From contig OZ024745.1 of assembly GCA_964016885.1 (NCBI GenBank), positions 19,964,001 to 20,028,000 of the forward strand: 64,000 nucleotides of DNA, in the 5' to 3' direction. The translations under genes were made by a program, and so were the position numbers. Shown piece after piece: positions 1 through 64,000 of this stretch. The notes under the pieces were generated by a model. The model saw only the letters and a list, made by a program, of their open reading frames with translations. It did not search any database and was not told the origin of the DNA. This DNA is from Eledone cirrhosa. Lineage: Eukaryota. Position 1 is the stretch's first letter. Each line of letters starts with the position of its first letter.

Positions 1-870
1 AACTTATGTTGAGGTTCTATAAAACAGTTATACCATCTTTCATCTATCCTTGCAGTAGCAGCTCTATAAAACAGTTATAACATCTTTCATCTATCTTTGC
101 TGTAGTAACTTATGTTCAGGCTCTATAAAACAGTTATAACATCTTTCTCTGCAGTAGTAACTTATGTTCAGGCTCTACAAAACAGTTATAACATCTCTCA
201 TCTATCTCTTCAGTAGTAACTTATGTTCAGGCTCTATAAAACAGTTATAACATCTGTCATCTATCTCTGCAGTAGTAACTTATGTTCAGGCTCTATAAAA
301 CAGTTATAACATCTTTCATCTATCTCTGCTGTAGTAACTTATGTTCAGGCTCTATAAAACAGTTATAACATCTTTCTCTGCAGTAGTAACTTATGTTCAG
401 GCTCTACAAAACAGTTATAACATCTCTCATCTATCTCTTCAGTAGTAACTTATGTTCAGGCTCTATAAAACAGTTATAACATCTTTCATCTATCTCTGCA
501 GTAGTAACTTATGTTCAGGCTCTATAAAACAGTTATAACATCTTTCATCTATCTCTGCTATAGTAACTTATGTTCAGGATCTATAAAACAGTTATAACAT
601 CTATCTCTGCTGTAGTAACTTATGTTCAGGCTCTATAAAACAGTTATAACATCTTTCATCTATCTCTGCTATAGTAACTTATGTTCAGGATCTATAAAAC
701 AGTTATAACATCTTTCATCTATCTCTGCTATAGTAACTTATGTTCAGGATCTATAAAACAGTTATAACATCTATCTCTGCAGTAGTAACTTATGTTCAGG
801 CTCTATAAAACAGTTATAACATCTATCTCTGCAGTAGTAACTTATGTTCAGGCTCTATAAAACACCTTTT
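1..870. repeat. Minisatellite, about 59-bp unit with shorter (about 47-51 bp) variants
   Basis: Repeated AGTAACTTATGTTCAGGCTCTATAAAACAGTTATAACATCTTTCATCTATCTCTGC, about 15 copies, running off the left edge. Confidence 0.95.
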
Positions 871-3135
871 CATCTGTCTCTGCAGTAACCGCTCTATAAA
901 ACAGTATCCTAAGATAACTTTGATTACTTAAAGTTAGAGAGTGTTCTCATCTAAGATAAACATAAGTTAAAAAATATAATGCCTAGAATCCAAGCATGAT
1001 CCCTCATCGTAGCTAAACCTTACTACATTATAGACAGATGTGATTTCTCAAACACATTAAAGGTAACCCATCTGGAAAGTTAAGCTCCCTGAACAAACCT
1101 GACAGTGTACAAAAAGGGTTCTACCCTAATGTAAAGGCATCATAAATTGCAACCTAAGCAAGTAAAAATTAATGGTTGTGATGTAAATTTAACTATAAAA
1201 GAAGAAAATTAACTTCATGGGGATTTCTGAAAAATAGGGGTGGGGGAAGGGAAAATATTTAAAATACATTAATAGAGAGAATATGGAAGAACTGGAATAT
1301 GAAATGAATTATCAAAAAACACTTGATATGTTCAAATCAAAGCATTTTAGCTGGAGAGTAAAATGTAGATTTATATATTTATAAGAACAGTAATGTGTTT
1401 TCAGCATAATTAAAGAATTGCCTTAGTTTTGATGCTTTTAAACTATTTTTAGATTTCCAGATGAGAATATGCCAATATCAATAACCTATTAAACATGTTC
1501 CTCATTTGTTTGCTTTGGTTGAATAAATTTTGATAATATTTTAAAAATAGAGATAGAAATAGTAATGTTTTTTTTTTTTGTTTCTTTTTAGAGAAAGGTT
1601 GATTTTTTTTCTTTTTTTTCTCTCTCTAAATTTTGGTTTAAATTTCATCATATTTGGATATGGCAACTTGGTTGTCTTCTAAATATTAAACAAAACAAAG
1701 AAAAAACAAACATCGTTTGTGTTTGGATGTTTATGTCATTCCTGTAATGTTTTAGATTACACTTTAGGACTAGTGATGCGTTAAATTTCTATGATTCAGC
1801 AATATTTGATAGTTACAATTATTATAAATCTATGTATATTTTATATTTGGTATTAATGTAAAACTTATATATATTGTATATTTGAACTTATTTATTTTCC
1901 CATTTTCAATAATGTAATTATTTATCAACATTGAATTTTTGCTATATTTCCCTCATAATGGACACAGCTAATTAAATTGAAGTACAGGTTTTAGATATTA
2001 GAGCTCTTTTATAATCTCTAGTAATTGATGTTAATTAATTGACTAGGGGGTGGGGGCAGGGGAAATTGTTGCAGGACAGGAAATCTTTCCTATATTGTTT
2101 TCCTTTTGATGACTAAATTATTGGCATGTATAAAGAAGCATTTATTTTGATTGGTTGATAATTATTCATCAGACAATCTAACTTCAAGTGTTTATGGCAT
2201 CAATATCTATTTTTATTTCAAGAATATTTTCTATAAGTTCCGCTATTCTAGTATTAACCATCCTTAACCGAATGTAATTGTATTTTTTTTCTTCCTAAAT
2301 ATATTTATGGTTGTAGAAATTAGATTATGAAAAGTAATTATTAAAAAAATATATATATATAAATTAAATTCAAGGCTACAAATTATTAATAAATACCATT
2401 TCCTGCTTATAAATAATGATTTTATTATCTGTAAATAAATAAAAATACTGAATTCAGTGAAAATATTTGTTCACTTCAGTATTGTTATTTTTAAAAAGAA
2501 ACACAATATAAATTAGCATGATGAAAAGGATATAAATTATTTATAATTTTATGTTCTAATAAATTTACCAGTTTAAAAAAAAACAAAATTTTTTTTTTAA
2601 ATATTGCATTCTGATTTTTTACTTTTCTTCTGCTTGTATGGTCTAATTTGATGTCTAATTTTAAACATTTGCATGTTCGTGGAGATGTTTTACAGCTGGA
2701 TAACTTAATGGCACCAATTTTAATAATTATCCTGCTTAATTTTCCATGTTTATTTTTAGCTTTAGATGTACATCTGCTTTAGTATTTCATGTTAGTGTTA
2801 AAGGATTTAAGAGTTCCAAATAATTCCTTTCTGGCATGCTCTCCTTAGAGGGGGCGTTTGATGTAGAACATTTGTTTTTTTATCTACCACTTACTGAATG
2901 GAAGTAGTTTTATATCTGTTGGTTAAAATAGTGACTATATATATATATATAAATGACTTCTATAGAACCAGAACTGTTTCATTCGGATGATTTCATACTA
3001 AAAAAAATGTTCTAGTCTTGTAGAAGTCATTTCTATATATATAAGAAAGATGCCTATACTCTACCAATGTATTGAGTACCTCTTTTAACTGTTGTTATTC
3101 CTCAACACAACTCGGGGAATCTTCACACACACACA

Positions 3136-3167
<32 letters not shown>

Positions 3168-3174
<7 letters not shown>

Positions 3175-3306
3175 GGCAGTATCGGTAGAGGGTCGGACGC
3201 CATGCTTTCCAGCATAGTTACGTCCCTTTACGATCTGAGTTCAAATCCTGCCGAGGTTGACTTTGCCTTTCATCCTTACGGGGTCGATAAAAAAAAAAAA
3301 AAAAAA
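3168..3306 (+). mobile_element. tRNA-derived SINE family A, 3' truncated
   Basis: TGGCAGTATCGGTAGAG A-box-like head and GAGTTCAAATCC B box; matches the copy at 18633; sits directly after (TA)n. Confidence 0.85.
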
Positions 3307-3671
3307 TTATGCTTAGTTAACTATGTAATTCGTCCTTGATAAGCAAGGCAAAGTACTGGGTTTGATTGCTCCAGCCTGGCTACAGTCTACTAACTGGAAC
3401 CAAAAGAAGAAAAAATAAAAACAAATATTTACAGGTTTAAACATACATTTTTCTAAATAAATATGAAACACAAGTTTAACGAAGCTATCCATTTATAATC
3501 CATCTAGCTACGGTCATTACCTACTCACCAGATGATTTTACAAAATTCATGTTGTAAATATGAAACTTGCATCTCAGAGTGGTTACTATTTGTTAATTAG
3601 TAGGTTACTATTTGTTAATTAGTAGGTTGTCTTAGTACAATATAAACAAATTTTTTTTTTAGGTATGTTAA

Positions 3672-3882
3672 CCCTTTAGCATTTACATTACTCTATATAT
3701 ACTATTATATTTTCACTTTTAAGTCTTTACCTCACATAATTATCTCACATAATATTGAATCTATGAGATTTTGATATTATTTATTTTGAGAACAATATCT
3801 TAATGTCAGTATGAGCGGCTGGTTACAGCCAGTTTGAATAGAAAGAGGTGAGAGAATTCTGGCCAGATATGGCCGATTTAAA
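3672..3882. mobile_element. TTAA-type (piggyBac-like) MITE, right end missing
   Basis: TTAA|CCCTTTAGCATTT start; homologous to 6714-6912 and 8358-8557. Confidence 0.8.
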
Positions 3883-4236
3883 GAGCATTGATAAAATATG
3901 TAAACTAGTTATTTACCCGTTTAGCTTTTATGAAATATTATACTTATACTGAAAATACATTAATTCAACTGAGAAAATAATTTCTTATAAAGATAATGAG
4001 GTTCATCATCATTATTGTTTGTACATCCACTTTTTCATTCTGGCATAGGTTGGACTGAATTGCACTGTTTTAAATCAAACTTAAGGAAATTATCTTCTTA
4101 TGAAATGATTTTCAGATTGACCTTTCATTAAACATTTTTAAAGATCAACATAGACACCAGTGTGAAGCAGGTCCATTGTGGAAAAAATGGCTATAAATAT
4201 AATGATGATGATAATATCAGTGTGTGTATGTGTGTG

Positions 4237-4286
<50 letters not shown>

Positions 4287-4597
4287 ATATATACACACAT
4301 TATCACACTGGTGCAAACAGGCTATCTTAAGAATAGTGTATCTGGCATTGAAATAGGGTTTTGTATATGATGATTTTGATTAATGCATGTATATATATAT
4401 TTGTATGTATTTTATTTCCCCTTTCTTTCCTTTTCTATTCACAGTATTTTTCAATACTCTGCCTTCTACTCTCCCTCTTTCTCTTTCTACACCTAGTCAC
4501 ACCTTTCGATATTTAGCCACATCTTTCCACACCTAACAGATTTTATGTTACTCTGTATTAGACTAGACACTTTCTCCAATACTTTTCTCTTTCCTTT

Positions 4598-4796
4598 TAA
4601 ACTGGCCAGAATTCTCTCAACTCTTTCTGTTCAAACTGGCTGTAACTGGCCACTCATACTGATATTAAGGTATTGATCTCAAAATAAATAACATTGAAAT
4701 CTCATAGATTCAATATTATGTAAGATAATTATCTGAGATAAAGCCTTTACTGCGAAAATACAATAGTAAATATAGAGTAATGTAAATGCTAAAGGG
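4598..4796. mobile_element. TTAA-type MITE, same family, inverted relative to the 3672 copy
   Basis: Ends AAATGCTAAAGGG|TTAA; reverse-complement match to 3672-3882. Confidence 0.8.
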
Positions 4797-5611
4797 TTAA
4801 GTCAGTTTAATAGCTTCAAATGAGATTTAATTTCAACATAGTCCCTGGAAAGAAACGATGCACTTATTAATTAGAAGAGTTGAAATTAATGCATGCAAGA
4901 TTTCACAGCTCTAGCATCACTTCTTCATAGCCTATACACTTTTCCGTCGACCCTCGTACAGTAGATAAGTCTCATTCAAGTTTTCATGTTCATTTTTTAA
5001 AGTAAAAATCTGCGACCTGTCAATAGATATGATACTTGAAATATTGTTGAATAAATTCACTCCTGATATATTAATTGTACTTTATTGACTTTGGAGGAAT
5101 GTCAACCAAAATTGACTTAGGTGGAATTTGATCTGAAAAGAAGGCCATTTATCTGATGATCTACTGGTTAGCTGTCTACTGAACTAATCTAAGAAAGTGT
5201 TCTTATCACAATATTTTGATAAAATGTGTAAATTATTTGATTTACTTTTCAAATAAAATTGTCTTTAATACATATTATTTGCTGACTTCTTTAAACAGTT
5301 TTATGTCAGAATTTATGTGTGATAGCTGTTAAGTTTATATTACTGAGATGAGGTGAATTTTGATATTATACATTGTCTTAATATTATTGTATAAAATGTT
5401 TTAAAACTCTATTAAAATTCAAAATTTTACTTGGTTCTCTGGGTTCATCATTATAATCATTATTTTTTTACGTCATCTTTTCCATGCTGGCATGGGTTGG
5501 ATGGGACTTATTGAGGCAATGTTTTACAGCCGGTTGTCCTTCCTGTTAGTCACTTCTTATGACATGCAGGGATACAGTATCCCTATTCTAAACTGCATAC
5601 ACAGCAACCTT

Positions 5612-6130
5612 TTGGATACACATGGCCGCTCGGATACACACAGGTTCCCAGATATACAGAACTCCTTGCACACAGCTTCCCGGATATACACAACCTCTTG
5701 GAAACACACAATTTCACGGATACATACTGCTTCTCGGATACACGTGGCCTAATGGATACACACGGTCTCTCGGATATACACATGATTTCTTGGATACACA
5801 CAGCCTTTTGGATATACATGACTTCTTGGATATACAACACCTTTTGGAGAAAACATGGCTTCCTGGATATACACGGCCTCCTAAACACACATAGCCTTCT
5901 TGATACATACAATCTGGCTGATACACACGGCTTTCTGGATAATCACAGCCTCTTGGAATTACATGACCTCCTAAATACACACAGCTTTCTGGATACACAC
6001 AGCCTCTTGGAATTACATGGCCTCCTAAATACACACAGCTTCCTGGATACACACAACCAGTCTGATATACATATCCTTCTTAATTCACACAACCTCTCTC
6101 ATATACATGGCTTGCCAGATACACACTGTC
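5612..6130. repeat. Degenerate 18-bp tandem repeat (GGATACACACAGCTTCCT-like)
   Basis: GGATACAC motif recurs every 18 bp; it produces the overlapping low-complexity ORFs on both strands. Confidence 0.85.
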
Positions 6131-6269
6131 TGAATGTTTATACACATTAATTATAAACTTTGTAAATTAACAGCATATGTTTTCCCAGAAAACTAGTTCT
6201 CTTATAGTTCAGGTTTTCTTATGTATAGTTGAAATTAATAAGTCTTTAGTAATATATATATAATATATA

Positions 6270-6543
6270 TATTCACCGCAAGGTGGTCGTGAGGTGCCAC
6301 GGCAAAAAAGCACTCAGCCCACACTGTAAAGTGGACGTGTAGGCGCCACGAAAAAGCACCCAGCACTCACTGTAAATGAGGTTGGTGTTAGGAAGGGCAT
6401 CCAGCTGTAGAAATCAAGCCAAATCAGTTCCTGTATGAGCAAGGCATGGTCAGCCGACCAGACACTGCCCACAACAGGACAACCCGTCTAACCCATGCTA
6501 GCGTGGAAGAACGGACGTAAAACGGTGATGATGATGATGATGA
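6270..6543 (+). mobile_element. SINE family B, 3' portion with RTE-like tail
   Basis: GTTGGTGTTAGGAAGGGCATCCAGCTGTAGAAA domain followed by ACCCATGCTAGCGTGGAAGAACGGACGTAAAAC(GAT)n. Confidence 0.8.
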
Positions 6544-6713
6544 TTTTCTTCTGTATAATTTGTTTTTGATTTTATAAATGATAGAATAGACATTTTGTTT
6601 AAGATAAACCATTACAGGTTAAATTGTTTATTAGTCAATTAAAATATTCTCAACTGATAGATGAGATATTTTTGTATAGAAGCCAACTAACAAACTGGTT
6701 ACCAACTAGTTAA

Positions 6714-6912
6714 CCCTTTAGCATTTAAACCGGCCGCATCCGGCCAGAATTCTCTCAGCTCTTTCTGTTCAAATTGGCCATAACTGGCTGCTCATACTGA
6801 TGTTAAGGTTTTGTTCTTCTTAGATTCGATATTATGTGAGGCAATTATGTGAAATAAAGTATTTACTGTGAAAATATAACAGTAAGTATAGAGGAATATA
6901 AATGCTAAAGGG
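6714..6912. mobile_element. Complete TTAA-type (piggyBac-like) MITE
   Basis: Terminal inverted repeats CCCTTTAGCATTT / AAATGCTAAAGGG, with TTAA on both sides. Confidence 0.9.
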
Positions 6913-8357
6913 TTAAATAGGATTGTTGTTGTTACCACCAATGAAAGTTTGGATTCTTTGGGGTGTTTAAATAATAGGGGCCTCAGTCCTATCATGAAAA
7001 GCCTCTCCACTGGACTAGATCCCTGTCTGTTGAGGAGTCAACCCCAGCTGAAAATAGTTGTAATCTTATTCAACTGAGTAGACTGGAGTAGTGTGAAAGG
7101 AAGCATCTTTCTTAATCACAGTGTGCTGCCTGGTCCAGGAATCGAACCCATGGCTTTATAATCAGGAGTCCAACATTCTAATCACTAGGCCATGTGTTTT
7201 CACAGATGGGATGAAAAGTCACATTGACTTTATTTTGTCTAAAAAGAAAAAAAGAAAAAATGCCCAGCACATGATAATTAGCAGTTTACATTTGAGAGGA
7301 AATGTGCATTTCAATAGAGATTTCTGGTTAGAGGGATCACAATAATACCAGTGAAGGTTGGAAAGTCTTAATTTGGAGAATGGTGTGTGTGTGGAAACTA
7401 AAGAGAATCATAGTTAAGCATTCCCAACAAAAGCTGCTGTAAGTTACTTATCAATTCCACCAATGGAACATCAGATTTGGAAGAGAAAAAACACAAACGA
7501 AATAAGTCTTTGCTAGAGTTGAAAAATATACCAGGGAATTATAGTTAAAAGCTAGGTAAAGATGTGGTAGGTAGGTTTAAATAGAAGAAAAGCTATGAGT
7601 TTGAACAATGTTTCATGTTACATGAAGAATAACTGAGCTGTTTAGATTTACAGGTGAATATCAGAACAAGTGATAGGAAAAAAGAGTATTTAAAATAAAA
7701 TGGTAGGAATTGTCCTTAATGACAGAAGATAGTTGTAAATGTCATTAATAGAAGTTGTTGAACAATGGGCTTTGGCATCAGTAGATGTACCATCACTGTG
7801 AACATATTGGGTAATGAGTAAAGACATTAAGGATATGAAAAACTGCTGGATCTTTAGAGATTGTTGTTATGATGTTGAAAACATCTGGATAGATTGTTGT
7901 TACACAGTTGCTTAGAATATTCATGAGGCCATGCGGTTAAGAAGTTCACTTTGAAATCATGTGGTTCAGGCTTTTGATCCCCATTGCACAGAACATTGAA
8001 CAAGTGTAGTATAGCTTTAGATTAACCCAAGCCTTGGGAGTAAAGCTAGGTAGATGGAAACTACTGAAGCTTGTCAGATAGGATGTACTTGTAAAATTAA
8101 TTTGTTACTTGGTTCCACACTACCACCAAGCTTTGTGTTTAGCTGAATCCTTCTGTTGCAAGCACTTGGGCCATGTCTCCAGTTTGAAAATGATCTGTGT
8201 CATGGTTTCTTCTTTCATTTTCTCCAAAAGTATTTTAGGCTCTGAAAAAGTCTATTGACATTACTCATCTCCCTTTTACTGAAACAATAATGACTGGTTG
8301 CAAAAAAAAAAAAAAAGTGTATATATGGTTAGAGTATGGAAATTACAGAGGTCTTAA

Positions 8358-8557
8358 CCCTTTAGCATTCACATTACTCTATATATACTATTATATTTTC
8401 AATTACCTCGCATAATTATTTCACATAATATCGTATCTATGAGAATTTCAAAGTATTTATTTTGAGAACAATACCTTAACATCAGTTTGAGTGACCAGTT
8501 ACAGCCAGTTTCAACAGAAAGAGGTAGAGAATTCTGGCCGGTTTGAACATTAAAGGG
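8358..8557. mobile_element. Complete TTAA-type MITE, same family
   Basis: TTAA|CCCTTTA...TAAAGGG|TTAA. Confidence 0.88.
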
Positions 8558-8846
8558 TTAAGCTAGTATCAATCTATGAATGTGGGCTTGGATAGAATTT
8601 GGATAATATACCGTATATACTTGTATATAATCCGTGAAATATGTGACAAAAAATGTTGATAGTAAAATGTGGGTCTGCTTATATTTGAGGTCAATATTTT
8701 GCCGATTTTCACCAACTTCAAATTCTATGTAAATAAGGTAGTAAAATATCTGGTGTGATTATTTTACAATGAAACAAACATACACATGCAGATGCGTGCG
8801 CACACATTGTTTTTCTCTGTGACTTAAATTTTTTCTTTCAATCATA

Positions 8847-9181
8847 TCATCATCATCATTTTACGTCCGCTTTTCCCTGCTTGCAAGGGTGGGACGGGAA
8901 CTGATTCCGGCTTGATTTCTACAGCTGGATGCCCTTCCTAACACCAACCTCATTTACAGTGAGTGTTGGGTGCTTTTTTGCCGTGGCACCTCCACGACCA
9001 CTTTGCAGTGGAATGATAGGGACCCCAGTCCCTATCATCTCATTTCTACAGCTGAGTAAACTGGAGCAATGTGAAATAAAGTGTCTTGCTCAAGGAAACA
9101 ACACATTACCTGGTCTGAGAATTGAACTCACAACCTTTCGATTGCAAGCCCAATGCTCTAACCACTAAGCCATGTGCCTCC
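8847..9181 (-). mobile_element. SINE family B, near full length
   Basis: On the minus strand: tRNA-like head GGCACATGGCTTAGTGGTTAGAGC...GAGTTCAATTC, central CCTTGAGCAAGACACTT domain, RTE-like tail GGACGTAAAA(TGA)n. Confidence 0.88.
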
Positions 9182-10934
9182 ATATGTAAGATTGAAATCT
9201 TCTGACTGGTATTTTATTACTCTCCTTTCTCTTGCTCTCTCACTTGTTGTCTCTCCCACTTCTACTCAATGAATCCTTCCTTTTCATTTACTCCCAGCAT
9301 TTGAATGGCTGGAAGTAAACACAAATTTGAGGAACTTGTTTAAACTTTATAAAATGGAAGAAATGGTAAAAAATCATTATATAATGTAGTTGTGAAGAAA
9401 GAAAAAACACCCTAAATGGCACTTGAAATATTTAAAATATCAAAATATTAAGAATTCATAAATATATCCTCCAATCGTGAGAATTTCCAATCTAAATATA
9501 ATATGTTGATTACCTGCCTTGGCTTATTAACAGGGTTTAGATGTTTACCTATTTCTCAGACATAAAATAGAGGGTTGGCGTATGTTATATAGGGTATTTC
9601 TTTTAAGAGAAGTACTTGACAACAAACAATATATCTTGTCAACCTAGAGAAGGCACTTGCTTGTGTAATATGTTCGGGAAAGTAAGGCAGGCATGAATGG
9701 ATCATGTAACCCAGTTGTTCTTAACCCCACCATGACATCTTCAAAAAATGTGACCCTCCACCATCCATAAAAAAACATGTTTGGTGTTAATTCTTTTTTG
9801 GATATTTACCAAAATGAGTTTCATTAATAATACAATAATTAGATCTTTCCTTTCCCAAACCAGGAGGTTCATCAGGCTGGTGTTTACCCCAGTTTCTTCG
9901 ACATTAAGTGACAGCGACAGAGAGAGAGAGAGTACATGCTGACTCTTTGTACTAGATACCAGTCCACCCCAAATTGCTTGTAGTCATTTTCAGTTAAGTG
10001 TAACTTAGAAGAGTATGTTTTAGTTAAGAATCTAAAAGTAAGTTGCAGTGATGATGAATAAGAGAGGGAAGTGGCCTTGTTTGGTGTGTAGGAGTGTTCA
10101 AATTCTTAAGTCAGTGCTGCACATATACCTGCCATATTGATAGGACACCATAACTTATGGTGCATTAGCATAGTCAGCAGCATGAACTGAAATCATAGAA
10201 AGCTAGTTTGGTTACTGAAGTTAGATAAAATCTACAGCTATGCTAACAGAAATTAGTTGCTACTGTTCATGGTACATACTGCTGCTGCTGCTGGTGACAA
10301 ACTGCTTTTACTGTTAGCAGCAAAGACCTTTTTCTCCCTCTATAATATATCTAAAATGTTTGAATGCAAAATATCTCCATGGATTGGAAATAAATTTATG
10401 TTGACTATTGGCTGTGTAATTTTAAGTTAAGAGGAAAGTTGAGCATAATAAGTGTGTATGAGAAGAATGTATGGTGGAGGTAGGTCAACATGGACATGTA
10501 ATTGAAGATGTATGTTTGATAATAAACTGGTTTGAGTGGCTAATATGATCCACCTGTAGGTTAAGTAGTAGTAGTAGCAGTAGTAGTAGTTAGATTGATC
10601 ATATGTTAGAGTATAGGGCCTCAGATGACATGACACTAAATTGAGATGCTTAGAGAGAGATATTGTGTTGCTGAATTGTCAACTTAATGCTAGGCACTGT
10701 TTCTGATGACTAAAAATAATGATGATGATTGCCTATATGACAAGGTTTAATGTACTGAAATCTTTTTTTCCCCACAGGTTGAAATAAATAACATTGTTTT
10801 AAATTGATATGTAGTTTTATAAACAGATGCCTTGTGTATTCTAAATTATTATTAGTATTTTTTCAATCATATAAATAAAATTCCACTTAAATGTACGTTT
10901 TATATCGTGCATTATAACCTAAACTAAAAACTTA

Positions 10935-11140
10935 GCATATATTCTTGAATATAAGCCGAGGAAGATGTGACCAAAAAATCGAAGGTAGAAGAGGGTTGGC
11001 TTATATTCAAGATCAATATTTTGACGATTTTCACCTACTTCAAATTCTATGTAAATAAGACTTGGATTTTTGTCTATTTCTCAGATATAAAACAGTGAGG
11101 TCAGCTTATATTGGTATTAGATTATATTCGAGTATATACT
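10935..11140. mobile_element. Tc1/mariner-pogo-like MITE family (CCGTATATACTCGAATATAAGCCGA-like ends)
   Basis: Imperfect terminal inverted repeats; related copies near 8610, 26440, 32870, 33950 and 38330. Confidence 0.65.
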
Positions 11141-11999
11141 TTATATTAGAAGTTTGAAATTCTTCTAGATAAAATGTAGGAAGTAAAATGTGCAACAGTT
11201 ACATAATAATGTTCTGTTGTTTCATTGTTGCATCATATGTCCATACCAATGCAGTCTTCTTTCCTGCACACCATCTCGGATTCCTCTTAAGCACAGCTTC
11301 TCTCTTACTTCGTCCAAGCTCTACCTTGTAGAGAACCTGGGTGTATATTGTAGAGAAAACCTGGGTGTATATGCTTACTTTTTCACTTAATTTGCTTCAT
11401 ATCTTAATCCTTTCATTATCATATTTCTTATGTAATACACCACCTATATTTTTAAATTAATGTTGTAAATAATGAACAATTTTGAGGGATTTAGTCAAGT
11501 AACTAACTATATTATTAAGCTGGTGTTTAGTACATAGCTTACCTCTTAACATCCTATACCACATAAAGCACCTGACTGCTTCACATTTAAGTCTTTAGTT
11601 TATGGCAAACTTTCACAACAATCTGTCCACTAGTAAATATACTACAAACATTTGAATTAACAAACCTGTTTTTAGATATTTTCTGCTAAACTATTCATTA
11701 CATGGCGATAAGAGTTAACAAATATATTCTTCCATAACATTTAAAAAATTTAAATATATGAAAGCAAGTTGGTATGAAGAGTTTGATCAATCAAATCAGT
11801 TGACAAGATCCGAAACTTTTTTTGTTGACTGAGTGGGTTGGAACTTGTCAAATCAAACCAAGGAAACAATATTTCCATTGGTCTTTTCATTGCTGATACT
11901 ATTTACTGGTTGCAACTTTTGGCAGAAAGAGCAATGTGAAATAAAGTGTCTTGCTTAAGGACATAATGCATCACGCAGTCCAGGTCTGGGAATCGAACT

Positions 12000-13930
12000 T
12001 GCAACCTGTTGTTTCTAGGTGGATTATGTTATGTACTAGTGTATGGAGAATGGCGAGAGGATTAGAGTGTGATGTCATCTGCATATGCGTCTGTTTGTAT
12101 GATTTGTGGAGGTGTGAGAAGATCTTGTCATGTAGTTATGTGTTGAAAAGAGTGGTTGAGGTATTCCATGTAAAAGAAATGGGGTGTGTTGTAAGTTCTG
12201 AAAGTGTGGTTTTTTTTTTGTACAATATATGCACTTGGTGACCTGATAGCCAGTTTGTTAGCCATAGTATGGTTTGTAAGTATTTTTAGGTTGGGTGGAT
12301 AATAAGGAATGGAATTGAAAGCTTTGGTAATGCTGATGGAAGTGAGAATAATAAGTGTAGAAATTTACTTCATTGAAGTTTTTGTTGGGTTTTAATTGTT
12401 ATGATTTTGCCCAACCTCCAGATTCTGGGAATTTGGCAGTATTGGTATGAATAGTTGTGCTATAGTTGATTAGCTCCAGGACAACCTTTTTCTCTACTCG
12501 TGGTCTCAAATAATTGCCCCTTGCCCCATTTAATAATTTTTCTTCCCCCCCACATGCTTATTAATTTTTGCTAATCTATTTTAAGTGGTAGCATTCCTGC
12601 ATCAATTTTGTTTATACACTAAAAAAGATTATACATGACAAAAAAGAACATTACTAGAAATTGCATACATTATAAAATAAATAGGATAGGTTGGGGTTTC
12701 AATATGTAAATTAAACGACTAATTCTGTTTTTTTTTAAATCAACAGACAACCTAGAAAAATTACCCCCCCCCCCGGGTTTATTCCAACCCCATATTATTT
12801 GATAAGTGTGTTTACTTAGTGTTGTAATTTGGAGATATTATTGAGTTGTGACAGTTGTTATTGTTGATGTTACATTTAATTACTCTTGTGTTTTACTGTT
12901 TCTCTAGTTTATCTTCCATACAAATATTTGCAGGCTTTCTCTTTTTCTATGGTTTATTGTTTTAGATATTTCCTTGGTTAGTTGTTTGTGTGTGATCATG
13001 GTATATGAAATTTAAGGATTGTTCTGATAGCGTATATGGTTGGCTATTTTCGGTGTCTAATTAATTAGGGTTGAATTTCTAGGTTGCCCACCTCAAGGGA
13101 TATGTTTTTTGGTTATCTCTAATTATTTTATTGAATGTATCATCTGCAGTGTCTATGTTGGTGGCTGTGTTGTTGTTGTTGATGTTGATGTTATTGGATT
13201 CTGAAAACCTGAAAACCTTGATTCTGTGGGGACGGGTGTGTAGTTGATTTGGTTAGGTGTGTGTGTGTGGATTGTTTAGGGGTTACGAAGGGAGATTTAT
13301 TGTGATAATATTCACTATTTTGACTTCTTTGTTATCTGCAGTTTAAAAATCTGGAGATGTTTAGAGAAAAAAATGTATTGTATTGTTTTTGTGACATGTA
13401 ACTTGGTGAGATGGTTTATATGGTAGGTGGTTGTGTATATTTGTTTATTATAAATACACACAAGAGTGGGAGATTAGAGGAATTATTAGTGTTGGACAAA
13501 ATACTTTGCAGCATTTAGTTACAGCCCTTTAAGTTCTGAGTTTAACTTTGCCTTTCATCTTTTTGGGGTCCATAACATAAAGCACCAGTTACATACTGAG
13601 GTCAATGTGAGTAACCTTTCCTTCCCCACAAATTGTTGGTCTAAATTAGATATATCGGTAGAGAGTCGGACACCATGCTTTGAAGCATAGAGTTACGTCC
13701 CTTTATGATCTGAGTTCAAATCCCGCCGAGGTTAACTTTGCCTTTCATCCTTACGGGGTCGATAAAATAAAGTACCAGTAATGCACTGGGTAATTGCTGG
13801 CCTTGTGCCAAAAATAGAAACAATTATGAATATTCTCCAGGTTGTTGCTTTTCACTTTGAAAGCCTTCATTTCTAGCCTGGTGTTGCTAGCCTATTAGTT
13901 TACGAATGCCATTTGTGATCTCTCTCTCTG

Positions 13931-13961
<31 letters not shown>

Positions 13962-14740
13962 GGTAGAAATCTGTAGATGAAAGATCAAGGAAAACTACTT
14001 GATCTGTTGGAAGAGAGCTTATTTAGTGTAAACAAAGTTTCACACACTTAACATGTACGTGCTACCAATCCTCACATGCCTGAATGAAAGGCCAGTTTAA
14101 AAGTCGCTCTTCCATTATACGGTGGTGGCCAGAACTGGACTCCAAAACCATTAGTATCACATACATGTTAAGTGTATGACACTTTGTTTATACTATATAT
14201 ATAGGATGCATGTTTTAATGTATGTTATATAATCCCATCCATATTATGTGTCTGTCTAGTCTGACCTGTGTGTAGTTTGTAATATTTGCTGTTTTGTGTT
14301 TAGTAAAAATACATCCTGATTAGTTGCTTGGTGAATATCTCAGGGGATAATAAAATCTCTTAATCCCATAAAGGTGTCTTTTGATATCATTGTTGTAGAA
14401 CTTAATTTATTTTCCTGTTCTGTACCAGGTCTGTAGTGTTGTGTATTTTCAATGTATTCTATGACCTGTAATGTTTGGCTAGGGAGATATAACAATACTT
14501 CTACATCTTTTAATCAATACTGTGGCTGCTTTTGATATTCTGTAATACTGTGTATGTTTCTGGAGTATTTGTAAATGTTGTTTGGCAGTGTTTGTGTGAG
14601 TTCTATGTAGACCTTTGTAAGACTATTTTGGTCATTGTTTCTTTTTTACTCTGTGTGTTTAAAGATTGTTTTCTTGGGGGAGATGTCTGTGGAGTGATGA
14701 GAGAATGTCTCTGTTATGTTGTGTACATATGAGAGTCTGT
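12000..14740 (-). mobile_element. Highly degenerate LINE (I/Nimb-like), interrupted by later insertions
   Basis: A/C-rich minus strand; translated remnants IPRIWRLGKIIT..KPNK (RT domain 1-like, near 12400) and NIDTADDTFNKII...HIP*G (near 13100). Confidence 0.5.
13653..13827 (+). mobile_element. tRNA-derived SINE family A
   Basis: Close match to 18633-18825; directly follows an older related copy at about 13470-13650. Confidence 0.88.
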
Positions 14741-15848
14741 GTGTATATACAGAGAGAGGGTGGGGGTAAATCTTGGCAGCAGCATCAAGTGGTTTCAGCC
14801 TGTGTGTTCAACCTGAACATACTACAAGCTGAAACCGCTTGGCGCTGCGGATGGAATTTTACCTATCTCTATACCCACTCTGCATCTTCCCATGCATTGA
14901 GTACTCCCATGAGTAGTAGTTTCCCCAGTCTCAGCACTGCAGACTCTCGTTTTGTAGAAGTGTGTGTAATAGTTTGTGTAGGTAGCATTTAACCCTTTCG
15001 ATACCAACTCCACTGAAACCGTACCTGATTCTATGATGAAAAACCATTTGTTTTAAAGCGTGTATGTGTAAATTTAAACCTTCCATTATAATTTTATCTA
15101 AGAACTTTTATGTTCTAAACACTAATTTAATAATGAGAAAGTTATATTACTAAACCTCTCCACATCTATTATTCTAAACATTAATTGAAAATCATATGCA
15201 ATTTTTAAAAAATTAGAATCAAGGTATTGAAAAGGTAACAAAAAGTAAGAGGCTGAATCTTTGTAATACACCATTTATGAAATGGTAGATGCCAGATGTG
15301 TTATTGTACTCTAAACATAGATTTTGTGACCTAAGAGTGAGTTTATCATTCTACTCCAAACATAGGAGATTTAGTGACTTAGGAGGGAGTTTATTATTGT
15401 ACTCTAAATACAGGAGATTTAGTGACCTAGGACGGAGATTGCTAGCCAGTATTTTGTATTGTTTCTTAAAGTAGTGTTAAGAAGTTTTTTATATGTTGGT
15501 AACTTCACATTAGGGAAATGTAATTCAGGTAAAGGGAGTAATGTAATTTTTTTTAACAAATGTTACTGGTACTTTATTTTATTGACCCCATAAGGACGAA
15601 AGGCAAAGTTAACCTTAGCAGGATTTGAACTCAGAGTATCTGGTACATTTATTAAAATTACAACAATGCATTGTTAGTAATTGTTCGGTATATAGTGTAG
15701 TGTAATTTTTGTCTCCTAGCTAATTTCAAATATCACACAGTTTTGTTATCAGTGTGATACAATTGTGAAATTTGTTATTTTAAATTATTGTTAAGCCTTT
15801 GAAATATATTTTTGTCCATTACAAAATTCTTTTCTTTTTTTTTTTCAG

Positions 15849-15889
15849 GTAAAAATCTTTATAATAATGAACATGTTGCAATTAAGCTG
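15849..15889 (+). CDS. CSNK1G: Casein kinase 1 gamma (gilgamesh), internal 41-bp coding exon
   Basis: Long polypyrimidine tract with CAG acceptor and GTGAGT donor; translates (G)KNLYNNEHVAIKL, the CK1-gamma subdomain II containing the VAIK lysine. Confidence 0.95.
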
Positions 15890-18632
15890 GTGAGTGTTCA
15901 TTTGTTTATTACCTTAGTTTATTAATACAGTTGAAATTCTTGACAATTAAATCTAATTGTAATTTCCCATACAACATAATATTTGCACTTTTCCAAACTA
16001 TCATAATGATCACTTATATACTTATATATACTTTAAAAAAAAAACTCTGATGTTCCAACCTTTTCTCTTTCTTTTTCTCTGAACTCTTTCCATTTCCTAA
16101 AAGAAGGATTTATGTTCTTCCTAAATGTGAAACTAATAAGACTTTGTTTTTGCATCTCCGTGTTTGTCTTGTTATTTCTTCTCTCTCTCTCTCAACACCC
16201 CCCTCTCTCTCTATCACCCCCTCTCTCTCTATCACCCCCCTCTCTCTCACCCCCTCTCTCTTTCTCTCTCTCCACCCTCATTGTGTCTCACTTCCTAAAT
16301 ACAGTTCTAAACACTTTACTGAGTTCTTTCTTCTGACTTGGTCTATGTAGATCCAGCCAATCCTTGCTAGCAGAGAAAGCTGACGTTAAACATTCATGAT
16401 GATGATTATGAAATGCAACTTGCTGGAACACCCTACCTATTTACATTATCATCGTCATTGTCGTTTTATTGTCTGCTTTTCCAGCTAGTAAGGGTTGGAC
16501 GAGTCTACATAGACCAAGTCAGTACTGAAGCAGAGCTACTGATCTCCCAGATCAGCCAGGGATCGGTGTCTTGTTATGTATGGTCTCACATTCCACTGAG
16601 TACACAAAAGAGGTTGTCATGTCTTTGACATAACTGAGTGGTCCTCCCAACTCTTTGTTTGGCAAGCTTTCTACATCAGGATGCCCTTCCTATCACCAAC
16701 CACTTTACAGCCTGTACCAGGCACGTTTATCATGTAGATCACCAACACTAGGGAGGTTGTCATGTCCTTAACATGACTGAGGGGTCCTTCCAGCCCATTG
16801 TTTGGTGAGAATTTCATGGCTGGATACCCTTCCTATCAACAACCACTTTACAGCCTGTACTGAGTGTGTTTATCTTGCAGCTGCCATTTATGGTCATTGT
16901 TCTTCCTTCTCAGACTAAATAATATTAATAAACAAGAACAGAATACAAAGATGTTATTTTTAACCATTTTCTTACCAAATTTCCTGAAACTATCCTAGTT
17001 TTAACAAGACAAAGCTGTTTGTTTTTAATCTAAAAAAAAAACTATCATAATTTTATGTCAGAACGTTTGTCATGTTCAAAATACCAGCTTAAAGAGAAAG
17101 CTAGTTTTGTTTTTTATTAAATCCCACCAGATTCTTGATTATTTTCAAAATTATTTGAAAATTATAGGCAGTGTCTTTCATTAGAAATATGGCAAAAACT
17201 GTCAAGATGTCATAGGAAGAAAGTCAAGTGAGGATGAGCAAAGAAAAAAAAGTTAATTTATTGTGAACTATTTTATGTTGGCATTAAAAATGTTTTTAAT
17301 GCTGTGCATAGCTAATTTTTATATTATAATCAGATAATTTTTGATATATGAATGTGTTGTTGTGATCTTTAAATGTGGTGCTCTGACATGCAAGCATAGG
17401 TTAATCAATAAAAGTTACTGAACTGATGTTGATAAAGGTTGGTAAGGTGGGATAAATTGATAATAATGAGGATTATGATAATGATTTCATTTATTGGCCA
17501 CGATTATGATAATGAAAACATGTATGTAATATGTTAAACATCCTGGGGTTTTCTTTGTATGTAAAGTAGTAATGTTTTCAAATGGACCTAACCTGTATAA
17601 TTATTACAAACTGTTTGGGAATCTCTGTATTTAGAGCTTATAATTTATTTCATCTAAATGTTGACAATGAAAAGTTGTTGGAGTTGATCCATCTTAGTTT
17701 TCTCTTTAAAATACTTCACCAAAGTATAAAGTTTTTAAAATGTTTTTATCAGATTTAATGATTAAAATAGATTTCCTTTTCAGTTACTCCATGCTTATCA
17801 ATTTTTGAGATCCCAGCTTTATTAAATTTTGCTAATCTATGGCGAAATTTTAAGTGGGTAGTAGTATTCCTGTGATAATTTTCTTTAGACATTAAAAAAC
17901 ATTATACATGGCAAAAAAAAAAAATTTATAAGAAATCTCATGTTATAAAATAAATAGGATGGTTTAGGGTCTCACTATGTAAACTAAATGTCTAATTCTG
18001 CTTTAAAAAAAAAAATCAAGTAAGGCAACCATTAAAAATTAACCCCCCCCCCCCCCCCATTATTGGGGACCTGAGACTTGACACAATATCTTTTTGCAGT
18101 GATAGGTAGAAGCAATTAATTATTGATAATAGAAAGAGAGCAAAATTAAATCTCATAATCTTGCTTTTAACGAATTCCACCAGCTTTATGACATTGATGA
18201 TCTAAATGAGTTATTATTTCTTTGAACTCAACACTAAGATAGTATTTTCAGGACAGAGTGATAAAAATATGGAATCTATCCCTACGATATTACTGGTATT
18301 TAATTATGTCGACTCAGGATTTGAGATGAATGACAATGTTAGAAAACATATTTTGAAAACAAGTTTTGTTTTAGATTATTATGATATAAATGGTTGTGGA
18401 TTGGCAGTATCTGTGGAGTATCAGACAACATGTTGTGAGTTCAAATTTTGCCACGGTTAGCTTTGCCTTTCACCCTTACAGGTGTTAATAAAATAAAATG
18501 CCAGTAATGCACTGGGGTTGATTTAATCAACTCTTCCTCTCCTCTAAAATTGTTGGCCTTGTGCCTAAATCAGAAACCATTATATTAATCATTATATAGA
18601 AATCATTATATTAATAAACACATAAATATAAA

Positions 18633-18825
18633 GGGCGGTGGCTTGGCAGTATCGGTAGAGGGTCGGACACCATGCTTTGCAGCAAAGAGTTACGGCCCTT
18701 TATGGTCTGAGTTCAAATCCGGCCGAGGTTAACTTTGCCTTTCATCCTTACGGGGTCGATAACATAAAGTACCAGTAATACACTGGGATAATTGCTGGCC
18801 TTGTGCCAAAAGTAGAAACAATTAT
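18633..18825 (+). mobile_element. tRNA-derived SINE family A, full length
   Basis: GGGCGGTGGCTTGGCAGTATCGGTAGAG...GAGTTCAAATCC...CCTTTCATCCTTACGGGGTCGAT...GGCCTTGTGCCAAAAGTAGAAACAATTAT; older copy at 18392-18582 and truncated copy at 19067-19175. Confidence 0.9.
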
Positions 18826-19916
18826 ATATCAATAATCTTTACTAACAATTACTCATTGAATCTCCATATGGTTTCTGGTGTTTATACCTCGTATTTAGTT
18901 GTTTTCAAAGCAAACCAACTGGTTTTACTTCATTTATTTAGGAATTGTGACATTTTAGAAATGTGAACACTACTTTTATACAATTTGAAAATTAATTCTA
19001 AAATATTGTATTTGCTTTTGCTTATTTAGATATCATTTCCTGCTAAATTTTCTTCAATCAGAGGTTTCCGCCGAGGTTGACTTTGCCTTTCATCCTTACG
19101 GGGGTCGATAAAATAAAGTACCAGTAATGCACTGGGTAATTGCTGGCCTTGTGCCTAAAGTAGAAACAATTATTACTCTTAACAGAGTAATAATAACCCA
19201 AGAATTTTTATTTAATACATGAATGTGGTGTTTGGAATACAACTTAACAAAGGGTTCTTAAATAAATCTGTTGTGTACTTTTTGTTTCAAAACTATTATT
19301 TACAGGTAAACATAAATTCCACACAATTTAAAATTATTTAAATTTTGTTTGAATATCATATAAAATGAATAATTAAGCAGTATCGAACTAGGCATAAAAT
19401 GGAATTATAATATAAAAGAATTCTACACACTTAATTGGATTTTTACTTGAACTTGAACACATAAAATATAAAACAGCTGCTGCAATGAGGAAAGTGAAAT
19501 AGACTGAATTGGTGGAATATCTGTTTAGAGAAAACTACATGACACATATGTGCATACATATGTATACATGCATGTACACACAAACACTCTCACTAAACTA
19601 CAAGATGAAATATATCCATATGCACATGCACACACACGCACATATGCACACACACACACACACACACATACAAATACACACACATACAAACACACACAAA
19701 CACACACAAACAAACATACACATACACACATAAATACACAGGCACACATAAACATGCACATGAATGCACACATAAATAAACATACATGAATACACATCAT
19801 CTTCATCATTGTCATTTTAATGCCTGCTTTCTCTGCTAGCAAGGGTTGGATGGGTCTACATAGACTAAGTCAGTACTGAAGTGGTGGCTACTGATCTCCC
19901 ACAGAAGCCAGGGATG

Positions 19917-22900
19917 CATAATTACACACACATAACTACACACACACAACCACACACACACACATAACTACACTCACACATAACTACACACACACAACCA
20001 CACACACACACATAACTACACTTACACATAACTACACACACACATAACTACACTTACACATAACTACACACACACATAACTACACTCACACATAACTACA
20101 CTCACACATAACTACACTCACACATAACTACACTCACACATAACTACACTCACACATAACTACACTCACACATAACTACACTCACACATAACTACACTCA
20201 CACATAACTACTCCCACATAACTACACTCACACATAACTACACTCACACATAACTACACTCACACATAACTACACTTACACATAACTACACTCACACATA
20301 ACTACACTCACACATAACTACACTTACACATAACTACACTTACACATAACTACACCTACACATAACTTCACCTACACATAACTACACCTACACATAACTT
20401 CACCTACACATAACTACACTCACACATAACTACACTCACACATAACTACACTCACACATAACTACACCTACACATAACTACACCTACACATAACTACACC
20501 TACACATAACTACACCTACACATAACTTCACCTACACATAACTTCACTTACACATAACTTCACTTACACATAACTTCACCTACACATAACTACACGTACA
20601 CATAACTACACCTACACATAACTTCACCTACACATAACTACACCTACACATAACTACACCTACACATAACTTCACCTACACATAACTACACCTACACATA
20701 ACTACACCTACACATAACTACACCTACACATAACTACACCTACACATAACTACACCTACACATAACTTCACCTACACATAACTTCACCTACACATAACTT
20801 CACCTACACATAACTACACTCACACATAACTTCACCTACACATAACTTCACCTACACATAACTACACTTACACATAACTACACCTACACATAACTACACC
20901 TACACATAACTACACCTACACATAACTTCACCTACACATAACTACACTCACACATAACTTCACCTACACATAACTTCACCTACACATAACTACACCTACA
21001 CATAACTACACCTACACATAACTTCACCTACACATAACTACACCTACACATAACTACACCTACACATAACTACACCTACACATAACTTCACCTACACATA
21101 ACTTCACCTACACATAACTTCACCTACACATAACTACACTCACACATAACTTCACCTACACATAACTTCACCTACACATAACTACACTTACACATAACTA
21201 CACCTACACATAACTACACCTACACATAATTACACCTACACATAACTACACCTACACATAACTTCACCTACACATAACTACACTCACACATAACTACACT
21301 CACACATAACTTCACCTACACATAACTTCACCTACACATAACTTCACCTACACATAACTACACCTACACATAACTACACCTACACATAACTTCACCTACA
21401 CATAACTACACCTACACATAACTACACCTACACATAACTTCACCTACACATAACTTCACCTACACATAACTACACTCACACATAACTACACTCACACATA
21501 ACTACACCTACACATAACTTCACCTACACATAACTTCACCTACACATAACTACACTCACACATAACTTCACCTACACATAACTTCACCTACACATAACTA
21601 CACTTACACATAACTACACCTACACATAACTACACCTACACATAACTACACCTACACATAACTTCACCTACACATAACTACACTCACACATAACTACACT
21701 CACACATAACTTCACCTACACATAACTTCACCTACACATAACTTCACCTACACATAACTACACCTACACATAACTACACCTACACATAACTACACCTACA
21801 CATAACTTCACCTACACATAACTTCACCTACACATAACTACACTCACACATAACTACACCTACACATAACTTCACCTACACATAACTTCACCTACACATA
21901 ACTACACTCACACATAACTACACCTACACATAACTTCACCTACACATAACTTCACCTACACATAACTACACCTACACATAACTTCACCTACACATAACTA
22001 CACCTACACATAACTTCACCTACACATAACTACACCTACACATAACTACACCTACACATAACTTCACCTACACATAACTTCACCTACACATAACTACACC
22101 TACACATAACTTCACCTACACATAACTACACCTACACATAACTACACTCACACATAACTACACTCACACATAACTACACTCACACATAACTACACTTACA
22201 CATAACTACACCTACACATAACTACACCTACACATAACTTCACCTACACATAACTACACTTACACATAACTTCACCTACACATAACTACACCTACACATA
22301 ACTACACCTACACATAACTACACCTACACATAACTACACCTACACATAACTTCACCTACACATAACTACACTTACACATAACTACACCTACACATAACTG
22401 CACCTACACATAACTTCACCTACACATAACTACACCTACACATAACTTCACCTACACATAACTACACCTACACATAACTTCACCTACACATAACTACACC
22501 TACACATAACTTCACCTACACATAACTACACCTACACATAACTTCACCTACACATAACTTCACCTACACATAACTACACCTACACATAACTTCACCTACA
22601 CATAACTACACCTACACATAACTTCACCTACACATAACTACACCTACACATAACTACACCTACACATAACTTCACCTACACATAACTACACCTACACATA
22701 ACTTCACCTACACATAACTACACCTACACATAACTACACCTACACATAACTACACCTACACATAACTTCACCTACACATAACTACACCTACACATAACTT
22801 CACCTACACATAACTACACCTACACATAACTACACCTACACATAACTACACCTACACATAACTTCACCTACACATAACTACACCTACACATAACTTCACC

Positions 22901-23685
22901 TACACATAACTACACCTACACATAACTACACCTACACATAACTACACCTACACATAACTTCACCTACACATAACTACACCTACACATAACTTCACCTACA
23001 CATAACTACACCTACACATAACTACACCTACACATAACTACACCTACACATAACTACACCTACACATAACTACACCTACACATAACTACACCTACACATA
23101 ACTACACCTACACATAACTTCACCTACACATAACTACACCTACACATAACTTCACCTACACATAACTACACTTACACATAACTACACCTACACATAACTA
23201 CACTCACACATAACTACACTTACACATAACTACACCTACACATAACTACACTCACACATAACTACACTTACACATAACTACACCTACACATAACTACACC
23301 TACACATAACTACACCTACACATAACTACACCTACACATAACTACACCTACACATAACTTCACCTACACATAACTTCACCTACACATAACTTCACCTACA
23401 CATAACTTCACCTACACATAACTACACTCACACATAACTACACTTACACATAACTACACCTACACATAACTACACCTACACATAACTACACCTACACATA
23501 ACTACACCTACACATAACTACACCTACACATAACTACACCTACACATAACTTCACCTACACATAACTTCACCTACACATAACTTCACCTACACATAACTA
23601 CACTCACACATAACTACACTCACACATAACTACACCTACACATAACTACACTCACACATAACTACACCTACACATAACTACACCC
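19917..23685. repeat. 16-bp minisatellite (ACTACACCTACACATA)n, about 235 copies
   Basis: Continuous 16-bp period with variant units ACTAC/ACTTC and ACCTA/ACTCA/ACTTA. Confidence 0.97.
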
Positions 23686-24184
23686 AATAATGATTCATTA
23701 ATCATAATTGCACTAACCTTACCTGTAAATAATATAATAGATAAGATAAATTTGAAATTTGAAGATTTAAAAAAAAAAAAAATAAAATTCCATTCTGCCT
23801 AATCCAATCTCGCAGAAAACACATTGAAAACTTATTTCAATTGGCCATGCACTAGCTTTTCTTTTTTGATGCTGGCATTCTTGGTATTGCTATTTTGAAC
23901 CTTTACCCCCCCCCCCCCCCCCCACACACACACACATTTTATGTAGATTAGATGAATTCAGAGGGATATCTCCTGACAGGTTTTTAACTTTCTACCAACA
24001 GTTATAATTTAAAAAGTATATAAATATATATATATTTCGTTGACAAATATATCAATATGCCCAGACATGTAGATATATTGCCGTTGGTATGACAGTGTGG
24101 TTTTAGCTCAATGTAGGATAACTAGTATACTACAGAGCCGTTATAGTTATAGGAATAACCAAAGAGTGCTTAGAAATACATTGT

Positions 24185-24243
24185 TTTATTAGCTAACAGT
24201 GTTTCATCCATACACCATGGCAGGAATCCTCAGAGCCTATAAA
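24185..24243 (-). ncRNA. Type I hammerhead ribozyme motif, possibly degenerate, inside (TA)n-flanked element 24035-24392
   Basis: Minus strand: TTTATAGGCT-CTGAGGA-TTCC...GGAT-GAAAC-ACT-GTT^AGCTAATAAA; stem I pairs 9 of 10, stem II is closed by a U-U mismatch. Confidence 0.6.
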
Positions 24244-24486
24244 CATGAGTATATCAGTAGTTGCATGCTCCATCGGACTGCGTCACCAGAACAAGGTTAA
24301 ATGACCAGCAGGGGGGTCCCGAGGCCAGCGCTATATGGAAAAAGACAGAATACATGATGCACACAATGTCATAAAATGTCATAAAAGTTTAAATATATAT
24401 ATATATATATATATATATCAAGGGCGGTGCCCTAGCATGGCCTCAGCCAGATGGCTGGAACAGGTAAAAGAGTATATATATATGAT

Positions 24487-24771
24487 GGATGCACGTGGCT
24501 TAGTGGTTAGAGCATTGGCCTTACAATCAAAATGTTGTGAGTTCAATTCTCAGACCAGGTGATGTGTTGTTTCCTTGAGCAAGACACTTTATTTCACATT
24601 GCTCCAGTTTACTCAGCTGTAGAAATGAGATGATAGGACTAGGGTCCCTATCATTCCACTGCAAAGTGGTCGTGTAGGTGCCACAGCAAAAAAGCACCCA
24701 GCACTCACTGTAAATGAGGTTGGTGTTAGAAAGGGTGAAAAAGCGGACGTAAAATGAAATGATGATGATGA
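24487..24771 (+). mobile_element. SINE family B, internally deleted near the 3' end
   Basis: tRNA-like head, CCTTGAGCAAGACACTT domain and GCGGACGTAAAA(TGA)n tail; reverse match to 8847-9181. Confidence 0.88.
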
Positions 24772-24859
24772 GGATATCCCTTACCTATGGTCATGAATTT
24801 TGGGTAATGTTACTGGGTTATATTACTAAACCTCTCCACATCTATTTAAAGAATATGAT

Positions 24860-25240
24860 CACAAATACAAGCGGCCACAATCGGGTTCTTGCGAAGGGTC
24901 TTAGGAGTAACATTACTCGATAAAGTGCGTAGCTCAGAGACCAGATGGTCACTCAAGGGGGAGCTGCTACTTCTCTGAATTGGAAGATCACAGTTCCGAT
25001 ACTATTGACCTGTGGTTAGAATGTTTCAGGAAAGGATCGCTGGGCAGATTTTACAGGCAGGAGACCCTTGGGTAGACCCTGAGCAAGACTGTTGGATAAC
25101 ATCCATGAACTTGGATGTTCTTGCTTGGGGATCCAGCTGGATAAATTAGAGACAGTTGCTTCTAACAGAGCCCGCTGGAAGGAGTGTTTGAAGACTCTGT
25201 CCACACGACTCTCCGAAGAATAAGTGGACAAAGAAGATAT
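24860..25240 (+). mobile_element. Degenerate RTE (Expander/Rex3-like) LINE, 3' fragment
   Basis: Translates to GFLRRVLGVTLLDKVRSS...LETVASNRARWKECLKTL, with internal stops. Confidence 0.75.
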
Positions 25241-27463
25241 ATCCCTTGTCCTGAACAGCATTGCTGCATATGCTTGAAAATGCTGATGGTTGCAGCATGT
25301 TTTAATCTATTGCAATTTAGTTTATAGTAAAAAGAAAAAAACATTTATAATACCCATCATCATCACTGTTTTACGTTTGATTTTCCATGTTTGAATGGTT
25401 GGACAGGTTATTACATTGATGTGGAAAAAATAACCAAAAATTTAGAGAACACAAATTTTACAATAAAATATGTCTGATGTCTAACTATAGTGTCTATCTA
25501 GGGAAGTTCCTTGCTATCATGGACATAGTAATGAGAATTGGATTCATATTCTCATTTAAATGTACGTAGGTTAGGCTTCTGTCTGTTACTGCTACCATGT
25601 AACCCAGTACAACCTGCTTCATGGTTGAGTGGTTGGCAACTAAACAAGCTCTCCCACCAGATCCACAAAAAAAACAAACAAACAAAAAAGAACAGCTGTT
25701 AAAAAGGCAGATGAACTCAATTGGCCAAGTGTAGTGAGTACAGCTACACCTCTGACATGACCAAAACCAAACAGTGGTGAGGGTCATCCAGGGAGGGTTT
25801 CCTTCAGCAGGAGCGAGAAGGCCCTGGATTGGGTTGGAGGTTATTTCAGCCAGTTTTGGGCAGGTGGATAATGAAAAGGTTAATGTCTCAGGCATTTTTA
25901 TTTCCTGTAGTTTTGTTGCATTTCTTAAGCTTTATATCCATATGAGTTATTAGAGCAGTTATTTTTAATGCCAACCACTAAACTATGAAGTGAGTAAGAT
26001 TGGCATCTATTCTCAGCAGGTAAACTAAAAATACCCTTTTCTTAATAAAGGAGGCTCAGTGAACACCCAACACAGACAAAAAATCCCCTTTTGCCTGTCT
26101 CATCTCTCATTCAGCTATCATGTTTCAAGATTACTATAATAAAAAAGATTTTTATGTTATTTTTGTTGTTGTTGTTGAAAGTAATACTTGTATTACTGTA
26201 AAAGTAAATGTTAAAAGAAAACTAGAATCAAAGCAGTGTTTTATAATTTTCTTTGTTAATCTTGTTTTAATCAACCAATTTGAGAGCAAATCTCTTGAAA
26301 CAGGCTCTGGTTCTATAATGATACAAAACTACTTTTGAAATATTCGTATTTATCTAAAAACCTTCCATCATAATTCTTTTTGTAAGAACGTTTGTTAAGT
26401 TATATTCCAAACACCAACTTAATAATGAGAAAGTTGCTGTATATACAAGAATATAAGCTGAGGAATATGTAACCAAAAACAAAATGGGGGATTCATATGT
26501 GTTGATTAGCTAACTCGGCTTATAAACAGGGTTTGAATTTTTGCCCATTTCTCAGACATCAAATAGGAGGAGTCGGTGGCTTATATTTGAGTATATACGG
26601 TAGTTACATTACTAAATCCCTCCAAATTCTTGATGATTTCAAATCTATTTGAAAATCATAGGCACTGTCACTTCAAAATATAGTAATGAATGGAATATAA
26701 ATGTCTATTCTGGTGGAAATATAACTTTGAACATATAAGAAATGTAAGAAATGCATAGTAATAACTATTTCTAACATAGGAGACACAATGTTAGAAATTT
26801 GTGTAGGGTTAGTTGATTAAATCAGTCCCGGTACTTGACCTTGGAAGGATGAAAGGCAAAGTTGACCTTGGCGAGATTTGAATTCAGAACAAATACCTCA
26901 ATACTTGCTTAAAATAGAATTTATCACCTTTCTAATGTTGGATGTTGCATACCCTGGAAAAAAGTATTTTGAATAAAGATGTGTATAGACAGGTGTCTCC
27001 AGGTTCTTTGACAGCTGTGTGTCATTATATAATGAAAAATAATAATGAAAATTATTGTGTACAGTGCTCAGGTGCACTACAACTCATCAAAGGTACATAT
27101 ATAGTACATAGAATAATGTACAAAAACACAAATAGGTAAACAGTTAATAAACTAATTTTATGAAACTGAATTTCATATTTATTACATACATATATACATA
27201 AATACCAGTGTAATTTTACTTCCTATGTCAAGATCACATTTTAAACTACACGTTGGGAATCCTTTATTTGAAATTCCTGGGAGTGGAATTGTTTTGGATT
27301 TGGGAATATTTGTATGCCATTCTACAGCATCTATAAAATGGGACAGCTTGGGAATGGAACCCAATCCGAAACAATGTAGAAATCAAGCCAGAATCAGTTC
27401 CCGTCCCACCCTTGTAAGCAGGGAAAAGTGGACGTAAAATGATGATGATGATTATATATATAT

Positions 27464-28257
27464 AAGATTTACATATACACAAAGTCATAGATATATATGT
27501 GGCAACCATTCATGATGTGGCTCAATGAAGAATTAATAAATTAAATAATCAGAGCAATATATCATAAAATATGTCCATAGAATCATTAGATAAAATATAT
27601 ACACTATTTCCTCTCCCAATTAACATAATTAACCACATAAAAAATCAATTAGACCAGGCTATAAGAATAAAGGCTCCTATGAAGAAATATTTGATAAATA
27701 AACTACAGCAGCCTCTTCGCGGCTGACCGCAACAGAATATTTACCCAACATTTCAACAGCATGTAGAAACTGACTAAATATACCATCAACATTTAGGTAT
27801 AAATTTAAAGTTAGAAGAAATGAGTACACTCTTACCGTGATTATGTCTCTACCCTGTGTTTCGTTCGCGTTTTGAGATATCTTATTAAGGATAAATCTCG
27901 AGTATCGAACTCATCAGGGGACAAACTCATAGGACAGTTAATTTTCCAAAGCGATCCCCACCAGAAATAGATTAAAAAATGGCTAAGAATCGTGACATGG
28001 CAGTGGTCAAGCTAGAAAGAATGTGATTAGTTGCTTACGGCGAGTGGGCTGGTTGCTAGAAAGCGCAGCCCAATATTGCTCAAATTGCATCTCAACCTAC
28101 TGGGAGATTATTAAATATAAAGATTTACATATACATAAAGTCATAGATATATATGTGGCTCAATGAAGAATTAATAAATTAAATAATCAGAGCCAATATA
28201 TCATAAATTATGTCCATAGAATCATTAGATAAAATATATACACTATTTCCTCTCCCA
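27464..28257 (-). mobile_element. Retrozyme / Penelope-like non-autonomous element with terminal direct repeat
   Basis: Direct repeats at 27464-27618 and 28120-28257, (TA)n on both sides, internal hammerhead, no ORF. Confidence 0.78.
27844..27923 (-). ncRNA. Type I hammerhead ribozyme
   Basis: Minus strand: TGTCCC-CTGATGA-GTTCG...CGAAC-GAAAC-ACAGG-GTA^GAGACA; stem I pairs 5 of 6, stem II is extended by GAGAT/ATCTC. Confidence 0.82.
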
Positions 28258-28357
28258 CTATTTCCTTTATATATATATATATCGGGAGCTTCCAACAGTA
28301 ATGGTTGCATTCTTTAAGGGTATGTCAATATTTATTTATAAAATTGCTCTATATAAA

Positions 28358-28420
28358 ATTTTATCTGATGAAAGCACACCATAATTTAACTTGGTGTCCT
28401 TGAAATATGTATAATGAAAT
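28358..28420 (+). ncRNA. Type I hammerhead ribozyme inside (TA)n-flanked element 28283-28548
   Basis: ATTTTAT-CTGATGA-AAGCACACCA...TGGTGTCCTT-GAAAT-ATGT-ATA^ATGAAAT; all three stems pair. Confidence 0.8.
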
Positions 28421-28560
28421 ATGGTTTTATAAATATAGTTTCCATTTGTCAATATCGTATTTTTACTCCAATTATTTGTTGAGTGCTTTATATCAGTTAT
28501 AAAAATATTTGCTTGTTGTATCCCAACAATTTAAATAGAACTTTTGCATATATATATATA

Positions 28561-28634
<74 letters not shown>

Positions 28635-28878
28635 TCTATTAACAATTCTCAAAGGAATGTAGAGAATTAAAATTATAGTATGTAATTGCCAGTTTTTAAG
28701 AAAAAGGAATAGCTCAATGTGATTATATTTGAAGAAGAGATATTAGTGTGAAAGAGTGGTTATATAAATACAGAGCAATATAGACAAAGGTATTGATGGA
28801 AAATTATACTTCTTTCATTAAAAAATGATTTTCCATTAATACCTTTGTCTATATTGTCTACACACAGACACACACACA

Positions 28879-28959
28879 CAGGGTGTCCCCTAAAACTGGA
28901 TACACACTTCAACAGCATTCAAATAAAAGTGTGTATTTATTTTTTGGGGGATACCCTGT
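28879..28959. mobile_element. Tiny Tc1/mariner-like MITE
   Basis: Terminal inverted repeats CAGGGTGTCCCC / GGGGATACCCTG, embedded in (CA)n/(TG)n. Confidence 0.65.
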
Positions 28960-31487
28960 GTGTGTGTGTTACATATATCCTGGATGTAGTTTTATATAAA
29001 TTCTATATATCCTGAAGGTAGTTTTATAATCAATTTTTATTAGTTTTGTATACATAGATACTTTTAAATCTTGGATAACAGATTCTTAACACCATCAGTT
29101 GAATCTAACTACATGGTCAGCCTTACTGTGTAGAATACTTCTTTTAAAAATATTTTATATAAATAGTTGTTACAAGCAACATGTCATGTATGTTTTCGTT
29201 ACCTTTGAAATATGAAAGACCACCAACTGCAGTAAATGAAAGAGCTATTCACAGTCAATATTACATTTCTGTTTGTTTATTTATCAGTAGTGATTTATTA
29301 TTTATTTATTTATTGCAAAACTATTTGTCATTATTGATCATCATTTGTTGTCTTTGTCATCAGTCTTTCCCTACTGGTTTAGACAGATAGTTTTTATATG
29401 GATTTATGGCCCTGTTGGTTGGGAAGGAAGACCATGTTTCACTTGTCTGTTTCATGCTTAAAAATAACTGCAGCATCAGCAAAATAGATCTTGATGTTGG
29501 GAGAACCCTTTAGTTATGTCAAGGACATGGCACTCTCCCTAGTGCTGGTGATCTACATGATAAACACACCCAGTACATGCTGTAAAGTGGTTGGTGTTGG
29601 GAAGGGCATCCAGCTGCAGAAATCTTGCCAAACAAGGGCTTAGGAGGATCCTTTAGTTCATGTAAAAAGACATGACTTCTCTTGAGCACTTGAAGCAGGT
29701 AAAAGCTTGTACAAAAGGCGTTGGATCTGTCGTTGACATCCCGTTTTACTTCCTAAAGAATTTATATTGGTCACTTGATTTGATACAAAATGTTAAGTCA
29801 TCCAAGTTGTTTATATTATTCAAATATCCTAGCTACAACAGATAAACAGTTTATTACTCTCGATAGAGTGTGTAGCTTATAAAATAGGGTGAAGACCATT
29901 AAAAGACGGAAAAAGAGGTTGCCATTGGTCACTATATTTTAGTTTCACCCTTTTCACAATCAACTGAACTTTTTCCTGAGCTGGAGACCTTAACAAATTG
30001 ATATTATTAGTATGCTACTATTGACGCTTTCTCATTTTTCCAAACCTATCAACTATTGATTAATCTAGTATGGTTAAATGGTTAGCAGTTTGTCTGGTAA
30101 TCATGTGACTGAGGGTTTCATCCCACTTTGGTGGCATTTTTGGCAAGAGTCTTTTATTATGGCCTATTTTTAACCTATGCTTTATGAGTGAAATTGGTTA
30201 AACTATAACTGTTTGGAAGCTCATTAGATGGTCTCTACCTGTAATTTGATGAAAAAAATACCAGTCTAGTACTGGGGCTGATTCCTTTATATCTTCTATA
30301 TCTCTATCTCTCTTTCTCTCTCCGTCTCTGGAAGAAATTTGTTCTATTCTGATCTGGAGAGGGATGGTCTCTGCCAGGCTTAAAATGCCCAAGAAATGCT
30401 CTGTCACTACAGCACCCCGACTCCCTCAGGAGTTACGGGACCATGCATGCACTTGTAATTTGAATGTCTAGCTTTGTCACACACACTGAATCTCCCCGAG
30501 AATTATGTTAAAGATATGTTTATTCAATACACAGTGACATGCATATTAATTTAATGAGTGGGCTGTTCTGTTGATTGAACAGAGCTGTAACAGTCATCAT
30601 CAAAAATTGTTCAAGTTCCATTAATTTTGACTTTATCTTATGTTAGAAGAAAGAGTTGTTTACTCAGTGTTTGATAATTTGTAATCTAATATATTCTTTA
30701 ATTCAATTATAGAATAGTGTTTTATGATTCATTGGTTGAAAGGTAGATAGATTGCTTTAATAAAGGAAATTTATTAGGATATGGCTTTTTGAGTCATGCT
30801 CGATAAACTGGCTTTTATATTTGAAGTCGGTAAATTGAAGTCAACAACTTAATGATTTAATAATTCTTGGGATCAAACATCTTCGTAAATTGCAAATTAG
30901 GTTTGAAATACAATGAAAATAGTTCAGTGCTATTTGTTAGTTTGAATTAGCTATTTTAGCTAGGATAAGGACAGGAGCTTTCTAGATATAGCTAAAGATA
31001 GAGAAACTATTTGTTGGTATTGTGAATATTTTTTTTAGTTGTGATTCATCCTTAAGGAGTAGGTTAGTACTGCAATTGTATTCTGTAAATGAGTAATATT
31101 TAGCCCAACCCAGATAAAAATGCCATCTAATTTAGGGCCTACAATTTTTGGATAATAATTTCTTCACATTTCTGATAACTATTTACACTGTGATAATTAT
31201 TTACCCTCTAAGTTATGCAAAATTAGGTAGACTGTGTAAAGTATGAAACACCAGTTTACACTTAATGAGTTGGAAAGAAAAACATGATTATTAGTTTTTG
31301 TAACATGAACTATTAATATTAATATATGATACATCTTTGTGTAAGAAAAAATATATTTTAATATGTTTGAAAAATGTATTAGATAACCTGGAAAATTATA
31401 GAAATATGATTCACATGTCTAGTGCCTTGTTAAAAGAAATTGTTCATTTATTTTTCCGTGGTTATTGAATATAATTCATTTATTTAA

Positions 31488-31725
31488 CCCTTTCATTACT
31501 GTATTTCTGATAAAAAACACTGTGTTTCAATATATTTTGAAAATAACCAAATATTTAGAGGAATTTAATGAAATAACTTAAGTTTTTTTATTAGTAGATA
31601 ATTAATTTAGAAATATTTATGAAATAAAATTATGACGAATGGTTTTAATATAAGGATAAAACATTTTAAAATGAACAGTTTTGTATCATCAATTGAGACT
31701 GGTTTCAGTTTGGCATTAAAAGAGT
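31488..31725. mobile_element. Second, older TTAA-type MITE family
   Basis: TTAA|CCCTTTCATTAC...AAAAGAG|TTAA; related sequence near 14993, 32220-32410 and 56080-56500. Confidence 0.6.
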
Positions 31726-32045
31726 TAACATAGTTTGGATATGGAGTGAAATGGTCTCTAGATAAATATCTAAAAATCTTTGTTTTGTTAAGATGAATTT
31801 TTAAAACCCTTGATAACAATAATAGGAACATTTTCAGTTCTAGTATAAAGGAAAATATGTAAGTATAGATAAACAGATAAACTATTCTATTTTTTTTTCA
31901 TAATTTTAAATTCAGTCAAAAGATTTACTGATATGTTTGAGATATTTTACATTTACTGCATGGGAACTGTATTTTCAACTCCAGCACAATAATTTAAAAC
32001 TTTCATGGCCGCATTTCTAATGAAATACGCTCTATTTTAATTAAT

Positions 32046-32212
32046 TAATTGTTTCTACTTTTGGCACAAGGCCAGCAATTACCCAGTGTATTACTGGTAC
32101 TTTATTTTATCGACCCCATAAGGATGAAAGGCAAAGTTAACCTCGGCGGGATTTGAACTCAGAATGGCAAGGGCCATAAATAACTCTATGCATCAAAGCA
32201 TGGCGTCTGACC
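32046..32212 (-). mobile_element. tRNA-derived SINE family A
   Basis: Reverse complement of the 18633-type sequence. Confidence 0.85.
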
Positions 32213-33465
32213 ATTTTAATTAATTAATGAAGAATTTTGAGGAATTTACTAAAATTATTAATTATTTCCTTACTTAGATAGTAACTTAATGTAAGGTTCT
32301 TATATGAAATTATGTTGGAAGATTTTAATTTAAATTGGAAACCTTTAAAATGGATGGCCTTATTTCATTGAACCAGAGCTGGTTTTGGCCAAGTTGGTAA
32401 CTAAAGAGTTAATAAGAGCTTTAAAATTCTCATTCTACTGACAAGAATTTGCAAGAAATAGAGGTCGTTCTCATTTTCTTTTCTTTTGAAGTTTAAAAGT
32501 TATTGGTTGAACTTTACATCCATTTATTTGTGACTTTTTGATAAAAGTCTCAGTTAACTTTACTTGCATTTTAAAATATTATTATTTTTTTTTTTATTAA
32601 TTGAAAGAATTTGAGACAAAGTTTAGAAGGAATAGAAAAAGGAGTTTGTAGAGAACTAGAAATTAGAGCGTTTGTAGAAAGATAAACAAGTAGAATGTTG
32701 GTAAATCACCTCCAGTGCTGAGAGAATGAGATATGCAAATTATTAGTATGAATACTGAATAAATAATTTTAATAGAATAAGGAGATATTTTCCCCAATAG
32801 AGTTGGTTGATCAGTAATATTGGGTAAAGCAACTAACTATGTAAGAGAAAGACAAAAGACTTTTAGATATACCATATATACTTGAATATAAGTTGACCCT
32901 TATTTTATGCCTGAGAAATGATAAAAAATCCCAACCCCATTTATAAGCTGAGGCAGCTAATCAACACATTGTTTAGATGGCGTATATGAACCAAATTCCC
33001 TCCATTTTCCCCTCAATTTTTTTTTGGGGTCACATATTCCACAGCTTATATTCCAGTAAATATGGTAGTTATTATCATGGTGACTAGATTGCCTGGTGGT
33101 GTGTGGATCTTACTTCAGTATTTCAGTGTGATGCCTTTTTTTCTGATGCCCCTGGTTGTAAAGTATCAAGCATTGCGAAGTTAAGCTAGAGATGAATTGT
33201 CTACTATAAAACTCTGATTCAATCTGAGATGTGGAAGTAAAGATTGTTGTTATTGTATATTTGCTGTGACAATCAAGTGCTGTTCTATGATAAGACCCAA
33301 TAACATTATCATACATTTCTTGACCTTGCAAAGGCTGTTGACTGAGTTCTGAATACAGAGGTGTATGTTATGTTACAGATATGTTCAGTTTAGGCAAACA
33401 TGATAATTAAGGCTAAATGAAACATTTTGAGCAAACAGAGATTTGTTTACAACACGTGAACACGT

Positions 33466-33542
<77 letters not shown>

Positions 33543-36080
33543 AACTTAATCAACCTGTGCTGATGAAAATGAACAAGCACATGTTGATCAAACATGGCAA
33601 ATGAAAGTATAAACCATAATATATATCATCATCATCATTGTTTAACATCCATCTTTCACGCTAGCATGGGTAATATATATTACCAAAAAAGCTTTTTCTT
33701 TGTAAGTACATTATCATCATCATAATCACCATTTAACGTCAATTTTCCATGCTAGCATGGGTTAGACGGGTTGTCCTGTTGTGAGACATGTCAGATTAGA
33801 TGACCATGTCTTACTCACACAGAACTCTTTCTGGCTTGGTTTCTAAGGTTGGATGCCCTTCTTAACACCAACCACATTTACAGTGTGAACTGGGTGCCTT
33901 TTATCATGGCACCAAAATGACCACTTTACAGTGTGGACTGAGCTCTTTTTCAAACTTTATGTAGAATTTGAAGTTGGTGAAAATTGTCAAAATATTGACC
34001 CTTGAATATAAGTTGACTCCATTGATTTTTTTGGTTACATATTCCTTGGTATATATTCTAGTATATACGGTAATCCTTTTCATGTGTTGTATTTAATATT
34101 ATTATCAATAAAATACAAAGGGCAATATGAGTAGACCCCTTCTTATTCCACTCTCGTCTATTTAACATGTTATGTAGAGAATATTGTAGAGCAAGTAGTA
34201 AACCAAAGATTGTGGTATGGTTTCAATCACTAGTTGAAATCATTTCCCCTTATTTAGGTTGATTATGTTGTTAGGAAAAAGCATAAATATCAGGGAAATA
34301 TTTTTTCTTCTAAAATATGGGCATTTTGTACCTTGTTGAATAGAAAGTAATATCAGTTTTTTAGAATTTGTCTCATTTGGGGATTTTTATCTGGTTTAAA
34401 ATAGTCCTATGTATCCTTGTATATTGTAAGAAGTGACTAAAATAATGTCAGGAAGAGCAACCCATGCCAGTGGGGAAAAGTTATCATAAAAATGATGATG
34501 ATCGTGATGATGATGATGATGCTTTAATGTAAACTAAAGATGTTTTATGTGGTGACATAGCATACATTTTAATAGAGATCCAATATTTTAATGTTGCAAT
34601 AATAACTATCCAGAATATGTAGGAAATAAAATTTATGCTATTTGCTTTCCATACTTAGTTTAGAATAACTTTCTAAGCCTGGATCACAAAATATCTTGTG
34701 ACAACTTAAAGGAGGAAATAAGTCTTAAAGATTAAAGTCAGAATCTTTTTATTCTTTACTCATCTAGCCTTAGAAAGATTTCACTAAGCCATTCTTATTA
34801 TCGTAAAATTAAAACATTTTGTGATTACTTTAGATTTGTTAAGCAACTGGGGCAATCCTGCTGTAAAATACACTCTATTGTACATTCTATTGTATATTCT
34901 AATAACTGCTATTACTTCAATTATTTATTTTGCTTTGTCAATACTGTTAGATCTTCAGAGTCTAATCTCAAATAAACCTTCATTGTTTGCAACTTAAATA
35001 TAGCTAACTGAATAGTTAATGTTGGAATCTTGACTTGTATTACATTCTGTCATTGAGCAAGGAAGTCGACTTACGTTATTAATCTACTGTACTTTTTACC
35101 CAAAATAACATATAAAAAAATCTTCCCTGCATCCAATATGTCCATATCATTGATGGGAGGCTGAATGGGATGTGTGGATAATCATGGTTAAAAATATTTA
35201 GTTTGTATTACTATTGGTATTACTGATACAGTAATACAACACAATTTATATAAGCAAAATGATGAACGTATATGAGTTTCTGAAAAAACAATGAAATAAT
35301 TTTTTTATGAAGAAATGAACTAAAATTCTTTTTTCTCAGAATGTCCTTGTAAAACCAGGGTGTGTCTTATATGAAAGTTGCAAGTTTTGATACCTGGACT
35401 AGGTGGCATGTTGTGTCCTTAAGAAGCAAGGTACTTTATTTCACATTGCTCCAGTGGCAAAAATGAGTTGTACCTGTAGTTGAAGGGGCCAGCCTTGTTA
35501 CACATTGTGACATGCTGAATCTCCCTGAGAACTATGTTAACGGTGCATGTGTCTGAGGAATGTTCAGCCACTTAGAAATTTATTTCACAAGCTGGCAGTT
35601 CTGTTGATTGAATCAACTGTTGTTAGAAATGATGGAGGACCAGCTAACTACAATAAATATTTGATGTTTGAGACCAGGAAAACCATGTGAAATATCTACT
35701 CTAATTAGATGAAAAACTGCACACACAAATATTGTTTACTTATATGAATTTCAGATTGATAGACAATATATTGTCATATACTATGAACATACAGTCTTCT
35801 AATTCAGAACCTGTCATACTGTCCACACTTATGCACTGAATATTATTTCACATTTTTTCTTTCAGCTAGGTTAGCCCAAAAGTTTTACTTCCCACTGCTT
35901 GATATTTTTTCTTGCTAATCTCCTTCCAGGAGTGTTACTTTGTTCTATTGGTCTTATTCAATAACTATCTCTATAAAATGTTGTAACAATCCTGTTATAT
36001 TTTTGGTAATAGATAATAATTGTTTCTACTTTTGGAGATAATAATGATTGCTGTTTTAACACAATATCTTTTATTTTTAG

Positions 36081-36150
36081 GAACCAATGAAATCACGAGC
36101 TCCACAATTACATTTGGAATATAGGTTTTACAAACAGCTTGGTCAAGCAG
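36081..36150 (+). CDS. CSNK1G: Casein kinase 1 gamma (gilgamesh), internal 70-bp coding exon
   Basis: TTTTTAG acceptor and GTAAAT donor; translates [23 protein letters not shown], joining in phase 0 to the VAIKL exon. Confidence 0.96.
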
Positions 36151-36286
36151 GTAAATACTTCAAACTTTTTTATCTATGATTTCAGTTATTCAATATCTAT
36201 TATATGAATAACAACACACACACACACACACACACACATGGATAACACCACACACGTTTTTTTTTAAATTATTTATTTTGGAAATA

Positions 36287-37391
36287 CAGTGAAACCTTGG
36301 TTCACAAAGTTAATTTGTTTCTGAAGGCCGTTCGTCAACCGAAATGTTTGTAAACCGAAACTATTTTTCCCATACAAAATGTTGAGAGAGAAATACAGTG
36401 AGAGATAGAGACTATGTGTGAAAGATAGATAGATATCACCATAGTAACTAACTACACAGCAAGCGACACTTTCTCGCTGATACTCCCAGCTTGTCGGCAA
36501 TCATTGTTGCCAGCTTGCGTGTTAATTACTCGAGACATTGTTCATCACCCTCAGATGTTTTATGTTTGGAAAAATTGTCTGAACAGATTTATTCATGACA
36601 AAAGGTGTTCATGAACTGATTTGTTCATGACGAGAGGTGTTCATGAACCAATTTATTCACAACAAAAGGTATTCATGAACCAATTTATTCACGACAAAAG
36701 GTATTCATGAACCAATTTATTCACGACAAAAGGTGTTCATGAACCAATTTATTCACGACAAAAGGTATTCATGAACCAATTTATTCACGACAAAAGGTAT
36801 TCATGAACCAATTTATTCACGACAAAAGGTATTCATGAACCAATTTATTCACGACAAAAGGTATTCATGAACCAATTTATTCACGACAAAAGGTGTTCAT
36901 GAACCAATTTATTCACGACAAAAGGTATTCATGAACCAATTTATTCACGACAAAAGGTATTCATGAACCAATTTATTCACGACAAAAGGTGTTCATGAAC
37001 CAATTTATTCACGACAAAAGGTATTCATGAACCAATTTATTCACGACAAAAGGTATTCATGAACCAATTTATTCACAACAAAAGGTGTTCGTGAACTGAT
37101 TTATTCACAACAAAAGGTGTTCGTGAACTGATTTATTCACAACAAAAGGTATTCCGATTTGTTCATGACGAGAGGTGTTCATGAACTGATTTGTTCATGA
37201 CGAGAGGTGTTCATGAACCGATTTGTTCATGACGAGAGGTGTTCATGAACTGATTTGTTCATGACGAGAGGTGTTCATGAACTGATTTGTTCATGACGAG
37301 AGGTGTTCATGAACTGATTTGTTCATGACGAGAGGTGTTCATGAACTGATTTGTTCATGACGAGAGGTGTTCGTGAATCGAGATTCCACTG
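36287..37391. mobile_element. Tigger/pogo-like MITE containing an expanded 32-bp tandem array (about 36585-37380)
   Basis: TA|CAGTGAAACCTTGGTTCAC...GTGAATCGAGATTCCACTG|TA; unit AAAAGGTATTCATGAACCAATTTATTCACGAC. Confidence 0.8.
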
Positions 37392-37929
37392 TATAATGTT
37401 TATTCTTGCTCTCCTTTTATCTACTGTCTAATCCAAAGATTGCAAGACAATAGTGGGTGTAGTTGAAGTGGAGAAGAGATAGAAATAAGTAAAATGTGAT
37501 CAAATAGCCTTAAGTGATAAATGGTATGAATACAAAAATTGGTAATTTTGTACATAGTCCTGTCAGAGAAAACAATTACAAATGTAATTTAAGATAAACT
37601 TGAAACAAAATAAGAAGTACCAAACCAAACACCATTGACATAGATCAAAATAGAATTTTACTTATTTGTCTGTACCGTTTATTATCACTTTATTGATATT
37701 TTTTTTTTCCTTTTTATTCCTTTGGCTATATTGTTATCAGTCTAGTTGCAACACATCATCTCATTCCAGCTTATTCTCCCTAAATTCTATTGTAACAATT
37801 ATTTTAGGCCAGTCTTAATGTTTTTCTTCTATTTTACTCATCTTAACCATATTTCAGGAGTTACTTTACATCTCTTCTCACCACTTTACACATACTCTCT
37901 GAATTTAGATCTCTATTATTGAAGAATAT

Positions 37930-38115
37930 AATAATTGTTTCTACATTAGGCACAAGGCCAGCAATTACCCAGTGCATTACTGGTACTTTATTTTATCGAC
38001 CCCGTAAGGATGAAAGGCAAAGTCAACCTCGGCGGGATTTGAACTCAGATCGTAAAGGGACGTAACTATGCTGGAAAGCAAGGCGTCTGACCCTCTACCG
38101 ATACTGCCAATCCAC
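37930..38115 (-). mobile_element. tRNA-derived SINE family A, full length
   Basis: Reverse complement of the 3168/18633-type sequence. Confidence 0.9.
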
Positions 38116-39414
38116 AATAATATATGATAAATGGTAATTGTTTACCTGTCTCAATTTCATTCATATAAATTTACCTTGGACACCATTTCAGTCTTTTAAA
38201 TATCGCCTATTTCGTTTTTCATTGCTATACAGCATCTTTTTTTATATATATATATATATTATTTACCATTCTTATAAATTGTCATTTATGTGAAATAGTT
38301 CTTTAAAACTCTGGTTTTCTACCAAATTGACTGTAATATAAGCTGAGGAATATGTGACGAAAAAATCGATTGTAAAATGGAGATCTGGCTTATATAGACC
38401 ATCTAGTGTGTTGATTAGCTGCCTTGATTTATAAATAGGGTTTGAATTTTTGCTTATTTCTCAAACATAAAATAGGGGGTGGGGAGTAGACTTATATTTG
38501 AGTATATATGGTTAATAGGACTTGGATTTTTTTAATTGTAAATTGCATCCGATTTTCTTCAATTGACTTTTAAAAACAACCAACATAAGAAAGTTAGTTA
38601 TACTACTAAGCCACCTCTCAATTCTTGTATATTTTCAAAATTACTTGAAACATGTAGGCATGCCTTTAATTATATTTATTGGTGTTACTCTTTACTCACA
38701 GTAATCACTACTTTTTTAGGAATTGCACAGTCCAGCAGTTTTAAAATAGAACTCTCAATTAAATCATGCCAAACCATTTTGCTGGTTTGAGAGCTGATGA
38801 GGGTGAAGATGTGTGTGTGAACTTGTCTTGTACATCACCTTTATTTCCAGTCATTTCTACTTGTCTTCCTCATCTCTCAATCTTTTCTATATTTCATCTG
38901 TCTGTACCCACCTCGTGGATTGTCTGTCTGCCAACCACTGGCCGCTGTCCTCTGTCATTTTGTCTGTCATTGACAGCATTTGGCTGTTTTAACAGTTCTA
39001 GCAATAAGTTTTCTCATTTCTCTATGAATTATTTAATGTAATTTCCATATTTAGGATGCTATAGTGAAATTTCAGTCAGATTTGGCTGCTATTTTTAGCA
39101 AACTGCAAGGCTTCGTCATTAGCAGGAAAATAATTTTGGTAATCACCAGATGTTGACTGCATTATCTTGTGTCCACTCTTCCTCCTTTGGAGAGTATTAT
39201 CAAGTTGAACAGAGCCAAATGGATAGTATTGCTCTCAGCTAAAGAAAGGTTTACACTGTAATAGAATTACAACCAAGGTAATCCCTCAAAACTTGGCAAT
39301 AATATGGTCTTGGAGAAATAACTTCCAGTTTATAAGATTCTCCATTATATCTTCAGAATGTAGAACAATTTGATTTTAAGAAGTTGCATTTGATCTTGTA
39401 TTTGAACATTGTTA

Positions 39415-39700
39415 GGTTAAAGTGTCTTGTTCCCTATAGAAGTAGGAGTTAGATATAGTGTCTTGTTCCCTATAGAAGTAGGGGTTAGATACAGTGTCTT
39501 GTTCCCTATAGAAGTAGGGATTAGACACAGTGTCTTGTTCTCTATAGAAGTAGGGGTTAGACACACTGTCTTGTTCTCTATAGAAGTAGGGATTAGATAC
39601 AATAGGAGTTAGACACAGTGTCTTGTTCCCTATAGAAGTAAGAGTTAGATACAGTAGGATGTTAGACATACTGTCTTGTTCCCTATAGGAGTTGGATACT
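39415..39700. repeat. 36-bp tandem repeat
   Basis: AGTGTCTTGTTCCCTATAGAAGTAGGGGTTAGATAC, about 7 copies. Confidence 0.9.
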
Positions 39701-40443
39701 GTCTGAAGACTTCCAACAGCTATAGAATGACCATTTCCTCATTAAATGCCCCTTCCATGTTCTTCATCATAAAAGGAGACCCCAAGTCAGAAGGGACAAA
39801 ATCTATCAGCTTTGGCTAGATAGTGATATAAAGAGCCTAGAAGCAACTTGTCTTTAGATCAGAGTAGGCTATCTACAATATGACTATGAAGAAAGTATAG
39901 TAACCACATGCAATCACTTTCACTATTTCAAAATAAAGGTGTAACTAAATGGCAATGGTACTGATTAGGTTATTAAAATCTTATATATTTTAGTGAAATA
40001 TTATTGCAACCTGCAATCCTTAAATCTTATGTATATATTCTTAGTGCAAAATGCAACCCTAAATCTTATATATATATTTTGTGACCTCTCATTGCAAGCT
40101 GCAACCCCCGAAATATTATTATAAGCTGAGTCTTCTGTAAGTTGTGGCTGCTGAATCTAGAGCAGAAGTAAGTTATGGAGAATTTAAGTTGTAGTGATCC
40201 AGTTAAGATTTAATGTAAGATTTGTGGAATTCATCTCATAAAAAAAACCTATCCTACCTTAGAAAGGATAAAAAAAAAAGAACTGATTAAAGTTAAGGAA
40301 AATATTTCTTGGAGAGATTATACTAGATTATCATCAGAAATCAAGTAAGAAACTTTTAATAAAAGCATCAAATGATTTATTTGATTTTTATCTAATTGCT
40401 AAGTTATCTGTTTTTCAAGTTTATCAGATAGCTGTTAATAATA

Positions 40444-40775
40444 TCATCATCATCGTTTTTATGTCTGTTTTTTCATTCTTGCATGAGTTGGATGGGTCCT
40501 TTTCAGCACAGCATCTCTCCACTTGTTGCATTCTTTTGTCATCTCCTCTCTGATTCTCAGTGACTTGACATCTGTGAATCTCACCATCCCCACCCAGGTC
40601 TTCCTTGGTCTACCTCTGTGTGGCTTCCTTTCACTGGGATTTCCTAGTACATCTTCACCGGGCGATCACCATCCATTTGCATCACATGCCCGTACCAACG
40701 CAGTCTCCTCTCTTGGATTCCTATTAAGCCCAGTTTCTCCCTCAGTTCATCCAGGCTCTGCCTCTCTCTCACACT
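40444..40775 (-). mobile_element. Old RTE LINE 3' end, related to the 46449 family
   Basis: Minus strand ERRLRWYGHVM...GRPRKTW remnant plus (GAT)n tail. Confidence 0.75.
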
Positions 40776-40844
40776 TATATTTATATCTGGTTAATAATAT
40801 CTTTAATCTGTCATAGATATTTTTATGTTGGGTTAGTTTCAATT

Positions 40845-42405
40845 GTATGGTCTAACAAGGTTAGTTTTATTTATATGGTCTAACAAGGTTAGTTTTATTT
40901 ATATGGTCTAACAAGGTTAGTTTTATTTATATGGTCTAACAAGGTTAGTTTTATTTGTATGGTCTACCAAGGTTAGTTTTATTTATATGGTCTAACAAGG
41001 TTAGTTTTATTTATATGGTCTAACAAGGTTAGTTTTATTTATATGGTCTAACAAGGTTAGTTTTATTTATATGGTCTAACAAGGTTAGTTTTATTTATAT
41101 GGTCTAACAAGGTTTGTTTTATTTATATGGTCTAACAAGGTTAGTTTTATTTATATGGTCTAACAAGGTTAGTTTTATTTGTATGGTCTAACAAGGTTAG
41201 TTTTATTTATATGGTCTAACAAGGTTAGTTTTATTTGTATGGTCTAACAGGGTTTTATTTATATGGTCTAACAGGGTTAGTTTTATTTGTATGGTCTAAC
41301 AGGGTTAGTTTTATTTATATGGTCTAACAAGGTTAGTTTTATTTATATGGTCTAACAAGGTTAGTTTTATTTATATGGTCTAACAAGGTTAGTTTTATTT
41401 GTATGGTCTAACAGGGTTAGTTTTATTTATATGGTCTAACAAGGTTAGTTTTATTTGTATGGTCTAACAGGGTTAGTTTTATTTATATGGTCTAACAAGG
41501 TTAGTTTTATTTGTATGGTCTAACAGGGTTAGTTTTTATATGGTCTAACAGGGTTAGTTTTATTTGTATGGTCTAACAGGGTTAGTTTTATTTGTATGGT
41601 CTAACAGGGTTAGTTTTATTTGTATGGTCTAACAGGGTTAGTTTTATTTGTATGGTCTAATAGGGTTAGTTTTATTTGTATGGTCTAATAGGGTTAGTTT
41701 TATTTATATGGTCTAACAAGGTTAGTTTTATTTGTATGGTCTAACAGGGTTAGTTTTATTTATATGGTCTAACAAGGTTAGTTTTATTTGTATGGTCTAA
41801 CAGGGTTAGTTTTATTTGTATGGTCTAACAGGGTTAGTTTTATTTATATGGGCTAACAAGGTTAGTTTTATTTATATGGTCTAACAAGGTTAGTTTTATT
41901 TGTATGGTCTAACAGAGTTAGTTTTATTTATATGGTCTAACAAGGTTAGTTTTATTTGTATGGTCTAACAGGGTTAGTTTTATTTATATGGTCTAACAGG
42001 GTTAGTTTTATTTATATGGTCTAACAAGGTTAGTTTTATTTGTATGGTCTAACAGGGTTAGTTTTATTTATATGGTCTAACAGGGTTAGTTTTATTTGTA
42101 TGGTCTAACAGGGTTAGTTTTATTTGTATGGTCTAACAGGGTTAGTTTTATTTGTATGGTCTAACAGGGTTAGTTTTATTTGTATGGTCTAATAGGGTTA
42201 GTTTGATTTGTATGGTCTAACAGGGTTAGTTTTATTTATATGGTCTAACAAGGTTAGTTTTATTTGTATGGTCTAACAGGGTTAGTTTTATTTATATGGT
42301 CTAACAAGGTAGTTTTATTTATATGGTCTAACAGGGTTAGTTTTATTTATATGGTCTATCTGGGTTAGTTTTATTTATATGGTCTAACAAGGTTAGTTTT
42401 ATTTA
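40845..42405. repeat. 28-bp minisatellite, resuming at 45064-45118 and 45335-45500
   Basis: TATGGTCTAACA[A/G]GGTTAGTTTTATTT[A/G], about 55 copies. Confidence 0.95.
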
Positions 42406-45063
42406 TCATCATCATCATCATCATCATCGTTTAACGTCCGTGTTCCACGCTTGCATGGGTTTGGACGGGAGTTTTCCCACTTGAGGCAAGAGTGATCGTC
42501 TTGCTCGCATAGGACTGTCTGGCGGGTTTTCTACAGCTGGATGCCCTTCCTAACACCAACCACATTTACAGTGTGGGGCTGGGAGGTTTTTACCGTGTTG
42601 CCTACACGGTCACATTACAGCGTGGACTGTGTATTTTTTTGTCGTGACACCTACACGATCTCATTTGTTTCGGCCTGGATGTTGTGGCACCAACGTAACT
42701 TTATATTGAAAGGGGCGGTGTGGATGGGGTGGGGGTGGTGGGACGGGGGTGTATTTTGTTAGAGATGCCTACTGGCTGTAGTGGGTTTTACTTTGTATTT
42801 AGGTAAGGCGGGTCTTCTCTATTACTGAGTACCGCCAAAGGTCTCGGTCCAGTGACATTGTCTTGGAGAGGTGTAAGTGTGTGAGGTCGGAATTTATCAG
42901 CTCGTCCCAGGTTTTTCTGGGTCAGCCTACTCCGTGGCTACCGTCTATCTTTATTGCCCTGCACTTTGTTATACAGCTGTCGTCTTCCATGCGCATCACG
43001 TGACCATACCAATGTAGCCTTCTCTCGAGTAAACAACATCTGATCCCTCTTATTTCTAATTTTTTCCTTAGTTCGTTTATGCTTTGCCGTTCACGTATAT
43101 TACTATTACACATCCAGCGGAGCATGCAAGCTTCGTTCCTCTCTAGTTTGCGTATATCCTCTGCACACAATGCCCAGGTCTCACTGCCATGCAACATTGC
43201 TGTCGTATGCAGGCATCATACAACCTGCCTTTCATTTTTAGGGAGAACCCTTTAGCGGCTAATAGTGGTATAAGCTCTCTGAACTTTTTCCATCCAGTTC
43301 TGACTCTAACTACTGTACTTTCAGAGCACCCTCCCCCACTGCTGATTTTGTCACCTAGGTAACGGAAGCTGTCCACTATTTCTATAGAACCCTCTGCGCA
43401 ATTGAAAGAGCTAGTATTTTGTGGGCACTTGCTGCTACTTATTGCACCAGAGCACCGGCCACATGTAAAATCTATGTTCTTAGTTAGCTTACCTGTGATC
43501 CCACTACATCTTTTATGTACCCATACTTTGCATTTGGGACATAAAATGGAGTTTCTACCTACGCCTTTCCTACACACTGAGCATGGCCATTTCCGGGAAG
43601 GGACCGGCGCCCTATTTTCTTTCTTACAAACTAGAACTTTAGTCTTAGCCAGGTTAATTTTAAGGCTTTTTGATTCTAGGCCGTGCTTCCATGTTTGGAA
43701 TTTCTTCTCTAGCTCGGCCATTGATTCAGCTATGAGCGTTAGATCATCTGCGTATAGGAGTTCTCATGGGCAGCTGGTCTTGAACTCCACTGTTATAGCC
43801 TGAAGGGCAATAATAAATAGGAGGGGGCTAAGGACGGAGCCCTGATGAACACCAACTTTTACACTAAACTCTTCACTATATTCGTTGTTAATTCTAACCT
43901 TGCTGACTGTTTCTTTATACATGGCTTGTATAGCTCTCACAAGCCATTCGTCAACACCTAGTTTTCTAAGAGACCACCAGATAATGGAACGGGGGACTCT
44001 GTCGAAGGCTTTCTCCAAGTCAACAAAAGCTAAGTATAGGGGTTTACTTTTAGCTAGGTACTTCTCCTGTAGTTGTCGTACAATGAAAAGAGCGTCTGTG
44101 GTACTTTTGCCTGACACAAAACCGAACTGCATTTCATCTAGATCAATTCTCTCCCTCATTAGTTGCGCTATTACTTTTTCCGTGACCTTCATGACCTGGT
44201 CGATTAATTTAATGCCTCTATAGTTACTCCTATCTAGGGCATCTCCTTTACCCTTGTAACAGTTAATGATGATGCTGCTACGCCAGTCCTTCGGAACAAC
44301 CCCATTCTGTATGACTTGGTTTACTATTCGGGTGACCATGGTGTGTCCCACCGTTCCAGAGGCTTTCAGCATCTCAGCAACTATTTCCGAAGGCCCAGCC
44401 GCCTTACCCATCTTCATATCTTTGATTGCCTTACTTATTATACTACCTTCGACTAACACTGCCAGTCCCTCTATTGGGTCGATGTGGGGGAGACTGTCTT
44501 TCTCCCATTTATTCTCCTCATTTAGAAGCCTTTCGTAGTGACACTTCCAAGCTACCTACTTATCAGCGTCAGTGATGGCAAGTACGCCATCATCATTAAG
44601 TACACACTTCTCCCCGACAATATCACGGTTTTCCTTGACACATTGCCTAGCAATCCTGAACACCTCACGTTTTTGGTCCTCACGTTGTAGAACATGCTTG
44701 AACTTTCTTTCCTCTGCTTCCTTTCTTGCGAAGTACACTTGTCTCCTAGCTTCCCTCCTGGCCACTTGATAGTCTTCTCTACTTCCCCCATCCCGCCATA
44801 CTTTCCAAGCTTGCTTTTTAGCCTTAATTGACTCCTCCACCTTACTGTTCCACCACCATGTTACTCTCCTCCTACCTACAGGCCTGCTCCAGCCACAGAC
44901 TTCGTCTGCCGCCGTCAGCAGGTTTGCTTTCAGGAATTCCCACTGTTCCTCTATATTATACGACTCTAATTGCTCTTCTTTACTGTCGAAAGCATCAAGT
45001 AACATGCTTTGAAATTTATTTCTGGCTGTGGGGTCCTTTAGCTTCCATATTTTTCTCCTGAGG
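42406..45063 (-). mobile_element. RTE-clade LINE family 1, 5' truncated, ORF disrupted
   Basis: ORF pieces 44556-45005, 43764-44459, 43143-43721 and 42922-43197 give FVDLEKAFDRVP, GVHQGSVLSP, YADD and WYGHVMRM; (GAT)n tail at the left end. Confidence 0.95.
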
Positions 45064-45118
45064 ATATGGTCTAAAAGGGTTAGTTTTATTTATATGGTCT
45101 AAAAGGGTTAGTTTTATT

Positions 45119-45334
45119 TCATCATCATCATCGTTTAACGTCTATCTTCCATGCTAGCATGGGTTTAAACGGGAATTGTCCCACTTGAGGCAAGATTGGT
45201 CAGGTGACCGTGTCTCGCTCGTATAAGACTGTCTGGCAGGTTTTCTACGGCTGGATGCCCTTCCTAACACCAGCCACGTTTACAGTGTGGACTGGGAGGT
45301 TTTTATTGTGTTACCTACATGGCCACATTACAGC
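45119..45334 (-). mobile_element. SINE B / RTE 3'UTR-like tail inserted in the 28-bp array
   Basis: Similar to 42406-42620; (GAT)n tail. Confidence 0.8.
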
Positions 45335-46208
45335 GGGTTAGTTTTATTTATATGGTCTAACAGGGTTAGTTTCATCTGTATGATCTAACAAGATTTAGTT
45401 TTATTTGTATGATCTAACAGGGTTAGTTTCATCTGTATGGTTTAACAGGGTTAGTTTTATTTGTATGGTCTAACAGGATTGAGTTAGTTTTATTTGTATA
45501 TTCTAACAAATTATTATCTTTAATTATCCATTAGTAAGATGAAATAAAATGTCATATATATAAATAAGATTTTCAATGCTAATTCAAAGAGATACATGAT
45601 TCATCATCACTGTTTAATGTTCATTTTCCCACACTAGCATGGGTTAGACAAGTTGTCCCATTTGAGACAAGTCAGGTCAGGTGATGGTGTCTTTCTCATA
45701 CAGAATTGTTTCTGGCTTGGTTTCTCCAGTTGGATGCCTTTCCTAATACCAACCACATTTACAGTGTGGACTGGGTGCCTTTTATTGTGGCACTGAAATG
45801 GACCACTTTACAGTGTAGACTGGGTGTAAGGACGTGGGTGAAGAGTATGGTGTTAGGATTACACTATTTTGAAACTTCTAAAATAGAACTACATCTGTTC
45901 TGTGGAGTATATATAGTAATGCTGTGAAACACTTTGCCATCTTTTCTAGTAAAAGAGAAGTTTTGTGGAAATAATTTTGATGATTATGGATGAGGAATTG
46001 ATTTGATGGAGTATTTAGTTTGTAACTATGACAAGGTGATGATAAGAGATATGTGATGAAATGATGAGGGAGAGAAGTGGTGACATTATGAGAAAGAGAG
46101 ATGGTGAGATGTGATGAGATGAGAGAGGTAGTGAGACAATAAGTGAGAAAAATAAAGGTGGAAATATTTTGTTGATATATTTAAGTTCAATGAAGTTATA
46201 AGAGTGGG

Positions 46209-46275
<67 letters not shown>

Positions 46276-46448
46276 AACGTTTGTATTTGTAAAGCCAAAA
46301 CAATGCAGGTATGGATATAGAATAAAAATGCAAATTTTTATTCTATGTCCATACCTACATTGTTTTGGCTTTACAAATACAAACGTTTATACCTCATTAC
46401 ACAATGCTTCAAGTGAACTATAACTTCCTATATATATATATATATATA

Positions 46449-47653
46449 GGTGTTGAGGAATGGCTTGTAGGACAGTGCAAACTTTGTACAGAGGTACTCT
46501 CAGTAAAGTCAGGGTAGGAATGGAGTTTAGTGAGGAATTCCAGATACAAGTAGGAGTACATCAGGGTTCGGTCCTCAGCCCGCTCTTGTTCATTATAGTC
46601 CTCCAAGCCATAATAGAGGAGTTTAAGACCGGCTGTCCATGGGAACTTCTCTATGCTGACGATCTGGCTCTTATAGCAGAATCAGTAGAGGAGCTAGAGA
46701 ATAAATTCCGGCTATGGAAACAGCAGTTGGAAGCAAGAGGACTGAGAGTAAATCTAGCTAAGACAAAAGTGTTGATGAGTAGAAAAGAGGACAAAACCCT
46801 GATTCCGTTAGGGAAATGGCCATGTTCGATATGCAGAAAAGGAACTGGCATAAATTCTATAAAATGCACACAATGCAGGTCCTGGGTACACAAGAGATGT
46901 AGCGGGATAGCAGGCAAACTAAGAGGTAGGGAGAAATATGTATGCAGTAGATGTACAGGGAAATTAGACAGTAGAAGTCGCACTGATAGACACATTTTTC
47001 AAATGCGAGAGGGCGCTATAGAAGTGGTGGATAGCTTCCGGTACCTAGGAGATCAGATTAGCATGGGAGGAGGGTGTTCCGAGGCCATAGTATCTAGAAT
47101 AAGGACGGGTTGGAAGAAGTTTAGGGAGCTGCTTCCTCTGTTGACGAAGAAGGGTTTCTCCCTGCGTACGAAAGGCCGGTTGTATGATGCCTGTGTGAGG
47201 AGCGTGATGCTGCATGGTAGTGAGACATGGGCAGCAACCGCAGAGGATATGCGACGGCTGGAGAGAAATGAGGCAAGCATGCTCCGTTGGATGTGCAGTG
47301 TAAATGTGCGTGAACGACCCAGCATAAATGTGTTGAGAGAGAAACTGTGTCTGAGAGGGATAGAATGTAGTGTACGGGAGAGGAGACTGAGGTGGTATGG
47401 ACATGTGATGCGCATGGAGGATGACCGATGGGTGAAGAAGTGCCAGGAAATGCCAGTTGAAGGAAGACGTGGTAGAGGTAGACCACGAAAAACATGGGCG
47501 GAGGTGGTGAGAACAGACCTCAGATCATTGAAGCTCACGGCGGAGATGACGAGGGACCGTGACGAGTGGAGAGATGCTGTGCTGAATAAGACCCGTCCCA
47601 CCCTTGCAAGCAGGGAGAAGCGGACGTAAAATGATGATGATGATGAATGATGA

Positions 47654-47655
<2 letters not shown>
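46449..47655 (+). mobile_element. RTE-clade LINE family 2, 5' truncated, with open RT C-terminal ORF (46460-47629)
   Basis: GVHQGSVLSP, LLYADD, FRYLG, RLRWYGHVMRM and GRPRKTW; stop codon followed by (TGA)n; (TA)n on both sides. Confidence 0.95.
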
Positions 47656-47685
<30 letters not shown>

Positions 47686-47690
<5 letters not shown>

Positions 47691-48339
47691 GAAGAGAGAA
47701 GAAACATTTAGATATAATTAGTAATAAAATGTATCATACCTAAACTGCTCCTAAATTCCTCGACTACGTAGTTTCGTGGCATAAACAAAAACAATATATC
47801 ATAAAGATATAGAGTCCCTGCGAGGTCTGCCGACTTATCAAGAGGATACCTCATTTTACTAGTCTCAAGAACGCGTCTACACGACGTGAGAAAGAATCCC
47901 AAAAGGCGGAGGGGGAGATAGTCACGCGATATAACGGTCGAGAAACAGAGCTAAGCCTCTTATAACCACGAAGAAAATACCACGGAGGCGGAGGGGGTAT
48001 TCATATCGAGGCCGCAGAAGAGGTGGTGAAGAAGGCTAGAAGTATGAGTAATGGAAGCTTTCCAGTTGTCCCCACACTTCAAAGATTGCTCGACCAGAGG
48101 GAGTTATTAACAATATATTTAGAAACACACAGATACATGCGGACACACACATATATACATGAATGCATCCGCACCCAACTGTGAGTTAAGGGTGCCAACT
48201 TCACCGATGTTGCTCAATGAATGACCGGGACAGACCAATTCAGTTGAACCAGACTGAACCAGTATCAGAGTTAAAAATACATTATGAAGAGAGAAGAAAC
48301 ATTTAGATATAATTAGTAATAAAATGTATCATACCTAAA
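47686..48339 (-). mobile_element. Retrozyme / Penelope-like element: 595-bp monomer plus perfect 59-bp terminal direct repeat
   Basis: 47686-47744 is identical to 48281-48339; (TA)n on both sides; internal hammerhead. Confidence 0.8.
47757..47846 (-). ncRNA. Type I hammerhead ribozyme, U3-A8 core variant
   Basis: Minus strand: TCCTC-TTGATAA-GTCGGCA...TGCCAC-GAAAC-TACGTA-GTC^GAGGA; stem III ACTACGTAGT is palindromic. Confidence 0.75.
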
Positions 48340-49273
48340 TATATATATATATATATATATATATAGCCCACTCTTATTATAACTTCATTGAACTTAAATA
48401 TTTCAACAAAATATTTCCAGCTTTATTTTTCTCACTTATTGTCTCACTACCTCTCTCTTTTATCATCTCTCTCATCTCACCATCTCTCTTTCTTATAATG
48501 TCACCACTTCTCTCTCTCATCATTTCATCACATATTATATTTATACTCAGAGTTTTCCTAGAGTGCTACTTAATATCTGTGACTAATCCCAGTTTAAAAA
48601 AAAAACTGCGATAATATTGCTTATGCTGAACTCCATATTTTTGTTGAGTTTTTACGGAATGTTTTGACTGTTGTTTCTTGTAAACAGCTTTTTCGTCTCA
48701 TCCCACCATCACTAGCGTGTGTCCACGTGTTGTTTTGTTATTTCAATTCTACACGCTGTTGCTTGCCTGCTTTTAATTCCCCTCCAGCATTTTAGCAGTG
48801 AAAATTTGGTTAATGTTTTGAGCACTACTGAAGATTTCGATACCAACCGTGACTAACCCCACTGAAAAGTTTTGCGAAATAGTCGTTTAAGACTATATTA
48901 TGCATTTGTAGTTTTCCCCAAATTGACGGTTAAGTATTTCTTCTTGATTTTATTTTGAGTTAAGATTGTACTGCTTTTCCCCCAACTTACACAATTGTAC
49001 TGCTTTTCCCCCAACTTACACAAAGTCTGAGGATAAAGTTTTTCTTCTTGATTTGTTTTAAATTAGGATTGTATTACTTTTCCCTCATCTTACATTAAAA
49101 ATGTTTTCATCTTGATGTTATAGTCACTTATATGTCTGAATTATTGTTGGCATTTTGCTTACATTAATTTCTCTATTTTCATTTATTTTCATTTATATAT
49201 TTTCATTTATATATTTTCATTTATATATATATATAACATATATATATATAACATATATATATAACATATACTC

Positions 49274-49319
<46 letters not shown>

Positions 49320-49358
49320 ATATATAAGAACAAAAGATGGTTAAAAGAGTTCCATGTA

Positions 49359-49425
49359 TTTTATTATGCCCATTTCAAAAACAAATATCATCATGCAATA
49401 ATATTTGTGTTTTCATCAGATAAAA
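49359..49425 (-). ncRNA. Type I hammerhead ribozyme, left arm
   Basis: Minus strand: TTTTAT-CTGATGA-stem II-GAAAT-GGGC-ATA^ATAAAA. Confidence 0.78.
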
Positions 49426-49885
49426 CATGAAGACATGATATGAAGGTTAAAAAATACTTGTGGATAGTTCAGTTTTAAATCAACATATGAGAAGTAGTTT
49501 TAGATTGATGTGTGATATTGGGAAAAATATTTTATTTACATTATTTACATTATTTTTCTCTTCGTTAATTTTCAAATTCTTTTAATTTATACATTATCTT
49601 CCAACGGTTTTCAACCTCTATGTAAAACAATATATCTTTCTCAGTTATAAAAGCTATCTCTCTCTCTCTATCACCCATCTCTCCTCCTATCTCATCCTTC
49701 CTCATTATACTCCTCCCTCTCCACTTTTTACTCTCATCTCCTCCTCTTTTTCATCCTTTCCACCCCCCCCTCTAAATAAAATATTTTTCCCAATATCACA
49801 CATCAATCTAAAACTACTTCTCATATGTTGATTTAAAACTGAACTATCCACACGTGTTTTTTAACCTTCATATCATGTCTTCATG

Positions 49886-49952
49886 TTTTATCTGATGAAA
49901 ACACAAATATTATTGCATGATGATATTTGTTTTTGAAATGCGCATAATAAAA
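49886..49952 (+). ncRNA. Type I hammerhead ribozyme, right arm
   Basis: TTTTAT-CTGATGA-AAACACAAATATT...GATATTTGTTTTT-GAAAT-GCGC-ATA^ATAAAA; stem III ATGCGCAT is palindromic. Confidence 0.85.
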
Positions 49953-50985
49953 TACATGGAACTCTTTTAACCACCTTTTGTTCTTATATATTATGTATAC
50001 TCCAGTCCTACATACTGTAGAGTGCTTATTATCTGATATCTGCATTGCTTTATTGTACTACAATAAAACTCACCTCCTACATATATATATATATATCTAT
50101 ATATATATATATATATATATATATAGATGTGCGTGGTGTTGTGGTAAGGGTGTTGAACATACGATCACTATCAATATTTAGAATATCATCTCATCCTCAC
50201 ATAGAAACACCACTGCTTTCTCTGTTGTTTAGTAATCTTCAAGGATCACTGTTAGGTTCTTGAGTATGTTATTCTCTGACAATTTGTTGACCTTGTATGA
50301 GTAGCTGCCTCTGCAGATGTCTAAATCATGTTGATGTATGATCCGCTGGTAATTGGATCTCTTACTTCAAGAAATTCTTCAAGTTAAGTGATTCTGATTG
50401 ACAAGTACCTGTAGTTCACTGGCAGGTGTAACAGCCCTGACAAGTACCTGTAGTTCACTGGCAGGTGTAACAGCCCATCACCCTCTCTCTTTGTACTACA
50501 TATTCTACAAGAAGTTGGTCACCAAAATCATTGGCCCTTACATTTTTTTCCAAATTTCCTTTCAACCATTGTTTCTTCTTCAATTTGTTGGTCCATGTCA
50601 CCTTTTCACTGTTTGGGGATAGTAAGGATTGGTTGCTCAACCTTGCTGACTTACCGCTCTTCCTTCCCTTTCTTCCTCTCCATCTTCCCCTATCTCTCCA
50701 TTTCCCCACTCTTGCCCCCCCCCCCCTCTATCTCCCCCCCCCCACACTAATGACTGGTAATCTCTATATATGTACATATTCACTAGTTTCATAGTTTCAA
50801 CTTTACAAGAAATAAGAAACAATGATAATCTGAACAAATAATTGTATTAATATTGATGAGAAGATTGAAAGGAAACCAAATAGTCTTTAGCATTATAACT
50901 CAGGTAATGACTGCTTAGCCTTTACTTATACTTATATTTCAACCTCTTTAAAGTCAGTAGCCATTTTGTATTAAAGAAGAAAGAA

Positions 50986-51210
50986 GGTTGGTGGATTGGC
51001 AGTATTGGTAGAGCATCGGACACCTTGCTTGGTGGCGCATAGTTATGTCCCTTTATGTTCTGAGTTCAAATCCCGCCAAGGTTAGTTTTGCTTTTCATCC
51101 TTAAGGGGTTGATAAAATAAAGTACCAGTAACATACTGAGGTTCATTTAATTGACCCCCCCCCCCCCCCCTCAAATTTCTGGCCTTGTGCCTAAACCAGA
51201 AACCATTATT
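50986..51210 (+). mobile_element. tRNA-derived SINE family A
   Basis: Same head, B box and tail as the 18633 copy, with a poly-C insert. Confidence 0.85.
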
Positions 51211-52803
51211 AAAGAAGAAAGAAAAAAACTATCAAATTTGGTATAACAGTAAATTACTAGTTTAAAATTGACTATCTATCTCACTATAGTTATTTGTGGT
51301 TTAGTTATTTTAAGTATAATGATATCATCTATTTTGCTCAGTTATTAACTCTTTGAGTTAAATTCTAATGATTGTACTGAATAGCTGATGCCCCACCACT
51401 TCTTTCCTGCCACGTTTGGCTGTTTGTTTCCTTTGCATTATAATTAAAGACACAAAGAAGCTGTGTTTCTAATGTAGTTCTAATATATTATTTATCTAAA
51501 GCCAACTGATATTTAGTGAGCACTTCTGAAAGTAAGTTGTAGAAATGCGGGAAACACAGGCTGCAAGCCAATTCTTCTATCTAGTACTGTTACAGGTCAA
51601 AGAGTACTTTTTACTTTTCTTGCTCTTGTTTTGTTTGTTTATTTATTTATTTATTTATGCTTCTTCTTCGCCCACGTATTCTGGGGGGGGGGTCGTAGGG
51701 GCACAGTCCTCCAACACTCAAGCAGATCCTATCAAAAGCAACCATCTCCAATTGATCCAACTGGATCCCTGAGCGAGACCAACTGATCTCATTGATATTA
51801 TCCAACCATCTTATGTGGGGTCTACTTCTGGGTCTCCGGCCAGTTGGTTTTGCCCATAAAATCTGTCCAGTGGTTAAAGTTTAGTTTGAACATTTTAATG
51901 TATACTTTTGAGAGGAAACCATTGGCTGGGGTAGGAGTATTCCAGAGAGAAACAATCCTGGAAAGAAATCCTTTAGTAAAATATTTAGTGTTAGCTGTAA
52001 GAGTTGTCATACAATAGGTGTGATTGAAGGAAGATAGGTGCATACAAATGGATTTAAATGACCAGAGAAAACTTATACTCTCATCCCTCCACAACCTAAA
52101 AAAAAATTATCTAAACTGCTTGTCTTATTTCTGTATCAAGGTTGCCAGACATTGTATACAAATTGTAAACTTTTATTAGTGTTACATAGAAAAAGAACTA
52201 GATATCGTACAGCAGTAACATTTTCTTACAACAGATCTATTAGTTGTAAGATCTATTTAGACTCTTCATATATTGGCTGTATAGAAGACAAGTTGGACAG
52301 AGAACTTCCATGTGTTCAGAACTGTGGCTGGTTTTTTTTCCAGAAAATATGTGAAGTGTCTGAATTGTTGGCAGATAAAATGTTCATGTCTCATGTATTG
52401 TGCCAAGCAGTACAGAGCTTAGAACCATTTTTGCATCATAAAACTTTGCCAATTTTTTTTATAGTTCTAAATTTCTGGTGGAATTCTCTCCTGGGAGGGA
52501 AAATGCACTCTAATAAACTATTGGTGCAGAAAAGTTTTTGAAATACACACAATGTCTATGTTGAAAATATACCTGCTACTTAAGTTCATCAATTTTTTTT
52601 TGTTTTCTCAGTATAAATGTTAAAAGTTCAGTGTGGTCTGCTGTGGGAATTTGCAATATATCATACTTGTTTTTGTACCTAACTTTATTTTGGCAGGTAA
52701 ATACAGGTAAATACTACTGTATGCCATTCTGTTTTTCATAGTTTTATCAATGCTTATTTCCCAGTATTAGAGTTCATTATTTTTTATGAAGATTATTTTT
52801 TTT

Positions 52804-52985
52804 TGGCAGTATCGGTAGAGGGTCGGATGCCATGCTTTGCAAACAAGAGTTACAGCCCTTTATGGTCTGAGTTCAAATCCCGCCGAGGTTTACTTTGCCT
52901 TTCATCCTTACGGAGTCGATAAAATAAAGTACCAGTAATACACTGGAATAATTGCTGGCCTTGTGCCAAAAGTAGAAACAATTAT
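52804..52985 (+). mobile_element. tRNA-derived SINE family A
   Basis: Close match to 18633-18825. Confidence 0.88.
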
Positions 52986-55900
52986 TTTTTATGAAGATGA
53001 CTTTTTTTTAAACTTTCCAAAAGGGATTATAATTTGAAAAACTTGTTATATAAATTGTTCTCAACATTCAAGTGAAGATACTAGATATTCCTAGACACTG
53101 CATCACTATTTGGAGAACACCTCCAATTTGGACAATTTCTTAAATTTATCAAAATGTTAAAGTAAGCTTTTATTCCTTCTAGTATGTATTTCTTGGTTTT
53201 CTCACAATGAATCCATTTGTTTTGTCTTTGTCTGTTTTGCTGACACATACACGCCTGTTCCAAAGCTATTGTCTGCTAGTTGGCTGGCTTTTCTCAGAAT
53301 GGGTCCAGTGGGTTTTATTTATCTTCCTGTTTTGCTGACACATGCATGCCTGTTCTAAAGCTATTGTCTACTAGTTGGCTGGATCAAAGAAGTTTTTGTT
53401 CTTCAATACAGGAAATACTGTTATGTTTTTATTTGTTGGTAATTTTCTAAAGAAAGAAAGTTTAAAACGTTTAATAAGAATAGAGGTTAGATTGTGAGCA
53501 CATTGTTTAAAAGTGATAGATGGAATACTGTCTTTACACAAATTTCCCACCATCTGCTTGAAATGATCAAAGATGTTTGTATATGGGGGTTGTGTATATG
53601 TAGTGGTGGGAGCAAACAAGAAAAAGAAGCCTCTGGGCCCCCCCCCCAATGCTCTTTAATCCTTTTTGCTATTCAAGCATAGACTAGTTCTGTAAAATCA
53701 TACGTTAATATGAATTATTAGATTCTTTTTACATTTTGATGCTGTGCATAAAGTGAGCCACTGAACCATGTATTGAAAGTGGTATTTGTTCACTGGTGTG
53801 TAATGTAATGAGAGAATACAATATTTGTGTTAGGAATATAATCCATGCTTCTAACCAATTCCAGCAGCCTATCCACACAGGCACTGAACTTTTGTTAAAA
53901 TTTAAAATCTGTGGGTGCATACGCTAGTGTGCATGTGCACTTGTCATGACGAAAGAGAATGCCTAACCTAAACCTATTGCATCAAGGTTGAATATTTTTG
54001 AATTGATGTAAAATTTGACATCACATCTTTACCAGTAATTGTGTAGGAATATTTCAATAATTGAAAACAAATATATTCATGAAATACTATTTATAAATAA
54101 ATATAGAGTTCTCAAATACTGAATTCTGATATATACATTTCTTCACATCTATATAGATTGTATTACTTTTCTTTTTCTTTTTTAAATTGTTTTACCTTTT
54201 TTTTTTAAAATCTATAAACAACATTGTTAAATATTTGTTTCTTTTGTTAAATTTGATTCCTAGAATATAGATTATGGAATGTGAATAACATCATAAACTG
54301 ATCTCTGTTGTCATGTAATGCAAAACTCAAATACCTCAATAATTTAATGATATCAGCCCCCCTCTCTGTCAATATACTGATTGATGTAACAAATGATTAT
54401 AGATATGACCTTGCAAAACATATTTAGAATGTTACCACATAGCTATTTCATCATAATCATCATCATCATCACCATTTAACATCCATTTTTTTCCATGCCA
54501 GCATGGGCTAGATGAATTGTATGGACAGAAATGAAGACATGAACAAAAAAAAAAACAAAATTTTTTTTTTTAAATACTGAAATTTCAATAAGACTCAGTC
54601 ATGGTAATTCTTCTGTAACAGTATGGTTAAAGGTGGAGAATTGGTAGAGTTGTTAGAATACTGGATAGAATGCTTTGCAGTATTAATTCTGGTATTTATG
54701 CTCTCTGAGGTAAAACTTTGCCTTTCATCCTTTCGTAGTTGATAAAAAAAATGTACCAGCCCAATACTGGGGTTGATTCTTCCTCTAGATCTTTCTCACC
54801 CCCCCCCCCTCCTCTCGCTCTCTTTCCCTCCCTGGAAGGAATCAGCTGTGTTCAGAGCTGGAGAGAGAATGGGCACTACCAGTTGTTTAGAGTGCCCCGT
54901 CTTATGTCATGTTGGTGCTCATATGGTACTGCCATGAGTTACAGACTGATAAATTTGCAACAGTATGACTGGGAAATATATTTTGTTTTCCAAAAACAAA
55001 TTTCAGAGAATACTTCCAATGATTTATATAATATTTTCTGAATATTTTTGTGACCAAAGATAGTATGTATGGTCCCGCCTGTAACTCCTTACTCGTAAGG
55101 GCACTGTATTGACATACAGTGTTCCTAAGGTATTTTAAAACCTGGTGTAGCCCATCTCCTTTCCATCTGAATACAGCAAATTTCTTCCAGAAAAGGATAG
55201 AGGTTGAGGGAATGGAACTGAAAAAGAGATATAGAGGAAGAATCAACCCCGGTACTAAACTGCAACTTTTTTCATGGATGAAAGGCAAAGTTGACCTCAA
55301 CAGGATTTGAACTCAGAGAGCAGAAATGAATACTACAAAACATTCTCTCTATCTAACATTTTAATGACTTGGCCAATTTGCTGCCCTATAAAGATAGAAT
55401 AATAATTGTATATTAGATTATTAGTCGCATTTTTTTTATTGTAAGCTCATTAATTAATATTTAAAAGGGAAAATAAAGCCAATAAATTTTGCATTTGACT
55501 TATTTTAAAAAAGATATTGGACCATTTTTAGAAATCAAATTTTAGACTATTACATTCTCTCTTCATTCAAACAAAAATACAATGCAAATTGCATGGTAAA
55601 TCTTTATACACAAAATACTTATGGCTTTAATTTTTATATTAAATTGATGATGATGATGATAAATGTGTAAACAAGCTTCTTTAGATTCCTTGTTTATTAT
55701 GTCAAAAGGTTGAATCACTTAAATGAAAAGAAACATTATCATGTCACTTTTGAATATTAACATATTTAGTGTATTTTTTTCTAATTAATATTTCTGTAAC
55801 TGTATGTGATTGTAATGTTTTCTTTGTGTAACTAGTCACACAATAAAGATAACTTGTTTAAAATATTGCTGATTTAAGATAGAGATATTAGCCTTAACTT

Positions 55901-57109
55901 AGTGTTTCAGATAACCTTTAACTCAAAAGTATAAATAGCCATGTCATATCTTTTGGTATTCAGCTTGTAAAGTTTGTTGTTATATGTCCATATATGGTGA
56001 TTCAAAGAGAAAAAGAATGAGGTAGTTCATCAGCTTGATTTTTTTTTATTATAACAATCTTTTTCAATATATTTTGAAATATTTTGATGCCAACCTGCCT
56101 GAAACCACTCCCTCGTTCTATCATACAATACTGAAAATGTTTATATTTATCCCAAAAAACTTTACATCATAATTTTACGTAAGAATCTTTGTGAAGCTAT
56201 GCTCCAAACACTAGCTTCATCCTCCTCATCATCATCACCGTTTAACGTCTATTTTTCAATGCTTGCATGGGTTAGAACGGTTGTTCATGTTATGAGACAA
56301 GTCTGGCCAATTAGCCACACCATACCTTGCTCAAATGGAACTGTATTTTGGCTGGGATTTTTACAGTTGGATGCATTTCCTAACACTAACCACGTTTACA
56401 GTAGCTTAATAATGAGGAATTTGTTTTAGCAAATGGGTCTGGATTTTTTATTATTTTGAAGTATTTTTTAAACATTAGAAGTATGGTAATGAAAGGGTTA
56501 AACTCTATTCTTGTCCTAATTGAGTATGGTTGTGAGTGAAGCCAATTAGTATACAGATGAATGTGTACAAATCAAATAAGCTAACTAATCAACCAAAGTA
56601 ATACTGTGTGTATTTGTATATTTATTTATATATAGGTCTGTAACTTTTTCAAATTTACATGTACACACAATGCATTTCCTATATCAGTCATGTTTCTACA
56701 ATGAGAAATTTGCTTTCCCATCACATAGTTATGGGTTCTAAGCCTACATCTGTCCCCATAAATAATTACCCATATATTTAATCCTGGATATGAATTGTAC
56801 ATATATTCTGAACCTTTATGTAATTGTATCCTAGAAATATATTAAAATATTGTTCTTGTCTTTAAGCACTTCCATGTGTCAGTAAAAACATAAACTATGG
56901 GTTTTCTCTTATGCAAACCATTAACGCTTTAGCATTTACACTACTCTGTATTTACTATTGTATTTTCATGGTGAAGGCTTTACCTCACATAATTATTTCA
57001 CCTATGAGATTTTGATAGTATTTATTTTGAGAACAATACCTTAACATCAGTATGAGTGACATGCTATAGCTGGCTTGAACAAAGAGAGGTAAATTTATCA
57101 AAACGCAGA

Positions 57110-57258
57110 CATACACACACACCACACCACACCACACACACACCACACCACACCACACCACACCACACCACACCACACCACACCACACCACACCACACCA
57201 CACCACACCACACCACACCACACCACACCACACCACACACACACACACACACACACAC
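57110..57258. repeat. (ACACC)n / (CA)n microsatellite
   Basis: Direct reading. Confidence 0.95.
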
Positions 57259-57633
57259 TTTATGGCATAGATTCACTAGTGTTTTTAAATAATGTACAAG
57301 TTACTTAACATCAATATTTTATTGAGAAAAGTTGTAATTGATGAGAGTAATAACATACCACAGCACTTAAACATGTTGGCAATATCTGTATCAACAGTCT
57401 GAGTAGCTGTTTTATGTTCTTAGAAGATTTTAAGATAAAGAAAAAAAACAAAAAAAAACCCCAAACAAAATGCTGCTAAACTATATAATTTGAAATCACG
57501 CTTTTGCTACAGTCTGTTTTTCTTGTCATTTTCCTTAGTTCAATCACACTTGCTGAACTCCCGAGAAGATCAATACATGCTGTTGAAACAGTTATCTATA
57601 GCCTGATTTAAATTTAGGTTTTGCAAGTTTATT

Positions 57634-57709
<76 letters not shown>

Positions 57710-58496
57710 TCATTTTATTAAGGCTGAATAGTGAGTCTATTTGACCTTAATAAAATGATTAAAACTCTACTTCATACGGCATCTTTGTATTTTTCACAAT
57801 AGGTGTTGTATTTCAATAAGATTTTACTAGTATTTCTGAAGTCTTGGAGCTACAATTGTTATTTAATATATCTTTGGATGTACAATGAACTGATATTTTT
57901 AGACAGAAATATCTAGTTTGTAATGTGGGGAAGGGATTTATTTGTGATTGAAATTGGGACTGAAGCAACAATTGTCTCTTCTAATTCACCTAGTACACTC
58001 TGTAAAGTAGTTGGTGTTAAGAAGGGCATCCAGCTATGAGTCATATTAGCAGGATGATGTGAGCTGTCTAGTCTCGAACTGACAACCTGTCCAACCCATG
58101 CTAACTTGTAAAATTTTTATGAATTTAAAATATTTTATGTTTTTGTATCCACTTTTCGATATTGACAGGGATTAGATGGGATGTCTTGAGATAATGTTTT
58201 ACAGCCGAACAGCCTTCCTGATGTCAAACCTTTTAATTCCTCACATGACATGCATGGATACAGTGTACCTATTCTAAAAACCATGATATACATGGCAATA
58301 TACAAATATAATTTCAGTGTATTTCGGCTGTGGTCAAAAACAAAGCGAAACACAATTTTCGAGATATGCGGCAAGCGCTCAATGGACTAAAAATCTGAGT
58401 TTTTTGAATATTAATAATAATATTCGATTTGTTTGCAAATATGCAAACAAGCCTCATTTTTAAAGCCATGTCAGTAGAATGAGCCCCTTATTCATA

Positions 58497-58676
<180 letters not shown>

Positions 58677-58932
58677 TTATATATCACGATAAATTAACGG
58701 AGCCATAGACTCTCGTTATTCCCTGTCAATAATGTGCTCAAAGGAAAAGGAATCCTGAGCTCTTTAAAATACAATATGTTGAAAAGGTACCACACTAGAG
58801 AGAGAGAGTGTGCCATCAATAAAACAGGGGAGCCACCAGTGTATGGAATCTATACTCTATGGAAGGCGGGTAGACACACAATAATTAAAAATATAAATTA
58901 AAATGTATATACGCACTCTATAATTATATAAC

Positions 58933-59015
58933 ACACACGTACAAATCCAAAGAGATCTGTTTCGCCAGAAAGTTGTTGACTGAAATGGAATAACCTATGG
59001 TTCATCAGCACGTGC
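58933..59015 (-). ncRNA. Type I hammerhead ribozyme with long stem III, inside element 58685-59097
   Basis: Minus strand: GCACGTG-CTGATGA-ACCA...TGGC-GAAAC-AGATCT-CTTT-GGATTT-GTA^CGTGTGT; A-C mismatch at the base of stem II. Confidence 0.72.
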
Positions 59016-59097
59016 AAGACTATACATTCCAGACAACTGTAAGAGAATCTAAAGCGACCGTCCAGCTACACACGGCAGAGAAATGTCAGAGCGTGTT

Positions 59098-59555
59098 TAA
59101 TCTGATCACCTAGGTACCGGAAGCTATCAACCACTTCTATAGCACCCACCTGCATTTGAAAAATGTGTCTATCAATGCAGCTTCTACTGTCAAATTTCCC
59201 TGTACATCTACTGCATCCGCATTTCTCCATACCTCTTAGTTTGCCTGCTATCCCACTATATCTCTTGTGTACCCAAGATCTGGATTGTGTACATTTTATG
59301 GAATTTATGCCAGTTCCTTTCCTACATATTGAACATGGCCATTTCCCTGACAGAATCAGTTTTGTCCTCTTTTCTACTCATCAATACTTTTGTCTTAGCT
59401 AGGTTCACTCTCAGTCCTTTTGATTCCAACTGCTGTTTCCATAGCCAGAATTTATTCTCTAGCTCTTCTACTGATTCTGCTACAAGAACCAGATTGTCAG
59501 CATAGAGAAGTTCCCATGGACAGCCAGTCTTAAACTCCTCTGTTATGGCTTGGAG

Positions 59556-59559
<4 letters not shown>
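59098..59559 (-). mobile_element. Internal fragment of RTE family 2
   Basis: VLQAITEEFKTGCPWELLYADN...FRYLGDQI; homologous to about 46598-47060, frameshifted. Confidence 0.9.
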
Positions 59560-59601
<42 letters not shown>

Positions 59602-59603
<2 letters not shown>

Positions 59604-61036
59604 AGGGCGGGTAAAATTCCCGAGATCCATGGACGAGATCTCTCCAGCGGTCTCTGTCCCTCATTATCGCTGCCATGTCCTGCGTCTCTAACAGACCAGT
59701 GTCTGTCCTTAGGGCATCAACATACGTTAACCTTGGTCTTCCTCTTCCAGTGTGTCCATGTAGGGGCTCCCACAGGAGCACTGAGTGCAATGTCAACTCT
59801 GGATGTCGGTGAGCATGTCCAGCTAACCTCAGTCTCCTCTGTGTCACTTTTGGGAGGCTCCCATACAGCTCTGAGTTTTTCATGCTCAGTGTATACTGAT
59901 TAATGTTCAGAGCCATCCTCAGCATTCTCGTGTAGCACCCATCCACCATCTGAGTGAGTTTCTTGGTCAGTGTCCAAGTTTCAGACTCGTACAGCAGCAC
60001 AGACTCCATTACAGCAATGATAGAGAAGATCAGAAGTGTGGAGAGAGCGGTTGACAGGTCTGGATGTAAGGAGAGCTGGATGATTATCAACAAAATCACA
60101 GAGAGGAAGAGGTGTTCTAGTCAGATCTAGGGAACAGGGCCCGAGGATAGGAAGAGGAAATGGCTAGACCATTATAGGACCCTACTAGGAGAGCCGCCCT
60201 CCACAGCCCAGAGCACTGGGGAGATCAGGCGGCTGTTTCAAGAACTGGATATTGAGACAGAGCCCTTCACCAGAGAAGAGCTTCAGAGAGCCAAGAAGAA
60301 GATCAAGGAGGGCAAGGCTCATGGAGAAGATGGAGTGGCATCAGAGGTGATGAAGAGGTCTGATTTTGATGATATCATCCTGGGGTTCTGTAACCAGGCA
60401 CTGGAGAAAGGAGTTGCCCCGAATCAGTGGAGGATCAGTAACATCGTCCCAGTGCCAAAGAAGGGAGATCTCTCTAACACCAACAACTACCGGGGGATCT
60501 CACTGACGTCACTTGTGGCAAAGACCCTCAACAGGATGATTCTTAACAGGATCCAGCCTGAGATGGAGAAGAAGCTCAGGGACAACGAGAATGGCTTCAG
60601 AGAGGGAAGATCAACCACCAGTCACATCCTGATGCTGAGGAGGATATTAGAGGGAGCTAGAGCAAAGTGCCTTCCTGCGGTCATGGTTTTCATTGACATT
60701 AGGAAGGCCTTTGATTCTGTGGACCGTCACTGCCTGATGAAAATCTTACAGGCTTATGGAATCCCCAAGAAGATAGTGGACCTGATATCACTGCTCTACA
60801 CCAACACACAAAGCCCAAGTCATTACACCTGATGGGATGGCAAAGTTCTTTGAGATACTGGCTCCAGGGAGATACATTGGCTCCCTACCCTTTTATCATC
60901 GTAGTGGACTATTGTATGCGCCTTGCACTGGAGAAACACCAGGACTCTGGCTTTACTGTAGCACCGGCTCAGAGCAGGAGAGTTAAGGCGAAAAAGATAT
61001 CGGATTTCTGAATTTGCCGATGACATAGTTTTGGTG

Positions 61037-61040
<4 letters not shown>
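59602..61040 (-). mobile_element. Third RTE-like LINE with 5' inversion
   Basis: 59602-60016 (-) encodes the C-terminus VLLYESETWTLT...GRGRPRLTYVD; about 60017-61040 (+) encodes NYRGISLTS, FIDIRKAFDSV and FADD; (TA)n on both sides. Confidence 0.88.
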
Positions 61041-61074
<34 letters not shown>

Positions 61075-61639
61075 TAAGTAGATTATATGAAAATCATTAT
61101 TTTTCATACCTAGTAGATTCTTTATTAACTGTCCAGACATAATTTTCATACAACTTTGTGGGATTAAATTAATGATGTTTTTCGCTTACCTACTAGTATG
61201 AATATTATCATCACTGTTGAAAGTCTATTTTCCATGCATGGGTTAGACAGGTCGTCACATTTTGAGGCTAGATTCGTCAGGTGACTATGTTTTGCTCGTT
61301 GGTTTCTACACCAACCACATTACAGCATGTACCACGAGCATGATTTCTATGGCTAAATGCCTTTCTTCATGCCAACCACTTTACAGTGAATACTGGGAAC
61401 ATTTATTGTTGCTGTGGCATCTCCACCTTCCAGATTGGACTGGGTACTTTTGTTGTGGTTCTAGCACATCTGCTCTCTAAATGATTCCTTGCTAATACAC
61501 ATTCCCATTACCAAAGAGTTCTGTTGTAATGACACCCACGTTTATACTATATACGTCAGTTGATATATACAACAAGTTTTATAAAAAAAAATATTCATCT
61601 TCTGAGAGTCTAGGTAACATTTAAAAAGAAAAGTCCTAA

Positions 61640-61885
61640 AGGCTCATTAGGCTGGTGCTTATCCTGGTTTTCGTGACATTAAGCAACTGAGAGTACAAGA
61701 CCCTCCCACCAGTCCATCTCAGAGTTAAACCCCTCACTATTGCTGGCACTCATGTTCAGCTGAATATAATGGAGCAACATGAAATGAAGTGTTTTGCTCA
61801 AGAACACAACATACAACCCAGTCCAGCAATCAAACTCACAACATTATGATTGTAAATCCAACACCCTTACCACTAGACAACATCC
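61640..61885 (-). mobile_element. Older tRNA-derived SINE related to family B
   Basis: GGAGCAACATGAAATGAAGTGTTTTGCTCAAGAACACAAC central domain and a tRNA-like head. Confidence 0.7.
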
Positions 61886-61918
61886 ATTTATTTAATTAAT
61901 TATTTAATTAATTATGAT

Positions 61919-64000
61919 TGGGAGAAAGACAGTCTCCCCCACATCGACCCAATAGAGGGACCAGCAGTGTTAGTCCAGGGTAGTACAATAAGCAAGGCAA
62001 TCAAAGATATGAAGACGGGTAAGGCGGCTGGTCCTTCGGAAATAGTTGCTGAGATGCTGAAGGCATCTGGTTCGGTGGGACACACCATGGTCACCCGGAT
62101 AGTTAACCAAGTCGTACAGAATGGGGTTGTTCCGAAGGACTGGCGTAGCAGCATCATCGTTAACTGCTATAAGGGAAAAGGAGATGCCCTAGATAGGAGT
62201 AACTATAGAGGCATTAAATTAATCGACCAGGTCATGAAGGTCACGGAAAAAGTAATAGCGCAACTAATCAGAGAGAGAATTGATCTAGATGAAATGCAGT
62301 TCGGATTTGTGTCAGGCAAAAGTACCACAGACGCTCTTTTCATTGTACGACAACTACAGGAGAAGTACCTAGCTAAAAGTAAACCCCTATACTTAGCTTT
62401 CGTCGACTTGGAGAAAGCCTTCGACAGAGTCCCCCGTTCCATTATCTGGTGGTCTCTTAGAAAACTAGGTGTTGACGAATGGCTTGTGAGAGCTATACAA
62501 GCCATGTATAAAGAAACAGTCAGTAAGGTTAGAATTAACAACGAATATAGTGAAGAGTTTAGCGTAAAAGTTGGTGTCCATCAGGGCTCTGTTCTTAGCC
62601 CCCTACTATTTATTATTGCCCTTCAGGCTATAACAGAGGAGTTCAAGACCGGCTGCCCATGGGAACTCCTATACGCAGATGATCTAACGCTCATAGCTGA
62701 ATCAATGACCGAACTAGAGAAGAAATTCCAAACATGGAAGCACGGCCTAGAATCAAAAGGCCTTAAAATTAACCTGGCTAAGACAAAAGTTCTAGTTTGT
62801 AGGAAAGAAAATATGGCGGCAGTCCCATCTGGGAAATGGCCATGCTCAGTGTGTAGGAAAGGCGTAGGTAGAAACTCCATTTTATGTCCCAAATGCAAAG
62901 TATGGGTGCATAAAAGATGTAGTGGGATCACAGGTAAGCTAACTAAGAACATAGATTTTACATGTGGCCGGTGCTCTGGTGCAATAAGTAGCAGCAAGTG
63001 CCCACAAAATACTAGCTCCTTCAACTGCGCAGAGGGTTCTATAGAAATAGTGGACAGCTTCCGTTACCTGGGTGACAAAATCAGCAGTGGGGGAGGGTGC
63101 TCTGAAAGTACAGTAGCTAGAGTCAGAACTGGATGGAAAAAGTTCAGAGAGCTTATACCACTATTAGCCGCTAGAGGGTTCTCCCTAAAAATGAAAGGCA
63201 GGTTATACGATGCCTGCATACGAACAGCAATGCTGCATGGCAGTGAGACCTGGGCATTGTGTGCAGAGGATATACGCAGACTAGAGAGGAACGAAGCTTG
63301 CATGCTCCGCTGGATGTGCAATAGTAATATACGTGAACGGCAAAGCATAAACGAACTAAGGAAAAAATTAGAAATAAGAGGGATCAGATGTTGTTTACTC
63401 GAGAGAAGGCTACGTTGGTACGGTCACGTGATGCGCATGAAAGACGACAGCTGTATAACAAAGTGCAGGGCAATAAAGATAGACGGTAGCCACGGAGTAG
63501 GCAGACCCAGAAAAACATGGGACGAGCTGATAAATTCCGACCTCACACGCTTACACCTCTCCAAGACAATGTCACTGGACCGAGACCTTTGGCGGTACTC
63601 AGTAATAGAGAAGACCCGCCTTACCTAAATACAAAGTAAAAACCTACTACAGTCAGTAGGCATCTCTATCAAAACACCCCCCCGTCCCACCACCTCCACC
63701 CCATCCACACCGCCCCTTTCAATGTACAGTTATGTTGGTCCCACAACATCCATGCCGAAACAAATGAGATCGTGTAGGTGTCACGACAAAAATCACACAG
63801 TCCACGCTGTAAATGTGGCCGTGTAGGCAACACGGTAAAAACCTCCCAGCCCCACACTGTAAATGTGGTTGGTGTTAGGAAGGGCATCCAGCTGTAGAAA
63901 ACCCGCCAGACAGTCCACGCTGTAATGTGGCCGTGTAGGCAACATGGTAAAAACCTCCCAGCCCCACACTGCAAATGTGGTTGGTGTTAGGAAGGGCATC
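61919..64000 (+). mobile_element. RTE-clade LINE family 1, 5' truncated, with open RT ORF (61967-63628); 3'UTR runs off the window
   Basis: 553-aa ORF with all RT motifs; near-identical to 42406-44507 in opposite orientation. Confidence 0.96.

Follow-up and report, generated by a model that had tools for sequence, protein, structure and literature searches.

The segment at 27464-28257 of the Eledone cirrhosa DNA analysed here (64,000 nt, hereafter the window) is a solo copy, 1.2 units in length, of a repeat family that is present many times, codes for no protein and conserves a type I hammerhead motif; it likely represents a non-LTR retrozyme inserted into (TA)n by a Penelope-like reverse transcriptase (RT)/endonuclease. 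The anatomy of the element, its many related copies and the better-paired ribozyme in most of them are direct observations; the steps of its insertion we infer. The element is protein-free, has a GC content of 34% and is built on a 656-nt monomer as follows.

27464..27618, minus strand: long terminal redundancy copy, 155 nt, delimited by alignment (polarity taken from the ribozyme strand)
27619..28119, minus strand: unique part of the 656-nt monomer
28120..28257, minus strand: short redundancy copy, 138 nt, without the 18 nt between two 7-nt microhomologies
28256..28266, no strand: at the right junction, 28241-28251 copied a second time (11 nt), seen directly
27453..27464, no strand: left (TA)6 tract, preceded by a LINE/SINE 3' end tailed with (TGA)n
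28268..28281, no strand: right (TA)7 tract

Alignment of the two direct repeats gave 135 matches, 2 substitutions, an 18-nt gap and one 1-nt gap, in agreement with the original prediction of 155/138-nt repeats differing mainly by an 18-nt indel. The 18-nt gap is flanked by two copies of one 7-nt word, hence the element has periods of 656 and 638-639 nt, where about 640-656 nt had been anticipated. The (TA)n foreseen on both sides is present as well (6 units on the left, 7 on the right); the left tract is short, in part matches the element's own letters preceding the right repeat (BLAST reaches 27450) and has ATATA in common with the monomer junction. In a check for target duplication, the flanks were found to have only TA-repeat words in common. 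Coding capacity is nil, the longest stop-free frame in six frames being 77 codons and no ORF of at least 120 aa overlapping the element. There is no tRNA gene in the unique part, and a second copy of the element is absent within the 64-kb window. A minus-strand Pol III B-box-like word was disregarded, as it has no A box. The 155-nt copy is likely the 3' end of the ribozyme-sense RNA (with the polarity of the ribozyme strand), at which reverse transcription started, and the 138-nt copy a likely 5'-truncated, pseudo-LTR-like second round; the 11-nt re-copy would then likely be the product of RT slippage at the 5' junction.

The ribozyme motif, detected by a descriptor scan, lies entirely on the minus strand within the unique part.

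27844..27923, minus strand: type I hammerhead motif, core intact
27923-27918 with 27849-27844, minus strand: helix I, 5 of 6 pairs
27917-27911, minus strand: core, intact
27910-27863, minus strand: helix II hairpin, 5 pairs and a bulged extension, 48 nt in total
27862-27859, minus strand: GAAA
27859-27851, minus strand: helix III, 2 pairs
27852-27850, minus strand: GUA cleavage triplet, predicted cut 27850/27849

The minus-strand hammerhead with a long stem II was thus recovered with the cut at the predicted place. It had been called canonical, which holds for the core and for helices I and III and not for the long helix II. It is the sole match of that descriptor in the window, with none in 40 shuffled windows; of 5000 dinucleotide-shuffled versions of the element, 1 matched, although the descriptor was written once the motif was seen and the significance is therefore somewhat overstated. 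Rfam reported no hammerhead among its 39 matches at E<=1 in the window, a miss explained by the limit of its models for a long helix II.

With direct terminal repeats round a non-coding core and an overall length comparable to plant LTR retrozymes, the segment might also be taken for a short LTR element, of TRIM or plant LTR retrozyme type, whose LTRs measure 155 and 138 nt. Plant LTR retrozymes (PMC4918200, as described in PMC7229834 and PMC7761336) resemble the element in having a hammerhead, in being non-coding and in falling in the 600-800-nt size class. However, those elements have a type III ribozyme in each LTR, a PBS, a PPT and a GC content above 55%, none of which holds here, and a 4-bp target site duplication, where the flanks here have only TA-repeat words in common. 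The ribozyme is of type I, single and outside the repeats, the repeats are unequal, and neither orientation of the element shows a PBS, a PPT or TG...CA ends, the longest purine run before the downstream repeat being 6 on the plus and 2 on the minus strand. An LTR element is therefore extremely improbable, and this half of the original preference for a permuted circle over an LTR element stands.

Folded as a circle, the minus strand of the monomer is 58-60% paired, with z of -1.4 (8/90 shuffles) and -2.2 (1/90) depending on register, in what is a decayed copy. In this predicted fold helix II is stable (p 0.99-1.0); loop III pairs with the core (p 0.97-0.99), and neither helix I nor helix III forms (p 0.2 or less). 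The predicted energy is -20.1 kcal/mol, against -14.2 with the core held open. With the core so locked and helices I and III unformed, the ribozyme monomer of this copy is predicted to be inactive, and its single weakened ribozyme should leave the copy unable to release unit-length RNA by itself. A locked core is also what a self-replicating viroid-like RNA circle might show, in which case the element would be a DNA footprint caught at random points by host RTs and the copies would be freely permuted; the more-than-unit length, cDNA across the cut site and AU-rich microhomology at the left junction are in keeping with this. Yet the lock is promoted by this copy's own helix I mismatch, ribozymes occur in one polarity only, the fold is weak and branched, not rod-like, and vertical inheritance would account for the numerous diverged genomic copies found under two species labels, all of which makes a viroid-like origin very improbable.

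Of eight public sequencing runs listed, five contain part of the stretch, and the family was traced in four of the eight: X1 and X4 (compared as contigs), X5, and X6 (raw reads of a reduced-representation library), X4 carrying a second species label; X2, X3, X7 and X8 were left out. In X1, the flank is represented by a lone 306-nt contig (27097-27402, 0 differences) with a depth of 2.9, and bins of the unique part total 3,393-230,607, a summed contig depth and not a copy number; contigs number 20 at position 27919 and 64 at position 27997. The reduced-representation reads of X6 gave 77-765 in the unique-part bins versus 0-2 at 27230-27339. Pieces across the ribozyme were found in X4 (e.g. 27870-27994 with 3 differences and 3 gaps), and X5 yielded 9 short partial matches only and was not taken as containing the element. 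The family is hence multi-copy under two species labels, and dozens to hundreds of copies remain even if overlap of short contigs inflates the X1 sum by an estimated ~30-fold. The existence of these copies disposes of the idea, raised together with the original prediction, that the repeat is a local segmental duplication without relatives. Elsewhere in the window, a short piece of another very high-copy repeat (27050-27124) is common to species labels A and B. A metagenome scan with a repeat word returned no matches. A scan with the ribozyme pattern returned 17 metagenome matches and 1 viral-contig match, none of the 18 element-like beyond the pattern (best E 0.33); these loci (L001-L018) have hammerhead-like cores with a long helix II and are unrelated to the element.

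Among the variants within the family, 40 of 296 were listed and 4 of those fall inside the ribozyme (27844-27923). At 27919 the majority letter (144 of 167 X6 reads, 20 X1 and 2 X4 contigs) closes the helix I mismatch; at 27857 it (34/47) adds a helix III pair and turns helix III into a 4+1+4 palindrome, a dimer-type design according to PMC4209133; at 27882 it (80/95) adds a Watson-Crick pair that lengthens distal helix II; and at 27904 it (118/167) sits in an internal loop. Three of the four majority differences therefore add a Watson-Crick pair and none affects the core, though core changes in a minority of copies may hide beyond the 40 of 296 variants listed. The other outcome that would have told against the prediction, a hammerhead that is not conserved, is thus contradicted. 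The better-paired majority letters indicate that the ribozyme has been kept in the family, likely by selection, and that the present copy is, judging from its sequence, a slightly decayed version.

In other copies, 28023-28139 runs into the long form of the repeat, with joints to 27479 and 27500 supported by 2 X4 contigs and by 3 and 9 X6 reads. The end-to-start junction is thereby shown to be a feature of the family, short of proof of tandem arrays, and the joints suggest that it is the right repeat which lost 18 nt. No tandem array of the family was seen, the window containing one copy and the longest aligned pieces over the element measuring ~140 nt. In contigs X1 record 7 and X4 record 14, the match to the short redundancy copy ends at 28154. 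The junction also bears on a local tandem duplication that would have added 138 nt to an ordinary monomer after insertion. At 27588/28227 and 27605/28244 both repeats carry this copy's own letters where most reads and contigs differ, as such a duplication predicts, but a single template predicts likewise. Given that 28023-28139 joins repeat sequence in other copies, and that the unrelated 47686 element is built on the same plan, a local duplication is disfavoured and can hardly be credited.

The element might instead be the 5'-truncated terminal part (3' UTR and pseudo-LTR) of an autonomous Penelope-like element (PLE) and not an independent 656-nt unit, for PLE insertions are described as partial tandems that have lost much of their 5' part and carry hammerheads close to the ends (PMC8557442 and PMC4209133). 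The X1 depth over 27505-27669 is 3-5 times that over 27945-28164, as might be expected if another family had this 3' segment in common; however, the excess is absent from X6. For this reason, and as summed contig depth is unreliable, its reading as a 5'-truncation gradient was rejected. Rejected as element ends were also X6 molecule ends such as those at 27621, 27647 and 28086, since all 6 ends listed, of 16, lie on AATT, that is, on library cut sites. Against a PLE terminus stand the absence of any coding remnant, a ribozyme without the additional nucleotide that follows A9 in minimal PLE hammerheads according to PMC4209133, and the contigs of other copies, from two species labels, that cross the junction 28119/28120, so that the unit closes on itself. 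An origin as a PLE terminus is accordingly unlikely, and the non-LTR retrozyme remains the preferred reading.

A second element of the window, between (TA)n tracts at 47686-48339, consists of a 595-nt monomer with a 59-nt redundancy.

47686-47744: first repeat, 59 nt
47841-47835, minus strand: type I hammerhead core, a U3-A8 core with a long helix II

As had been claimed, the architecture of the two elements is alike and their sequences differ: the best similarity is 25 nt at 84%, in short AT-rich words, so that two unrelated families share one plan. The supposed contrast in ribozyme position was not confirmed, since the ribozyme of the 47686 element also lies outside its repeat, by 17 nt. Its cut at GUC (47762/47761) is 76 nt from the 3' end, its U3-A8 pair is a covariation reported in PMC4209133, and its circular fold (z -5.4, 0/25) is better than that of the 27464 element. 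A wider scan found 5 hammerhead cores in the window versus 0.2 expected from 15 random sequences, all of them in (TA)n-bordered elements; a genome in which PLEs targeting (TA)n are active would be expected to show such a picture.

The remaining cores belong to two neighbouring structures. A high-copy repeat adjoining the 27464 element between (TA)n tracts (28283-28547), with a read depth far above that of the element, carries a plus-strand core at 28365 with a palindromic helix III. Near (TA)n, 49322-49540 and 49773-49989 are inverted relative to each other and agree at 98% over 217 nt; a hammerhead sits in either arm (cores at 49419, minus, and 49892, plus), an arrangement typical of PLEs and reminiscent of their inverted pseudo-LTRs. 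Directly 5' of the two monomer-plus-redundancy elements, one and the same LINE/SINE 3' end, tailed with (TGA)n, is found (27375-27453 and 47592-47655), the ribozyme strand being antisense to it in both cases. Two of the seven copies of the (TGA)n tail in the window are followed by (TA)n, both with a monomer-plus-redundancy element, and the adjacency probably reflects a shared (TA)n target.

The element best fits a non-LTR retrozyme or non-autonomous PLE in its way of working, that is, a new family of a known kind, for which copies longer than one unit have been described before. It combines an intact type I hammerhead core, no coding capacity, many copies and a GC content below 50% with the lack of LTR, PBS and PPT. 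Metazoan non-LTR retrozymes (PMC7229834 and PMC7761336) are likewise non-coding, low in GC and multi-copy, have a type I hammerhead with a short palindromic helix III, lack LTR, PBS and PPT, show indel variants of ~20 nt and solo monomers, and are proposed to pass through more-than-unit cDNA made by PLE enzymes, as may be the case here. The element differs in its 656-nt unit, compared with 170-400 nt in PMC7229834, in its long bulged helix II and in its 1.2 units with a single ribozyme; its predicted circular self-pairing is also weaker than that of retrozyme circles, described as highly self-paired. Retrozyme units of 51-972 bp and frequent solo monomers are reported in bioRxiv 10.64898/2026.07.22.740005, a range that takes in the 656 nt of this unit, and the size and long helix II are regarded as minor departures. 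With PLEs that form pseudo-LTRs (Hydra and Naiad, PMC8557442; Poseidon-Ac, PMC11167929) the element shares a partial tandem, in which a full unit follows a 5'-truncated partial copy, the (TA)n target and a hammerhead upstream of the 3' end with a palindromic helix III, of the 4+1+4 form in Hydra-1_Obim (PMC8557442 File S2) as in the family majority. Unlike PLEs, it lacks an RT and GIY-YIG ORF, its ribozyme lies outside the redundancy, and a 30-40-bp tail was not recognised. In a check for homology to PLE ends, 4 short words of the element, searched as exact words, had no matches in the PMC8557442 supplement.

No autonomous partner was identified, all RT frames of the window with Pfam hits being LINE-type. 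The window as a whole is rich in AT and crowded with LINE-type RT fragments, tandem repeats and microsatellites, as befits an animal-type nuclear sequence, and its repeat landscape resembles that of an octopod. LINE-type RT frames lie at 43143-45089 (minus), 46457-47629 (plus), 60131-60832 (plus) and 61877-63628 (plus), in three of which the RT is followed by a PHD finger; for the longest, numerous relatives occur in animals and marine samples, with identities of about 50-57%, the named ones including a hydrozoan, amphioxus and a catfish. A 3.8-kb array of a 16-nt unit (19917-23684, 236 copies) displays extreme strand skew, further arrays occupy 36580-37377 (32 nt) and 40831-42406 (28 nt), and a long near-perfect, MITE-like inverted repeat (46279-46384) is situated beside a (TA)32 tract.

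Insertion of the element as a non-LTR retrozyme may be pictured as follows. Tandem source loci elsewhere would be transcribed, and the ribozyme, probably as a dimer via the palindromic helix III, would cut the multimers to unit length; the unit-length RNAs may be ligated to circles. The enzyme would nick (TA)n and prime within the RNA, at an AU-rich stretch lying 386 nt downstream of the cut. With the polarity given by the ribozyme strand, the cDNA would start at 27464, beside (TA)n that has ATATA microhomology to the unit's own junction, cross the intact cut site, finish a full unit, add 138 nt of a second and stop with a short slip, leaving the 11-nt re-copy. In agreement with this picture, a Penelope-like RT was reported to nick AT-rich DNA in vitro, to start internally and to use mainly uncut RNA (PMC11167929), and partial tandems are given as the usual form of Penelope-like insertions, with (TA)n as the target of the Naiad and Hydra clades (PMC8557442). 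Counting against it is the distance from RT start to cut, 386 nt in this element versus 76 nt in the 47686 element; the corresponding distance in PMC11167929 is roughly 85 nt or more.

As for the template, the mid-monomer position of the ribozyme, from which a permuted circle had been deduced, requires only that the template be intact across the cut site. A circle comes close to an even chance, and the same degree of belief is held for an uncut tandem transcript; two RNAs joined by a template jump are improbable. In a single copy, a circular template cannot be told apart from an uncut multimer by its footprint; the deduction of a circle is therefore not decisive, and a permuted circular template is not established. 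A ligated circle with more-than-unit cDNA is, moreover, the published retrozyme model (PMC7229834, PMC7761336 and PMC4209133), and a circular template would therefore not be new. It is conceivable, if doubtful, that this family and the unrelated 47686 family both represent large (600-650 nt) single-ribozyme RNA circles, copied in rolling fashion by a Penelope-like enzyme that targets (TA)n and primes at varying AU-rich sites. If so, genomic copies would be circular permutations with random redundancy, and the circle-template step, which the cited papers propose without demonstrating, would be directly proven in the genome.

No description of such a family was found among the matches listed in the octopus hammerhead ribozyme literature, a search that did not extend to repeat libraries or Repbase; as far as these searches go, the family is undescribed and belongs to an already known kind of animal mobile element. 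Retrozyme integration from a circular template via PLE enzymes is proposed, and not shown, in the papers cited. The value of the family is modest and lies in its use as test material: in a high-copy family with dispersed 1.2-unit insertions, the start and stop points across copies can separate a circle from an uncut tandem RNA.

Follow-up and report, generated by a model that had tools for sequence, protein, structure and literature searches.

The window analyzed here, a 64,000-nt stretch of the Eledone cirrhosa genome, contains a short insertion that begins and ends with the same sequence and carries a hammerhead-like core, which raises the question of what kind of element it is, and how it was copied into the genome. 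A preliminary description, made from the DNA letters alone, had proposed a 595-nt monomer with a perfect 59-nt terminal redundancy and a variant hammerhead, and the structure it described was confirmed from the sequence. The insert is located on the minus strand, is 654 bp long, and consists of one 595-nt unit and a further 59 nt, with the terminal 59 nt identical to each other at a spacing of 595 and with (TA)n on both flanks (Table 1). In the numbering used for the unit, +1 is the base directly following the predicted cleavage site; the insert extends 76 nt beyond this site, as proposed earlier, or up to 80 nt counting the TA-like bases common to the target. The 3′ end of the window copy is located at site A, a pyrimidine-rich motif leading into (TA)n, and the copy reads through site B, at which other members of the family end. 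Copies that are 100% identical were found elsewhere in the genome, which supports the view that the window insertion is a recent retro-insertion, in agreement with the recent event suggested before. The unit also contains two GC-box-like motifs, the windows of which are 87–92% identical between old and young subfamilies, and which, judged by their sequence, could possibly serve as an internal promoter.

Table 1. Coordinates of the insertion, its hammerhead, its end sites and its target (window positions).
Feature	Position	Strand	Remark or basis
Whole insertion	47686..48339	-	595-nt unit + 59 nt; 5′ end +18 after cleavage site; 3′ end site A
Type I hammerhead	47757..47846	-	sequence, fold, coordinates, conservation
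Hammerhead stem I, 5′ strand	47846-47842	-	
Hammerhead stem I, 3′ strand	47761-47757	-	
Hammerhead core UUGAUAA (U3-A8)	47841-47835	-	
Hammerhead stem II, long	47834-47776	-	
GAAAC / palindromic stem III / GUC	47775-47762	-	C17 = 47762
Predicted cleavage	between 47762 and 47761	-	
Site A, 3′ end of window copy (putative RT start, ~+76 to +85)	47682..47699	-	fixed 3′ end
Predicted hairpin directly upstream of site A	47700..47752	-	folds, young and old subfamilies
Site B (~+240 to +255), second fixed 3′ end of the family	48107..48124	-	
Predicted long hairpin directly upstream of site B	48125..48187	-	folds
Two conserved GC-box-like motifs	47997-47987 and 47916-47906 (span 47906..47997)	-	alignment
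59-nt redundancy, first copy	48281..48339	-	
59-nt redundancy, second copy	47744-47686	-	
(TA)n target, left flank	47656..47685	.	directly after (ATG)n tail of LINE fragment
(TA)n target, right flank	48340..48365	.	

Several other structures were observed in the window. Inverted arms of 95–98% identity (46049-46209 and 48366-48535) surround a (TA)n core, into which three elements have inserted in nested fashion, namely a hairpin element, the 3′ fragment of a LINE, and the retrozyme; these arms may themselves be a head-to-head insertion. The hairpin element (46276-46387) is a 54-bp near-perfect, MITE-like hairpin in (TA)n, with weak matches to several microRNA models, far under their thresholds. 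The LINE 3′ fragment (46457-47655) contains a frame of 390 codons encoding RT and a PHD-like finger, ends in (ATG)n, and has relatives near 43200, 59100-59560, and 61900-63800. A 227-nt inverted repeat of 98% identity with a 234-nt spacer is located at 49312-49999, and about 4 kb of short-period tandem repeat, nearly G-free on the plus strand (GC skew about -1.0), at about 19800-23800.

The variant core UUGAUAA was confirmed on the minus strand together with GAAAC, the GUC site, a 5-bp stem I, and a palindromic stem III. The motif has the features of a type I hammerhead, which are a Watson-Crick 3-8 pair, G10.1-C11.1, stems I to III, and a UH cleavage triplet. A search of the 3.0-Gb genome with a hammerhead pattern, in which positions 3, 7, and 8 were left free, returned 6,422 matches versus 13 for the reversed control; the pattern fixes the core flanks, and this count refers to the 595-nt family only. 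The U3-A8 pair was present in 6,389 of the 6,422 cores and C3-G8 in none, while 18 cores were without U3, none of them with G8, and 15 had U3 but not A8. Hence, the earlier expectations that the variant would be fixed in other copies and would be missed by a standard CUGANGA search were both borne out. The core boxes were 97–100% identical between old and young subfamilies, while the whole units were 73% identical, which together with the low number of control matches argues that the hammerhead is not a chance match. Across an alignment of 28 hammerheads, pairing was kept in 93% of the paired cells, and the stem III pairs and G10.1-C11.1 are invariant; no covariation above that in shuffles was detected in the stems of these 28 rows, which are conserved by invariance. 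A relaxed stem III pattern gave 48 matches, and all 30 that were opened belonged to the 595-nt family. The Rfam search of the window reported no hammerhead at the insert, and the 111-nt hammerhead region alone folded no better than shuffles (z -0.69). In the predicted fold, the monomeric stem III is closed by a loop of 2 nt, and it could form an 8-bp self-duplex; a dimer arrangement via stem III has been described for hammerheads (PMC4209133).

The U3-A8 core is not new. It is a published natural covariation, and such pairs had been shown earlier to be active in vitro (Perreault et al. 2011, PMC3088659). It was also described in PLE hammerheads of Schistosoma (Cervera and de la Pena 2014, PMC4209133), with about 1,300 U3-A8 hammerheads in Schistosoma mansoni, found via the Cercyon PLE (PMC4209133). 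The hammerhead of the unit has the same compensatory 3-8 change, 5-bp stem I, and palindromic stem III as the variants described in these papers (PMC3088659, PMC4209133), while it differs from them in its location inside a tandem retrozyme unit, in its roughly 60-nt stem II, and in being fixed in subfamilies with a difference of up to 29%.

A DNA search of the same genome with the unit, in which 40 of 1,511 candidates were scored, found copies at 99–100% identity, many of them tandem. The subfamilies range from 100% down to 71% identity, with units of 581–607 nt, and a type I hammerhead is present in every unit of the tandem repeat. The longest frame in the circularized unit has 80 codons, which indicates no protein coding. 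The ends of the insertions run into (TA)n, and neither TG..CA ends nor a tRNA gene was found. The identity of an LTR retrozyme or TRIM, as defined by fixed TG..CA ends, a 4–5-bp target duplication, and a type III hammerhead, was rejected on account of the absence of TG..CA ends, which the preliminary description had named as a sign of such an element; the target duplication is unreadable inside (TA)n. An autonomous PLE was also rejected, because the unit has no ORF for RT and GIY-YIG endonuclease. The element is thus a young, high-copy, non-coding non-LTR retrozyme with a known core variant. A literature search for this family in octopus found no description, while the supplements of PMC7229834, PMC4209133, and bioRxiv 10.64898/2026.07.22.740005 may list cephalopod elements; the accessible main text of an O. 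vulgaris repeat paper (PMC13282606) mentions no hammerhead, ribozyme, or retrozyme. No RNA holder of the unit was listed; the unit was found in four sequencing runs of unknown kind, in two of them as a single wrap-around contig of 620–621 nt at a depth of about 8, which is uninformative on an RNA circle because the neighboring LINE had a similar depth.

The anatomy of the insertions was compared in a main sample consisting of all insertions behind the first 100 pattern matches on C1 (first 57 Mb), which gave 54 insertions after neighbors were merged and one local duplicate was dropped, and in three extra samples of 23, 34, and 26 insertions, picked by similarity or pattern. The main sample contained 26 single arms, 27 head-to-head insertions, and one unclear case. 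The 3′ end of the single arms was located at site A (about +80) in 12 of 26, at site B (about +245) in 13, and elsewhere in one. The four samples together contained 79 head-to-head insertions, of which 70 were A+B, one B+B, none A+A, and eight unclassifiable; thus 70 of 71 classifiable insertions combined the two sites (p = 6e-20 versus independent choice). The 5′ ends, on the other hand, were scattered around the unit. Hence, the circularly permuted start points that had been anticipated were not found: the 3′, or priming, ends occupy two constant sites, and the scatter is confined to the 5′ stops. Hairpins predicted directly 5′ of both A and B are kept in old and young subfamilies. As in PLE-mobilized elements, the insertions have fixed internal 3′ ends, a one-sided tail, 5′ truncation, an inverted 5′ arm, and a microsatellite target.

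An arm longer than one unit was present in 32 of the 54 insertions, and longer than two units in five, while the longest arms reached 2,907 nt, up to 4.9 units. Arm lengths above 320 nt fit an exponential distribution (n = 58, mean excess 505, KS p = 0.60), with no steps at multiples of 595, and no sharp 5′ wall in the 595-nt unit was detected among the arm 5′ ends. There was a broad excess of 5′ ends at +340 to +420 (27 of 85 arm ends versus 10 at +421 to +511), for which stalling of the RT, microhomology with TA, or a diffuse start of transcription are candidate readings.

To compare haplotypes, 95 insertions at 93% identity or more were used. Passes within an insertion differed at 0.35% of site pairs (0.37% between arms), versus 2.16% between insertions. 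At 45 common polymorphic sites the disagreement within insertions was 33 of 5,602 pairs, and between arms 12 of 2,390, while between insertions it was 23%. Thirty-one variants were private to one insertion among the 95 sampled out of thousands, and each was present in every pass, up to eight passes over both arms. All 61 within-insertion differences at sites with at least three passes were confined to a single pass. The crossings of the cleavage site had the standard length in 203 of 211 cases. When folded as a circle, the unit had an energy of -176.8 kcal/mol, compared with -138.8 (sd 6.9) for 30 shuffles (z -5.5), and old units folded as circles gave z from -3.4 to -8.9.

A pile-up of 5′ ends at the cleavage site was considered as proof of in vivo cutting and was set aside. 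The number of TA-joined 5′ ends per anchor copy was 0.78 in the cleavage window and 1.02, 0.86, 0.30, and 0.36 in four control windows, two of which were thus equally rich. Locally, 29 of 33 listed loci had their 5′ end at +1 to +18 versus four at -12 to -1 (scored by eye, one duplicate dropped), and 74 ends were counted at the cleavage window versus 36 in the window directly upstream.

A-to-G changes made up 10 of the 31 private all-pass variants versus 16 of 201 single-pass differences (p = 5e-4), and A/G was found at 25 of 38 common transition sites (p = 0.005), while the strand test of A-to-G versus T-to-C gave p = 0.09. Three A-to-G private variants were clustered in hairpin A of one insertion (L097), and the excess was seen in L097, L099, and other unit copies. 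RNA editing is extensive in coleoid cephalopods, and the A-to-G excess would fit editing of the template; it is a weak lead.

A candidate for the enzyme was found through GIY-YIG matches, which led to a PLE family (the L143 family) having RT together with GIY-YIG at the C-terminus. Its linker, as read from the translation, is of the CX2-5CxxC type, which has been assigned to Neptune and Nematis (PMC8557442). The best named relative of a PLE protein of the E. cirrhosa genome is from Octopus bimaculoides (78%). The candidate partner PLE is young, with 113 RT matches at 98–100%, and it has 6,893 hammerhead cores, of which the first 100 listed all read UUGAAAA; this core, also U3-A8, was present in 42 of 42 examined. 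Searches for CUGANGA only thus miss about 13,000 hammerhead cores in the E. cirrhosa genome. The 3′ ends of the partner are located at +82 and +150 and run into (TA)n. The A+B arrangement was present in 11 of 11 long inverted loci showing both outer hammerheads, and in 19 of 20 short head-to-head loci (L239-L258), which were chosen for shortness. The motifs at the ends of the partner are also similar to those of the unit (at A, TTTCTTTATA in the old subfamily; at B, TTTCTAA(A)TATA).

Among the first 100 partner cores 22 of 28 head-to-head pairs were very short. Of the 41 arms in the 20 short loci, 14 end at precisely 72 nt upstream of the cleavage site and 34 within -56 to -74, a 5′ wall that lies about 30 nt after a TATA-like box. 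In our reading, each short pair was made by two RTs that reached the 5′ end of the same linear transcript, its hammerhead uncut, and the wall marks in the genome where this transcript begins. Outside a TG/TA repeat, neither blastn nor a profile detected DNA similarity of the unit to the partner or to any of 46 PLE loci. In this small survey of about five PLE families from the 46 loci, there was no similarity at the level of alignment, and the unit and the partner have in common two short motifs at their ends, the spacing of +80/+82, and the U3-A8 core. At one locus (L138) a copy of the unit lies beside a PLE, which is not a homologous parent. At least four more PLE families were observed (L145, L146-L149, L150/L155, and L153), some loci of which have canonical CUGANGA hammerhead candidates.

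We consider it fairly probable that the window copy is a 5′-truncated non-LTR retrozyme, which was likely circularized as RNA and likely copied into (TA)n by the protein of the partner PLE. Tandem genomic copies would be transcribed, and the U3-A8 hammerhead, probably dimeric via its palindromic stem III, would release monomers to be ligated into a circle; by analogy to known retrozymes, the monomeric circle would be unable to form the stem III dimer and would be stable. The PLE protein, probably as a dimer, would cut (TA)n, and RT would start at site A on one DNA end and at site B on the other. Each RT would run backwards around the unit for a random distance, giving single or head-to-head arms of one haplotype. 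The window copy would correspond to a start at A, one crossing of the cleavage site, and a stop 17 nt short of the second crossing. Circles from animal retrozymes have been described (PMC7229834), PLEs have been named as likely movers of animal non-LTR retrozymes (PMC7229834; bioRxiv 10.64898/2026.07.22.740005), and circles have been proposed as templates for more-than-unit copying (PMC4209133). The A+B rule is better explained by priming at the two DNA ends than by self-priming on an antisense template, which has been proposed for head-to-head forms (PMC3846280); two internal RT start sites, extension of both strands, and a predicted dimer have been reported (PMC11167929). Of the earlier proposal of reverse transcription 1.1 times around a circle, the circular template stands as the best reading, while the 1.1 turns and the 59-nt redundancy proved accidental, with arms of up to 2,907 nt elsewhere.

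Some observations count against parts of this proposal. The pairing of the unit with this PLE would rest on architecture and two short motifs. The partner was copied through an uncleaved hammerhead, and an uncleaved linear template is plausible for the unit too; in vitro, hammerhead cleavage was dispensable for PLE insertion (PMC11167929). The clustering of 5′ ends at +340 to +420 is not predicted by a plain memoryless model. A more far-reaching reading, which we find rather doubtful, is that a circular RNA parasite, with no sequence alignable to its host PLE, mimics the two RT start motifs and the U3-A8 hammerhead of that PLE, and that a single PLE dimer starts synthesis at both broken DNA ends on the same circle, from which the two arms are rolled off. 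If true, the retrozyme circle-to-DNA step would have its first proof from a genome, with the partner named, and the heritable evolution of the parasite may draw on A-to-I editing of its circle in a cephalopod.

Alternatively, the unit could be a non-autonomous PLE parasite that was copied from a linear, uncleaved tandem read-through template, or by seamless homologous template switching on one unit, with the hammerhead kept for some other step or for rare cutting, which we regard as unlikely. In the partner PLE, copying from linear RNA across an uncut hammerhead is visible, and the seamless junctions are equally compatible with such a template. In vitro, too, uncleaved RNA served as the main substrate (PMC11167929); cleavage by minimal hammerheads is poor (PMC4209133), and eight of nine Xenopus retrozyme dimers were not cleaved (bioRxiv 10.64898/2026.07.22.740005). 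On the other hand, the sharp 5′ wall expected of a linear transcript is present in the partner but not in the 595-nt unit, which was counted for the circle. Linear copying alone only shortens arrays, whereas new variants have spread to every pass, and one subfamily after another has built its arrays up again, to 4.9 units per arm. The single-pass nature of the 61 differences also speaks against a linear template; 20 of 200 differences were recurrent, which is, by a rough estimate, close to chance.

It is very improbable that monomers or short copies were inserted and the arrays then grew in place by unequal crossing-over or slippage, in a minisatellite-like manner. Such growth has been proposed for vertebrate retrozymes (bioRxiv 10.64898/2026.07.22.740005), and one local duplication was seen here (L056/L059), but passes of the same arm differ at 158 of 46,202 pairs (0.34%, by subtraction), compared with 0.37% for opposite arms, which indicates passes of equal age. 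Arm lengths without steps at multiples of 595, and the dispersal of the arrays, each with its own A or B end, are also at odds with in-place growth, which we consider already largely excluded. The insert is also very improbable as the pseudo-LTR or 3′ tail of a longer, unfound autonomous PLE, which would suit its PLE-like insertion style (PMC8557442), but upstream of the hammerhead there is the same 595-nt unit again, and in the unbiased sample of 54 insertions 32 have an arm exceeding one unit in length. Beyond the arms lie (TA)n, unique flank, or an inverted arm, and no continuation common to them was seen. The longest frame is 80 codons, and subfamilies down to 71% identity also have units of about 590 nt; this explanation is excluded for the bulk of the family, and a rare ORF-bearing parent is excludable only by a full genome-wide alignment. 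The circle and the Penelope pseudo-LTR, which had been posed as alternatives, are thus not exclusive: the insertion is PLE-style, but what was inserted is a complete ORF-less unit and not the pseudo-LTR of a longer element.

The probable circular retrozyme can be compared with known systems. It resembles the animal non-LTR retrozymes described by Cervera and de la Pena 2020 (PMC7229834) and Li, Clavereau and Pollet 2026 (bioRxiv 10.64898/2026.07.22.740005) in being a tandem repeat that codes for no protein and has a single type I hammerhead in each unit, as well as in its GC content of 42%, its occurrence as monomers to multimers, its strong circular fold, and the co-occurrence of PLEs. It differs from them in length (595 nt versus about 300 nt typical, with 51–972 reported), in its U3-A8 core and long stem II, and in that its insertions could be resolved as dispersed and PLE-style, with 3′ ends fixed at two sites and inverted arms of the A+B kind. 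The unit has no homology to the pLTR of its proposed partner, unlike 24 of 57 Xenopus families, which match known elements (bioRxiv 10.64898/2026.07.22.740005).

The insertions are also similar to those of endonuclease-positive PLEs of the Neptune/Nematis type (Craig et al. 2021, PMC8557442; Frangieh et al. 2024, PMC11167929) in their 5′ truncation, and in having the hammerhead near the 3′ end. They share as well the partial tandems, the inverted 5′ copy, the tail at one end only, here the A-B interval, and the preference for (TA)n, all of which have been described for PLEs (PMC8557442). In contrast to these PLEs, the unit has neither an ORF nor a sharp 5′ wall, and its tail is about 165 nt long, compared with the 30–40 nt described for PLEs and 68 nt in the partner PLE. 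Non-autonomous Chlamys PLEs, such as MRC1 (PMC8557442), are like the unit in being non-autonomous partners of a PLE and in their head-to-tail multicopy insertions; unlike the unit, they generally resemble the autonomous partner at the 3′ end, and most Chlamys are described as without canonical hammerheads (PMC8557442).

Whether and how PLEs mobilize animal retrozymes from circles has been stated as open (PMC7229834; bioRxiv 10.64898/2026.07.22.740005), as has the formation of tandem and inverted PLE structures (PMC8557442). The genome of E. cirrhosa holds together a young retrozyme and a young candidate partner PLE with the same end rule, which gives unusually clean genomic evidence on the mechanism, a testable partner, and a good test case for the spread of elements. 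The contrast between the wall in the partner and none in the unit allows a direct experimental comparison of linear and circular RNA.
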